From a virus: a DNA stretch of 43,953 nt. Of the stretch, positions 1 through 43,953 are shown piece after piece. The position numbers and the translations under genes were made by a program. A model generated the notes under the pieces. It did no database searches and had not been told where the DNA came from. It saw nothing but the letters and a program-made list of their open reading frames with translations. Each line of letters opens with the position of its first letter. The first letter of the stretch is position 1. Location of the stretch: the UHGV virus genome UHGV-0199997; one strand, written 5' to 3'.

Positions 1-417
1 ATGAAACTTTCTGATTTTTATTTCGAAGAGAAAGCACTGGTAGGCAAGAAGATGCCGATTACGCTGCCGAATGGTGAAGACTCAGGAGAGTGGCTTAACG
101 TTGTAAATACGGATGCGGATGCCGCCGTTAAAGCCGGGCGTGCTTTCATTATTGCGTACCGCCGTGGGTTGGCGCGTTTCGAAGAACTGGAAAAAGCCGC
201 CAAAGAAACCGGCGACTATACTGAATATAACCTGGCGGTTAACGAACTGGCGGAAGACCTCAACCGGCAACTCGCGGCAGAAGTCGTAAACGGCTGGAGC
301 TTTGACGAGCCATTCTCTAAGGAAGCGTTTAACAAATTGCTCGATCAGTTCAAAGCATTAGGCACACAGGTAGCGGCGTTTCATAACGCTGAACGTAAAG
401 CATTACAGGAAAAGTAG
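1..417 (+). CDS. tail assembly chaperone (gpG-like)
   Basis: 138-aa ORF directly upstream of the tape measure gene; acidic helical protein; the window end supplies an RBS (AAAGGA 43941-43946) if the sequence is circular. Confidence 0.55.
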   Translation: MKLSDFYFEEKALVGKKMPITLPNGEDSGEWLNVVNTDADAAVKAGRAFIIAYRRGLARFEELEKAAKETGDYTEYNLAVNELAEDLNRQLAAEVVNGWSFDEPFSKEAFNKLLDQFKALGTQVAAFHNAERKALQEK

Positions 418-782
418 ACGCGCTGTACAGGTTCGCCACCTACGAGTTCGTTGATAAGCATAAAATCAGAGAGTTTGATTCTATAGCTGACGGACACGAA
501 CAGGCGCTTATCGCGATGGGTGTAATCGATAAGAAAAAACGTGCAGCGCGACGGGGTGGGCCGGAATGCCCGCCCCTTTTTATATCCACCTTTGAGACGT
601 ATTGCGACATTAAGTTTACGCGACACGTGCGCGAGGACGCTGTAGTATTGTTTGCAAGAGAATCCGTTACGTGGCAAGACCTGAAAGCCTATCTCGATGT
701 TACGCAAAAGCAGCTTAGCCTGTTCGAGATAGACATTATCATGGGCTTAGAAGCAATCTTTGAAGGTAGAAATCATGGCTGA
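399..782 (+). CDS. tail assembly chaperone T-extension (putative G-T fusion via -1 frameshift)
   Basis: -1 frame opens at 399 right after a TAA (396-398), is protein-like through 782 and overlaps the tape measure start; heptamer G GAA AAG at 408-414 resembles the lambda G/GT slip site G GGA AAG. Confidence 0.4.
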   Translation, partial: SITGKVDALYRFATYEFVDKHKIREFDSIADGHEQALIAMGVIDKKKRAARRGGPECPPLFISTFETYCDIKFTRHVREDAVVLFARESVTWQDLKAYLDVTQKQLSLFEIDIIMGLEAIFEGRNHG

Positions 783-3048
783 TACCGCTAGTTTGATAGT
801 ACGAGTATCATCGACCGGCGTCGATAAAACCACATCACAACTGAACGGGCTTACTAAGGCGGCGGGGGCCGCAGCAGCCGCCGTTGTCAGTCTGGAAACC
901 GCTAAGCAGGTGTTCAGCGCGCTGGTGGACTCTCAGCGCAACTTCGACAAGCTAAATTCCGGACTCATCACGATGACCGGGAGCGCGGAGAACGCGGCTA
1001 AGGCTTTCAGCGTCCTGCAACAATTCGCAAAAGAAACCCCATACGGGCTTAACCAGGCGGTGGAAGGCTTTACTAAACTTGTGGCCCTGGGCCTGAACCC
1101 CAGCAAAGAAGCGTTAATCTCCTATGGCAACACCGCCGCGGCTATGGGTAAAGACCTTAATCAAATGATTGAGGCTGTGGCGGACGCCAGTACCTTTGAG
1201 TTTGAGCGCCTAAAAGAGTTCGGCATCAAGTCCTCCCAACAGGCAGATACAGTGTCGTTCACGTTCCGCGGCGTAACGACTACTGTTAAAAAGAACTCCG
1301 AAGAGATTCAGAAATACCTTCTGAACATCGGCAACACGGATTTCGCCGGGGCGATGGAGACGCGCTCTAAGACGTTAGACGGCCAGTTATCGAGCCTCGC
1401 TGACTCTTTCGACGGCCTTGTTCTTGCGGTAGCGCAATCCGGTTTTGGCGACGCGGTAGGTGAACAAGCAGCAACAGCGGAAGATGCCATCACGGCGCTC
1501 ACCGACGCCATTGCGTCTAATGAGATAGCAGCCACGCTGCAGGATTGGGTGACACTGTTCAATGAGTCGTTCAAGTTTATCTCCGACGCCTTGAACGACC
1601 TGGCATTTGACACCGAGGACAAATCCGCGGATATGTCCGACTCGCTGGGTACCATACCTGACGCTATCCGTGAGTGGTTGCCCGACATCCAGCAGACATT
1701 CCACGAGGTTATCGCGTGGTTCCAGCGCATTGACGATTATGCCGTAGCGCTAGGGCAGACCCTTGCCGACGTGTTTGACCCGAGCAAAACGGCAGCGCTC
1801 ACATTTAAAAACCTGACTGCAGAAGCCGACGCCGCATACGCCGCCAGCATAAAACGCGCAGAGGCAGAATCACAGGCCATTACCAACAGGTCTAAGCAGC
1901 GTAAGAAAGAAATTGAGGAGCAACGCAAGCAGTATAATGAGCGCAAGAAGCAAGAGATTGACTTAGCCAGCCTTGTTAATAACAAGGGTGGAACTGGTGG
2001 GGCGGGAAACACCAACGACAAAGACGCGAAAGCTGCCGCTAAGAAAGCGGAGCAATTACGTAAACAGGCGCAGGATTACCTCGACACTTTGGCTCGTCAG
2101 AACAACGACGAGTTAAAGGCTATTGACGCTCAGGAACAGCAGAAACTGGCTAAGGCAAAAGAGTTCTACGGCCAGGGCGCGTTGTCTCTGAAAGAATACG
2201 AACAAGCTAAAACGGCTATCGTCCTTGAAGCAGGGCAAAAACGGCAAGATGAACTGGATAAACGCCAGAAAGAAGCCCAGGAAAAGCAGCAGAAAGGCGA
2301 CGACTTCATGGCCCAGATTATGGGCCAGAACGCCACTGAGCTTGAGCTTCTCGATATCCAGGAACAGCAGAAACTGGCTGTCGCCGATAAATACCGCGAA
2401 CAGGGGCTGATTAAAGAGGAACAGTATCAGGCGGCACTTAACGCTATCAATGAGCAGTATGCTACGAAGCGCGCCGACGCAACGGCAACCGCCTTTGGTA
2501 ACATGGCCTCAAATATCGGGTCTGCGTTGGGCGAGGCCTCTGGTGCGTATAAGGCATTCGCTATCGTACAGGCCACTATCGCCACGTACACCGCAGCTAT
2601 TGAGGCGTACAAGTCAACGGCTGCTATCCCTGTAGTTGGCCCGTTCCTGGCCCCTGTAGCCGCTGCCGCTGCCGTTGGGGCAGGTATGGCGCAGATTTCA
2701 GCTATCAGATCCGCACGTGAACAGGGTGGTCAGTTGTCCGCGGGGCAGGCTTCCACCATCACGGAACGCGATAAACCTGAGGTTATCATGCCGGCGGGTG
2801 CATCGCGTGTGCGCACCGCGCAGCAGATGAAAGAAATTATGGGGCAAAACGGGTCTTCTTCCGGCCCGTCTAATGTTACTATCGTAAACAACACGAGTTC
2901 TCAAATCGGCAAAGTATCCACCGAACAAGATGATGAAGGCCGTTTGCGAATCATCATTGAAGAACAGGTTGCCGCGTCTTTGCAGAACAGCAACAGTAAG
3001 ATTAGCAAGGCCCGCAAGGCCACAAGAAATGCGCCGGGGTTCAAATAA
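775..3048 (+). CDS. tail tape measure protein
   Basis: Roughly 760-aa helical protein rich in A/Q/K/E repeats with a hydrophobic Gly/Ala segment near the C-terminus, in the expected position after the chaperone; ATG 775 follows RBS GAAGG (762-766). The ORF track opens at TTG 760. Confidence 0.85.
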   Translation: MADTASLIVRVSSTGVDKTTSQLNGLTKAAGAAAAAVVSLETAKQVFSALVDSQRNFDKLNSGLITMTGSAENAAKAFSVLQQFAKETPYGLNQAVEGFTKLVALGLNPSKEALISYGNTAAAMGKDLNQMIEAVADASTFEFERLKEFGIKSSQQADTVSFTFRGVTTTVKKNSEEIQKYLLNIGNTDFAGAMETRSKTLDGQLSSLADSFDGLVLAVAQSGFGDAVGEQAATAEDAITALTDAIASNEIAATLQDWVTLFNESFKFISDALNDLAFDTEDKSADMSDSLGTIPDAIREWLPDIQQTFHEVIAWFQRIDDYAVALGQTLADVFDPSKTAALTFKNLTAEADAAYAASIKRAEAESQAITNRSKQRKKEIEEQRKQYNERKKQEIDLASLVNNKGGTGGAGNTNDKDAKAAAKKAEQLRKQAQDYLDTLARQNNDELKAIDAQEQQKLAKAKEFYGQGALSLKEYEQAKTAIVLEAGQKRQDELDKRQKEAQEKQQKGDDFMAQIMGQNATELELLDIQEQQKLAVADKYREQGLIKEEQYQAALNAINEQYATKRADATATAFGNMASNIGSALGEASGAYKAFAIVQATIATYTAAIEAYKSTAAIPVVGPFLAPVAAAAAVGAGMAQISAIRSAREQGGQLSAGQASTITERDKPEVIMPAGASRVRTAQQMKEIMGQNGSSSGPSNVTIVNNTSSQIGKVSTEQDDEGRLRIIIEEQVAASLQNSNSKISKARKATRNAPGFK

Positions 3049-3548
3049 TGACTGACTTATATTTCCCACGTAGCCTTAAGCCTATCGTATCAAAAGGCTA
3101 CTCGATGACCAGACGCAACAACGTCTGGAGTGTCGATTTAGCCTGCGTCGGGGTGCGTCAGGGCCGTGACACGTACTACGACGTGTTCCCGATAAGCGTA
3201 ACCCTGATTACCTCAGCGCTGGGGCGGCAGGCGTTTCTATCGTTTCTCGAAAAAGTAGACGGCGGTGCGTCAAGTTTCTGGATGGCGCATGACTTCGGCA
3301 TGGGTATCGAGGATTATCAAGTCACCATCACGTCCACCATCGCGGAGTCCACAGAAGACGGCATTAACTGGACGATTACTTTCACGGCAACCGCTGAGAA
3401 ATCGCCGTTCCAGGATGAGGATAACCAGTGCCTTGTTAACAATCTGCCGGATTTGTACGGTTGCTATGGTGATGTGCTGGGATGTCTCATTAAAACCTAC
3501 GGCGCCGCACAATCAACGTTTCCACGAATTTGGGATCCGATGCAATGA
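3048..3548 (+). CDS. minor tail protein (gpM-like, distal tail)
   Basis: 166-aa ORF immediately after the tape measure gene, overlapping its stop; call is by synteny with lambda-type tail tip order. Confidence 0.5.
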   Translation: MTDLYFPRSLKPIVSKGYSMTRRNNVWSVDLACVGVRQGRDTYYDVFPISVTLITSALGRQAFLSFLEKVDGGASSFWMAHDFGMGIEDYQVTITSTIAESTEDGINWTITFTATAEKSPFQDEDNQCLVNNLPDLYGCYGDVLGCLIKTYGAAQSTFPRIWDPMQ

Positions 3549-4060
3549 GTCAGGAATCAGTAGAAGCCGCCTATCGCCGTAAGCTGGCTTCAAATCCCGA
3601 CGGCGAGATGGATTACATCACGTTGCAAATCAGCCACCCGTTGCTGTCAAAGACGTATTATCTTGTGCGCGGGCTGCAGGAACTTACGGCAACACTGGAG
3701 ACGGGCGAAACAATCACGTTCGAGCCGACCCCGATGGAAGCGTCGGGGGCCGCTAACAACAGCGATATGGACCAGACGACCACGTTTACTTTACCGGATA
3801 TCCTCAATCAACTGGATGATGAGATGGATAAAATCCCGATGAGTAATACTGAGTTGCCAAAGTTCGTATTCCGCCGTTACGTCAGCACCGACCTGTCTTA
3901 CCCGGCTGACGGCCCCGTCGTGTATGAGTTGCAGGCCATCAACCAGGAGAAAGGTGAGTTCTCTGCAGATGTTGGTACACCTATGCTGAACCAACGAAGC
4001 ACTGGTATACTGATGACACCTAAAGAGATACCGTTATTACGCGGCCTGTTGACCACATGA
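3545..4060 (+). CDS. minor tail protein L-like
   Basis: ATGA stop-start overlap with the upstream gene; N-terminal region resembles lambda gpL; synteny M-L-K. Confidence 0.55.
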   Translation: MSQESVEAAYRRKLASNPDGEMDYITLQISHPLLSKTYYLVRGLQELTATLETGETITFEPTPMEASGAANNSDMDQTTTFTLPDILNQLDDEMDKIPMSNTELPKFVFRRYVSTDLSYPADGPVVYELQAINQEKGEFSADVGTPMLNQRSTGILMTPKEIPLLRGLLTT

Positions 4061-4422
4061 ATATTAACGACTACACGGGCATACCTTACGACTTTCGCAA
4101 ACGCAATTGCTGGCATCACGTGCGCATTGTCCGCGCGGACGCCGGGTTAGACACCCCGGCGTTCGACGTCACAAGCCCTACGGCAATTAACGAAGCGTTT
4201 GACGAAGGTCATCGCAACACAAAGGGGCTTACGAAGATTGATAAGCCTGAAAACTTCTGTGCGGTGCTTATGGGGTATCGCCGTGGTGGTCGTATCGTGT
4301 GGCACGCAGGAGTTTACTTCGACGGGATGGTGAGTCATTGCGAGCTTGCATCCCGTCAGGTACGGCTTGACAGGCTGGCGGATCTCAGAGACACGTACAC
4401 GGAGATTGAATTTTGGCGATAA
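4057..4422 (+). CDS. tail assembly protein K-like, NlpC/P60-type peptidase domain
   Basis: ATGA overlap start; Cys in NCWHH and His in WHAGVYFDGMVSHCE are consistent with an NlpC/P60 catalytic pair as in the lambda gpK C-terminal domain. Confidence 0.55.
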   Translation: MNINDYTGIPYDFRKRNCWHHVRIVRADAGLDTPAFDVTSPTAINEAFDEGHRNTKGLTKIDKPENFCAVLMGYRRGGRIVWHAGVYFDGMVSHCELASRQVRLDRLADLRDTYTEIEFWR

Positions 4423-6968
4423 TCCTGCACTACACGCGAAACGCCGACGGCGCTTTCGACCGTACAAAACACGTCGGGATGCCGATGGAGTTTGTCGTTA
4501 ACCGTATTCCCGACGGCGTGCCTGCGCGAGTCTACCTCGGTGAGATTGGTGATGATACCGACGTAACCGACGACTTCGATGCGCTTAAAGACGAAGACGC
4601 GGTATACCACATTATTGAGGGTGCGGGTAGCGGGGCGCTTGGTGCCGTTAGTAAGGTGTTCGGTTTTATCCTTAAGCCAATCGCCAAGTTGTTCGGCCTG
4701 AACATGTCCGCTAACGCCAACTACACGGCGACTAACAATCAGACAACGTCACCGAACAACAGCCTTACCGACCGCTCAAACAAACCACGCCCTTACGAGC
4801 GCTCTTATGACATCTGCGGTACTGTGCAGACAATCCCTAACGACCTTATGCAGACGTATAAGGCGTTCAACTCAACTGGTGCTTTGCTGGAGTATTCGTA
4901 CTATGACGCGGGACGCGGGCATCTGCATATTGAGGCGGATGGCGTCACAGAAGGCGACACCCTTATAAGCGACATCACGGGTTCTTCTGTTGCCGTGTAC
5001 GCGCCGTATACTTCCCCGAACAACACCGCATCTCCCCAACTACAAATCGGCGACGTCATTGACCAGAAACTCTATGTGACATACTCCAACGACGACGTTG
5101 ACGGTATTGTACTGAAAGCACCAAACGACATCGGAGCTAACCCAAGCGCCGACGGCACCGCTAAACGTATTTCAAACACCGGCTACATTTATGACCCGTC
5201 AGGCGACTCTGCTTTTTCTGAGTTTCTTAGCGTCGGTGATGTCGCGGTGCTGAGCAACTTTGACGTTGCTGATGTCACTAACCTGAACGGCTCGTTTGAG
5301 GTTTTATACGTTGACGACTTCGAAGTAAGATTAGCCGTAAACGGTGCGTCTAACTGGACGGCGTTGACCAGCGGACAGACGTACACCCTAACAGAGCGTT
5401 CAGATACGTTTATTGGCCCGAGCAACACCTATGACGTATCCCTGACAGACTGGTATTACATGGTGCGCGGAGAGGTTGACCGTGTGCTCGCTAACGTAGC
5501 CGGGCAGAACGGCCTATACAAATACGACGGCGGCTATAACCGCACCAGCGTAACCGTAGAACTCCAGTACCAGATGATTGACTCTCAGCGCAACCCGTTG
5601 AGTGATATTTACACGGTACAGGCTACAATTACAGGCAACAATACGGATTACGTCGGTACGTCTATCTACGGACAGTTGCCGACAGCATCTCGTTTCCGCG
5701 CCCGTATGCGCCGTGTAACTAATTTTGACAAGGGCTACGACGGAACGGTAAGTGACGAGATAACCTTCATCAACCTGTACGGGCAGTCGCTGGACACAAC
5801 CCCACACTACGGCAACCGAACTACCGTGCATTGCGCACGTAAACAGACGCCGCGCGCCGCCAGTATCGACAACCCGGAACTACGCATGATTGCTACCGAG
5901 ATGTGCTACAAATACCTCGGCAATGGGGTGTTCGATACGGTAATGACTCCGAACACTCAGGCAGTGCAGTCGCTAATCCGACTGGCCCGAGACCCAGCGG
6001 TTGGTAATCTGAAACTGACAACGGTAAACATGGATAAGTTGCTTGCTGTGCAGGAAGAAATTGAGTCGTATTTCGGAAGTGAATTAGCGGGGCAATTCTG
6101 CTACACGTTCGACGACTACGACACCACGATGCAGGACATTGTTCAGACCATAGCGGAAGCCGTTTTCTGTACCGCATACCGTAAAGGCGCGGATATTATG
6201 TTGCGGTTTGACCGTCCGGTTGCGGGGCCTGAAATGGTGTTCACCCACCGCAGCAAAACTACCGGTACGGAGAAATGGACCCGCACGTTCAACGATTCTA
6301 CGACCTACGATAGCCTGTCGTTCTCGTACATCGACCCGGATACGAATGTACAGGAAACGATTTATATCCCGGAAGAACTCGGTGCAAATACGGAGGAGTA
6401 CGAATCGAAGGGCGTGCGCAACTACCAACAGGCATATTGGCTGGCGTGGCGTCGCTATCAGCGCAACACGTTAAGTAAAGTTGTCGTAGAGTTCGAAGCT
6501 ACGGAAGAAGGCGCTCTCGCTACCCCAGGCGGCGTAATTAGTGTAGTTAAAGGTTCACGTATTGCACCACAGGACGGCTATATTGTTGCCGTTAATGGGC
6601 TTACACTTACGTTATCCCAGCCTGTTACGTTTACTCCTGGCGATGACCACTCCATCATTCTTAAGAAGCGCGATGGCTCGGTGCAGAGTATCTCCGTTAT
6701 CAAAGGAAGCCACGACCGCGAAGTGATTATGCTCTCTGCGCCGGAGGAGGCAATCTACACAGGGAATAGTGCGCTAAAAACTGAGTTTTCATTCGGCAAC
6801 GAAGCAAGGCATAATGCTCAGAAGATAGTTGTTTCTTCAATCGACCCGGGCGACGACCGCACGGTCAAGATTACGGGCTACAACTATGATGACGGATTCT
6901 ATAAATACGACGGCGTCGCGCCATACGGCAGCGGTTTCTCCGACGGATTCAGCAATGGTTTTAATTAA
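4413..6968 (+). CDS. tail tip protein (gpI-like N-terminus fused to gpJ-like host-specificity region)
   Basis: 851-aa ORF; N-terminal ~100 aa (AVYHIIEGAGSGALGAVSKVFGFIL) resembles lambda gpI, the rest is a large beta-rich tip protein. The track start is TTG 4413; ATG 4476 or 4482 are alternatives. Confidence 0.6.
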   Translation: MAIILHYTRNADGAFDRTKHVGMPMEFVVNRIPDGVPARVYLGEIGDDTDVTDDFDALKDEDAVYHIIEGAGSGALGAVSKVFGFILKPIAKLFGLNMSANANYTATNNQTTSPNNSLTDRSNKPRPYERSYDICGTVQTIPNDLMQTYKAFNSTGALLEYSYYDAGRGHLHIEADGVTEGDTLISDITGSSVAVYAPYTSPNNTASPQLQIGDVIDQKLYVTYSNDDVDGIVLKAPNDIGANPSADGTAKRISNTGYIYDPSGDSAFSEFLSVGDVAVLSNFDVADVTNLNGSFEVLYVDDFEVRLAVNGASNWTALTSGQTYTLTERSDTFIGPSNTYDVSLTDWYYMVRGEVDRVLANVAGQNGLYKYDGGYNRTSVTVELQYQMIDSQRNPLSDIYTVQATITGNNTDYVGTSIYGQLPTASRFRARMRRVTNFDKGYDGTVSDEITFINLYGQSLDTTPHYGNRTTVHCARKQTPRAASIDNPELRMIATEMCYKYLGNGVFDTVMTPNTQAVQSLIRLARDPAVGNLKLTTVNMDKLLAVQEEIESYFGSELAGQFCYTFDDYDTTMQDIVQTIAEAVFCTAYRKGADIMLRFDRPVAGPEMVFTHRSKTTGTEKWTRTFNDSTTYDSLSFSYIDPDTNVQETIYIPEELGANTEEYESKGVRNYQQAYWLAWRRYQRNTLSKVVVEFEATEEGALATPGGVISVVKGSRIAPQDGYIVAVNGLTLTLSQPVTFTPGDDHSIILKKRDGSVQSISVIKGSHDREVIMLSAPEEAIYTGNSALKTEFSFGNEARHNAQKIVVSSIDPGDDRTVKITGYNYDDGFYKYDGVAPYGSGFSDGFSNGFN

Positions 6969-6980
6969 AGAGGACTCTAT

Positions 6981-8975
6981 ATGTCAAGCGGATGCGGTGA
7001 CGTTTTAAGCCTGGCGGATTTACAAACCGCCAAGAAACACCAGATTTTTGAAGCTGAGGTTATCACCGGCAAGTCCGGCGGTGTCGCTGGCGGTGCTGAT
7101 ATTGATTATGCGACCAATGCGGTTACAGGGCAGACCCAAAAGACACTACCTGCCGTGTTACGTGACGTGGGCTTCCGCCCGGCGGCATTTACGTTCGCCA
7201 CTGGAGGTACGCTGGGTGTTAATGACGCAGATTTAGCGGTTTTATGGCCTATTTCCGATGGTGGCGATGGTAACTATTACGCGTGGAAAGGCGCGCTGCC
7301 GAAGGTTGTGCCTGCGGCGTCGACCCCTCTAACCACCGGCGGCGTTTCCGATGAGGCTTGGATGCCTGTGACAGAGGCCGCCTTACGTAGTGATTTAGCT
7401 TCCAGTAGTGGGGCTGGTATGATAGGGACTACCTCAGGCGCTACGGTGCAAGATACTATTAATCAAACAGGAACCCAGCAAAAGGATTTACATCCATTTG
7501 TACCAACAGGTTCTTTCGGTTCTGGTGCTTCTTTCACTTCTACACTTCAAGTATTCGAACATAATGGCGAATATTATTCATACAAAGGACCAATTTCACC
7601 AGGTTCTACAGTCCCGGCAACACCATCATCCGATGCAAACTGGAAAAAAGAACCCGTGTCTGACTATATTGAAAATTACGGCGGCGGCGTGCATGTTGCC
7701 GACCAAACACCCGCGATATTAAAAGCTATAGATGCTGGTGTACGACGCATTGTTCTACCCAAGGGTGAGCTTAGGATGTCACCTTGTACCATACCGGGAT
7801 ACACCCAAGGGCTAACTTTTGTAGGTCAAGGTGCTAACCAGGCGTACTCAGGTACTACAGTAATAAAACCGTTGAACGATGGTCAGAACTATATTTTTGG
7901 CTCTGGTGACACTAATGATGGGCAAGATAGTATTAAGTTTGAAAACATCCAGTTCGACGGTGAGTGGCGGTGCAACCACGCCATACTGCATACTCGTGGT
8001 GCCGGTTGGTACTACGAGAAGTTAACTGGCAAGAGATTCAATACGTGGTTTATCTACGACGGTCAAGGACTTGCCAGATTTAGAGATATTTATTGCGAAG
8101 CCACTGATGCATCAGATATCTCAATCCGTGCAACGGGGGGTGGCATACGGGTGTATAGCGACTCTGTCCTGGACACTGTGGAAGTGTACGGAGGAAGCTG
8201 CCCATTAAGGTTATCAGCCGGTGGCAATCGAGCTAGCAATATCTTTTGTAATGGAGGGTATGATATCGGCGCTATAGCTTTAGAGCCACAAGATACTTCA
8301 ACAAATCATATAAACACGGCGTTAAGTAATATATATATAGGTGAGAGTACTAATACATCAGGTGTAGCTATCCCAATTTTAGCACTGTATGGAAACTCCG
8401 TAAGAAAAGTAGAATCTGTGCAAATATCTAACGCTCATTTTGTTCATGCATCAACCACATTGAATACTAACATGACAGTTATAAGGGCTGATAAAGTTAA
8501 TGGTTTTGTTATGTCTTCTTTTGATGCACTTGCCATGGGAGAATACAGCACATCTAGCCGACGTACATATAACTTCCTTAATGCAACTAATTCTACATCT
8601 ATGTTATTTTCTGCTGGCAGTATTAGAGGCGTAAATAATAATCCAATAGTATTGGGTGATGGATGCTCATTGAGCATAGATGCAGTTGAGTTTAATGGCT
8701 GGGGTACAAACTCTGATTCTGGCACTGAAAACAAAGCCGCTATCAGAACCACATCCTCCGATGCAAGGTGCGTGATAGGCTCATCATGTAACTTTACCGC
8801 AAGTCAAACAGACTCATACGCCGTTTGTGCTTATAATGAGTTTACGGTTAGCGCATCGATACTTAACATAAACTATAGTAGTTCTACAATATTCTACCCT
8901 GCTAACGTTAATTACAGTTACATATATAAACGTCCCGGTGGTAAGATAACTTTAGTTAACACTTTTAGTGCGTAG
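6981..8975 (+). CDS. tailspike / tail fiber (receptor-binding protein), mosaic
   Basis: 664-aa ORF with RBS AAGAGGA; GC-rich N-terminal anchor domain followed by an AT-rich, Ser/Thr/Asn/Gly-rich C-terminal part; last gene of the tail operon, followed by a strong terminator. Confidence 0.7.
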   Translation: MSSGCGDVLSLADLQTAKKHQIFEAEVITGKSGGVAGGADIDYATNAVTGQTQKTLPAVLRDVGFRPAAFTFATGGTLGVNDADLAVLWPISDGGDGNYYAWKGALPKVVPAASTPLTTGGVSDEAWMPVTEAALRSDLASSSGAGMIGTTSGATVQDTINQTGTQQKDLHPFVPTGSFGSGASFTSTLQVFEHNGEYYSYKGPISPGSTVPATPSSDANWKKEPVSDYIENYGGGVHVADQTPAILKAIDAGVRRIVLPKGELRMSPCTIPGYTQGLTFVGQGANQAYSGTTVIKPLNDGQNYIFGSGDTNDGQDSIKFENIQFDGEWRCNHAILHTRGAGWYYEKLTGKRFNTWFIYDGQGLARFRDIYCEATDASDISIRATGGGIRVYSDSVLDTVEVYGGSCPLRLSAGGNRASNIFCNGGYDIGAIALEPQDTSTNHINTALSNIYIGESTNTSGVAIPILALYGNSVRKVESVQISNAHFVHASTTLNTNMTVIRADKVNGFVMSSFDALAMGEYSTSSRRTYNFLNATNSTSMLFSAGSIRGVNNNPIVLGDGCSLSIDAVEFNGWGTNSDSGTENKAAIRTTSSDARCVIGSSCNFTASQTDSYAVCAYNEFTVSASILNINYSSSTIFYPANVNYSYIYKRPGGKITLVNTFSA

Positions 8976-8979
8976 AAAT

Positions 8980-9005
8980 AAGGCCCCGAAAGGGGCCTTT
9001 TCTCT
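8980..9005. terminator. bidirectional rho-independent terminator
   Basis: AGGCCCC-GAAA-GGGGCCT stem-loop followed by TTTCTCT; sits between the convergent tailspike gene and the minus-strand replication operon. Confidence 0.7.
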
Positions 9006-9141
9006 ACTCTTCTGATACCTTCTCCAGTACAAACGCCAGTTGCGCATTAGCGGCATCTCTTTGCTGCCGTAGTCGTAGAACCTCTTCTTCAAGTTCCTTG
9101 ATACGTTTTTGTAATGCCGGAATCGGGGCTATGATGTTCAT
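9004..9141 (-). CDS. small coiled-coil protein (45 aa), not in the ORF track
   Basis: MNIIAPIPALQKRIKELEEEVLRLRQQRDAANAQLAFVLEKVSEE; its ATG overlaps the TGA of the upstream primase-like gene (ATGA), suggesting translational coupling. Confidence 0.35.
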   Translation of the reverse strand: MNIIAPIPALQKRIKELEEEVLRLRQQRDAANAQLAFVLEKVSEE

Positions 9142-9653
9142 CTGGTAAATTTCCTCGCAAGATACGTTATTTCTTCTTCACAAAGTTCATCAAGGTCATT
9201 TGACACAAATCCTCTGGTGAATGTTTTGCTGAACTTTAAGCCCGCTTTATCATTGTCACCGGCGCACACCCATTCATACGGCAAAAGTGACATTTGCTGC
9301 CGTAAGTCCGCTGGTATGTTCGACCCCAATGCGCTAACTGCATTAAACCCGCAATTCATCAAAGCAACAGCTTTAAATATGCTTTCGGTAACAAATACCA
9401 CCCCGCTACTCGGCAAATACTCAAGTCCCCATAAACACGGCCTTGTTGTTCGGGTATAGTACCGCGCGTCTTTATGGTTCTTGCAGTTCTTTTCGGCGTG
9501 TGGTTTGTAGTGCTGGTACCCGCGAAGCCTACCGTCAAATCCCCACAGGTAAAACGTAGCTACTCCAGGGCCTAAGACTACACGTAAACGGTCCGCGTCA
9601 AAACCTCGTGACAGCAGATGTGCCTTAAGTAGTAACTCCTCGCTGCCCATCAT
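9138..9653 (-). CDS. TOPRIM-domain primase-like protein
   Basis: TOPRIM signature: conserved Glu in FVTESIF and DxD in CAGDNDKAG; ATGA overlap with the helicase stop. Confidence 0.6.
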   Translation of the reverse strand: MMGSEELLLKAHLLSRGFDADRLRVVLGPGVATFYLWGFDGRLRGYQHYKPHAEKNCKNHKDARYYTRTTRPCLWGLEYLPSSGVVFVTESIFKAVALMNCGFNAVSALGSNIPADLRQQMSLLPYEWVCAGDNDKAGLKFSKTFTRGFVSNDLDELCEEEITYLARKFTR

Positions 9654-11074
9654 TTCTTACCTCGTCTCTTCATGTAGTTAAGCAACTCTTCCTGCACCGA
9701 TTTCTTCTCATCAGTACGCGCGGCAACAACCTCGTCAAGAGTGTCTTTGGCAACGATATGATAGAGGAACACCGGGCGCTCGTGGCCTGCCTGTTTCTGG
9801 CGGACTGGGCCTATGCGCTCGACAACCTGCAAATAGTGCTCAAGGTTCCACCCTGGCGAAATAAACGCCAGATGATGCCCGCCGTCCTGTAAATTGAGGC
9901 CGTGGCCCGCCGACGCAGGATGCACGCATAAGATTTCGATTTCGCCGCGGTTCCACGCTTCCATCTGCTTATTACCCTTAGCGCCTTTGGCGAACGCCTG
10001 CGCCTGCGGGAATCGTTTAAGGATGCGCTCCAGTTCATGCTTGAACTGATAGGCGACTAGCAACGGTGCACCCTGCAACTCTTCCACAATGGACTCCAGT
10101 GCGTCCAGTTTCGTGTCGTGCACTTTCTCCCAGTCTTTCGTTGCTTCGCCGTCCGGCCCTGACACATACACGGCACCGGATGCAATCTGAAGGCACTTAG
10201 ATGTCTTCGCCGCCGCGTTAGCCGCTTCAACTTCCCCGCTCTCCAGCTCCGCGAATAGCTTCTCCTCCATATCGATGTACGCCTGACGTGCTTTCTTCGG
10301 CAGGTCGATTTCAACCGGTACGATAATCGGCGCTTCACATCCGAACCACTCGGCGGCGTCAATCGTGAGACTAATGTCCTTCATCTTCTGGTGAATCTCG
10401 GTATCCGCCCCCGGGCGGGCATGGTACTCGCGTGCCATCGCCGACTTACCTTTCTGTACCGAGTTAAACCAGCGGTCTGTGAATGCCGTGTATGAAGACC
10501 CCAAGCGCTCTCCTGCGTCGATAAACCAGTTCTGGCCCCACAAGTCCTTGAGGCCGTTCGGTGATGGTGTGCCAGTCAGGTTGATAAAACGCTTAACCTT
10601 ACCGAAAGCAACCTTGCTAAGAGCCTTTGCGCGCTTGCTTCCACCTGAACGGCTGCGGAACGATTTAAGCTTCGTGCTTTCATCGGCAACGATAACCGTA
10701 AAAGGCCAGTCGTCTTTGCCGTAGTAGTCAATCAGCCACTCGATAACTTCGTAGTTTGTGCACACCACGTTAGCGTCTGACTCCAGTGCCGCGATGCGAC
10801 GCCTCTCGCTACCTGTTGCATCTACGACACTCAGGCATGGAAATCGCCATTTCTCTTGTTCTGCGGGCCATGTGCCGGATGCGACGCGCAACGGAGCGAG
10901 GATTAACACGCGGTCGTCGTCCGTAAGCTGCCCGTTGCGGAACAGTCTGTTTAACGTCCACAGTACGCTGCCAGTCTTCCCGGCACCCATGCTTGCCCAT
11001 ATGTTGCAGCGATGGTGCCGCAACATGAACGAGGTAATGAGCTTCTGGTACTCGCGCCTTTGAAACTTACTCAT
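9650..11074 (-). CDS. SNF2/DEAD-like superfamily II helicase
   Basis: Walker A in ASMGAGKTGS, DEAH-type box in IVADESTKLK, C-terminal helicase motifs. Confidence 0.85.
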   Translation of the reverse strand: MSKFQRREYQKLITSFMLRHHRCNIWASMGAGKTGSVLWTLNRLFRNGQLTDDDRVLILAPLRVASGTWPAEQEKWRFPCLSVVDATGSERRRIAALESDANVVCTNYEVIEWLIDYYGKDDWPFTVIVADESTKLKSFRSRSGGSKRAKALSKVAFGKVKRFINLTGTPSPNGLKDLWGQNWFIDAGERLGSSYTAFTDRWFNSVQKGKSAMAREYHARPGADTEIHQKMKDISLTIDAAEWFGCEAPIIVPVEIDLPKKARQAYIDMEEKLFAELESGEVEAANAAAKTSKCLQIASGAVYVSGPDGEATKDWEKVHDTKLDALESIVEELQGAPLLVAYQFKHELERILKRFPQAQAFAKGAKGNKQMEAWNRGEIEILCVHPASAGHGLNLQDGGHHLAFISPGWNLEHYLQVVERIGPVRQKQAGHERPVFLYHIVAKDTLDEVVAARTDEKKSVQEELLNYMKRRGKK

Positions 11075-11903
11075 TTACAGCCCCCATGAACGCCTTTATA
11101 AATTCAGCGGCTACTTGCGGGACGATGGCATTGCCGTAACCGCGCAATCGTCCCACTCTGGCGGGTATCCCATTAGCCAGCGGGAATGTGCCGGGTTCAA
11201 CTGGCCGGAACTTTCCATCCCTGCATCCGAGCCAGTCAGCATCCGACCAGAAGCTGCGATTCGGATTGCCCCCACGAGGTAGCATTGATTGTGCAGATTG
11301 TTCGGGTCTCTTTTTGTTTCCGCCTCGCTGTAGCTGCCGTGACGCGAATTCTGAACCGTCGGCGTCCCCCATGCCGCTTTCAGTCCCTGCTCTGTTGAGT
11401 AGTCCAGCCTGTCGAATGTTCTGTCCTTCCCGTCCTTGCGAATCACTGTCTCTCCGCTCCCTTTGTGATCGTTCGCTGTCGGTGTCGGCCAGTTGGTACG
11501 CACCAAAGAAGAGTCGTTCTCTTTTATGCGGAGCGCCGACGCTACAAGCTGGGAGTACGGCAAACCCGACGGCGTAGTCTTCTCCTTCCAGGTGAGTTTG
11601 TAAATCGCACATCCACGATTTTGCAATTGCTGGCGCAACCTGTTCCCCAAAGAGGACTGGAGGGTGGCACTCGCTGATGAGGTCGAGGAAGACTGGCGCG
11701 AGGTGTCTCGGGTCGAACTGTCCGAGTTGTTTTCCTGCCGCGCTAAACGGTTGGCAAGGCGGGCTTCCCGTCCAGAGAGGCGTATCTTCCGAAACTCCCG
11801 CAAGTCTGAGCGCGAGAGGCCAGCCGCCGATGCCAGCGAAAAAAATGACACTGGGTGAACCCGTCAAGGTCTTCTGGCTTAACTTCGGTAATGCTTCTTT
11901 CAT
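11067..11903 (-). CDS. DNA (cytosine-5)-methyltransferase, frame-disrupted
   Basis: This frame carries motif I (FFAGIGGW), motif IV (PPCQPFSAAGK), ENV-like (FGEQV), motif VIII (PHKRERLFF) and motif X (GYGNAIVPQV); the target-recognition region and motif IX lie in an overlapping frame (11111-11851) and the N-terminus in a third frame (11743-11991). Confidence 0.65.
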   Translation of the reverse strand: MKEALPKLSQKTLTGSPSVIFFAGIGGWPLALRLAGVSEDTPLWTGSPPCQPFSAAGKQLGQFDPRHLAPVFLDLISECHPPVLFGEQVAPAIAKSWMCDLQTHLEGEDYAVGFAVLPACSVGAPHKRERLFFGAYQLADTDSERSQRERRDSDSQGREGQNIRQAGLLNRAGTESGMGDADGSEFASRQLQRGGNKKRPEQSAQSMLPRGGNPNRSFWSDADWLGCRDGKFRPVEPGTFPLANGIPARVGRLRGYGNAIVPQVAAEFIKAFMGAVNE

Positions 11904-11991
11904 CTACAACTCCAAAAGGTATGTGACCCTGTTTTATTAATTCACGCAGCCACGCGGCTGCACCTTTATCCCATTCATTGTAATAGTTCAT
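11743..11991 (-). CDS. N-terminal segment of the methyltransferase in an alternate frame
   Basis: ATG 11991 overlaps the TGA of the upstream 63-aa gene (ATGA); reads ...KPEDLDGFTQCHFF and would continue into AGIGGW if the A7 run at 11839-11845 were one base shorter. Confidence 0.4.
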   Translation of the reverse strand: MNYYNEWDKGAAAWLRELIKQGHIPFGVVDERSITEVKPEDLDGFTQCHFFRWHRRLASRAQTCGSFGRYASLDGKPALPTV

Positions 11992-12179
11992 TTGGCCACC
12001 AGAACTAACTCTTTACGCCCGAACGCCGTAACGTTACCTGTTACGTCTTCGATAACCAGTTTGCCGTTCGACTCTACGAACACTGTATCAACGGCAACAG
12101 GACGACGGGTCTTAACGTTGAAAATCATGTCGCCCGGTACGATGTCACGTGCTGGTTTGCGGTCATATTCGTGTTTCAT
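11988..12179 (-). CDS. hypothetical protein (63 aa)
   Basis: ORF with RBS AAGGAATTGAG before the ATG; lies upstream of and is coupled to the methyltransferase N-terminal frame. Confidence 0.5.
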   Translation of the reverse strand: MKHEYDRKPARDIVPGDMIFNVKTRRPVAVDTVFVESNGKLVIEDVTGNVTAFGRKELVLVAK

Positions 12180-12209
12180 TTCTCAATTCCTTATATTGTT
12201 GGTGTAGGA

Positions 12210-12494
12210 CTAACTATAGTAGTTCGCTATTAGGTCGTCAACCTGTTTGAACGAACCAACGACAAAAACATTTGCACCACGTTTGCGCATCCGCTCGTGC
12301 TCTCGTAACTGGTGCGGGTCAGGCTTCGTGCTTTCGTCTTTCTTAACCTCGACGAACCAGATGATGCCGCCGGGGAGAATTACCAGCAGGTCAGGAGCGC
12401 CGGAGCGCCCCTCGTAGGAAAGTTTACGAACGAGGCCACCAATGGCCTCGAATCGCTCTTTTGCGTATTTCTGTATTTTTCCTTCCGGGGTCAC
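12210..12494 (-). CDS. VRR-NUC domain nuclease
   Basis: 94-aa protein with the PD-(D/E)xK-like pattern GAPDLLVIL...FVEVKK...Q typical of VRR-NUC. Confidence 0.65.
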   Translation of the reverse strand: MTPEGKIQKYAKERFEAIGGLVRKLSYEGRSGAPDLLVILPGGIIWFVEVKKDESTKPDPHQLREHERMRKRGANVFVVGSFKQVDDLIANYYS

Positions 12495-12685
12495 AGCAAA
12501 GGCTCCGCATCCGGGTTACGCAGGAAGTACGCTTGATAGATGTCGTGTTCTGAATAGTAAACGCCTTTGTGCGTACACCCGGCACAAACGTCACTAAAGA
12601 ACCCATCACCCATTACCATGATAAATTCCCATTCTGGCATATCCACCAACGCAGCTAGTTTCTTACTAAATGGTTTGTTGCTCAT
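12491..12685 (-). CDS. hypothetical protein
   Basis: ORF track 12491-12694 opens at GTG; the internal ATG at 12685 is preceded by RBS AGAGGGG. Confidence 0.45.
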   Translation of the reverse strand: MSNKPFSKKLAALVDMPEWEFIMVMGDGFFSDVCAGCTHKGVYYSEHDIYQAYFLRNPDAEPLL

Positions 12686-12767
12686 AATACGCACCCCTCT
12701 CGTTTTGTATGCTCAATACCACAGCGCGGACAGATTCGGCAGTCTTCTTCATAAAACCAGTAAATTT

Positions 12768-12899
12768 TCATTCCAGCACCCACAGATAAATTGCGATGAA
12801 CATGCCCAGTACGGCGACAATCATGCCGTATTGGCCCTCGTGACAGTAGACACCGGCGGCAAATCCCGCCAGTACCGCGATAATCAGTTTACTTAGCAT
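12768..12899 (-). CDS. small hydrophobic membrane peptide (43 aa), not in the ORF track
   Basis: MLSKLIIAVLAGFAAGVYCHEGQYGMIVAVLGMFIAIYLWVLE; the start overlaps the 3' end of the DNA polymerase gene. Confidence 0.3.
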   Translation of the reverse strand: MLSKLIIAVLAGFAAGVYCHEGQYGMIVAVLGMFIAIYLWVLE

Positions 12900-15072
12900 A
12901 GCGCTTCATCTCCGCACCTTCCGCCACAAGAGGGAACCCCTCTGCCCACTCCGGTAATTCGCACATCAACCGCTCAAGCTCTGCAACATTGTATTCCGGT
13001 AAATCTGGCGTCTCGCAGATAATCTCATCGTGAACATGAAGTACAATCGGGTAGCCGTTTGCCTCTACGTTCAGCAGCGCATTAGCCAGCAAATCACGGC
13101 ACAGCGCCTGCGTGCAGTTTTCCACCAGTTTACCGGAGTAGGTGTACTGAAAGCCCCACTGACGGGTTAGCTGATTTTCACCCTGATACTTGATGCGGAC
13201 GTTAGTAGACACTTTTCCATCTTCGTCTGTCTCTTTCGACACGCTTAACCCAACACCCGGATAAGACATAACACGACCCGACGGCAGCGTCATACGCAAC
13301 CACCAACCGGCGACTTTGTTGCCGTTGTTGTCTGTCTCCACGTTACGCGAAAACTTAACTCCCCGCGGCCCTGCGGTGAACTCTTTACCTGGATTGCGAA
13401 TAGCTGCCATAGCCGCATCTTCAATATCTCGCCAGAAAGCTACGGTTTCCGGGTGGGACTCACGCCACATGCGTTTGATAGCGTCACAGGTACGCCACAC
13501 TTTCTTATCAAGAATATATGATGGTCGGTCATCTTTTTCACCTGGCCGCGGAGGCCGCTTGGCTTCCTGAATACGCGCCCACTCATATCCACGCGCGGTA
13601 GCGGCCCAGATGTGGTCGGGGAAAGTACCGTCCATTGTTTTAGCCATATCAACAAGGTCAAGGCCGAGGTTCTTAGCAAACTGAACGAAAGCACCTACAC
13701 CGCCTGCGTAGCCGAGGCCCAATTCGCAGGCTTTACCAATCTGCCGTAAGTCTTTACGTTCTTTCTTAATGTAATCCGGCTCCATGCCAAACATCTTACC
13801 TGCGGTTACGCAGTAAATATCCAGCCCAGCACGGAACGTATCTAACGCGGTTTCTTCCCCCGCCAGCCACGCGAGACCGCGGCCTTCAACGTTAGAGTAA
13901 TCGGCAACGACAAACTTATGCCCGGCTTCCGGGATAATGCAGCTACGAACCGTCGATGCCGTCAGCTTGGCTACATCGAAACGGCGGTGCGCGCGGCCCT
14001 TAAGTAACGCTGAAATGCCTTTATCCAGTTCATCATCATCATGGTAATACCCGCGCGCCAGGTTCTGCGGCTGGAAGCCTTTACCCGCAAACCGTAACGT
14101 ACGCTTTGCCCCACCGTACTGGATGCAACCGCGGCGTCGGTCGTCAGAAGAGCGGCCTAACAGCAGCGGGTTATATTTCGTTGACGCCGTGGACGCGGCC
14201 CCGAGGCGCATTTCGATAATCGTGCGGGCGTCGTCCGGTAAATCATCATCCGCCAGCAGGTCATTCAGCGTCGACTTCTGCGCATTGTGGATGCGGTGCG
14301 CGGGTGCGAGTTCACGCAGAATCGGAAGGAAGTCTTTACCGGTAAGCGAGCCGCCGTATTTGCGCTGTGCTTCTTCCTGTAACTGCGCTTTATGTTTCTC
14401 CACGGCTTCAATCGCGGCTTCCGCCAGCGCGACGTCAACCTTAAACCCTCGGTCATTGATTAACTGGTCCAGTTCCAGTACGCGGTCCTCGAACTCAGAG
14501 TTACCCCACCGCGGTAGCTTATGGAAAACTTCACGCATCGCAGTGATGTCGCTCACGGCGTACTTGATGAATAGCGCCCACTCGTCCGGGTGTGTTTCGG
14601 CGGTGTAACGGCGGATTTTGTAGTTCTTCGGCGTAGGTTTAGAAAAACGCTGAATCAGTGCCTTGCCGCGTTTATCTTTCGCGTTGTCCGCGGATACGCC
14701 CAGCACTTCGCACAGCGCATCGAGAGAACCCGGCAGCGCGTGACGAAACGCCCAAATCATCGTATCAATGGTGTTGCTTACCGGAATATCAAAGCCCCAG
14801 CAGTGCTTCATGATGAGCCTATCGAAAAGTCCACCGTTGTGCCACACCATCTTAATTCGGCTGTTTGGCTTCACCAGACGGCGTAACACGCGGTGCAAAT
14901 CCCCCGGCATGTCGCTGCCGTCCGTGCAATCCCACACCTGCACAGGCTCGTCATCGAAAGCATAGGTACAGATTAACACTTCGGTTGACGGGTGTTCGGC
15001 GTAAGCGTAGGAACCGACTTTCTTTAAATCGGCTTCGGAGAATGTTTCAAAGTCTAAGAACAGGTAACTCAT
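12889..15072 (-). CDS. DNA polymerase, family A (Pol I / T7-like) with 3'-5' exonuclease domain
   Basis: 727 aa; Exo I motif in LFLDFETFS at the N-terminus and a Pol A-type polymerase domain. Confidence 0.9.
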   Translation of the reverse strand: MSYLFLDFETFSEADLKKVGSYAYAEHPSTEVLICTYAFDDEPVQVWDCTDGSDMPGDLHRVLRRLVKPNSRIKMVWHNGGLFDRLIMKHCWGFDIPVSNTIDTMIWAFRHALPGSLDALCEVLGVSADNAKDKRGKALIQRFSKPTPKNYKIRRYTAETHPDEWALFIKYAVSDITAMREVFHKLPRWGNSEFEDRVLELDQLINDRGFKVDVALAEAAIEAVEKHKAQLQEEAQRKYGGSLTGKDFLPILRELAPAHRIHNAQKSTLNDLLADDDLPDDARTIIEMRLGAASTASTKYNPLLLGRSSDDRRRGCIQYGGAKRTLRFAGKGFQPQNLARGYYHDDDELDKGISALLKGRAHRRFDVAKLTASTVRSCIIPEAGHKFVVADYSNVEGRGLAWLAGEETALDTFRAGLDIYCVTAGKMFGMEPDYIKKERKDLRQIGKACELGLGYAGGVGAFVQFAKNLGLDLVDMAKTMDGTFPDHIWAATARGYEWARIQEAKRPPRPGEKDDRPSYILDKKVWRTCDAIKRMWRESHPETVAFWRDIEDAAMAAIRNPGKEFTAGPRGVKFSRNVETDNNGNKVAGWWLRMTLPSGRVMSYPGVGLSVSKETDEDGKVSTNVRIKYQGENQLTRQWGFQYTYSGKLVENCTQALCRDLLANALLNVEANGYPIVLHVHDEIICETPDLPEYNVAELERLMCELPEWAEGFPLVAEGAEMKRYAK

Positions 15073-15086
15073 TATTTTCGACCCTT

Positions 15087-15112
15087 AGTAAAAAGGCCCA
15101 ATGAAGGGCCTT
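15087..15112 (-). terminator. rho-independent terminator or attenuator between the SSB-like and polymerase genes
   Basis: GGCCC-AATGAA-GGGCC hairpin followed on the minus strand by a U tract (plus-strand AAAA at 15091-15094). Confidence 0.45.
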
Positions 15113-15131
15113 AGTTAAATTGATTCAGATA

Positions 15132-15761
15132 TTAACGGCGACGACGTTCGCGACGTGGTGCGTCATCTTCTTCGTCGTCTTCAAGGTCGTCGGTGCTCGC
15201 TACTACACTGGAGCCTCCGAAGCGTTTACCTTCTCCCATATACTTGATACCAAGGATGGTAGCGCACAGGTTTTTCCAATCTTTGTGCCACCATAATTCT
15301 ACAGATACGTTTGCTACACAACCGCTATAAACCTGCTCCCCTTCTACTTCCTTCCCGTCGATGTTGAAATCAGGCTCGGTTTGTTTTTCACCTTTAGCCG
15401 ATGTCATAATCACCGGTTGGCGGTTGTTAGTAGCACGGAAGTACAGACCTTCTTCAAAATCCTCAATCGGATTGTCGCGCATTGCCAGGTCGCGGACGCA
15501 GCATTTGTCTGCGTGGTGGTCTGCACCGTAGTTGGCCTTCATCCATTTCTCAGCAGCAGCAGCCCCGATTGCCTCTGTTACAACTTCCATAGCGGTATCG
15601 TAAAGCGCATCAATTTGAGGATGGTCCGGCTGCATAAGAACAGTAACCTGATATTTACCCTTAATCAGTTTACCGGTTTTCTTGTCCTCAGAGTCGGCAG
15701 CACGTTCAAATACATTAACCCATGCAGTGTTTACTTTACGCAGATTCAGCTTAATACCCAT
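15132..15761 (-). CDS. putative ssDNA-binding protein (phage SSB-like)
   Basis: 209-aa protein with an acidic C-terminal tail (DDLEDDEEDD), located between the exonuclease and polymerase genes; the family assignment is tentative. Confidence 0.45.
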   Translation of the reverse strand: MGIKLNLRKVNTAWVNVFERAADSEDKKTGKLIKGKYQVTVLMQPDHPQIDALYDTAMEVVTEAIGAAAAEKWMKANYGADHHADKCCVRDLAMRDNPIEDFEEGLYFRATNNRQPVIMTSAKGEKQTEPDFNIDGKEVEGEQVYSGCVANVSVELWWHKDWKNLCATILGIKYMGEGKRFGGSSVVASTDDLEDDEEDDAPRRERRRR

Positions 15762-15852
15762 CTTGATTTCTCGCTTTTAAGTTTCGTTTACTCCGGGAAC
15801 TGCCCGGCCAGTGGTTAGAAATATAATAGCTAACTATTCAGGTGTCAACACT

Positions 15853-17100
15853 TTATTCCAAATCTTCTTCACTAACCCGATTCCACTCAGGCCGTTTGTC
15901 GTCGGCTGTTGCGACGCATGGCGCCCCCCGCTTGCGTGTGATGAAGTCTTTCAGTTCTTCTTCCGGTATTACTTTAACCGCTTCGGTCGGTGTCATGAGC
16001 ACTACCTTTTGCAGCATAGTACCGTACTTCTCGAATACTGCATCGGCATCTTTCCACGCACGATTACCTGGGCGGCCCTCGACCAGCTTGTACCCCGGCA
16101 CTTTCTTACCGGAATGCAACGCGACCGCCATAGCTTTCTCAACCTTGTCGATGTGCTGGCGCAACAACGGCAACTTCTCGTACTCAGATACGAGTTGCTC
16201 TGGTGTCAGTTCCAGTGCAAAGTCGTCTTCCAGTTCTTCCGCCAGTACCGCGTTAACTGTTTTTGTACGCGCGGCGCACTGTTCAGAGAAACGACACCAC
16301 TGACAACCATCGACCGACGGCTTGAAGTCCGACGCTTTCAGGTTCTTCTTGCCACGGAAATACGCATCAAGAGCCAACAGCGCGCGTTTTTGTGCGAACT
16401 TAGCGAACAGTTCCAGACCTTCAACCGAGATATCCCACTCCGACGCACCTCCGGCATACGGCTGGAAGATGGCCAGACGAACCATGGTGATGTTATAGCG
16501 TCTCTTGAGTCGGCGATAAACACCGAGAGCGTAAAGCATAAGCTGCTTGTTTTCTTTCGCTTCGACGCGATGTCTCCCGGTTTTAAGGTCGCCGATAATG
16601 AGCATTGCTGAGTTACTTTCACCCGTAAAGCCTTCTATAACCGCCACTAAGTCGGCGGTTCCGAACGTCTCAACACCTTCATAGCCCGGATGCAATACCT
16701 CAGTAAGATTGACGCGCATTTCCAGCTTAGCGTAAGTCGCTACATCGATAATAGCTTTGCAGTAGTCGGTGTACTTGCGCACCTGCTCAATCATGTCAGC
16801 TGTAATCAGTACCGCGCCTTTCATCGGACTGATTAGCGCCTTAATATGGCCTTTACCATCATCCAGAACATACGCACCTACTTCACGCTCTAACGGCAGC
16901 GCAGTTCCGCGAATATAGGCGTTGAGATGTACCTCAGCTATGGTGTGGCACGCGGTCCCTGTAACGGCGGCTTTACCCGACGTGTTAGGAATATCTTTTT
17001 CACAGGCTAGCGATGCACTGCACGTCAGCCACTTCTTAGCACCTGACGGCGACAGTAGGGCGTGCACATCGTTATTACCACCGCGTTCTTTTAGAATCAT
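15853..17100 (-). CDS. PD-(D/E)xK exonuclease, Cas4-like
   Basis: N-terminal LSPSGAKKWLTCSAS motif and C-terminal cysteine cluster (DGCQWCRFSEQC); ATG 17100 overlaps the upstream stop (ATGA). The track start is 17115. Confidence 0.7.
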   Translation of the reverse strand: MILKERGGNNDVHALLSPSGAKKWLTCSASLACEKDIPNTSGKAAVTGTACHTIAEVHLNAYIRGTALPLEREVGAYVLDDGKGHIKALISPMKGAVLITADMIEQVRKYTDYCKAIIDVATYAKLEMRVNLTEVLHPGYEGVETFGTADLVAVIEGFTGESNSAMLIIGDLKTGRHRVEAKENKQLMLYALGVYRRLKRRYNITMVRLAIFQPYAGGASEWDISVEGLELFAKFAQKRALLALDAYFRGKKNLKASDFKPSVDGCQWCRFSEQCAARTKTVNAVLAEELEDDFALELTPEQLVSEYEKLPLLRQHIDKVEKAMAVALHSGKKVPGYKLVEGRPGNRAWKDADAVFEKYGTMLQKVVLMTPTEAVKVIPEEELKDFITRKRGAPCVATADDKRPEWNRVSEEDLE

Positions 17101-17369
17101 ACTCTGCTCTCCCACTGGTCAATTAAATGTCGCGTCTTATGGTCGCAGTGCATCGCCCACCCGTACATCGACTCGAAGACATAAAAGTCAGGTTTGGCGA
17201 AAGTCGTGCGTTTAATCTGCGACACATGACGGCCTATATCTTTATGCCGTGGTACTTTGCCTAAGTATGCCATCTCTTCCATCTGGTGCGCACCTGACGT
17301 CGCACGCAATAGCCACAACGCCTCGGTGTTATCCCGCCTGTCTACGGCGCGGTAGAGTTGGTAAATCAT
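17097..17369 (-). CDS. hypothetical protein (90 aa)
   Basis: ORF translationally coupled to the exonuclease gene. Confidence 0.45.
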   Translation of the reverse strand: MIYQLYRAVDRRDNTEALWLLRATSGAHQMEEMAYLGKVPRHKDIGRHVSQIKRTTFAKPDFYVFESMYGWAMHCDHKTRHLIDQWESRV

Positions 17370-17412
17370 AATTCCGACCCTCAGTTAAAGCGGCCCGAAG
17401 GCCGCGAGATAG

Positions 17413-17883
17413 TTATTCTTCTTCGAAATACTTGTTCTTGATTGCTGTCAAGCGTTCCAGGTATTCAGCCAGGTCTTCGTCTTTAATCGCAGCAATCTTC
17501 ATCTTCTTGCCGGTGAACTCTTCCAGCAGTTCATCTGAATCATCGCACGCGGCATCGCTAGGACCTTCGTTAATAGCATCGTCGATAGCCTGAATCTGGT
17601 CACGCAGAGACTGGTAATCTACCTCTTCCTTCTCTTCTTCCGGCTCTGGCGTTGGTTCCTCTACTTTAGCTTTACGCGGCTTGCGTTTCGGCTTCTCTTC
17701 TTCTGCCGGTTTAGTGTCGACGATGTCTTCACCTTCGACCGGGATTTCTTTTGTTGCTTCTTTTACAACATTAGGCTCAATTGTTGCGGTTTCAGCAACG
17801 ACAACTTGTTTCGCACTGTTCGCAGCAATCAGTTCATGTGCAACTACGAAACGTTCCAGTAATACTAAGAATTTCTCTAACAT
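17413..17883 (-). CDS. acidic hypothetical protein
   Basis: 156 aa with a Glu/Pro/Lys-rich low-complexity centre; RBS GAGGAGAG; first gene of the leftward operon, divergent from the XRE gene. Confidence 0.5.
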   Translation of the reverse strand: MLEKFLVLLERFVVAHELIAANSAKQVVVAETATIEPNVVKEATKEIPVEGEDIVDTKPAEEEKPKRKPRKAKVEEPTPEPEEEKEEVDYQSLRDQIQAIDDAINEGPSDAACDDSDELLEEFTGKKMKIAAIKDEDLAEYLERLTAIKNKYFEEE

Positions 17884-17916
17884 TTGTTTCTCTCCTCTCG
17901 TTTGGTATGCACTAAC

Positions 17917-17935
17917 TATAATAGCTAACTATTCA
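17917..17935 (+). promoter_or_regulatory. palindromic operator-like element in a divergent promoter region
   Basis: TATAATAGCTAACTATTCA contains AATAG-N4-CTATT; a near copy lies at 15821-15840; sits between the divergent genes at 17883 (-) and 18009 (+). Confidence 0.35.
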
Positions 17936-18008
17936 TTATGTCAATGGGCTTTTCTAAAATAATTAATATGGTACTATTCACATATCAACTGACTAAGGAG
18001 TAATTGAC

Positions 18009-18224
18009 ATGCAACCATCTGAACTAGGCATCCGTGTAGAACAACGCCGTAAAGAACTCGGTATCTCCCAGCGCCGTCTGGCGGTCCTGGCCGGTGTTTC
18101 CCAGGGCGCGATTAACCAGCTGGCACTTGGAGTAACTCAGGACGTCCGCCCGGCGACGCTGTTCAAGCTGGCGGAAGTGCTGGAAGTAGACGCCAAGTGG
18201 CTGGCGTTCGGTGAAGGGGCTTAA
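18009..18224 (+). CDS. XRE-family HTH transcriptional regulator (Cro/CI-like)
   Basis: 71 aa; HTH core ISQRRLAVLAGVSQGAINQL. Confidence 0.8.
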   Translation: MQPSELGIRVEQRRKELGISQRRLAVLAGVSQGAINQLALGVTQDVRPATLFKLAEVLEVDAKWLAFGEGA

Positions 18225-18238
18225 CGCCCCTTTCTTTT
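18216..18238 (+). terminator. rho-independent terminator
   Basis: GGGGC-TTAAC-GCCCC hairpin followed by TTTCTTTT; the XRE stop codon lies in the loop. Confidence 0.6.
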
Positions 18239-18264
18239 CATTCCTCTACGGCTTTCTCGCATAA

Positions 18265-18375
18265 TCACTCGAGAAACGAAACAAGACCGCAGATTAAATC
18301 CTCAGAAACAATAAATTGGCCGTCATCTTCCTGTTCGCACTGCTTCAACTCAGCAATTAACTGTTCAGCGTTCAT
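18265..18375 (-). CDS. small ORF (36 aa), not in the ORF track
   Basis: MNAEQLIAELKQCEQEDDGQFIVSEDLICGLVSFLE; ATGA overlap with the stop of the 753-aa replication gene. Confidence 0.3.
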   Translation of the reverse strand: MNAEQLIAELKQCEQEDDGQFIVSEDLICGLVSFLE

Positions 18376-20633
18376 TCCAAATCCTCATCTGTCACCACCA
18401 GCATTTCATTCGGTTCGTATATTGTCTTCGGAATTTTGTTGTCGTTTATACCCCACGGCAGCCGGTACTGCTTAGGTATAGGTCTGTTGTTGCCATCCAG
18501 ACCTGAGACGATAACCCCAGCCTCGTGCATCTCTTCCAGTTTCTTTCTAAGGTCGTTATTGGCGTTAATTGGTACGCCATAACTATCTTCTTTCGCGGCT
18601 TTGACGATAGCCGACATAGAGAACCCTCGCTTATCGTCGCCCTGCTCCTGCAATTTACCCAATGCGTAAATAACCGTAGCCTCTTTGGTGTCCAGTTTCT
18701 CGAACTGGCCTACCTTTTCTTTAACGGCTTCCTTCTGTTCGTCGGTCATACCTTCTACTTTCTTCACGAAGACAGAGAAGGCGTTAAAGTTAACAAAGAC
18801 ATCGATGTGCGGGTTTCCTGCGTCAAAATCGCGGACATCATCACTACTGTACCCTTCCGGAAGACCCATGAAGTTGTGAGTTGGCTCTTTCTTTTTCGGT
18901 GGCTCCGCTATCTGAATCTTCTGTATTACAAATCCTCTGGCTTTCTGCCGTTCTCCGTTTCGGTTCTTTATGTGATACAGGTTTATCCCTAAGTTATTGT
19001 CGTTGTCAGGCTTATGCAGGAACATCCCGTTATCGATGGAGTTGTGAAAGTCACTTCCACCCTTCGGCATCATGCCGTTTTCCGACGGTACTGTTTCGTC
19101 GATGTTTTTAGTCGGGTGCACCATAGCACCTACCGCGGCGTTAAGCGTCGACGCTATTTCGTTAAGTGCCTGCGCCGCTTCTTTCATTGACCTGTTGTCG
19201 TTTTCGTCAAAGCCAGGTATGCAAGTTTGCAGGGTATCAAACGTAACCTTTACAATTTTCTCTTCACCGGCAACACGGCGCATCATTCTCACCACCTGAC
19301 GTCGCCATGCTTCGTCGAGTAAGTTACATCCCTCCGCAACACAATCGATAATGTGCAAGCGGTCCAAGTTATCGCCGAGGGCAATCTGCAAAGATTTTTT
19401 ATGTCGCTCGAACGACCGCACACCTTCACCCGCAAAAATAAACGCATGACCTTCCGCTACCTCAGCCCCGCCGAACGCATATCTTTTTTCGGCAGCAATA
19501 GCGGCGTCAATCGCCATACTAAATGTTGACTTACCGGTATGCGACTTTGCACAAATGTAGAATGATTCGTTAGTCTGCATAAGACCATCTACGACGGAGT
19601 ATGCAGGTTCTTTTTCTAATTCCGGCTCGTCTTCAAGGTCTTCCAGCGTGCAAGTTACAGGTTCCTCGTTCTCTGTGCGGTGCAGTTCTTCAATCTCTTC
19701 ATCAGGTAAATCAGGCAGAGCCGCGCGAATGCTGTTAACGCTGATAGGTTGCTTGTCTACGTTAAGCTCGTCAGGTAGACCACACATACGCAGGGCCAAA
19801 TGCTGCCTACGGTTAAGCTCGGTGCAAGCGCCGTTGTTTGTATGCTGGCAGACAAAGCGCACTTCTTTACCGTCTAGCATGATGCTGGTGGAGCCTTTGC
19901 CTGTGTGCAGATGTTCGTTAGGGCATGGCACTTCGTACCCGCGCCCGGAAGATAAAGCATCAAGCCCAAGCTCGGCTTCGCAGAAATGCGCTATATCTGC
20001 GTTAAGCCCATGCTCATCGGCAGCAAGTGTCTTGGCTTCGCGTTTACGCAACCCCATCTCTTCGGCTTTCTTGATGTACCGCTCGGCACGGATAACACGC
20101 CCCTCTGTAACCGTTATCTTCGACTCTTTATGCGGCAGGTAGATAAGGCGGTTGCCATCTTCTGTGCAGTGGTCACGCAGCGATTCATCTATTTCTAACT
20201 CTGCACAAATAGCCCGTTGCACCATCCACGCATCGTTAGAGTTAAACGGAGTGCGAGCCGGAACCAGAACGCGGAATGCGTAATCCCCGTTTTTACACGC
20301 GTGCTGATGCGATGCCGTTGTGTGCAGAATATTGAAGAACGGCGCGTTCTTGAATTTGCGTGTCAGGTCGCGGTACTGAGTACGGTTGAGATGGTCGAAG
20401 TCGAACTTAACCACACTGTCTTCCAGAATCGCATTCTTACGGCGACCGCCAACAGGAGCAATAGCCTTCTGCTTAATCTTAGCCGCGTCGTATTCTTCCT
20501 TAGTCCACGACGGGTCCACGGACAAACGCTTCGATGTATCGCAGACGTACTCTACAAACTGCTCCAGCGGCATTTCACGTGCTACAGGGTTTTTATCGAA
20601 TGTGTTACGCAGCGTTGCAAAAACAATATTCAT
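18372..20633 (-). CDS. replication protein, primase/helicase-like P-loop NTPase
   Basis: 753 aa; Walker A in AKSHTGKST followed by a RecA-like region; Cys/His-rich segment (CPNEH...CQHTNNGAC) in the N-terminal half. Confidence 0.65.
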   Translation of the reverse strand: MNIVFATLRNTFDKNPVAREMPLEQFVEYVCDTSKRLSVDPSWTKEEYDAAKIKQKAIAPVGGRRKNAILEDSVVKFDFDHLNRTQYRDLTRKFKNAPFFNILHTTASHQHACKNGDYAFRVLVPARTPFNSNDAWMVQRAICAELEIDESLRDHCTEDGNRLIYLPHKESKITVTEGRVIRAERYIKKAEEMGLRKREAKTLAADEHGLNADIAHFCEAELGLDALSSGRGYEVPCPNEHLHTGKGSTSIMLDGKEVRFVCQHTNNGACTELNRRQHLALRMCGLPDELNVDKQPISVNSIRAALPDLPDEEIEELHRTENEEPVTCTLEDLEDEPELEKEPAYSVVDGLMQTNESFYICAKSHTGKSTFSMAIDAAIAAEKRYAFGGAEVAEGHAFIFAGEGVRSFERHKKSLQIALGDNLDRLHIIDCVAEGCNLLDEAWRRQVVRMMRRVAGEEKIVKVTFDTLQTCIPGFDENDNRSMKEAAQALNEIASTLNAAVGAMVHPTKNIDETVPSENGMMPKGGSDFHNSIDNGMFLHKPDNDNNLGINLYHIKNRNGERQKARGFVIQKIQIAEPPKKKEPTHNFMGLPEGYSSDDVRDFDAGNPHIDVFVNFNAFSVFVKKVEGMTDEQKEAVKEKVGQFEKLDTKEATVIYALGKLQEQGDDKRGFSMSAIVKAAKEDSYGVPINANNDLRKKLEEMHEAGVIVSGLDGNNRPIPKQYRLPWGINDNKIPKTIYEPNEMLVVTDEDLE

Positions 20634-20758
20634 TTCTTTTTCTCCGCACGTTCTAAGGCTTCCTGCATACGACGCATTGCGCGGTTCATCTTTACCGGTG
20701 CGAAGAAATCAGCGCCGTGTTTCTGGCGGCGTAGCTGTGGAACTATTAACTTCGTCAT
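20630..20758 (-). CDS. small basic protein (42 aa), not in the ORF track
   Basis: MTKLIVPQLRRQKHGADFFAPVKMNRAMRRMQEALERAEKKK; RBS AAGGA 7 nt before the ATG; its stop overlaps the ATG of the downstream gene (ATGA). Confidence 0.4.
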   Translation of the reverse strand: MTKLIVPQLRRQKHGADFFAPVKMNRAMRRMQEALERAEKKK

Positions 20759-20826
20759 TGTATAATCCTTGTGCTTACTTTGATGATTTGTACTTTAACC
20801 CCGACGTTCTGGCGTTGGGGTTTCTT

Positions 20827-21039
20827 TTATTTATCGCCTGCAAACCACGCGTGCGCAGAATCATAGAAACGACATTTACTTAACATGTCTACCGGCATCT
20901 TAATAATGCGCGTCGGTTCCGACAAATGATTAGGTTTACATATTTCTGCATAGAATCCGCTGTCGGTAATTTCTGACGCAAACTTAAACCAGTATTTAAC
21001 TTTACCGTTCTCAAAGTAACAACCCATACGCCCAATCAT
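20827..21039 (-). CDS. hypothetical protein (70 aa)
   Basis: ORF with ATGA coupling to the upstream HTH gene. Confidence 0.45.
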   Translation of the reverse strand: MIGRMGCYFENGKVKYWFKFASEITDSGFYAEICKPNHLSEPTRIIKMPVDMLSKCRFYDSAHAWFAGDK

Positions 21040-21218
21040 TTCACGTTCTCCTTAATCCACGCTTCAACTTTATTACGGTCAAATGTTCCAGGTAAACGGC
21101 GGCCCATAACCTTAATACAACAGTCGGGGAATTTACCACTGCGTAACCAGTTATTAATTGTCTGACGTGTCACCCCAATACGTTCTGCTACTTCATTCTG
21201 GGTCATGTAATGTTGCAT
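21036..21218 (-). CDS. small HTH DNA-binding protein (AlpA/excisionase-like fold)
   Basis: MTQNEVAERIGVTRQTINNWLRSGKFP helix-turn-helix; ATG 21218 with RBS AGGAG; divergent from the early rightward operon. The track start is 21290. Confidence 0.55.
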   Translation of the reverse strand: MQHYMTQNEVAERIGVTRQTINNWLRSGKFPDCCIKVMGRRLPGTFDRNKVEAWIKENVK

Positions 21219-21325
21219 TTTTATATCTCCTGTTTGTTTAGTGAAGCCAAGTATAGGATAGCGTGAATGTAAAAGCAACCAAAACACCACACAAAGTTAC
21301 TAAGATACAAAAGATGCTACTGGTA

Positions 21326-21470
21326 TTGACTTTTACTAAGAAATATGCTAAGCTCGTCCTGAGCTTGTGAAGTATGAACAAGCGACCGCGGTGCGCGGCA
21401 GGCGAAACGAGCACGTCTCGACGTGTGGAGTGAGTCTCGCTGGCGCATTCGGAAGGGCCATAGTCTATTG
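21326..21470 (+). promoter_or_regulatory. promoter (TTGACT-N17-TAAGCT) plus conserved leader element, copy 1
   Basis: -35 at 21326-21331 and -10 at 21349-21354; 34-nt block identical to copy 2 at 21358-21391 containing a perfect hairpin GCTTGT-N9-ACAAGC; second conserved block at 21448-21470. Confidence 0.5.
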
Positions 21471-21541
21471 TTATTCCCGCCTAAGTATCTAAGTTACTGA
21501 TTTGACGTAGGTTAGAACCGCAAGCTCACTCACTCACTCTT

Positions 21542-21573
21542 GGTGCCTTCGGCACCCCGTTCGTTTCGTTTCG
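21542..21573 (+). terminator. hairpin with U-rich tail (weak terminator) closing the copy 1 leader
   Basis: GGTGCC-TTC-GGCACC followed by CCGTTCGTTTCGTTTCG. Confidence 0.35.
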
Positions 21574-21623
21574 CTCGCTACCCTATTACACGAAAGAATC
21601 ACAACGGCAACGTAACTATTCTC

Positions 21624-21659
21624 TTGCACACCCCAATATAATAGGATACTATTCACTTA
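21624..21659 (+). promoter_or_regulatory. conserved promoter element (TTGCAC-N17-TACTATTCACTTA)
   Basis: One of at least five near-identical ~36-bp elements, each 25-40 bp upstream of an RBS and start codon; this one precedes the gene at 21687. Confidence 0.5.
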
Positions 21660-21686
21660 TCGAAACGAGACAGAGGAGTGAGGGTT

Positions 21687-21878
21687 ATGTTTAAAAAGGG
21701 TCAGTTGGTTAAATGCGCCGACGGTAAACACGGTGTGATTGAATTAAAATCCGCTTTATTTCCGGGAGAGTACGTAGTTACTGTGCAAAAGGTGAGAGGA
21801 GTAAATTCGGTGGTATACGTAGCGGAAGAGAATTTAAAGCTAATCGGCAACAATTTTAAATTCAAAGGGGCGAAGTGA
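21687..21878 (+). CDS. hypothetical early protein
   Basis: RBS GAGGAGTGAGGG before ATG 21687; first gene of the rightward early operon. Confidence 0.55.
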   Translation: MFKKGQLVKCADGKHGVIELKSALFPGEYVVTVQKVRGVNSVVYVAEENLKLIGNNFKFKGAK

Positions 21879-22084
21879 TGGACGAATTATTCGAAGAACT
21901 GAAACATCATAAACTGGAGAAAGTGCATTTCCAGGTAAACAGATACGAGGTTATTTTATTCGACGGCCCAACTATTTCTTCCGGGGTATGGAAGGACCTG
22001 CTAAAAGTTTTACGTGCGCTACGAACGGCATCGAATCATGATGCCAGTGCCGACGACTCTGAGGGAGTTGCCGTTAATGAATAA
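21875..22084 (+). CDS. hypothetical protein
   Basis: GTG 21875 or ATG 21878, overlapping the upstream stop. Confidence 0.45.
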   Translation: MMDELFEELKHHKLEKVHFQVNRYEVILFDGPTISSGVWKDLLKVLRALRTASNHDASADDSEGVAVNE

Positions 22085-22343
22085 CGCTGAACTGGAAAAA
22101 GTCTCCGACACTCTTCATAAGGTACGGGTCATGCGTCGGGGTGCTGGGCTGGAGCAGTTTTATAACATGTGGCGCACCGCGACGCGCGACCATGAGTTTC
22201 TGCGAACAGGTTATTATTTCACTAAAGGCATTATCCCGATTCGCGCACGCGGGGATTACGGATGGGTTCGCGAGACACCTAATCTTATGTGGTGCTGGTA
22301 CTGCGGTGAGTTCTGGGTGCACGTTAAAGAGAAGATGGGGTGA
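22077..22343 (+). CDS. hypothetical protein
   Basis: ATG 22077 inside track ORF 22014-22343, overlapping the end of the upstream gene. Confidence 0.45.
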   Translation: MNNAELEKVSDTLHKVRVMRRGAGLEQFYNMWRTATRDHEFLRTGYYFTKGIIPIRARGDYGWVRETPNLMWCWYCGEFWVHVKEKMG

Positions 22344-22346
22344 GTT

Positions 22347-22601
22347 ATGAGAGAAGCATTCGAACGGTGGGCCGTCGTCGATGGTCTGCCGGTTAACAAG
22401 GGTTCGAAGAAAGAGTACCTGAACGTTAAGACGCGTCTCGCGTGGCGGGCGTGGAAAGCTGGTGTGCAGTACAAATCTCGTGCTGACGAAGTGCTGCTCT
22501 CGCGTTCATACAAGAATCAGACACATGAAGCGTTAAAATGCGATTCTCCGAAGTCTGATGAATCGATCTTAGATATGCTATCTACTTACTCAGAAAGGTA
22601 A
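22347..22601 (+). CDS. hypothetical protein
   Basis: ATG 22347 close after the upstream stop. Confidence 0.5.
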   Translation: MREAFERWAVVDGLPVNKGSKKEYLNVKTRLAWRAWKAGVQYKSRADEVLLSRSYKNQTHEALKCDSPKSDESILDMLSTYSER

Positions 22602-22644
22602 GTGGAAAGCTGGTGTGTTGTTTATCGCGAATCAGAGGTGAGAT

Positions 22645-22848
22645 ATGGGTAAGTGGATTAAGTGTAGTGAGCGGATGCCAGACCATGGCCAGCCAGTTTT
22701 GGTTGTCAGTAGTATGGGTGGTGTGGTCCAGAACAATGTGTACGAGTGGGATGGGGTAACTTGGTGTGATTTCCGGGCGGACTACGGGGAACACGTGCAG
22801 GAAGTGTTTTCTCACTGGATGCCATTACCTGAGCCACCAGAAGTGTGA
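22645..22848 (+). CDS. DUF551-like small protein
   Basis: MGKWIKCSERMPDHGQPVLVV matches the recalled DUF551 N-terminal pattern (W-I-x-x-x-E-R-x-P ... V-L-V). Confidence 0.5.
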   Translation: MGKWIKCSERMPDHGQPVLVVSSMGGVVQNNVYEWDGVTWCDFRADYGEHVQEVFSHWMPLPEPPEV

Positions 22849-22881
22849 TGTTCAATAGTTTGGGATTTTACTGAGTGACTT

Positions 22882-22915
22882 ACGCTGCTACACAGCAGCG
22901 TATCATTTTTCTCAT
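22882..22915 (+). terminator. rho-independent terminator
   Basis: ACGCTGCT-ACAC-AGCAGCGT hairpin followed by ATCATTTTTCTCATTTTT. Confidence 0.65.
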
Positions 22916-22972
22916 TTTTGTTCTATTTCACCAAACGCAACAATCGAAGCGACTATTGAAGGAGATGCAACA

Positions 22973-23143
22973 ATGAAACTTAATGACATCGTAACCTGGA
23001 CCGGTAGAAACGGAGAAAAGCGATTCGGGCTTATTGTTGCATCAAACGGCAACAAGTACCGTGTTATGCGATGGCGTCAGTGGGCGCGACGCCCGAGGCA
23101 CTACTGGATTAGTAGCGAACGATTATCTTTAAAACACCAATAA
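22973..23143 (+). CDS. small protein (56 aa), not in the ORF track
   Basis: RBS GAAGGAGA before the ATG; MKLNDIVTWTGRNGEKRFGLIVASNGNKYRVMRWRQWARRPRHYWISSERLSLKHQ. Confidence 0.4.
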   Translation: MKLNDIVTWTGRNGEKRFGLIVASNGNKYRVMRWRQWARRPRHYWISSERLSLKHQ

Positions 23144-23150
23144 AATTTAC

Positions 23151-23186
23151 TTGCACGCTAAGATAGAATAGGCTACTATTCACTTA
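23151..23186 (+). promoter_or_regulatory. conserved promoter element (TTGCAC-N17-TACTATTCACTTA)
   Basis: Same element family as 21624-21659; precedes RBS GAGAGGAGAG and ATG 23211. Confidence 0.5.
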
Positions 23187-23210
23187 CACAAACGAGAGGA
23201 GAGACAGAAT

Positions 23211-23351
23211 ATGATTCCCGCAGCAACTTGGATGGAAGGGTATAGGTCCTGGACTTTAGGCGAACTGGTTGATGCTTACGAGATACTAGGCAGCACTTCG
23301 GTGTGTAACGGCGACACGAAAGTGATAACAATGGGGTTTGATGATGAGTAA
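23211..23351 (+). CDS. small protein (46 aa), not in the ORF track
   Basis: MIPAATWMEGYRSWTLGELVDAYEILGSTSVCNGDTKVITMGFDDE; promoter element and RBS directly upstream. Confidence 0.35.
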   Translation: MIPAATWMEGYRSWTLGELVDAYEILGSTSVCNGDTKVITMGFDDE

Positions 23352-24012
23352 CAAAAACGAAGTATTCGAGTACCTGATTGACCAGCTACGGCAGCAGCTA
23401 CCTGTCGTAGATGTAATGGGTGAGATTGAACGGTGGAGTATCGACCGTAGTATTGCTGGCCGCGGTAACTATACCGACGAGGAAAACGTCATAATCGATG
23501 CTTACATCGGCCTGGAGCACAACACATACAAGCAACAGTGCGAAGACCTGGCACAAGAGGTACAGTCACTCAAGAATCAGTTACGTGATGCGTCTGCACA
23601 GATTAAGGAGTTGCAGGAAGACAACATTAGGAAATCCGAGCACATATCACATATGACCGGGCAATCGTCCGCATATCGTAATGACGCGTTGCGCTTTCAA
23701 GCGCAAGTTGATGACCTGGTAAAACGACTGGCTACCGCTACCGGTGACGTGGAGGCGTACAAACTTATCCGCAAAGGCGGCTACATTTCTGGTGGTCAGC
23801 GATACGTAGTAGGTGAACACGGACCTGAGCAATCTGGTTGCCGCAAAGAAGATACACAAGAATGCAACCATACCTGGAGATTCGTTAATGGTAAGGCTCC
23901 CGCCGTTTGTATTAATTGCGGCGTGACTAAATCCAGCGAGTGTGAACACGAATGGCAATTTTACGGAGTAGGGTTTCCGTGTATGTGCATTAAATGCGGG
24001 CTGAAGAAATGA
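23341..24012 (+). CDS. hypothetical protein with coiled-coil centre and C-terminal Cys-rich zinc-ribbon-like region
   Basis: C-terminal CNHTW...CINCG...CEHEW...CMCIKCG; the track start is TTG 23338. Confidence 0.5.
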   Translation: MMSNKNEVFEYLIDQLRQQLPVVDVMGEIERWSIDRSIAGRGNYTDEENVIIDAYIGLEHNTYKQQCEDLAQEVQSLKNQLRDASAQIKELQEDNIRKSEHISHMTGQSSAYRNDALRFQAQVDDLVKRLATATGDVEAYKLIRKGGYISGGQRYVVGEHGPEQSGCRKEDTQECNHTWRFVNGKAPAVCINCGVTKSSECEHEWQFYGVGFPCMCIKCGLKK

Positions 24013-24212
24013 CCAGCGTCTTATTCATCTGGGTACTGTCCGCAGGCCAGATGCAACTGGCGGCATCAGAAACGTTCTATTCGATGGAGGCGTGCCAGTC
24101 AGCGGCACGCGCCGCAGAGAACGCGCACTTTCTGTTTCAGGGCGACAAGCCCATCGATTCAGAGGTACGCGCTATCTGCTCACCTAAGCGACTTGGTAAA
24201 CAGGAGAAGTGA
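24009..24212 (+). CDS. hypothetical protein with hydrophobic N-terminus
   Basis: ATGA overlap start; N-terminal MTSVLFIWVLSAGQMQLAAS is signal-peptide or TM-like. Confidence 0.45.
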   Translation: MTSVLFIWVLSAGQMQLAASETFYSMEACQSAARAAENAHFLFQGDKPIDSEVRAICSPKRLGKQEK

Positions 24213-24214
24213 TT

Positions 24215-24421
24215 ATGGTGCAGAGATATTTATTACAAGGCGGTTTAATTGGACCGCACGATGCAGGTGATTGGGTTGGCTATGAAGATTACGCAAAACT
24301 TGAGGCCGCCGTTATCGCATTACTTGCGGACATAAACCGACGCTACCCTGGAGAAGGGTTTAAGTGTCCGTTAATACTTAAACTCGCGGAGATTGTGGAA
24401 CATGTGGAAGGGGTGGAGTGA
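24215..24421 (+). CDS. hypothetical protein (MVQRY paralog A)
   Basis: RBS AGGAGA before ATG 24215; shares the N-terminal MVQRY and a YxxYxKLEA motif with the next gene. Confidence 0.5.
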   Translation: MVQRYLLQGGLIGPHDAGDWVGYEDYAKLEAAVIALLADINRRYPGEGFKCPLILKLAEIVEHVEGVE

Positions 24422-24615
24422 TGGTACAGAGGTACGAGGCAAACGCGTGGGGTCTGCCGGAGCCTGAGATGGCTGAGTACGCGTACGGCGATTACGTAGA
24501 ATATGACGCTTATCTGAAACTCGAAGCAAAGTTACGTGAATTCGCTGAACAGGTAATGTACGCACCTTGTTCGAAAGTTACAGAAGAAATGGCCCGCGAG
24601 ATTCTCGGAATATGA
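24421..24615 (+). CDS. hypothetical protein (MVQRY paralog B)
   Basis: Tandem paralog of 24215-24421 (MVQRYEANAWG...YDAYLKLEAK). Confidence 0.5.
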   Translation: MVQRYEANAWGLPEPEMAEYAYGDYVEYDAYLKLEAKLREFAEQVMYAPCSKVTEEMAREILGI

Positions 24616-24752
24616 GCCTCGCAACTGACATCCTGAAACGAAGCGGCCTCGCTCCGCTGTCTCCGAGAGCGAAGACCCGGATACACAAGCGCCGCCGTAA
24701 CGCGCTGTTCCCGGAGATACAAGAACGCCGTAAAGCTATCCGCGCCTGTTGA
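24612..24752 (+). CDS. small basic protein (46 aa)
   Basis: ATGA overlap with the upstream stop; Arg/Lys-rich. Confidence 0.3.
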   Translation: MSLATDILKRSGLAPLSPRAKTRIHKRRRNALFPEIQERRKAIRAC

Positions 24753-24901
24753 TTCCAGAACGGGAAGGCCGTGAATCTTGGTGAGTTTAAAACACAGGAA
24801 CGCGCAGCTATCGCTAATCGACTATTTAACTACTGGAAATCGCTGGGGTACGAGGATATTCCGACGAAACCTCAGAGACGACAATACATCTGGAGACACA
24901 A

Positions 24902-25342
24902 ATGACGACTATCGCGTTCGACGGAAAGACAATGGCATGTGACACGCGTGTTGTGTGCGGGAGTAACTGTTACAACACAGACACAAAGATATACGAGAAT
25001 GATTTTGCTGTTATCGGGGTGGCTGGCGATGCCGGAGTCGGAACTATGCTTATCGATTGTCCGTATATCCTCCAGGCCAGACACTATGACTTCGATTTCG
25101 AAGCCCTGGTGTTCGTGAAAGATACAGAAAAAGTGTATAAAGTCGCGTTTTATAAATCGTGGGATTGTGCACTAAGTTCGGTTATCCCTGTTGCCGATAG
25201 CTTTGCCGCCGTTGGTTCCGGTTCTCCTTATGCACTGGCGGCCATGGAATGTGGATATTCAGCACATGGAGGTGTGGCCGTTGCCTCGAAGTTCGACACT
25301 AACACGGGCGGCAAGATTATTACCAAACAACTATTAGGATAA
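24902..25342 (+). CDS. HslV-like Ntn-hydrolase (proteasome beta-type peptidase homolog)
   Basis: N-terminal MTTIAFDG (Thr2 nucleophile after Met removal), ...FAVIGVAGD..., and GSGSPYALAAME matching the HslV GSGGxYAxAA region. Confidence 0.6.
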   Translation: MTTIAFDGKTMACDTRVVCGSNCYNTDTKIYENDFAVIGVAGDAGVGTMLIDCPYILQARHYDFDFEALVFVKDTEKVYKVAFYKSWDCALSSVIPVADSFAAVGSGSPYALAAMECGYSAHGGVAVASKFDTNTGGKIITKQLLG

Positions 25343-25401
25343 ATCCTACCCGTGGTATCCTCCAGTTACTGCATACTTAATACGCACCTGGAGGATTCAT
25401 C

Positions 25402-25710
25402 TTGGATAAATTTACCGAAACAGTGACAGGCTGGCTTCTCGCTGCCGCACTCGCCGGAGGGGTCATCGGACTACGACAACATAAGTCCGTTATTTCTGGC
25501 CCTATCGACGGCTTCTGCTTTATCGCAACCGGCTTCACTTGCGCCGTATTTGGTGCGCCTCTTGCCGCCCAATGGTTTGGCATTACCGGGGAGCGTGAAA
25601 TCGCTGGCCTCGGATTTATCATCGCTGTCCTCTGGATGCCCATCTATTCCCGCCTTTCTGGCATCGTCGCCGGAGAATACATCGCACGTCGAGGAGGCTC
25701 GGATGAATGA
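25402..25710 (+). CDS. putative holin
   Basis: 102 aa with 2-3 predicted TM helices and a charged C-terminus; RBS GGAGG before TTG 25402; just upstream of the endolysin. Confidence 0.5.
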   Translation: MDKFTETVTGWLLAAALAGGVIGLRQHKSVISGPIDGFCFIATGFTCAVFGAPLAAQWFGITGEREIAGLGFIIAVLWMPIYSRLSGIVAGEYIARRGGSDE

Positions 25711-25975
25711 GCTATTCTGGTTCGGCGGTATGCTGGCAATCGGTGGCGCATCGCTGTTTAATGTGTATCATCCCAGCGTTGACGACGGGTTATTTGGTCG
25801 GGTGCTCTATATCCTGACCGCTATTGTCTGCGCCGCCGGGTGTATCCACCTGTTACAGGGCAGCATGTCACCTACGTTGCCCGAGACGTTAATCACATTA
25901 GTCGCGCTGCGTCAGATTCGTCAGGCGTGGCTGTCGTACGGAGGACATAAGCGTGTCTCGAAATATTTCAGATAA
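25703..25975 (+). CDS. small membrane protein (second holin/antiholin-like)
   Basis: RBS GAGGAGG before ATG 25703; two hydrophobic helices; overlaps the holin 3' end and the endolysin 5' end. Confidence 0.45.
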   Translation: MNELFWFGGMLAIGGASLFNVYHPSVDDGLFGRVLYILTAIVCAAGCIHLLQGSMSPTLPETLITLVALRQIRQAWLSYGGHKRVSKYFR

Positions 25976-26456
25976 TGGATTGCAGTTCAAAAAAGCGTGG
26001 GAAAAGTTTCGCGGAACTGCGTACAAAGCAACAAAGAACGAAAAATACTGGACTATAGGCTGGGGCCATACCGGGCCTGATGTGTACGAAGGGCAGAAGA
26101 TTACCGAAGGCCAGGGACTTCTGTTACTGAACCGTGATATGCAGTGGGCGGTGAAAGCAGTCGATGACGTCGCACATCCCTCCCTGACCCAAGCCCAGTT
26201 TGATGCCGTCGTTGACCTGGTGTTCAACGCAGGGACTGGCGTGATTGCGGCTACGACAGGGACGGGTAAGGCACTACAGCGGGGAGACATCCCTACCCTA
26301 CGGCACAAGATGAGTCAGTTCATTAACCAGCGCAACCCTAAGACCGGTAAACTTGAACCTGTTCTGGGCCTGCGCCGTCGCGTAGCGGGTCGTCTGGCGC
26401 TGTTCGACGGTAAACCGTGGCGGGAGGCAGAGGCTATCGGGAGGGCTGTTAAATGA
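25953..26456 (+). CDS. endolysin, phage lysozyme family (GH24-like)
   Basis: RBS GGAGGA before GTG 25953; the N-terminal E...TIGWGHTG block and the overall pattern match P22 gp19 / T4 lysozyme-type muramidases. Confidence 0.75.
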   Translation: MSRNISDNGLQFKKAWEKFRGTAYKATKNEKYWTIGWGHTGPDVYEGQKITEGQGLLLLNRDMQWAVKAVDDVAHPSLTQAQFDAVVDLVFNAGTGVIAATTGTGKALQRGDIPTLRHKMSQFINQRNPKTGKLEPVLGLRRRVAGRLALFDGKPWREAEAIGRAVK

Positions 26457-26669
26457 TGGACGAATACGAAGGTGTTTAGTATTCTGGTTAGGCCAAGTTT
26501 TTCGTATTTGCTAATGGAGGCCGATATGGCACTGCAAGAGTTCACCAACCCTGTTAAATCGCGCGACGATATTGACGAGTCTGTCGGTTACGGCGAAGGT
26601 TGACACCTAAGACTAATCCGACGATACTTAAATCACCTCCTGTTCCATCCCTCTACTCTCCAGTTTTAT

Positions 26670-26700
26670 CCCGGCCCTGACCTAGCCGGGATTTTTTTTA
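26670..26700 (+). terminator. rho-independent terminator
   Basis: CCCGGC-N9-GCCGGG hairpin followed by a T8 run. Confidence 0.7.
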
Positions 26701-26721
26701 TCTATTTTCTATAATGACTAG

Positions 26722-26750
26722 TTGACTATTATCTACGACCCTACTATATT
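26722..26750 (+). promoter_or_regulatory. sigma70-like promoter (TTGACT-N17-TATATT)
   Basis: Good -35 and -10 hexamers with 17-bp spacing, immediately after the terminator and ~35 bp upstream of the gene at 26785. Confidence 0.55.
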
Positions 26751-26784
26751 TACTCCATCGACAACGAGAACGGAGTAGAGAGAA

Positions 26785-26973
26785 ATGATGACTAAGATTA
26801 AGCATACCGATAACTGGGGCGATTTCATGGAGATAGAGAAGTGCCGGGACGGGACATTACTTATAACTTGTACAGACGGAGATAGCGACGAATCGGTTAG
26901 TGTTAACGTGAGTATGGGTGATTTTATGATTATTGTTGAGCAAGTGGCGTCTTTTTACGGAGATGATAAATGA
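26785..26973 (+). CDS. hypothetical protein (62 aa)
   Basis: RBS GGAGTAGAGAG before the ATG; acidic small protein. Confidence 0.5.
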   Translation: MMTKIKHTDNWGDFMEIEKCRDGTLLITCTDGDSDESVSVNVSMGDFMIIVEQVASFYGDDK

Positions 26974-27119
26974 AAATCACAGATACCGAAGCATTTGAAG
27001 ACGCACAACTGATGGCACGTATTGCCGTTAGCAACCTGGGCAGCAATATCCCGTCGGACGCGTTCTGGTCCGCGGCGATGCAGGCACTTAAAGCAGCTTA
27101 TGCAGGAGAGAAGAAATGA
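26970..27119 (+). CDS. small protein (49 aa), not in the ORF track
   Basis: ATGA overlap start; MKITDTEAFEDAQLMARIAVSNLGSNIPSDAFWSAAMQALKAAYAGEKK. Confidence 0.4.
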   Translation: MKITDTEAFEDAQLMARIAVSNLGSNIPSDAFWSAAMQALKAAYAGEKK

Positions 27120-27270
27120 GCTAACAAAGTCCAGCAAGCCGGCCATTACGAGTAGGCCGTAAAGTTAGTCACACCCCGTTCCCGACACGCGAGGAACTGA
27201 TGAAACGTAACAGTTTCCCTGGGCCGGACAAGAACAAGTATCTCAATCGCATGTGGGGAGAGCGTAAAGA

Positions 27271-27441
27271 ATGAAAAAGTTAATTGCAGACGTTGAGCTT
27301 GGCGATGTTATCCGTATTGATGATGACTACGGCGGCTACGACGTAGTGGCGAAGCGCATCGAGTGGGATTTTATGTTGCCGTTTGTCACGATTAACCGTG
27401 AAATCATGTTCGCTAAAACTGATTGGGTAGAGGTTCGATAA
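27271..27441 (+). CDS. small protein (56 aa), not in the ORF track
   Basis: RBS GGGGAGAG before the ATG; MKKLIADVELGDVIRIDDDYGGYDVVAKRIEWDFMLPFVTINREIMFAKTDWVEVR; its stop TAA overlaps the next ATG. Confidence 0.4.
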   Translation: MKKLIADVELGDVIRIDDDYGGYDVVAKRIEWDFMLPFVTINREIMFAKTDWVEVR

Positions 27442-27638
27442 TGACTGACCGTGAATACGAAAAGATGATGGTAGAGGCTGTTAACGGCGGTGTAGACATC
27501 GGTCACGTGATGCACGTCCTGAATACTAAAATTTCGGTAGCGGAGCAAATGGTTGAGTCGCTTTACGAGACACGCCGCGAACTGATTAACCGCTTCAACC
27601 TGAACAAAGTCTTGGGTGACGGGCATGAAAGCGCCTGA
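27441..27638 (+). CDS. hypothetical protein
   Basis: ATG 27441 within track ORF 27423-27638. Confidence 0.5.
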   Translation: MTDREYEKMMVEAVNGGVDIGHVMHVLNTKISVAEQMVESLYETRRELINRFNLNKVLGDGHESA

Positions 27639-27807
27639 ACCAGTAGTTATCGATGGCGTCCTGTGGAAACCCTACTCTGTTAACCACATAGACGCTGACG
27701 GGAAGAAGTTCAGCTTCTACATTTTTGCAATTAGCCGGGAGCATGCCGCTTGTGTGGTCGACGATATCAGAGAAACGGCGTGGCTCGGTGATGAGATAGT
27801 GGGGTAG
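27616..27807 (+). CDS. hypothetical protein
   Basis: ORF overlapping the upstream 3' end; ATG 27625 is an alternative start. Confidence 0.45.
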   Translation: MTGMKAPEPVVIDGVLWKPYSVNHIDADGKKFSFYIFAISREHAACVVDDIRETAWLGDEIVG

Positions 27808-27809
27808 TT

Positions 27810-27980
27810 ATGTTCAGTGACATCAACGCTGCAATCGAAGAGGCGATATGGCGCCGCTACAACGGTGGGCAACAGCGGCACTTCTGCCTGGTGCAGCGCG
27901 GTAACGTGATTGCCGTGGTACAGGACCGCGATAACAAATATCCGAATGCGATGTGGACAACGAGGAATTTCTTAGGATGA
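27810..27980 (+). CDS. small protein (56 aa), not in the ORF track
   Basis: MFSDINAAIEEAIWRRYNGGQQRHFCLVQRGNVIAVVQDRDNKYPNAMWTTRNFLG; ATGA coupling to the downstream gene. Confidence 0.4.
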   Translation: MFSDINAAIEEAIWRRYNGGQQRHFCLVQRGNVIAVVQDRDNKYPNAMWTTRNFLG

Positions 27981-28213
27981 TTACCAGCATTCCGAACCTG
28001 ATTAAAGAATTTGGCACGATGGCCGAGACATGCCGACAAACCGGCATCAACGAGATGACGATTGCCAAGTACAGCAAAGACGTGGACTGTGAGCGCCACG
28101 TAATTTATAACAACCGTCTGATGACGCATGTTAAGACAAGCCCGGTGTTATTCACGCGCCGGGGCATCACTAAAACTGAGCAACGCATTGCTAAAGGGGA
28201 GAGTGGAGAATGA
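27977..28213 (+). CDS. hypothetical protein, possible HTH
   Basis: ATGA overlap start; segment ETCRQTGINEMTIAKYSK is HTH-like. Confidence 0.45.
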   Translation: MITSIPNLIKEFGTMAETCRQTGINEMTIAKYSKDVDCERHVIYNNRLMTHVKTSPVLFTRRGITKTEQRIAKGESGE

Positions 28214-28392
28214 TTGCGTTTTTGAAGGCACTTGATGCCGCAGGCAACCTGGTGTTTTGGCTGGCCTTTTTAGTTGTGCTGATAAAACAACCGACTTTGT
28301 TTAACAGTCTTCCTAGCCATCTGTGGTGGCCTATGTTTTTAGGCATGATTGTGTCAGGAGTGGCTGGTATCCTTTTGTGGTTTTTCAAATGA
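28210..28392 (+). CDS. small membrane protein (2 TM helices)
   Basis: ATGA overlap start; two hydrophobic helices (LVFWLAFLVVLI, MFLGMIVSGVAGILLWFF). Confidence 0.5.
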   Translation: MIAFLKALDAAGNLVFWLAFLVVLIKQPTLFNSLPSHLWWPMFLGMIVSGVAGILLWFFK

Positions 28393-28494
28393 GACTACTA
28401 ATCATCCCGAACGCCTGGGCTATCGCTGTAGCTAACGACCATTACGGCGGTGATGGTAAAAGAGCACCACGACACGGCCTATATAACTGATACA

Positions 28495-28519
28495 AGCCCT
28501 CTACGGAGGGCTTTTCTGT
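28495..28519 (+). terminator. rho-independent terminator at the end of the early operon
   Basis: AGCCCTC-TACG-GAGGGCT hairpin followed by TTTCTGT. Confidence 0.55.
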
Positions 28520-28611
28520 ACATCCAGCCCAATCCCCTTATATAATCCCTTTAGACGCGTAGGGCGCGTCTGGTGCGCTCTGATGGTCAGACGCATATGC
28601 AAGGGGATTCT

Positions 28612-29121
28612 ATGAAGCTGAAACTTAAGCAGCCATCGCCTGAGGTGGTGCAAGCTGCACATGAAGAAGCTGTTAGCGCAAACCGTCGCCGTAAACGCCC
28701 GCGCGGTAAACAGAGCCTTTATCAATCATCCCGTAATTCCGCCGCGTTGTGGGACCCGGACTATTGCGACGAACTGATTCGTTTCTTCGACCGCACGTCG
28801 TGGGAGCTTGTGCCTACGTCTAAGGGTGGCGAACGCCCCCTTATTCAGGATAAACCGCCATCACTGGCCCGCTTCGCCTTGCACATCGGCGTCACTATTC
28901 CGATTATTAAACTATGGCTGCGCGAGATTCCCGCATTTGCAGAAGCCTATGAAACGGCGCAGGCACTGGAAGAGGCGTACTTCACTGAGACAGGGGCCGC
29001 GGGCATCTCCGCTACGTTCGCTGCCGCTAAGTTGGGCCTGAATAAAACAGTTGTTGCTGAAGAAGTACGCGACGAGCCAATCAGCGAAGTAACAATTAAG
29101 GTGGTGTCCGGTGAACGTTAA
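28612..29121 (+). CDS. terminase small subunit
   Basis: Basic N-terminus with an HTH-like segment; directly upstream of and overlapping the large terminase gene; RBS AAGGGGA before ATG 28612. Confidence 0.6.
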   Translation: MKLKLKQPSPEVVQAAHEEAVSANRRRKRPRGKQSLYQSSRNSAALWDPDYCDELIRFFDRTSWELVPTSKGGERPLIQDKPPSLARFALHIGVTIPIIKLWLREIPAFAEAYETAQALEEAYFTETGAAGISATFAAAKLGLNKTVVAEEVRDEPISEVTIKVVSGER

Positions 29122-30382
29122 TATCACGGCGACGGAGCCACAAGGCGCATTTCTAGGTATGCATTGCAAGTTCCCGGCATTCGTGGCAGGCTTCGGCACC
29201 GGGAAGTCAGAGGTTATGTGCAACTCTGCACTACTCGACAGCATGGAAGGTGGTAGCGATTCTATCATCGCCATGTACGAGCCTACCTATGACCTGGTGC
29301 GCCTCATCCTTGCACCGCGTATGGAAGAAAAGCTGACGGACTGGGGTATCCGATACAAATACAACAAGTCTGACAACATAATCTATACGTCATCCAGTCA
29401 ATTTGGGGATTTTGTTCTGCGTACATTGGATAATCCAGCACGAATCGTAGGTTACGAGTCCTTTCGCGCAAAAATCGACGAGTTGGACACCCTTAACATG
29501 GAACATGCTGAGCACGCGTGGAACAAAGTCATCGCCCGTAACCGCCAGTTGCCGCGGACATATAAACCTATTACGCCCAAACCGGCTAATACCGTTTCCG
29601 TGTTCACCACGCCGGAAGGATTCCGTTTCGTACATGACCGCTGGGTTGTTAAAAAGAATCCTGGCTACGAGATGATTCAGGCATCCACCCTGTCGAACCC
29701 GTTCCTGCCGGAAGATTATGTTCAGTCATTGCGCGATACCTACCCGGGTCAGTTGATTGACGCCTACATTAACGGCGAGTTTGTAAACCTCACGGCTGGG
29801 ACGGTCTACTACGCTTACGACCGCAGGAAAAATAGTAGTCGTGAAACAATCAAGCCTGGCGAGACTCTGTATATTGGGCAGGACTTTAACGTAGGCCACA
29901 TGGCGAGCACAGTTTACGTGCAACGCGGGAAGGTGTGGCACGCTGTCGCCGAGTTGGTTGATATGTTCGATACCCCCGATGTAGTGCGGGCTATAACCGA
30001 GCGATGGAAAAGTAAGGGTCACTATATCGTTATGTACCCGGACGCCAGCGGCAAAAACCGTAAAAGCAACAACGCCAGTACCTCAGACATCGCCCAGCTA
30101 CAGCAGGCCGGTTTCGAAGTACGCGCTAAATCGACAAACCCACCGGTTAAAGACCGCGTATCTGCGATGAATAAGGCGCTTGAATCTGGTATGGTCATGA
30201 TTAACGAACAGGCTTGCCCAGTTACGGCGCGATGCCTGGAGCAGCAAGCCTACGACAAGAACGGCGAACCGGATAAATCCGGGGGCGTGGACCACCAGAA
30301 TGATGGAACCACATACCCTATCGCGTACGAAATGCCGATTCGCAAACCAGTTATTAACGTCCCGGTGACTTTCGCACTTTAA
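29111..30382 (+). CDS. terminase large subunit
   Basis: Walker A-like AGFGTGKS, Walker B-like IDELD, C-terminal RNase H-like nuclease region (GQDFN...D). Confidence 0.9.
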   Translation: MNVNITATEPQGAFLGMHCKFPAFVAGFGTGKSEVMCNSALLDSMEGGSDSIIAMYEPTYDLVRLILAPRMEEKLTDWGIRYKYNKSDNIIYTSSSQFGDFVLRTLDNPARIVGYESFRAKIDELDTLNMEHAEHAWNKVIARNRQLPRTYKPITPKPANTVSVFTTPEGFRFVHDRWVVKKNPGYEMIQASTLSNPFLPEDYVQSLRDTYPGQLIDAYINGEFVNLTAGTVYYAYDRRKNSSRETIKPGETLYIGQDFNVGHMASTVYVQRGKVWHAVAELVDMFDTPDVVRAITERWKSKGHYIVMYPDASGKNRKSNNASTSDIAQLQQAGFEVRAKSTNPPVKDRVSAMNKALESGMVMINEQACPVTARCLEQQAYDKNGEPDKSGGVDHQNDGTTYPIAYEMPIRKPVINVPVTFAL

Positions 30383-30394
30383 GAGGATTATTCA

Positions 30395-31876
30395 ATGTTA
30401 ACTATGAACGGTCAGAATCAGGGTGTTAAGACAAAACACCTGGAATGGCTACATCACTTCGATAAATGGCAGAAGGTACGCCACGCTCTGGAAGGCGACC
30501 TCATCCGTTATCTTCGCAACGTCGGGAAGAACGAGCCGGACCCTAAATATGCAGCACAGCGCCAGGAAGAATACGAGAATGGCGCTATCTGCTACAACTT
30601 CACAAAACGTACCCTGGCGGGGATGGTCGGCAGCGTTATGCGTAAAGACCCTGAGCAAATTATCCCACCTGAAATGGAGTACCTGCTACGCAACGCGGAT
30701 GGCTCAGGTGTCGGCTTGTGGCAGCACGCGCAGGACACGCTGATGGAGATTGACTCGGTGGGCCGTGGCGGTTTGCTGGTGGACGCCCCTGAGACTGCTG
30801 CTGCAACGGCGGCAGAACAGAACGCGGGGCTATTAAACCCGGTCATCGCGTTCTACACCGCGGAGAACATCATCAACTGGCGACTTACTCGCATCGGCTC
30901 AGTGAACCGCGTGACGATGGTTGTATTGCGTGAGGTATGGGAATACTCAGAACCTGGTGCAGAGTTCGAAACCAAGTTCGGTGAGCAATACCGCGTCCTT
31001 GACCTTATTGAAGGCCGTTACCGTCAGCGCATTTACCGCTTCGATGCCGAAGGTGGTGCTCAGGATGAGGTAATCGAAATATTCCCGGAACTCGGCGAAC
31101 AGTTACGCGGCAAAATCCCCTTCACATTCATCGGGGCAAGCAACAACGATGCAACCATCGACGACGCACCTTTGCTGCCGTTGGCTGAACTTAATATCGG
31201 ACATTTCCGCAACAGCGCGGACAATGAGGAGTCCAGCTTCGTTGTAGGCCAACCTACTCTGTTCATCGCCCCGGGAGAGAACATGAGCATGGAACAGTGG
31301 GCGGAAGCTAACCCGCACGGCGTGCGCATGGGGTCGCGTTCAGGCCATAACATCGGCTACGGCGGCAATGCGTTTCTGGTCCAGGCGGGAGAGAACAACC
31401 TTGCCAAGCAGAACATGCTGGATAAAGAGAATCAGGCAATCCAGATTGGGGCGCAGCTTATCACCCCTACGCAGCAAATCACCGCGGAATCGGCCCGCCT
31501 GCAACGCGGCGCTGACACCTCAGTTATGGCAACAATCGCACGTAACGTAAGCATGGCGTATACCGATGCGTTGCGCTGGGTAGCGGCGATGCTAGGGTTG
31601 CGTGAAGGCACAGAGATTGAGTTCAAACTGAACATGGAATTCTTCCTGCAACCGATGACCGCTCAGGACCGTGCACAGTGGATGGCGGATATTAACGCCG
31701 GTTTGCTGCCAGCTACTGCTTACTACGCGGCGTTGCGTAAGGCCGGTGTAACCGACTGGACTGACGAGGACATTCAGAACGCTATTGAGGATGCACCTCT
31801 GCCGAATGCTACGATGGTGCAAGGAGATATTCCGGCATCGGCTAACCCGCAAGACCAACAGAACCCGCCGCAATGA
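30395..31876 (+). CDS. portal protein
   Basis: 493-aa protein immediately after TerL; RBS AAGAGGA; acidic Q/P-rich C-terminal tail. Confidence 0.75.
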   Translation: MLTMNGQNQGVKTKHLEWLHHFDKWQKVRHALEGDLIRYLRNVGKNEPDPKYAAQRQEEYENGAICYNFTKRTLAGMVGSVMRKDPEQIIPPEMEYLLRNADGSGVGLWQHAQDTLMEIDSVGRGGLLVDAPETAAATAAEQNAGLLNPVIAFYTAENIINWRLTRIGSVNRVTMVVLREVWEYSEPGAEFETKFGEQYRVLDLIEGRYRQRIYRFDAEGGAQDEVIEIFPELGEQLRGKIPFTFIGASNNDATIDDAPLLPLAELNIGHFRNSADNEESSFVVGQPTLFIAPGENMSMEQWAEANPHGVRMGSRSGHNIGYGGNAFLVQAGENNLAKQNMLDKENQAIQIGAQLITPTQQITAESARLQRGADTSVMATIARNVSMAYTDALRWVAAMLGLREGTEIEFKLNMEFFLQPMTAQDRAQWMADINAGLLPATAYYAALRKAGVTDWTDEDIQNAIEDAPLPNATMVQGDIPASANPQDQQNPPQ

Positions 31877-31878
31877 GA

Positions 31879-31898
31879 AAGGCCCCGTGAGGGGCCTT
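31879..31898. terminator. bidirectional hairpin terminator
   Basis: AAGGCCCC-GTGA-GGGGCCTT stem-loop; U-rich flanks on both strands; separates the portal gene from a convergent minus-strand small gene. Confidence 0.6.
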
Positions 31899-31902
31899 AA
31901 AT

Positions 31903-32088
31903 TTAACAAGCTGATGTTGTCCAGTAATCACCATAATCATTTACGTAAAATTTCTTCATACCAGACCACCCGAAGTTCTTACATGTCTTTTTGAATCGCT
32001 TCATTACCTGTGTTCTTGTCAGCATCAAAACACTACCGTTTCCATCTCTTGCGAAATCTCCGCCGGACTTATATGGTTTCTTTTCCAC
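31903..32088 (-). CDS. small AT-rich moron protein (61 aa)
   Basis: Minus-strand ORF between portal and head-morphogenesis genes with its own upstream promoter element and downstream terminator; GTG start with RBS AGGGGG; clearly AT-richer than its flanks. Confidence 0.5.
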   Translation of the reverse strand: MEKKPYKSGGDFARDGNGSVLMLTRTQVMKRFKKTCKNFGWSGMKKFYVNDYGDYWTTSAC

Positions 32089-32109
32089 TTTTATGCCCCC
32101 TGTTTAAAT

Positions 32110-32145
32110 TAACCGAATAGTACCCTATTATATTGGTGTCTGCAA
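32110..32145 (-). promoter_or_regulatory. conserved promoter element (TTGCAG-N17-TACTATTC), minus orientation
   Basis: Member of the ~36-bp element family; drives the 61-aa minus-strand gene. Confidence 0.5.
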
Positions 32146-32189
32146 ATATTATTTTTATGCGTTACACTGGCGATACTACAGGAGGGCTT

Positions 32190-33233
32190 ATGAGCTTACT
32201 TACATCGCTAATCAGCCACCAGATATGGCTGCAACGCACCGCATCCGGCGAAGTGAAAGACCTTGCACCGTTTATTCAGGAGATGCGGGATGAAATCAAA
32301 CGGCAGGTGCTGTTATTCGGTGACGACGGGCGAAGCACAGCGCGCCTGAATAAACTGTTACGCGACCTCGAAGAAGCATTGACCGGACTTACGGGTGACT
32401 GGCAGACAAAGCTGACAGAAGACCTTAAGGAACTGGCAGCGTATGAGGCTGAGTGGAACGTAAAGACACTTACCGCCAACGTAAATGCGGAATTTGTTAC
32501 ACCTACCGCCGAACAGGTGTGGGCCGCCGCCGAGTTTCAACCGCTCTCATTAAGCGACAAACCAGTTGATTTCACCAAGCTGATGTCGGGCTGGGGTGAA
32601 ACAGAAGTCGCGCGCCTTGTAACCGGCGTTAAAATGGGTTTCGTACAAGGCCAAACCACACGGCAGATTGTTAAAAGCGTAGTCGGCGCTGGCGGACTGG
32701 CAGACATCTCGGAACGAAACGCAGCTACAGTAATACGTACTGCGCTGTCTCATGTGTCCAACGAAGCCCGTAACGAGACGTACCGCCAGAACGACGACAT
32801 CATTGAGAAATACGAAATAGTCGCCACACTCGACAGCCGTACATCAACAATATGCCGTAGCCTGGACAGGCAGGAATACGAAATCAGCAAAGGTCCGAGA
32901 CCCCCTTTCCATCCTAACTGCAGAACGACCACTGCGCCCGTAATCAGTTCCGAGTTCGATTTCCTGGATAAAGGTGCAAAACGCGCGGCTAAGGGTGCGA
33001 ACGGCGGTACTCAGGTAAGTGCGGACACCACTTACTACGAGTTCCTCAAACAACAACCGGCGTGGTTTCAGGACCAGGCCCTCGGCCCTGTTCGCGGTAA
33101 GATTTTCCGTAACAGCGGTATATCGCCGGAAGAGTTTCGCGTAATATCTGTAGATGGTTTTGGGAATCCGCTCACGCTTAAGCAGATGGCGGAACTCGAT
33201 AAACGTGTCGCTGATTATCTGAAAGGGGAATAA
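32190..33233 (+). CDS. head morphogenesis protein (minor head protein, SPP1 gp7 / Mu F-like)
   Basis: RBS AGGAGGG before ATG 32190; ~350-aa protein after the portal gene. The track start is 32133. Confidence 0.65.
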   Translation: MSLLTSLISHQIWLQRTASGEVKDLAPFIQEMRDEIKRQVLLFGDDGRSTARLNKLLRDLEEALTGLTGDWQTKLTEDLKELAAYEAEWNVKTLTANVNAEFVTPTAEQVWAAAEFQPLSLSDKPVDFTKLMSGWGETEVARLVTGVKMGFVQGQTTRQIVKSVVGAGGLADISERNAATVIRTALSHVSNEARNETYRQNDDIIEKYEIVATLDSRTSTICRSLDRQEYEISKGPRPPFHPNCRTTTAPVISSEFDFLDKGAKRAAKGANGGTQVSADTTYYEFLKQQPAWFQDQALGPVRGKIFRNSGISPEEFRVISVDGFGNPLTLKQMAELDKRVADYLKGE

Positions 33234-33694
33234 TGATGGGCTTTTTCAAAGTAACTGATGTACCGTCGCGTCGCGTAGTCCAGTACGCCCGCGTGTCTGG
33301 CTCCGGCGAGAACGTAGTATTTATTGAGGATGAAAGTGTACTAGGTACACCAGTAGACGATATGCCGTTTGCGGATAAGACAGGCATCGCACTTCCTGCG
33401 GCAGGTATGCTTTATGAGATTCCGTATCTGGCTGATGCGGGTGATGTGTATTTCTCCGAGCAACCGAAAGATGCGGAACTGGTAGACGGCAGCGCAACCC
33501 TCACTGTCGAAGTTAAAGCAGGTGAAGCGCCGTATACACTGACCTGGTACAAAGACGGTAAGGAAGTGGTAAACGCCCCGGAAGAGGCCTTGTCTCTGAC
33601 GGTCAATGCAGTTGGTGAATACTTCGTTAAGGTTACTGATGCCGATGGTGTAGATGCGGTAAGTAAAGCGGCGAAGGTTACTAAGCCAGAATGA
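33233..33694 (+). CDS. Ig-like domain protein (putative virion decoration)
   Basis: C-terminal Ig-like segment TLTVEVKAGEAPYTLTWYKDGKEV...GEYFVKVTDADG. Confidence 0.5.
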   Translation: MMGFFKVTDVPSRRVVQYARVSGSGENVVFIEDESVLGTPVDDMPFADKTGIALPAAGMLYEIPYLADAGDVYFSEQPKDAELVDGSATLTVEVKAGEAPYTLTWYKDGKEVVNAPEEALSLTVNAVGEYFVKVTDADGVDAVSKAAKVTKPE

Positions 33695-33697
33695 TAA

Positions 33698-33727
33698 AAG
33701 GCCCCTTATGGGGCCTTAATTTTATTT
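33698..33727. terminator. bidirectional rho-independent terminator
   Basis: AAGGCCCC-TTAT-GGGGCCTT followed by AATTTTATTT; shared by the convergent genes 33233-33694 (+) and 33722-34243 (-). Confidence 0.65.
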
Positions 33728-34243
33728 AAATCGCGCTGGCATTAGCACCATAAATGCAGTGTTTGAAAATGATATTTTGCATCCTCTGATTTGGTCCTGG
33801 AAATCGAAACGAGCGATTTCATTTTTGTATGCCTTAGAAATCTTGTGCGCGTCCGCCAAGTAGCGCAGGGTGAACCCTATGCTGTCAACCGCCCCCGGCG
33901 TGATGTGCGCCACACGTCTCCAGTCAGGAAACCTTCCGTCTACAACATCTACCGGAAGTGTACATATAAGCGCACGACTATCGTCATAGAAAGAAACGCT
34001 GCTGTTGTCGTGGTCTACTTCCGCGTAGTTAAATTTAGAAGGCTCTCTCCCTTTGATGTCTATGAGAACCGCATTCTCAACGTTTGTCTTAACGTTGTCG
34101 CAGAACAATCTATGACCGTCCGTAGACACTATCAATCCCTCCGGGTCTATGTAAAAAGCATTCAAATAATAGCGCACATCATTTTTAGCTCTGCATATTT
34201 TTGCCCCTACATACGCAGGGAAAGTAATTACTGTAGTAGCCAT
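33722..34243 (-). CDS. DnaN (beta sliding clamp)-like mini-protein
   Basis: 173 aa; VSTDGHRLF matches the conserved DnaN TDGHRL motif and the C-terminus FMVLMPARF matches the DnaN YVVMPMRL tail; own promoter element upstream; RBS GAGGAGGAG. Confidence 0.55.
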   Translation of the reverse strand: MATTVITFPAYVGAKICRAKNDVRYYLNAFYIDPEGLIVSTDGHRLFCDNVKTNVENAVLIDIKGREPSKFNYAEVDHDNSSVSFYDDSRALICTLPVDVVDGRFPDWRRVAHITPGAVDSIGFTLRYLADAHKISKAYKNEIARFDFQDQIRGCKISFSNTAFMVLMPARFK

Positions 34244-34264
34244 TTTAACTCCTCCTCGTTTCGA

Positions 34265-34300
34265 TAACTGAATAGTACCCTATTATGTTGGGGTGTGCAA
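34265..34300 (-). promoter_or_regulatory. conserved promoter element (TTGCAC-N17-TACTATTCAGTTA), minus orientation
   Basis: Member of the element family; immediately upstream of the DnaN-like gene. Confidence 0.5.
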
Positions 34301-34366
34301 ACTATTTATTAGCCTATTCCAGTTATTCCGCTCAATTGTAAATGTTGGAATAAACTATTCGAATAG

Positions 34367-34509
34367 TTGACTTTTCACTAAAAATATGCTAAGCTCCACC
34401 TGAGCTTGTGAAGTATGAACAAGCGACCGCGGCGCGGGCAGGTAACGGAGCGGGACGTAAGTCCTGAGTGTAGTTACGCTGACGCGTTCGGAAGGGCCAT
34501 ACTCTATTG
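34367..34509 (+). promoter_or_regulatory. promoter (TTGACT-N17-TAAGCT) plus conserved leader element, copy 2
   Basis: -35 at 34367-34372 and -10 at 34390-34395; conserved blocks at 34399-34432 and 34487-34509 are identical or near-identical to copy 1. Confidence 0.5.
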
Positions 34510-34575
34510 CTTGTGTAAAAAGTAACTGGTTTACTGAGATTACGCCGTTTCTATGTTTAAATGATAAGGACTAGC

Positions 34576-34602
34576 GCCCCGCTTTATGGCGGGGCTTTAC
34601 TT
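34576..34602 (+). terminator. hairpin terminator between the copy 2 leader and the spanin gene
   Basis: GCCCCGC-TTTATG-GCGGGGC followed by TTTACTT, about 20 nt upstream of the spanin RBS. Confidence 0.45.
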
Positions 34603-34619
34603 ATCGAGAAAGGAGAAAC

Positions 34620-35006
34620 ATGAATCTTAAAGCAACTGTCGTAGCGGGAGCATGTTTCATCATCCTGGCTTACGCACACGGCATCCACCAGTATCGCAGC
34701 GGCTGGCACGAAGGCCGGGCGAATCTCGTTTCGCAGCAACAGCAGAAAGCACAAGCTGAGTTAGCGAAGAAAACACAACGGCAGCAGCAGGATGAATCAA
34801 AGGCCGCAGCCGCTGACAACGAAGGCAAGACGAAATCAGAGGTGATTACCCGTGAAGTCGTTAAGTACATTAAAACGCCTGGCCGCAGCGTGTGCACTTT
34901 TGACCCTGAGCGCGTGCAGCTCAAGTCCCGCGCCGTCGCAAACGCAAATTCCATCCCCGGATATGACGATGATGCAGCCTCCGTGCAAACTGGCGCCGCC
35001 AAGTAG
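34620..35006 (+). CDS. i-spanin (Rz-like)
   Basis: N-terminal TM helix followed by a Q/A/K-rich coiled-coil periplasmic domain; contains an embedded +1-frame lipoprotein gene. Confidence 0.7.
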   Translation: MNLKATVVAGACFIILAYAHGIHQYRSGWHEGRANLVSQQQQKAQAELAKKTQRQQQDESKAAAADNEGKTKSEVITREVVKYIKTPGRSVCTFDPERVQLKSRAVANANSIPGYDDDAASVQTGAAK

Positions 35007-35115
35007 CGACGCTGACGAGGATTTGGCTATCGACGTTCAGAACGCCGAATGTGTACGGCAACTGAGACTGAAAGTGTTCATGTTGCAGGATTACGTGAGG
35101 AATATTCTGGAATAG
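34852..35115 (+). CDS. o-spanin (Rz1-like lipoprotein)
   Basis: Signal peptide with lipobox LSAC, Pro-rich mature region; overlaps and extends past the i-spanin gene. Confidence 0.7.
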   Translation: MKSLSTLKRLAAACALLTLSACSSSPAPSQTQIPSPDMTMMQPPCKLAPPSSDADEDLAIDVQNAECVRQLRLKVFMLQDYVRNILE

Positions 35116-35197
35116 TTGCCTTGCATGTTGGAATAATTTATTCTTGACATGTAAATCCGGGTGGCCCGGGTTCCAACGTCCAGGGGACATACTGACT

Positions 35198-35899
35198 ATG
35201 AATCGTTTTTTACGTTATCCGTTCCAGGAAGAAGCTGGGGCAGAAGATAAAGCTGGTGGCGGTGACGCGCCGAAAATGTTCACCGCTGAAGAAGTTCAGG
35301 CGCTGATTGAGAAAGAAGTCGCCGGGCTTAAGGCCAATCAGGAAGCGTTGCTGGCGGAGAAGAAAGAAGCCGCTCGCAAAGCAAAAGAGGCCGAAGAAGA
35401 ACGGCAGCGCGCACACCAGGAGGCGTTAAAAGCCGCTGGTAAGATGGACGAGTTCGAAAAAACGATTCGTAGCCAGTATGACCCGGTGCTAGCCGAGAAA
35501 GATGGCCGCATCTCCAGAATGGCAGAGCGCATCCTCGGCAGCGAACGTAAAGCGGTGTTAGGCTCTTTCGCAGGTGACTTCATCACCCCGGAAGCAGTGG
35601 ACATCCTTGCACCGTTCGTTAAGACTGAGTTCGAAGGTGATGATGTGGTTACTAAGTTTGTCGGTGCAGATGGCAACGTAATCACGACTGACCCGGAACA
35701 GTTCCGCAAATATCTGCGCGAACACAAAGCGTTTTCGCATTTGATTAAAGCAAATGCAGCTTCCGGCGGCGGGGCTTCCGGTGGCAAAGGCGGCGGGGCC
35801 GCACCAGCGTTTAAAGACATGAGTGAAGCGGAGCGTTTAGCTCTGTATAAATCGAACCCTGCCGAATTTGAACGGCAACTTAAAGCCCTGAGGAAATAA
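35198..35899 (+). CDS. scaffolding protein
   Basis: Charged alpha-helical, coiled-coil-like protein directly upstream of the major capsid gene; ATG 35198 within track ORF 35144-35899. Confidence 0.55.
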   Translation: MNRFLRYPFQEEAGAEDKAGGGDAPKMFTAEEVQALIEKEVAGLKANQEALLAEKKEAARKAKEAEEERQRAHQEALKAAGKMDEFEKTIRSQYDPVLAEKDGRISRMAERILGSERKAVLGSFAGDFITPEAVDILAPFVKTEFEGDDVVTKFVGADGNVITTDPEQFRKYLREHKAFSHLIKANAASGGGASGGKGGGAAPAFKDMSEAERLALYKSNPAEFERQLKALRK

Positions 35900-35901
35900 T
35901 A

Positions 35902-36951
35902 ATGGCAATTACCACTATCGGCGATATCGTAACTAGCAACATCCCGGTCTTGGCGTCTTATATGACCGAGGACCCGGTAGAGAAAACCGCGTTCTTCCAG
36001 TCCGGTATTCTGACCCCGACTCCGTACGCCGCAGAGATTGCTCGTGGCCCTTCCAACGTCGCCAACATTCCTTTCTGGAAAGCGATTGATGCCTCTATCG
36101 AGCCTAACTATTCGAACGACGTGTATCAGGACATCGCTACCCCGCGTAACGTGCAGACCGGTGAGATGATGGCCCGCGTTGCGTACCTGAACGAAGGTTT
36201 CGGCCAGGCGGACCTGACTGTCGAACTGACCAGTCAGAATCCGCTGCAATCCGTGGCTTCTCGTCTGGATAACTTCTGGCAGCGCCAGGCACAACGCCGT
36301 CTGATTGCTACCGCGCTGGGTCTGTACAACGACAACGTAGCCGCTACTGATGCTTACCACGAGAAGGATGACATGGTTATCGACGTGTCCGCTACTCTGG
36401 GCTTCGACGCGGGTGCATTCATCGACGCTACCCAGACTATGGGCGACGCTCTGATGGGCAACGGTGGTGAAGTGCTGGGCGCCATTGCTATGCACAGCTT
36501 CGTTTATGCGCAGGCGCGTAAGCAGCAGCTTATTGACTTCATCAAAGACGCCGACAACGACACCCTGTTTGCCACCTACCAGGGCTACCGCGTGATTGTT
36601 GACGACAGCATGACCGTGGTCGGCACTGGTCCAAGCCGTAAGTTCATCTCCATCATCTTCGGCAACGGCGCTATCGGTTATGGCGAAGGCAACCCGTCCA
36701 ACCCGCTGGAATATGAGCGCGAAGCGTCTCGCGGTAACGGCGGTGGCATTGAAACCCTGTGGACCCGTAAGACCTGGCTGTTGCACCCGCTGGGTTACAG
36801 CTTCACCAGCGCAGTAATCACTGGCAACGGCACCGAGACTACCCCGCGCTCTGCTTCATGGCAGGACCTGGCGAACGCCTCCAACTGGAACCGTGTTGTT
36901 GACCGTAAGCACGTACCGATTGCCTTCCTGGTAACTGGTGTCGGTGCTTAA
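35902..36951 (+). CDS. major capsid protein
   Basis: 349-aa protein after the scaffold; codon usage typical of highly expressed genes; followed by a strong terminator. Confidence 0.8.
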   Translation: MAITTIGDIVTSNIPVLASYMTEDPVEKTAFFQSGILTPTPYAAEIARGPSNVANIPFWKAIDASIEPNYSNDVYQDIATPRNVQTGEMMARVAYLNEGFGQADLTVELTSQNPLQSVASRLDNFWQRQAQRRLIATALGLYNDNVAATDAYHEKDDMVIDVSATLGFDAGAFIDATQTMGDALMGNGGEVLGAIAMHSFVYAQARKQQLIDFIKDADNDTLFATYQGYRVIVDDSMTVVGTGPSRKFISIIFGNGAIGYGEGNPSNPLEYEREASRGNGGGIETLWTRKTWLLHPLGYSFTSAVITGNGTETTPRSASWQDLANASNWNRVVDRKHVPIAFLVTGVGA

Positions 36952-36966
36952 GGTTAAGCTATAATC

Positions 36967-36995
36967 GAGAGGGACTTCGGTCCCTCTTTTCATTT
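36967..36995 (+). terminator. rho-independent terminator after the capsid gene
   Basis: AGAGGGAC-TTCG-GTCCCTCT followed by TTTCATTT. Confidence 0.7.
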
Positions 36996-37010
36996 ACTAA
37001 GAGGTAAATT

Positions 37011-37310
37011 ATGGCTAAGACCGGAAAAGGCTTGCCGCGCAGCCTTCAGAATGTTGACTTCGGCGACTTTGATATCCCAGTCACGCCTGCTACTACCAGC
37101 GTAGTTGGTGGCGTTAAAAAGTCAGCTACTGTAGCCGCACCAGCCGCCATTACCGCTGGTGAAGGGGCACAGTCTGCGGATGCCCCGACTAAGATCGAGT
37201 TCGACGCCCTTGTAGCGGAGTACAACAAACTCCGAACTGATGTTACCGCGCTGCGCACTACCGTAGCAAATCTATTGACTGCGCTTAAAAACGCAGGAAC
37301 TGTAAGCTAA
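37011..37310 (+). CDS. hypothetical structural protein (99 aa)
   Basis: RBS AAGAGG before the ATG; Ala/Thr-rich with a C-terminal helical segment. Confidence 0.5.
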   Translation: MAKTGKGLPRSLQNVDFGDFDIPVTPATTSVVGGVKKSATVAAPAAITAGEGAQSADAPTKIEFDALVAEYNKLRTDVTALRTTVANLLTALKNAGTVS

Positions 37311-37322
37311 AGGAGCTTAAAA

Positions 37323-37673
37323 ATGGTTGATGTAATCAAACGTCGTATTACCGGTGTTTCTGATGATTCTCCTGCCGATGGTCAGGTTGAAATCGATATG
37401 GCGAATATCTCGCCAGCGTCTTTTTCTACCGCACTCTCGGCTACTACCGCAGTTACAGCAGGGCAGACAATGACTCTGACCGTAGCGGTAACTGGCGGTC
37501 TGGAGCCGTATTCCTACCAGTGGTATAAGAACAACAACGCCATCGACGGAGCTACCGCAGCTACCTATGCTAAAGCGTCGACCACTACCGCCGATTCCGG
37601 TACGTATAAAGTGGTTGTTCACGATGTATATGGTAATATTATCTCCGGCAGCACTGTAGCAACTGTGTCTTAA
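37323..37673 (+). CDS. Ig-like domain protein (putative decoration protein)
   Basis: Ig-like segment TLTVAVTGGLEPYSYQWYKNNNAIDGATAATY...GTYKVVVHD, similar to the domain in 33233-33694. Confidence 0.5.
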   Translation: MVDVIKRRITGVSDDSPADGQVEIDMANISPASFSTALSATTAVTAGQTMTLTVAVTGGLEPYSYQWYKNNNAIDGATAATYAKASTTTADSGTYKVVVHDVYGNIISGSTVATVS

Positions 37674-37709
37674 TACAACGGCCCTTCGGGGCCGTAATAA
37701 GGAAAGGTC

Positions 37710-37889
37710 ATGGCTGATAATTACGTAATCCGCGAAAAGTATACCCACGTTGATGTTGTTGATGGGCAGGTGATGCCGGTTCGCGGTGTTGTAGAAGCGG
37801 ATGAACTGGTTGCAACGCAACCGGACAACGAAGAAGCGCACAACAACGGCGGTGGTACTAAGCGTCGTCGCCGTAAGTCAGAGGAATAA
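37710..37889 (+). CDS. small protein (59 aa), not in the ORF track
   Basis: RBS AAGGAAAGG before the ATG; basic C-terminus (KRRRRKSEE); preceded by a GC hairpin at 37678-37695. Confidence 0.4.
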   Translation: MADNYVIREKYTHVDVVDGQVMPVRGVVEADELVATQPDNEEAHNNGGGTKRRRRKSEE

Positions 37890-37892
37890 TCT

Positions 37893-38405
37893 ATGCCGCT
37901 AATCGTGGAAACTGGGGCAATCGTCCCGAATGCCGACAGTTACATTAGTCTGGCTGACGCCCGCGCGTTAGCGGCTAATTATGGCCTGGAGCTGCCGGAA
38001 GACGATACCGCAGCAGAGGTGGCCTTGCGCAACGGTGCTACTTATGTCGGGCTTGCAGAGCCGCAGATGTGTGGTCGTCGGGTGTCAGCGGAACAGTCTC
38101 TGGCGTATCCACGCACCGGCGTTGCGTTAAACGGGTTCCCTGTAGCAAACAATGTTATCCCTAAGCAGGTAATTCTTGCGCAGGTAATCGCCGCCGTTAC
38201 ATATGGCGCAGGTACTGAGGTACGAGCTAACTCAGATGGGCGCGCGGTACAGACCGAGCGCGTAGAGGGCGCAGTAACCGTGACGTACTTCAACAACGGC
38301 AACAGTGGAGCTACAACCGCTATTACCGCCGCGGACGACGCCTTACGCCCGTTACTGTGTGGTGGTCTTAACAATGGCTTCTCGTTTAACGTGTACCGGG
38401 GTTAA
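37893..38405 (+). CDS. putative head-tail connector / head completion protein
   Basis: 170-aa ORF in the connector region between capsid and tail genes; assigned by synteny. Confidence 0.45.
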   Translation: MPLIVETGAIVPNADSYISLADARALAANYGLELPEDDTAAEVALRNGATYVGLAEPQMCGRRVSAEQSLAYPRTGVALNGFPVANNVIPKQVILAQVIAAVTYGAGTEVRANSDGRAVQTERVEGAVTVTYFNNGNSGATTAITAADDALRPLLCGGLNNGFSFNVYRG

Positions 38406-38407
38406 AA

Positions 38408-39022
38408 ATGGCGAAGACTAAAACAGAGATGTTTACCCTTATCGGTGCAAATCTTCCCGATAACACTACCGGTCTTATCACCCCAGCCGCATTGCGCGAG
38501 GTAATGACGCAGATGGCCGACTCGCCTATTTACGCCACTCCTGGGGTGAAAGAGGTCGAAGTTCTCCGTGCCGCGTCGACCGTAACACAAGCGCCTACCG
38601 CGGTAGATACGGCGTTGCAGTTAACTTTTGGTTCCGCTCAGGGTAGCGCATCTGACCCGGTAATGATTAATGCCGCCGGGCTGGTTACATTCAACACCGC
38701 GGGTAACTACGCCGTTCGCATCAAGTTACAAGCTGGGCGCACTGGGGCAAGCGGCACGTCTATCCTGTTATCGCGTATTCTTCTGAACGGCGCTCAGTAC
38801 GGCTCGCCAGCAGCTACTAAACTGGTAAACGCTGATATTACAATCCCGATTGAGTCTCGCGTCGTTATTAACCCGACCGCAGGTCAGACGTTTGCCGTTC
38901 AGATTATGCGGGACAGCGCCGGGAGTGACTTCGGCGGAGTATACCCACAAGCAGCTACTGTAACCTCATGGGGTACTGCGCCATCTGCGCTACTGGTTAT
39001 TTCGAGACTGGAGGCCGCCTGA
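38408..39022 (+). CDS. hypothetical structural protein
   Basis: 204-aa ORF, tightly packed in the structural operon. Confidence 0.45.
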   Translation: MAKTKTEMFTLIGANLPDNTTGLITPAALREVMTQMADSPIYATPGVKEVEVLRAASTVTQAPTAVDTALQLTFGSAQGSASDPVMINAAGLVTFNTAGNYAVRIKLQAGRTGASGTSILLSRILLNGAQYGSPAATKLVNADITIPIESRVVINPTAGQTFAVQIMRDSAGSDFGGVYPQAATVTSWGTAPSALLVISRLEAA

Positions 39023-39381
39023 TGAGCACCGCTTTCAGTAAACGTATGCAAGGCGTTGGCACGCGCCTGCTAACTAAATTCGGTAGCACGGTATCTCTGG
39101 TTCGTGCTGGCTCGAAAGTGTGGGATGAAGTTCTCGGTGAATACGTCTGGTCCGCGGATGAAGTGCTGCCGTTAAAGGCCGTTCCGGTTCCTGTTAACGC
39201 GGGGCTGGTAAATGGTACGACGATTCAGGCGGGCGACATGATTGTTAAAGCCGATTGCAGTGTCGTTCCTAAGATGGAGGACAAGGTGCAATTCGGTGGC
39301 GAGCAATGGTCTGTCGTAGCTATTGAGAAGAAGATGGTTAACGATGATGTCGTGGCATATTTTATTCAGGTGAGAAAATGA
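39022..39381 (+). CDS. putative head-tail joining protein
   Basis: ATG 39022 sharing one base with the upstream TGA; synteny. Confidence 0.45.
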   Translation: MSTAFSKRMQGVGTRLLTKFGSTVSLVRAGSKVWDEVLGEYVWSADEVLPLKAVPVPVNAGLVNGTTIQAGDMIVKADCSVVPKMEDKVQFGGEQWSVVAIEKKMVNDDVVAYFIQVRK

Positions 39382-39776
39382 GTTTCGCGCTTGATGTCTC
39401 TAAGTTCGTGGAAAAGGCGAAGAAGAACCCAGAGAAGGTGATGCGTCAGGTGTCTATCAAGCTGTTTTCCGCTATTATAAAGGCGAGTCCGGTAGATACG
39501 GGTCGCTTTCGTATGAACTGGATGGCGTCTGGCGGCATTCCTGCTTCGGGGATTACAGATGCTACGGATAAATCAGGAAACATAGCAATCGGAAACGCTA
39601 CAGGTTTCGTACTGAAAGCCACAGACTGGCACGAGTTCACGCTGACAAATAACCTACCGTATGCCCAACGGCTGGAGTATGGCCATTGGTCGAAACAGGC
39701 CCCACAAGGCATGGTCAGGATAAATGTGTCCCGCTTCCAGCAACTCATTAACGAAGAAGCCAACAAGGTGAAATGA
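39378..39776 (+). CDS. HK97 gp10-like head-tail joining / tail completion protein
   Basis: PVDTGRFRMNW matches the characteristic DTG(R/N)LRNSW-type motif of the HK97 gp10 family. Confidence 0.6.
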   Translation: MSFALDVSKFVEKAKKNPEKVMRQVSIKLFSAIIKASPVDTGRFRMNWMASGGIPASGITDATDKSGNIAIGNATGFVLKATDWHEFTLTNNLPYAQRLEYGHWSKQAPQGMVRINVSRFQQLINEEANKVK

Positions 39777-40189
39777 TGGGCTACTTTGAGGACTTAACCA
39801 AAGCGTTCGATGTGCCACTGGTAGCCTTCGGAACCACCAACGGCATCAAGGTCGCGCTTGAAAATATCGACGCGCCAACGTCAACCAATACCCCGTATCT
39901 GGCAAGTTACATGTTGCTGGCGGATACGGAACAGGCGGATTTGTTCTTCACGGAACAACGCGCCGGTGTTTATCAGGTAGACATTAACTACGCATCGGTG
40001 AAAGGTAGCGCGCCAATCAATAAAATGGCAGACTTACTTAACACGGCGTTTAAAGCAGGTAAGTCATTTTCGCGTAACGACATCTGCGCCGAGGTTCAAT
40101 CGGTTAGCCTGGGGCCGCTAATTGTAGAAAACGGATGGGCCAAACGACCATTGTCAATTAACTTTATTGCATTCACCAAGAGGCTGTGA
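39773..40189 (+). CDS. putative tail terminator / tail completion protein
   Basis: 138-aa ORF between the gp10-like and major tail genes; synteny. Confidence 0.45.
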   Translation: MMGYFEDLTKAFDVPLVAFGTTNGIKVALENIDAPTSTNTPYLASYMLLADTEQADLFFTEQRAGVYQVDINYASVKGSAPINKMADLLNTAFKAGKSFSRNDICAEVQSVSLGPLIVENGWAKRPLSINFIAFTKRL

Positions 40190-41358
40190 ATATGGCTACA
40201 ACTCCTTTTAAGGGCGCGACTACCGCGCAATTCTATGTGGCAGAAGTCACCCCGGGCGTAACACCGACTAACCCGGTATGGTCGCCGTTGCGTAACACAG
40301 GTGGCGTCCCCGCTATTACCCGCGACACGCTGACCTCCAACGAGCTGGACGGCAGCCGTGAAACTACGTCCATCCGCACCGGTAACAAGCAGATTAGCGG
40401 GGAATACGCTATTGAGCTTAGCTCGAAAAGCCAGGACGACTGGCTGGCGGGGGCTTTAGGCTCTACGTGGCAATCCGGTAGATCTCTGACAGGGCTATCA
40501 ATTACCGTCGCACCGGCGGGCAAGACGTTCACACGCGCCACTGGCAGCTTCATCACTGACGGCGTTGAAGTTGGCGACCTGATCGCGTTTACCGACTTAA
40601 CAGGCGATAACGCAAAACCATTTATTGTTACTGCAGTAACGGCTACGGTTGTTACTGGTGCAGGTATCCAACACACCCTGACCACCGAGACAAAAACCAG
40701 TAAGGCTAAAACTGGCGACACGCTGGAAACCGGCAACACGTGTAAGACGTTCTCTATCCTCACCTGGTACAAAGGCCAGTGCGGCGGTACTGACGCGTAC
40801 ACGTTAACCAAAGGCGTGGAAGTTTCTGGTTTTACCATCGAACAGGCTGTTAACGCAATGGTAACGGGCAGCTTCCCGTTCATCGGGCGCAGCCAGGAGA
40901 TTCTCGCGACGCCGCCGTCTGGTTCCGACTTCTCTTCCGTTACGTTTGGTGACGAGCCGTTCTCTTCGGTTGACGTTTCTGTGTTCGATGGGTCTACGCC
41001 GTTGCGTTGCGACAGCCTGACCATCACCAACGATAACAGCGCGTCTGCGCAGTTCGAACTCGGCAACACTAACGTAGCGTTTGTGGAACGTAGCCGCGCG
41101 GCTAACACCTTCTCCATCTCCGGTAAGCTGTACGACATGGCGATGATTCAGAAGTTTATCAACGAACAGCAGGTAGAGATTAACTCTATTCTGGCTGGGG
41201 TAAACGGGGCTATGTCCTTTAGTCTGAAACGTGCAGAACTTACAGCGGTTACACCAGAGATTGGCGGGCCTGAGTCAATCACTCAGTCTATTGAAGGCCA
41301 GGCTACGGGCAACCAGTACCAGTCGTCTATTGTTATCCAGCGTATCACCTACGCATAA
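40186..41358 (+). CDS. major tail protein
   Basis: 390-aa protein, last structural gene before the chaperone and tape measure (through the circular junction); followed by a very strong terminator. Confidence 0.6.
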   Translation: MNMATTPFKGATTAQFYVAEVTPGVTPTNPVWSPLRNTGGVPAITRDTLTSNELDGSRETTSIRTGNKQISGEYAIELSSKSQDDWLAGALGSTWQSGRSLTGLSITVAPAGKTFTRATGSFITDGVEVGDLIAFTDLTGDNAKPFIVTAVTATVVTGAGIQHTLTTETKTSKAKTGDTLETGNTCKTFSILTWYKGQCGGTDAYTLTKGVEVSGFTIEQAVNAMVTGSFPFIGRSQEILATPPSGSDFSSVTFGDEPFSSVDVSVFDGSTPLRCDSLTITNDNSASAQFELGNTNVAFVERSRAANTFSISGKLYDMAMIQKFINEQQVEINSILAGVNGAMSFSLKRAELTAVTPEIGGPESITQSIEGQATGNQYQSSIVIQRITYA

Positions 41359-41362
41359 AACT

Positions 41363-41388
41363 AAGGCCCCTTTCGGGGCCTTTTTCTT
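41363..41388. terminator. bidirectional rho-independent terminator
   Basis: AAGGCCCC-TTTC-GGGGCCTT followed by TTTTTCTT; U tracts on both strands; shared with the convergent minus-strand cassette. Confidence 0.75.
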
Positions 41389-41941
41389 ACAAACCTAATT
41401 TTAAAGCAATGTCTATAACGTTCGATTTAACGTCACCTGGTATGATGTAGGTGTCGTAATCTTTTACACCGCTAACATCATACAGATAACCACGGCTGTC
41501 CCCCTCAAACGTATAGCCGTCGCGATGGAGGCGAACGATTCGCACGTCATGACCCGCGGCGACGATAGGGGCTACTTCGCTGGCGAACCCGCCGTCGGAC
41601 ACTACAAAAACTTCGTCGCCGTCTGGCAAGTTTTCAGCAAGATACTTACCGAAATAATCACTACCAAGTACCGGTTTAATGAATTGCTCAGATATAGCAA
41701 TCATGAACTGACGCCGCGACAAGCCATTAAGGAAGCCTTCTGACTTTTCTTTCCGTGCCCGGTCGTCGTAGCCGTCGATAAACTCGTGGTAAGCATCCGG
41801 GCCTAATGCCGCCAGAGCGATATTGAACATTGGATTCTTGAAACTGGTGATTCCCTTCGCAAAGCCCATTTCTACCAGCGCCATAGCAAGTGTGTCTTTC
41901 CCGCAACCCGCCGGGCCATTAAGAATAATTACCTTAGCCAT
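41387..41941 (-). CDS. P-loop nucleotide/polynucleotide kinase (dNMP kinase / Pnk kinase-like)
   Basis: Walker A ILNGPAGCGKDT; the C-terminal pattern resembles T4 dNMP kinase; its start overlaps the stop of the HAD phosphatase gene. Confidence 0.6.
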   Translation of the reverse strand: MAKVIILNGPAGCGKDTLAMALVEMGFAKGITSFKNPMFNIALAALGPDAYHEFIDGYDDRARKEKSEGFLNGLSRRQFMIAISEQFIKPVLGSDYFGKYLAENLPDGDEVFVVSDGGFASEVAPIVAAGHDVRIVRLHRDGYTFEGDSRGYLYDVSGVKDYDTYIIPGDVKSNVIDIALKLGL

Positions 41942-42429
41942 TATTTATCGCTCCCGTGTGGTTTTAAGTGTGTAGAGTTCCCGTTACAGTCGTATTCAGT
42001 AACCGCGTGAGTGGTTATACCGAGTCCGCGGAAATGCTTTATTACCGCGGGAGAGTCGTCGAATGCGCACAAGATTCTTTCCAGCCCGATAGCACGTAAC
42101 ACCTCTTCTTTAATTACGATGTCTTTTCTGTTGTCGTGTTTGCTGCGCATTATCAGCGTGTCAAACTTAACGTTATTTTCTCGCAACCATTTACGAGTCC
42201 CATCCTCAGCGTCGTCGCTTCGACCGGTAAGGATGATTACGGTCATCCCGGTATGCCACAGCGTGTTGCACAAGTGAATGTTGTCATATATCGGCGCATC
42301 ATCTTTGCACGCCATGTTAAATGGCCTCCAAGCCCATGTTTCGCCGTAGTTATCTTTCGGCAGCAGGTGCAAACGATGTGTACCATCTGCTAATGTCCCG
42401 TCTAAATCGAAAATTACAATATCTTTCAT
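41941..42429 (-). CDS. HAD-family phosphatase resembling the T4 polynucleotide kinase 3'-phosphatase domain
   Basis: HAD motif I FDLDGTL, motif II ILTGR, and the segments DNRKDIVIKEEV and FDDSPAVIKHF align with recalled T4 Pnk phosphatase-domain motifs. Confidence 0.7.
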   Translation of the reverse strand: MKDIVIFDLDGTLADGTHRLHLLPKDNYGETWAWRPFNMACKDDAPIYDNIHLCNTLWHTGMTVIILTGRSDDAEDGTRKWLRENNVKFDTLIMRSKHDNRKDIVIKEEVLRAIGLERILCAFDDSPAVIKHFRGLGITTHAVTEYDCNGNSTHLKPHGSDK

Positions 42430-43556
42430 CCCAGCATCTCCGGTGAAATAGTTAAACGCGCAACCTCGCCATATTCGGCGCTATATGTAATTACGTTTGC
42501 ACTGCGGCCTGACATCCATCCGCCGCGAGAGGCGTAGGCGTCTTTAGCCGCCAGGGTGCGGTGTTGCTCGACAATCATGTTACGACTTTCTACAATCTTC
42601 TGGTGGTGCAGGTGGCCCACGTGAGCGTAGCTGTAAACACTCTCGCCGAACGCTTTACGGAACTTGGCAATCATAACAGGTTCGATAGCGTCGAATCGCG
42701 CCTTATGGCCGTGATGAAAGAACAGAGTCGTTTTGCCGTGTCGCACCATCTTGTAAACATCCGGCGACGTATCGACGAACACACGCGGCTCGTTGTCGTA
42801 CAGCGTGCTAAACATCTCAGCCAACCAAATCATTCCGCTTTCGTCGTGGTTCCCTTGCACGATAAGCAAGCGAACATTTTTATGCTTAACAAGGGCCATA
42901 TCAACAACACGGCGGACCATACGAATCATGTAGCGGACAAGTTTCTGATAACGGGTGTCAGCATCAAGAACATTACCACTCGCCGGTGTAACGGCAACCA
43001 GACTATCGAAGTGCGCAAGGTCCCCAAGCAGGTTAATAACCCCTGTTCCCGCATCCGGTGCTTTCTGAAACGCGGCATCGAACCAGCGGGAGAACAGGTC
43101 TTCTGCAATCTTCATATCCCAGTCGTCGCCGCTTTCATCGGCCCAGGCCAGCATACCGAGATGGAAATCAGATACCGTGTAAAGATTGAGTAGTTTATCG
43201 TCGCGTTTAGCCCGAACGGCTTTAACAGGAGCAACGGGGGTAATCTCCGACTTCATCCCTTCGATTACGGCTTTCATCAACTCTACCTGACGTTCGGCAT
43301 CGGTGTCGGTCTTAACCCATTGCAGCTTAGTGTTGCCGAACTCGTCCACCAGTGACGACGTGCCTTTAATCTTGTAGCCGTCTGGTACAAGATGACTGAC
43401 GTCGCGGCCGTGCCCTACGCCTTTCTTAGCCAGCTTCGCTTTACGGATACGAATAACGCGATCTGAGATGCCATATTTACGGGCTATATCGATATTCCTC
43501 AATCCGGCGTTCAATTCTTCCTGTAACTGTTCGTCGGTTATTTTCTTCCGGGCCAT
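42426..43556 (-). CDS. HTH domain fused to a calcineurin-like metallophosphoesterase
   Basis: N-terminal HTH (NIDIARKYGISDRVIRIRKAKL); phosphoesterase motifs DFHLG, GDLAHFD, GNHDE, HHGH, GHLHH. Confidence 0.65.
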   Translation of the reverse strand: MARKKITDEQLQEELNAGLRNIDIARKYGISDRVIRIRKAKLAKKGVGHGRDVSHLVPDGYKIKGTSSLVDEFGNTKLQWVKTDTDAERQVELMKAVIEGMKSEITPVAPVKAVRAKRDDKLLNLYTVSDFHLGMLAWADESGDDWDMKIAEDLFSRWFDAAFQKAPDAGTGVINLLGDLAHFDSLVAVTPASGNVLDADTRYQKLVRYMIRMVRRVVDMALVKHKNVRLLIVQGNHDESGMIWLAEMFSTLYDNEPRVFVDTSPDVYKMVRHGKTTLFFHHGHKARFDAIEPVMIAKFRKAFGESVYSYAHVGHLHHQKIVESRNMIVEQHRTLAAKDAYASRGGWMSGRSANVITYSAEYGEVARLTISPEMLG

Positions 43557-43594
43557 GCTTACGTCCTCGTGTTTAGGATTTGTCCTATACTAGC

Positions 43595-43786
43595 TCACTT
43601 CTCGTTAACATTCGAGTTGCACGCCCAGATTAAAATAAACACCCACGGCAGCAGAACCCATCCGAGAAACAGGTTAGCCATGAATATCGCTAACTTCGCT
43701 TTATGGTTACGGAAGTATGCAACCAGGAAAGGTGCGAAATAGGCGAGCAGTGCAAACAGAATTAAGGAAACTGGTAAACTTGACAT
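43595..43786 (-). CDS. superinfection-immunity-like small membrane protein
   Basis: YFAPFLVAYFRNHKAKLAIFMANLFLGWVLLPWVFILIW matches the recalled Imm-type pattern (YF.P.IIAF.R.H...AIF.LNL.LGWT..GW..ALIW); ATG 43786 with RBS GAAGGGG; first gene of the minus-strand cassette. Confidence 0.55.
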   Translation of the reverse strand: MSSLPVSLILFALLAYFAPFLVAYFRNHKAKLAIFMANLFLGWVLLPWVFILIWACNSNVNEK

Positions 43787-43809
43787 TTTAAACCCCTTCA
43801 TTGTTGGTG

Positions 43810-43845
43810 TAAGTGAATAGTACCCTATTATATTGGGGCGCGCAA
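43810..43845 (-). promoter_or_regulatory. conserved promoter element (TTGCGC-N17-TACTATTCACTTA), minus orientation
   Basis: Member of the element family; drives the four-gene minus-strand cassette. Confidence 0.5.
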
Positions 43846-43953
43846 GTAGTGTGCTAGAATAAGTTTGCGCCTAGTGTCGCACACGAAAAGCGGGTGGTTC
43901 CCGTCTGGCGCATTTATCGTTAACCTGTAACCTCTTAACCAAAGGATTAAAGA

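Follow-up and report, generated by a model that had tools for sequence, protein, structure and literature searches.

The stretch of DNA analysed here (the window; 43,953 nucleotides) is the genome of a Kagunavirus (Guernseyvirinae) phage, UHGV-0199997. A GGAG ribosome-binding site (34612-34615; + strand, as are all features below unless stated otherwise) precedes an i-spanin gene (34620-35006; PHROG Rz-like, E=4.5e-56) and an overlapping o-spanin gene ending at 35115 (PHROG Rz-like, E=4.4e-30), followed by the genes for a scaffold protein (PHROG E=9.3e-56) and the major capsid protein. The genes identified bear out the order i-spanin/o-spanin, scaffold and major capsid proposed in a first-pass annotation made from the sequence alone, while the holin and endolysin genes are located away from the spanin unit. 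Upstream of the spanins lies one of two copies of a repeated unit: copy 2 (34367-34602) and copy 1 (21326 to approximately 21511) have in common an extended -10 sigma-70 promoter and a leader of approximately 150 nt. In a repeat search, 21326-21395 paired with 34367-34436 (89% over 70 nt) and 21433-21470 with 34472-34509 (87%), while in a pairwise alignment of the two copies the similarity ran from the -35 box to approximately 34550. A covariance model, built from the leader types of Kagunavirus (K) and Jerseyvirus (J), scored 178.8 bits on copy 2 (34402-34548) and 119.1 bits on copy 1 (21361-21511), with no match beyond these two copies in the whole window. These results confirm that the promoter and both leader blocks recur, as the first-pass annotation had claimed.

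The copy 2 promoter (34367-34395), recognised from its sequence, comprises a -35 box TTGACT (34367-34372), a 17-nt spacer ending in TGC (34387-34389) and a -10 box TAAGCT (34390-34395). Among 35 distinct relatives the TG of the TGn motif is invariant, while n is variable. Transcription probably starts at G34402, the position at which the covariance-model match of copy 2 begins. A generic promoter scan did not list this promoter, because its -10 box agrees with the consensus at only three of six positions and the TGn motif is not counted. A weak internal promoter-like sequence, TTGCTT-N17-TTTACT (34507-34535), might give a further start near 34542. Immediately 5' of the -35 box are overlapping operator-like palindromes (34347-34366, no strand assigned), GGAATA-AAC-TATTC and CTATTC/GAATAG. 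Exact GGAATA-N3-TATTC occurs in the whole window only at 34347-34360 and 35130-35143, while nine matches are found with one mismatch against 0.63 expected, a number reached in none of 100 shuffles; the upstream motif earlier noticed as common to this region and the one before the scaffold gene is thus real. An equivalent palindrome is also found 5' of the Jersey-type and Cornell-type leader promoters, and copy 1 is without an upstream GGAATA-N3-TATTC palindrome. Two helix-turn-helix proteins, encoded at 18009-18224 (+ strand) and 21036-21290 (- strand), are candidate binders of the GGAATA-N3-TATTC and AATAG-N4-CTATT palindromes.

The second exact site forms part of a separate, conserved promoter-like or operator element before the scaffold gene (35130-35169), consisting of the palindrome GGAATAATTTATTC (35130-35143), TTGACA (35144-35149) and a hairpin, CCGGGTGGCCCGG (35157-35169), with no recognisable -10 box between 35130 and 35169. 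This element is nearly unchanged in Cornellvirus SP-031 (L135 26594-26640), in which the spanins are separated from the scaffold gene by a gene on the opposite strand and a strong bidirectional terminator. As the scaffold and capsid genes have a conserved promoter-like element of their own, kept in SP-031 despite the intervening terminator, the proposal that the leader unit also gates the scaffold/capsid operon is doubtful.

The leader itself is a structured non-coding RNA with a 5' hairpin and a long composite helix. Folding and covariation delimit a 5' domain (34402-34492) containing the hairpin P1 (34404-34409 with 34419-34424) and the composite helix P2 (34427-34491), which has a CCG/CGG closure, tandem G-U pairs and an asymmetric internal loop that is conserved, while the loops at its tip (GUAA, UC, GUUA or ACA) appear free to vary. 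The predicted fold of the domain has an energy of -38.3 kcal/mol (z -3.28), against only -25.4 for the opposite strand, and the same architecture is predicted for diverged leader variants folded independently. In an alignment that had been fitted to the model structure, 91.8% of the cells are paired against 33-43% with slid partners, and 13 pairs are altered on both sides, a result matched by none of 500 shuffles. The compensatory changes, together with G-U pairs that can form on the + strand only, speak for selection of an RNA fold. A conserved, mostly unpaired core (UUCGGAAGGGCCAUAnUCUAUUG; 34487-34513), common to both copies, lies at the 3' side of P2; its segment UUCGGAAGGG is near-invariant in the K and J types, and the related CGGAAGGGUC and CGGGGAUAGUCUAUU are found in Cornell-type leaders. 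A small hairpin, P5 (AGUAA-CUGGU-UUACU; 34521-34535), may follow, as weakly suggested by 85.8% of cells paired and two pairs altered on both sides. The entire interior of P2 is missing in the natural isolate Jersey UPWr_S1, and much of the 5' domain is therefore dispensable.

A 36-codon frame, open in the window (34416-34526), overlaps this domain and has been entered as a 'hypothetical protein' in several records, that of Bas70 among them; across the more than 180 phages with sequenced genomes the leader is either unannotated or carries this label. A coding reading was rejected, the frame being unconserved among the variants: indels shorten it to 9 or 17 codons (L059, L065, L006 and L056), its start codon is missing in others (L045, L067 and L134), copy 1 has a different frame and the J types have none. 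The indels and substitutions of the leader track its helices rather than the frame.

The 3' part of the unit is a composite hairpin of approximately 27 bp (34547-34619), identified by folding and compensatory changes and made up of a basal stem GUUUCU/AGAAAC, UUU/AAA, a lower stem GAUAAG/CUUAUC and an upper G+C stem. Its predicted energy is -28.1 kcal/mol (z -4.59; none of 200 shuffles equally stable), 96% of cells are paired between K and J leaders against 42-53% with a slid partner, and six of 23 pairs are compensatory between K and J, with more compensation within the types. The basal stem takes up the ribosome-binding site in its 3' half, along with the spacer that leads to the AUG, and the lower strands contain the U-rich tail as well as some of the ribosome-binding region of the spanins. 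The apex, GCCCCGC-UUUAUG-GCGGGGC (34576-34595), is the top-ranked terminator-like site of the region, with eight pairs, seven of them G-C, and a tail, TTTACTTATC, with five T in the first eight positions, as in an intrinsic terminator; among relatives its loops vary and its stem carries compensatory changes. The U-tract of the tail (UUUACUUAUC; 34596-34605) is, however, interrupted and predicted to pair with GAUAAG; the 'terminator' (34576-34595 plus UUUACUUAU) is the top of a larger hairpin and not a free-standing structure. The U-tract is absent from the homologous Jersey-type and Cornell-type hairpins (tail UUAGCGUAUA in the J type and UGUUACGAGG in the C and D types), and intrinsic termination is therefore not the conserved feature; that feature, across types, is a long hairpin including the spacer between ribosome-binding site and start codon. 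The GC-rich terminator that had been placed close before the spanin ribosome-binding site thus stands as a terminator-like hairpin, ending 16 nt 5' of the GGAG at 34612-34615, but as the apex of 34547-34619 and with an unconserved U-tract. Since no promoter fits into this 16-nt gap, spanin expression does need transcription through the hairpin, as had been suggested. Judged from stem and tail, intrinsic termination at 34596-34605 is plausible in the window phage, and we infer actual termination at the composite hairpin. Inspection revealed no conserved pairing by which the 5' arm of the hairpin could enter an alternative (antiterminator) structure. A mini-ORF just 5' of the hairpin (AUG UUU AAA UGA) was discarded, its start codon being missing in some J variants.

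Copy 1 has the same promoter boxes, TTGACT (21326-21331) and TAAGCT (21349-21354), separated by a 17-nt spacer ending in TGC, and a leader RNA (21361-21511) identified by the covariance model and folding. P1, the base of P2 and the core are the same as in copy 2, while the P2 interior differs in sequence with its pairing kept by compensatory change. Copy 1 variants are found in nine of 13 primase-anchored loci. The copy lies at a divergent junction beside the replication genes and is followed by a different hairpin, GGUGCC-UUC-GGCACC with a poor U-tail CCGUUCGUUU (21542-21565), which is preceded by a (CUCA)3 tract, and by a separate early-gene promoter, TTGCAC-N17-TACTAT (21624-21652), so that approximately 300 nt and one promoter separate it from the nearest gene. 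The 5' module heads both rightward transcription units in the window genome, in which further + strand terminators occur at 22881, 31878 and 36967. The view that both operons are under the same cis element holds for the promoter and the 5' domain, which are shared, but not for the remainder: the copies differ in their 3' hairpin, upstream palindrome and context. Common cis control of both operons is also made doubtful by the early-gene promoter that follows copy 1 and by a BLAST search in which no second copy was found in Bas70, Jersey, SP-031 or Shemara; the second copy is carried by some Kagunaviruses only. In Bas70 and Jersey, the RNA of the early locus likewise has a composite terminator hairpin at its 3' end. 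By eye, the spanin leader and the early-locus leader of Jersey, Bas70 and SETP13 have the motifs GAGCUAUAUU and AAGUAUCU...GCCGUAG and a similar composite terminator in common. Ancient paralogy of the two leaders in phages without copy 1 is not claimed, because their local alignments were not significant (z 1.4, 1.7 and -0.3).

The K-type leader is 97-99.6% identical across the phages compared, against identities of 84-94% for the adjacent intergenic region, 72-97% for the spanin gene and 83-92% for the capsid gene, and the conservation of the leader extends over E. coli and Salmonella phages. SETP13 combines a Jersey-type genome with a K-type leader and has no other K-like 200-bp tile beyond the adjacent flanks, which shows that the K-type leader moves as a self-contained module; no partner gene co-travelling with it was found when SETP13 was compared with SE2 and Jersey. 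A leader of some type is located 5' of the i-spanin gene in every leader type examined, the K and J types being accompanied by a C type (Cornellvirus SP-031) and a D type (Shemara and the Pantoea phage AH01); these other genera thus have different leader types at the same position, without the U-tract. Cornell-type leaders were undetected by the K/J covariance model, and their position and short motifs hint at a kinship with these types.

Searched against Rfam 15 at gathering thresholds, neither the window nor the genomes of Jersey, SP-031 and Shemara gave a match, while at permissive thresholds the best sub-threshold match of either copy had an E-value of at least 0.6 and fell on the hairpin only. 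The leader RNA represents an undescribed and unusually conserved RNA family. GGA (CsrA-type) motifs, five in approximately 220 nt, are by eye near expectation. The one published transcriptome of a close relative, an RNA-seq time course of vB_Eco_K1B4 (PMC12645636), whose leader is 98.7% identical, resolves genes only and holds no intergenic information.

This analysis establishes that the unit is repeated and that its RNA is structured, conserved, exchanged as a module and set in the gene context described. The reading that we tentatively prefer, while rating it somewhat below an even chance, is a cis-acting attenuator leader for the spanins, in which a portable 5' domain controls read-through. 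Host RNA polymerase would start at the extended -10 promoter, at approximately 34402, and its first product would be a non-coding, highly structured leader RNA of approximately 200 nt, consisting of the portable 5' domain (P1, P2 and the unpaired core) and the 3' composite hairpin. The G+C top and U-rich tail of this hairpin would be terminator-like, while its lower strands would tie up the spacer between the i-spanin ribosome-binding site and start. Many transcripts would then end at 34596-34605 or remain inaccessible to ribosomes, and spanins would be made only from those that read through and open the hairpin. The fraction reading through would be set by the 5' domain, an effect that we infer, most likely through a put-like action on the transcribing polymerase or by way of a conserved component, of host or phage, that it would bind. 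In the lineage of the window phage the early rightward unit received a copy of the promoter and 5' domain at its start, from which we conclude that the module works independently of the spanin hairpin.

The put RNAs of phage HK022 need no phage protein: they target RNA polymerase in cis, by way of its beta-prime zinc-binding domain. Like the leader described here, putL and putR are promoter-proximal structured RNAs beginning at or near +1, occur as two related copies heading two operons with terminators, and have no obvious phage protein partner; conservation would be expected of both, the partner being host polymerase. The position is also that of the put family, the leader running from the probable +1 with terminator-like hairpins downstream at 34576 and 21542, and the minimal 5' domain of Jersey UPWr_S1 consists of two stem-loops of put-like size. 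The fold, however, is different and larger (approximately 150 nt against approximately 70 nt), with P1, a 65-nt composite helix and an unpaired core in place of the two stem-loops of put. The phage is a virulent siphovirus while HK022 is lambdoid, its second copy is not universal and its action on polymerase is putative. Local alignment with the HK022 putL sequence, recovered from a primer in PMC9378689, scored 18 against 14.7 +/- 2.3 for shuffles; of 300 shuffles, 34 equalled or exceeded copy 2 and 101 equalled or exceeded copy 1, so that no sequence similarity is seen. The EAR of Bacillus, conAn of pLS20 and the Tn916 antiterminator likewise embody the idea of a leader RNA that makes polymerase ignore terminators in a long operon, but are unrelated in sequence and host, and some require a protein partner; to our knowledge, antitermination of this type has not been reported in the Guernseyvirinae. 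Riboswitches and attenuators also have a conserved multi-helix 5' domain, invariant unpaired nucleotides, a dispensable peripheral helix and an expression platform with a terminator-like stem and occlusion of the ribosome-binding site, but here there is no Rfam match, no conserved mutually exclusive pairing was found and the downstream genes hint at no ligand. It is rather unlikely, although worth considering, that virulent Guernseyvirinae phages carry in the 5' domain a regulatory RNA fold that is new and self-sufficient, either a put-like processive antiterminator of unrelated structure, which would render the host polymerase transcribing it resistant to terminators, or a riboswitch-like sensor of a conserved cellular signal, portable with its promoter and exchanged or duplicated to reprogramme whole operons.

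Several features speak against an attenuator. Copy 1, with the separate early promoter behind it, is more suggestive of a small-RNA gene in its own right, an RNA acting in trans would fit the hyper-conservation too, the Jersey-type and Cornell-type hairpins lack the U-tract and UPWr_S1 lacks the whole P2 interior. One or more stand-alone small RNA genes may accordingly be envisaged, their RNA acting in trans on a conserved target, of host or phage, with spanins expressed through terminator leakage and copy 1 as a diverging paralogue; we regard this as possible, if well short of probable. Such genes would account for the strong promoter and terminator-like 3' end, the RNAs of approximately 200 nt expected from both copies, the independent early-gene promoter 3' of copy 1, the conservation above that of neighbouring genes across E. 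coli and Salmonella phages, the self-contained, exchangeable nature of the module and the composite terminator hairpin in which the Bas70 and Jersey early-locus RNAs also finish. Complementarity to the leader elsewhere in the phage is, however, at chance (approximately 15 ten-mers against 14.8 expected), BLAST found no leader homology in E. coli genomes, the short, interrupted tail of copy 2 is poor for an Hfq-type RNA and a U-tract is missing in the J, C and D types. The hairpin is, moreover, merged with the spanin ribosome-binding region, and this merger is conserved.

It is in our estimate unlikely that the leader is a passive 5' UTR that senses nothing and whose terminator leaks constitutively, its structure serving only to stabilise the message by a 5'-terminal hairpin, avoid Rho and damp spanin translation, perhaps with RNase III processing of the long helices like that of the lambda N leader. 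P1 begins at +3, the classic position of a protective 5' stem-loop, the composite hairpin covers the ribosome-binding spacer, long 5' UTR leaders occur in all genera and the P2 interior is dispensable. The lambda nutL-N leader is similar in that a regulatory RNA site precedes a long, irregular hairpin overlapping the ribosome-binding region of the first gene, a hairpin that in lambda is sensitive to RNase III, but neither boxA/boxB nor an N-like protein was identified here. A passive role would leave unexplained the near-invariant unpaired segments and linkers, the compensatory upkeep of helices in copy 1 and the presence of a promoter and 5' domain before an unrelated unit, at approximately 300 nt and one promoter from a gene.

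Still less probable is a dedicated phage antiterminator of the N/nut or Q/qut type, acting at both copies to switch on the early unit and the whole late spanin-capsid operon, as implied by the first-pass annotation. Two related sites head both rightward units, internal + strand terminators are available at the three positions given above and the layout resembles the lambda PR'-6S RNA-tR' unit, with its constitutive-looking sigma-70 promoter, leader of approximately 200 nt, intrinsic terminator, Rz/Rz1-type genes and head genes. In lambda, however, the Q protein bound at the promoter is required and the 6S leader has no conserved fold, whereas in the window phage strong selection acts on the RNA fold, a Q-like gene is not known and the holin and endolysin genes are elsewhere. 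No boxA (CGCUCUUA or UGCUCUUUA) was found in either leader (34402-34620 and 21361-21680), and YGCTCTTTA with at most one mismatch occurs 15 times in the whole window against 18.6 expected. No antiterminator or N-like protein is annotated in relatives, no Q-family gene is annotated in Bas70, SETP13, SP-031 or Shemara, and a PHROG search of the early proteins tested gave only families of unknown function or helix-turn-helix families, with no hit for the small ones. Small basic early proteins, for example that at 22973-23143, might still play the part of N. The tip loops are unconserved, no gene travels with leader type, the second copy is absent from most relatives, and the scaffold/capsid genes have their own promoter-like element and are separated from the spanins in Cornellviruses. 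The need for a phage trans-factor is thus not upheld.

A DNA-level element, either a protein-binding site or a transcription-primed replication origin of the T7 type with a promoter followed by an A+T-rich stretch, is very improbable: the T7-like replication module (DNA polymerase, gp2.5-like protein and primase-helicase), the A+T-rich 34500-34570 behind the promoter and the location of copy 1 beside replication genes would suit an origin, but the compensatory changes and + strand-only G-U pairs indicate selection on an RNA fold, and the pre-spanin position is conserved across genera. That the 36-codon frame is a small protein gene, as annotated in several records, can practically be dismissed, given its truncation, loss of start or absence across variants and the indels that track helices.

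The Guernseyvirinae (Jersey, K1G and SETP3 groups), which rank with the phages most frequently isolated from Salmonella and E. coli, have been widely proposed for therapy and biocontrol, and they have only the host polymerase with which to time their gene expression. The leader adds to these phages a strongly constrained RNA element with covariation support, new to Rfam and placed where spanin expression must be decided, while the annotation of the 36-codon small ORF should go. If the 5' domain acts on polymerase, it would be only the second phage RNA-only antitermination system after HK022 put, and would differ from put in its fold; as a sensor or trans-acting RNA it would represent a new class of phage regulatory RNA. 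The promoter-leader module is also a compact candidate part for the engineering of Guernseyvirinae phages.

Repeat finding pairs 21326-21395 with 34367-34436 (89%) and 21433-21470 with 34472-34509 (87%), bearing out the recurring promoter and leader blocks reported in the first-pass annotation; alignment of the unit heading the early rightward genes (copy 1) with that preceding the spanin genes (copy 2) extends the similarity from the -35 box to approximately 34550. The shared promoter consists of TTGACT and TAAGCT separated by 17 nt, with an invariant TG one base 5' of the -10 box. Across 35 distinct relatives the intervening base may be C, A or G while the TG stays constant, a pattern that marks an extended -10 promoter. 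It was missed by a generic scan because the -10 box alone fits three of the six consensus positions. Transcription would start at G34402 in copy 2 and G21361 in copy 1. The GC-rich, terminator-like hairpin noted shortly before the i-spanin ribosome-binding site is located at 34576-34595, carries the tail TTTACTTATC, is the best such site in the region and ends 16 nt from the i-spanin GGAG, while the motif common to the flanks of the leader and the scaffold gene is the palindrome GGAATA-N3-TATTC, with exact occurrences at 34347 and 35130 only. Every element of the earlier observation was thus confirmed and refined, and its interpretation is partly supported. A weak sigma-70-like site (TTGCTT-N17-TTTACT, 8/12 matches) also occurs inside the leader at 34507-34535 and, if active, would yield spanin transcripts devoid of the 5' domain.

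Two elements are predicted in the 5' domain of the leader: hairpin P1 at 34404-34424 and, at 34427-34491, the long composite helix P2, which CCG/CGG and two G-U pairs close. The fold has an energy of -38.3 kcal/mol (z -3.28) versus -25.4 on the opposite strand. Independent minimum-energy folding returned the same architecture for copy 1, three further Kagunavirus variants and two of three full-length Jersey-type leaders, which differ widely in P2 sequence, but not for the variant at locus L064 or the SE2 leader. A covariance model built on 25 sequences gave 63 matches (42 distinct), in which, on an alignment fitted to the model itself, 91.8% of cells are paired versus 33-43% with the 3' partners slid, and 13 pairs are altered on both sides (86 cells), a level attained in 0/500 shuffles. 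An independent MAFFT/RNAalifold run likewise showed a U-A pair exchanged for C-G at the P2 base. Sequence variation tracks these helices, unlike the 36-codon frame (34416-34526) annotated within the leader in several records ('hypothetical protein', Bas70_0007 and similar GenBank entries). This frame is truncated, shifted, lacking its start codon or absent in relatives and was probably annotated in error. Neither copy, nor any of three related genomes, has an Rfam match, and the literature found on Kagunavirus and Jerseyvirus transcription comprises genome reports and one gene-level transcriptome, none dealing with the leader element.

The terminator-like site forms part of a larger, four-segment stem-loop at 34547-34619 (-28.1 kcal/mol, z -4.59, equal stability in 0/200 shuffles). 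Its basal stem (GUUUCU/AGAAAC) takes in the final two ribosome-binding-site bases together with the spacer leading up to the AUG. Above it come a UUU/AAA segment, a lower stem (GAUAAG/CUUAUC) that is itself the 'U-tract', and a G+C-rich top. All segments are kept in the Jersey-type leaders with other sequences (GUAU/AUAC, UAUACG/CGUAUA, GCCCGGC/GCCGGGC); in a hand-registered alignment of the K and J leader types 96% of cells pair versus 42-53% when slid, with 6/23 pairs compensatory between the types and more compensations within them. The Jersey-type and Cornell-type hairpins have no U-tract, so what is conserved is a hairpin directly adjoining the start of the spanin gene, and its resemblance to a terminator is a property of the Kagunavirus type.

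The 1-kb region around copy 2 shares 93-96% identity with many Escherichia Kagunavirus phages (K1G, Bas70-76, XY2) and 60-80% with about 300 Salmonella Jerseyviruses, and the capsid protein places the phage within a tight Guernseyvirinae cluster whose next relatives show ~42% protein identity. The checked gene labels around the leader comprise two Rz-like spanins (34620-35006 and 34852-35115), the scaffold protein (35198-35899) and, on the minus strand, a RusA-like or clamp-like protein (33722-34243). The latter slot, immediately 5' of the leader, is an accessory-gene hot spot: its opposite-strand occupants differ, coding for an endonuclease VII in SETP13, a PAPS reductase in SP-031 and a phosphatase in Shemara. 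A leader precedes the i-spanin gene throughout the subfamily in discrete types: K in Kagunavirus and some Jerseyviruses (e.g. SETP13), J in Jersey and SE2, C in Cornellvirus SP-031 and D in Shemara and Pantoea phage AH01, with a fifth type, bearing repeated, iteron-like TTGCGAG motifs, replacing these at two loci (L077 and L091). The types have only short motifs in common (ACCGCG...CGGAAGGGYC, UCUAUU, and GCCGU before the hairpin). K-type leaders are 97-99.6% identical, versus 84-94% for the adjacent intergenic sequence, 72-97% for the spanin gene, 83-97% for the scaffold gene and 83-92% for the capsid gene of the same loci. In SETP13, which has a Jersey-type genome, only one 200-bp tile, that of the leader and its immediate flanks, is clearly closer to the K type than its SE2 or Jersey counterpart. 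It follows that the leader is a strongly constrained module, self-contained and exchangeable, and comparison of the SETP13 tiles with SE2 and Jersey revealed no co-travelling partner gene. In Jersey UPWr_S1 (L053 38265-38340) the whole P2 interior is naturally deleted between two ACCGCG direct repeats and is therefore dispensable; this phage provides a ready-made mutant for probing the role of the 5' domain.

A single copy was found by BLAST in Bas70, Jersey, SP-031 and Shemara, and the phage collection contains 230 places in 181 records, while copy 1 is present in 9/13 primase-anchored metagenomic loci. Phages devoid of copy 1 have another promoter at the early locus, with a leader that ends in a composite terminator hairpin and is widely conserved only in its last ~90 nt. 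Copy 1 therefore arose secondarily, by duplication of the promoter and 5' domain onto the early leader. It has no upstream palindrome and ends in a weaker hairpin (21542-21556), beyond which the early genes have a promoter of their own, TTGCAC-N17-TACTAT. Although copy 1 varies more than copy 2, its variants retain the helices, and in at least one phage the P2 interior of copy 2 resembles copy 1 variants of other contigs (L011/L064 versus L041/L050), which suggests exchange between the two kinds. Directly 5' of the copy 1 hairpin, a C-rich, G-poor (CUCA)3 tract (21525-21541) may serve for the loading of Rho. In Jerseyviruses, the early divergent locus contains ~1 kb of apparently structured non-coding sequence (L053 27254-28222; L138 (SE2) 11787-12781), including a TTGACA-N17-TAAGTT promoter and a leader of ~300 nt, as well as a composite terminator hairpin.

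The proposed gating of the late structural operon by copy 2 is doubtful, as capsid expression is probably driven separately. A separate element (35130-35169) lies before the scaffold gene, comprising the palindrome GGAATAATTTATTC, TTGACA and the hairpin CCGGGTGGCCCGG, with no recognisable -10 box. It is nearly unchanged in SP-031 (L135 26594-26640), where a strong bidirectional terminator closes the spanin genes and an inserted opposite-strand gene separates them from the scaffold gene. The centre of the palindrome is near -42 at this element and near -48 at the leader promoter, and the element, which is conserved across genera, may be an activator-dependent late promoter. TTGCAC-N17-TACTAT promoters form a second family, with the palindrome AATAG-N4-CTATT over the -10 box, and occur at 21624-21652(+), 23151-23179(+), 32117-32145(-), 34272-34300(-) and 43817-43845(-), with weaker copies near 12213, 15820 and 17915. 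They lie 5' of the early plus-strand genes and of each small opposite-strand accessory gene, and look like a single regulon under a phage repressor or activator. A family of bidirectional terminators, nearly identical in sequence (AAAGGCCCC-N4-GGGGCCTTT), marks convergent gene ends at 8979, 15092, 31878, 33697 and 41362, the member at 31878 lying within the rightward packaging/head operon beside an inserted opposite-strand gene.

As there is no room for a promoter between the hairpin and the spanin ribosome-binding site, it follows directly from this layout that spanin expression requires transcription through, and opening of, the hairpin. The leader is tentatively considered a cis-acting attenuator, a reading given somewhat less than an even chance, in which the 5' domain would set read-through by acting on the transcribing polymerase, as put RNAs do, or by binding a conserved factor. 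The domain is portable, occurring also in a second context without a nearby ribosome-binding site, begins at the predicted +1, is conserved between E. coli and Salmonella phages and has no partner gene, all of which fits either route; the put-like version taken by itself is unlikely. The main rival, a stand-alone small RNA, is favoured by the discrete extent of the unit from promoter to hairpin and by the independent promoter that follows copy 1, but is rather unlikely because the hairpin is fused to the spanin start, the U-tail is poor, and searches for targets, by complementarity across the phage and by BLAST against E. coli genomes, found none. A passive untranslated region that stabilises and damps expression is less probable still, leaving both the invariance of unpaired segments and the duplication unexplained. 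A dedicated N- or Q-type protein system is very unlikely, with no boxA in either leader, no conserved loops, no candidate gene among the annotations of relatives or the early proteins tested, and no co-variation with leader type.

The unit resembles lambda PR'-6S-tR' in its layout of promoter, ~200-nt leader, terminator, Rz/Rz1 and head genes but differs in that no Q gene is known for it, and resembles HK022 putL/putR in the logic of two promoter-proximal RNAs, although the leader shows no similarity to putL; by these comparisons it appears to fall outside both families. The merging of its hairpin with the ribosome-binding site is reminiscent of riboswitch expression platforms and of the lambda N leader, which is RNase III-sensitive, but none of their defining features is demonstrable here. 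The leader element is well supported as a new structured RNA family within a familiar architectural class.

Follow-up and report, generated by a model that had tools for sequence, protein, structure and literature searches.

The closest described counterpart of the gene considered here is imm of bacteriophage T4, a myovirus. T4 Imm was reported to bind the tape measure protein gp29, and the substitutions R33A and W50A weaken exclusion (2026 preprint, bioRxiv 10.64898/2026.03.06.709160). As a parallel, the same preprint cites HK97 gp15, a siphovirus protein of small size that sits in the inner membrane and prevents tape-measure-dependent DNA entry. Here, we describe how an imm-like gene in a siphovirus genome, its protein product, and its locus compare with these systems.

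The DNA analyzed, referred to as the window, is a stretch of 43,953 nucleotides (UHGV virus genome UHGV-0199997). From its matches to phage records, we regard it as the complete genome of a Kagunavirus-type (Guernseyvirinae) E. coli phage that is identical to no deposited record; over its first 25 kb, the highest identity is 91%, at 79% coverage. In nucleotide comparisons, ~290 phage records match the last 1.5 kb, the best at ~92-93% identity, i.e., Escherichia phages EM1, fTaEco01, K1ind1-3, and K1G. The window has been linearized at the tail assembly chaperone gene, the ATG of which takes position 1. The imm-like gene belongs to a cassette that is antisense to the tail-gene module in which it lies, between the major tail protein gene and the chaperone/tape-measure genes, and consists of the following elements:

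43595..43786, minus strand: imm-like coding sequence, 63 aa, with PF14373 at residues 16-56 (open reading frame, Pfam/PHROG, and alignment to T4 Imm)
43793..43799, minus strand: Shine-Dalgarno sequence GAAGGGG, 6 nt before the imm ATG (read from the sequence)
42426..43556, minus strand: second gene, 376 aa, N-terminal HTH-like region and metallophosphoesterase domain (PHROG 704, 'DNA repair exonuclease')
41941..42429, minus strand: third gene, 162-aa HAD phosphatase of the polynucleotide kinase-phosphatase type (PF25109)
41387..41941, minus strand: fourth gene, 184-aa P-loop kinase, dNMP kinase-like (PHROG 139)
41363..41382, both strands: bidirectional intrinsic terminator with an 8-bp stem containing 6 G-C pairs

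As the original prediction had it, imm is the first gene of the cassette and opens a four-gene minus-strand operon. The terminator closes this cassette and the upstream major-tail-protein gene alike. Near-identical GGCCCC-loop-GGGGCC hairpin terminators stand at module boundaries (8979, 15092, 31878, 33697, and 41362), with one weaker representative at 33571. Among relatives, the cassette varies toward its 3' end (41387-42429): a 76-aa ORF replaces the phosphatase and kinase genes in Bas73 (L004:4184-4414) and Bas74 (L003:12045-12275), an HNH endonuclease gene and a 76-aa ORF follow the exonuclease gene in Jerseyviruses (L005/L006 ~4074-4814), and PhiSTP2 has a single gene at the imm position, the rest of the cassette being absent.

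The interval of the original prediction, which named no strand, coincides exactly with a minus-strand reading frame that extends from an ATG at 43786-43784 to a TGA stop at 43597-43595 and translates to MSSLPVSLILFALLAYFAPFLVAYFRNHKAKLAIFMANLFLGWVLLPWVFILIWACNSNVNEK. A mechanical ORF list also allows a 68-aa version from an ATG at 43801, and some records, e.g., that of Bas74, annotate this version all the same. We prefer the 63-aa start, given that the alternative at 43801 has no Shine-Dalgarno sequence, is a mere 9 nt away from the predicted transcript start, and is not shared by the homologues of SHAK7693-type Kagunavirus and Jerseyvirus. The reading frame is real and under strong purifying selection: comparison with K1G gives 10 synonymous changes and one non-synonymous change, comparison with Bas74 gives eight and none, respectively, and dN/dS is 0.13-0.18 against the divergent Kagunavirus SHAK7693 and three Jerseyviruses (those for which it was computable). 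Residues ~1-15 vary among relatives while the C-terminal 48 are nearly fixed. Of the records compared, that of vB_EcoM_SHAK7693 (OR594180.1, L008) carries the taxonomy line Autographiviridae, Kayfunavirus; its locus has the Kagunavirus gene order and 82% identity to the window over the imm region, and the record is likely mislabelled.

Pfam assigns the protein to PF14373 (Imm_superinfect) with 48.6 bits, where the gathering score is 27.9 (E 7.5e-13), the alignment covering model positions 2-42 of 42 and protein residues 16-56, and PHROG assigns it to family 1039, 'immunity to superinfection' (E 3e-22). T4 Imm, the sequence of which was taken from NC_000866 for all comparisons, scores 58.2 bits on the same Pfam model. 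BLASTP aligned the two proteins over 54 ungapped residues with 26% identity (E 8e-10), and hhalign of a profile of 105 relatives against T4 Imm gave a probability of 98.2% (E 5.3e-14). The residues that are near-invariant in the family, described by the signature YF-P...A..R.H...I...N...GW....W.....W, are all present (Y16, F17, P19, A23, R26, H28, I34, N38, G42, W43, W48, and W54), and in the pairwise BLASTP alignment R26 and W43 align with R33 and W50 of T4 Imm. A clade-specific change converts the family's GWTxxGW to GWVLLPW, which counts somewhat against an unchanged T4-like function. Judged by these alignments, the 63-aa protein is a true relative of T4 Imm and a member of PF14373; the profile search, whose failure the original prediction had counted among the refuting outcomes, finds Imm-family homology well above the gathering score, and the proposed Imm-type character is borne out by the pairwise and profile comparisons with T4 Imm as well.

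Hydropathy identifies two hydrophobic segments, residues ~4-25 and 31-55, with the basic loop RNHKAK (R26-K31) between them. An AlphaFold2 model based on the 105-sequence alignment is confident (pLDDT 96.5) and has helices at residues 4-16, 18-25, 31-41, and 45-55; in the model, these four helices would amount to two kinked hydrophobic segments with breaks at P19 and G42-W43. The earlier description of a 63-aa, two-helix membrane-type protein is supported by both analyses. All named top matches to the model in BFVD are annotated as Imm-family proteins (probability 1.0, TM-scores 0.71-0.74), and its structural neighbours among viral models are Imm-family proteins of Aeromonas, Serratia, Pseudomonas, and Mycobacterium phages; among solved structures in the PDB, none was comparable by sequence or by fold. 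The hydrophobicity of the protein and its basic loop suggest that it is located in the inner membrane, where the second segment may be either spanning or re-entrant.

Upstream of imm lies a repeated sequence motif with the layout of a promoter, which occurs in the window as follows:

43846-43810, minus strand: 37-nt motif CTTGCGCGCCCCAATATAATAGGGTACTATTCACTTA, putative promoter of the cassette (from motif copies and the alignment of relatives)
43845-43840, minus strand: -35 TTGCGC, separated from the -10 by a 17-nt spacer
43822-43817, minus strand: -10 TACTAT, conserved at 17-nt spacing
21623-21659 and 23150-23186, plus strand: other full copies of the motif
32146-32110 and 34301-34265, minus strand: other full copies of the motif
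15822, 17917, and 17962, plus strand: three partial copies without a -35, inside the minus-strand replication module

The original prediction placed the gene directly behind a conserved promoter, and the motif agrees with this: its 19-nt core is present in 8 copies in the window versus 0.01 expected by chance, and it ends 24 nt upstream of the imm ATG, with a predicted transcript start near 43810 and, hence, a 5' UTR of ~24 nt. Every full copy is upstream of a start codon preceded by a Shine-Dalgarno sequence, at a distance of 23-32 nt from motif end to start, and none of the genes behind the five full copies is structural; they comprise a rightward small-gene cluster adjoining a divergent HTH regulator gene, a 61-aa ORF, a gene for a 173-aa DNA-metabolism protein, and the imm cassette. 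Three of the full copies would drive inverted islands within the late structural module. Because TTGCRx and TAyTAT are kept with 17-nt spacing in Jerseyvirus (TTGCAT, 17 nt, TATTAT) and PhiSTP2 (TTGCGC, 17 nt, TATATT), where the spacer sequences differ, these elements are likely the -35 and -10. A TATAAT inside the motif was rejected as the -10 as it is only 7 nt from TTGCRC and is unconserved in Jerseyvirus and PhiSTP2. A generic sigma-70 scan missed the motif because its -35 matches at only 3 of 6 positions; the candidate imm promoter returned by the scan (CTTACA, 17 nt, TAAAAT) was discarded as its -10 overlaps the start codon. Within the window, the motif family reads TTGCRC, 17 nt, TACTAT, then TCACTTA, and the spacer is kept and holds a short palindrome (AATAG, 4 nt, CTATT). 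Conservation of this spacer points to an operator at which a phage regulator would bind.

Other non-coding sequences in the window also show conservation. The imm-chaperone intergenic region is 167 bp long and contains blocks (43850-43953, especially 43888-43912) that are conserved across genera beyond the flanking genes; these blocks, GCGCCAGrCGGGAACCACCCGCTTTTC, which includes a GCGGG/CCCGC stem, and GTGCGAC..TAG.CGC, occur nowhere else in the window. Folding energies of the 167 nt were no better than those of shuffled sequences on either strand (z -0.01 and -0.63), and Rfam gave no match in the whole window at gathering thresholds. Because the terminator at 41363-41382 stops plus-strand transcripts, it is plausible that the blocks are a late promoter or an activator site for the chaperone/tape-measure genes. 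A non-coding element of ~145-185 nt that starts with TTGACT is present in two copies with 87-89% identity (21326-21470 and 34367-34509), each close to one copy of the conserved promoter; it may represent a leader or a small RNA. In relatives, short ORFs (30-37 aa) upstream of imm bear the annotation 'hypothetical protein' (L003:13675-13788, Bas74_0024; L004:2533-2625; L008:334-426). Bas74_0024 overlaps the promoter motif, the ORF list of the window has no counterpart, and these ORFs are probably annotation artefacts.

The imm promoter is common to the early-type small-gene cluster and the DNA-metabolism islands, and the promoter and operon anatomy would fit early or middle transcription. It is important to note that in the K1B4 time course, the only Kagunavirus transcriptome, the imm homologue falls in a class peaking at 110 min or later, a class that also holds DNA polymerase and methylases and was defined with coarse sampling (PMC12645636). 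Early expression, as originally predicted, is what we infer from the anatomy of the locus; the K1B4 transcriptome contradicts it weakly and is too coarse in design to settle the matter.

Our working hypothesis, which we consider probable on balance, is that the protein is a membrane-located Imm-family protein that blocks the entry of DNA from related phages by acting on the incoming tape measure protein. Specifically, host RNA polymerase would use a phage promoter with a sigma-70 layout to transcribe imm as the first gene of a four-gene accessory operon; once inserted in the infected cell's inner membrane, the protein would bind to the tape measure protein brought in by a later-adsorbing virion, as T4 Imm is reported to do with gp29. 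Formation of the inner-membrane channel would be blocked and the superinfecting DNA kept out of the cytoplasm. The excluded virions would be those of the same phage or of related Guernseyvirinae; the original prediction suggested that unrelated phages be tested as well, which is probably too broad because the T4 precedent is specific to the tape measure protein as its partner. Literature searches found no functional test of any Guernseyvirinae Imm homologue. The features of the phage's own tape measure protein that bear on this hypothesis are the following:

760-3048: coding sequence of the tape measure protein
2557..2709, plus strand: hydrophobic segment of this protein, ~aa 600-650 (hydropathy; putative link to Imm)

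This segment is the only strongly hydrophobic one in the protein and is nearly invariant across the subfamily, and, by analogy with T4 gp29, it may represent the class of target that Imm would meet on an incoming virion. Phages carrying Imm have at least four N-terminal types of tape measure protein, so there is no Imm-specific co-variation. The idea that Imm is matched to the tape measure protein of its own phage is, with Imm occurring alongside several such types, unsupported.

The position of imm between the promoter and the exonuclease gene is polymorphic across Guernseyvirinae. This slot holds Imm, a protein of 108-109 aa, or a protein of 120 aa, the following being equivalent to window positions 43595-43786:

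L004:2665-2991: slot alternative in Bas73
L005:2672-3001: slot alternative in ZC10
L019:2768-3130: slot alternative in PhiSTP2

The 108-109-aa allele is present in 99 records, including Bas71, Bas73, Bas76, phiSD1, Jersey, ZC10, and L223. The 108-aa protein has a predicted signal peptide and two cysteines and belongs to PHROG 14165 (function unassigned); Pfam has no match for it, its sequence is not similar to that of T4 Sp, and its all-helical model gave no informative structural match. The slot of PhiSTP2 encodes a 120-aa secreted-type protein, also with two cysteines and of a similar build; it was rejected as a member of the 108-aa family as the two have no significant relation.

Kagunavirus and Jerseyvirus each include carriers of Imm and carriers of the 108-aa allele. 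Promoter, intergenic region, and exonuclease gene group by genus, and the divergence between alleles starts right at the predicted transcript start. By contrast, similarity in the tail chaperone and in the first ~500 residues of the tape measure protein goes with the slot allele and not with the genus: in this region, Bas73 and ZC10, which belong to different genera and share the 108-aa allele, are 73-91% identical, whereas phages of the same genus with different alleles are 8-35% identical. The C-terminal third of the tape measure protein follows genus. The tape measure protein is a mosaic with at least five very divergent N-terminal types that cross genera (window 1-417 and 760-2260 versus L016, L017, and L018). 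One of these types was found in 100 records, the 108-aa protein in 99; 15 accessions are among those listed for both, none of which is among those listed for Imm, and among the accessions listed the two co-occur without visible exception. This co-variation is a lead on the 108-aa protein and the slot rather than Imm-specific evidence, and close physical linkage would be enough to account for it. We speculate, in the knowledge that this is doubtful, that the slot may be a polymorphic exclusion locus at which non-homologous envelope proteins are interchanged, each matched to its own type of tape measure protein. If so, the slot would define mutual-exclusion groups among otherwise near-identical phages, and the secreted alternatives would be new exclusion factors directed at the tape measure protein.

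We also considered that the protein might belong to a broad family of membrane proteins with a function unrelated to the exclusion of kin, i.e., heterotypic defence or a general role in membrane or host physiology, the label being merely inherited. The family is indeed very large: when 1.84 billion cluster representatives were searched exhaustively, 5354 PF14373-like relatives of 58-332 aa were returned at E<=0.001, most of which are unnamed metagenomic proteins and some of which are fused to other domains. Neither PADLOC nor NCBIfam gave a relevant match to any cassette protein or to the 108-aa alternative; the sole match was far below threshold and concerned the 376-aa protein. Because the fold is so widespread and, to our knowledge, only T4 Imm has been characterized, the family name is a hypothesis on function and not a demonstration of it. 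Against an inherited label, however, the closest relatives found for the clade were all on Guernseyvirinae-type phage contigs, the residues that matter in T4 are retained, and other small envelope-targeted proteins can take the place of Imm in the slot beside the chaperone/tape-measure genes. We judge this explanation unlikely. In a scan of bacterial genomes with the single protein, the sole 'bacterial' match was on a Jerseyvirus-like contig in a Bacteroidota assembly (NZ_JACVEL010000023.1, L015; a 13-kb scaffold of Taishania pollutisoli). Its genes are arranged as in Jerseyvirus (tape measure, chaperone, imm, exonuclease, HNH), and only two residues distinguish its Imm, of 59 aa, from the one in Salmonella phage sidste; the scaffold is probably phage contamination of the assembly.

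It is quite unlikely, in our estimate, that the main role of the protein is not to block DNA entry but to protect the envelope from secondary adsorption or to act in lysis timing (lysis from without, latent period). T4 imm mutants are less resistant to lysis from without and show premature collapse of lysis inhibition, and Imm is said to resemble a holin (review PMC6832632), as does the window protein in its small two-segment membrane architecture; moreover, the K1B4 transcriptome paper puts the homologue among late/lysis functions (PMC12645636). On the other hand, the holin, endolysin, and spanin genes are located elsewhere, judging by the Bas74 annotation, and imm is co-transcribed with genes for nucleic-acid enzymes and no lysis genes. 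The lysis phenotypes in T4 can follow secondarily from a block to penetration, and an entry block is favoured by the direct complex of T4 Imm with the tape measure protein (bioRxiv 10.64898/2026.03.06.709160). That the reading frame arose by chance or is a decaying remnant without a product has a vanishingly small probability: it is short (63 codons), unannotated in RP180, and 'hypothetical' or 'oxidoreductase' in some records, but the substitution pattern (dN/dS 0-0.18 overall, where computable) refutes this, and the conserved Shine-Dalgarno sequence and start, the Pfam E-value of 7.5e-13, and the 366 phage records with the protein by tblastn, a minority of which are distant hits in other phage groups, also argue against it.

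The assignment to the Imm family is correct but already known. Identical proteins are deposited for Escherichia phage 26 and vB_Ec_DUEC01, the latter under the name 'superinfection immunity protein', and K1G gp23, Bas74_0023, and many Jerseyvirus genes have the same name in GenBank. Similarity of the gene to T4 imm is mentioned in PMC6763661, PMC9409062, PMC10783031, and PMC5582158, in one of which the gene distinguishes phage P from phages G and L. A re-derived annotation adds little by itself, and gains some value from the 2026 report on T4 Imm and the tape measure protein; the polymorphic slot and the link to the tape measure protein are the only part that might be new. Kagunaviruses are small and easily engineered, and those in the BASEL collection (Bas70-76) carry Imm or an unrelated secreted protein at one site; therefore, they would offer a convenient siphovirus system for asking if action on the tape measure protein is a general property of the Imm family. 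The same phages could help to explain how it is decided which phages are excluded by which others, a point of relevance to phage cocktails.

Among known systems, the Guernseyvirinae orthologues at the same locus are 68-100% identical to the window protein and essentially do not differ from it (K1G gp23, YP_009168803.1; Bas74_0023; vB_Ec_DUEC01; Salmonella phage sidste gp35; SeF1 Gp_027; and Schulenberg QEG06814). T4 Sp (spackle), T5 Llp, and phi80/N15 Cor are periplasmic or lipoprotein exclusion factors and are analogous in kind to the secreted slot alternatives. The likeness to HK97 gp15 lies in the proposed action alone, and gp15 differs in being a moron expressed from a prophage. T4 Imm (NP_049660, 83 aa) is homologous. 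The window protein is 20 residues shorter, being without ~7 N-terminal residues and the charged C-terminal tail, and has GWVLLPW where T4 Imm has NWSIIGW; it is encoded by a siphovirus, where its gene heads an operon inserted in the tail module beside the chaperone/tape-measure genes, and we know of no sequence similarity between the siphovirus tape measure protein and T4 gp29. The two proteins nevertheless share the core of two hydrophobic segments and the P/R/GW/W/W signature, including the equivalents of R33 and W50, and both are small membrane-type proteins encoded by virulent phages.
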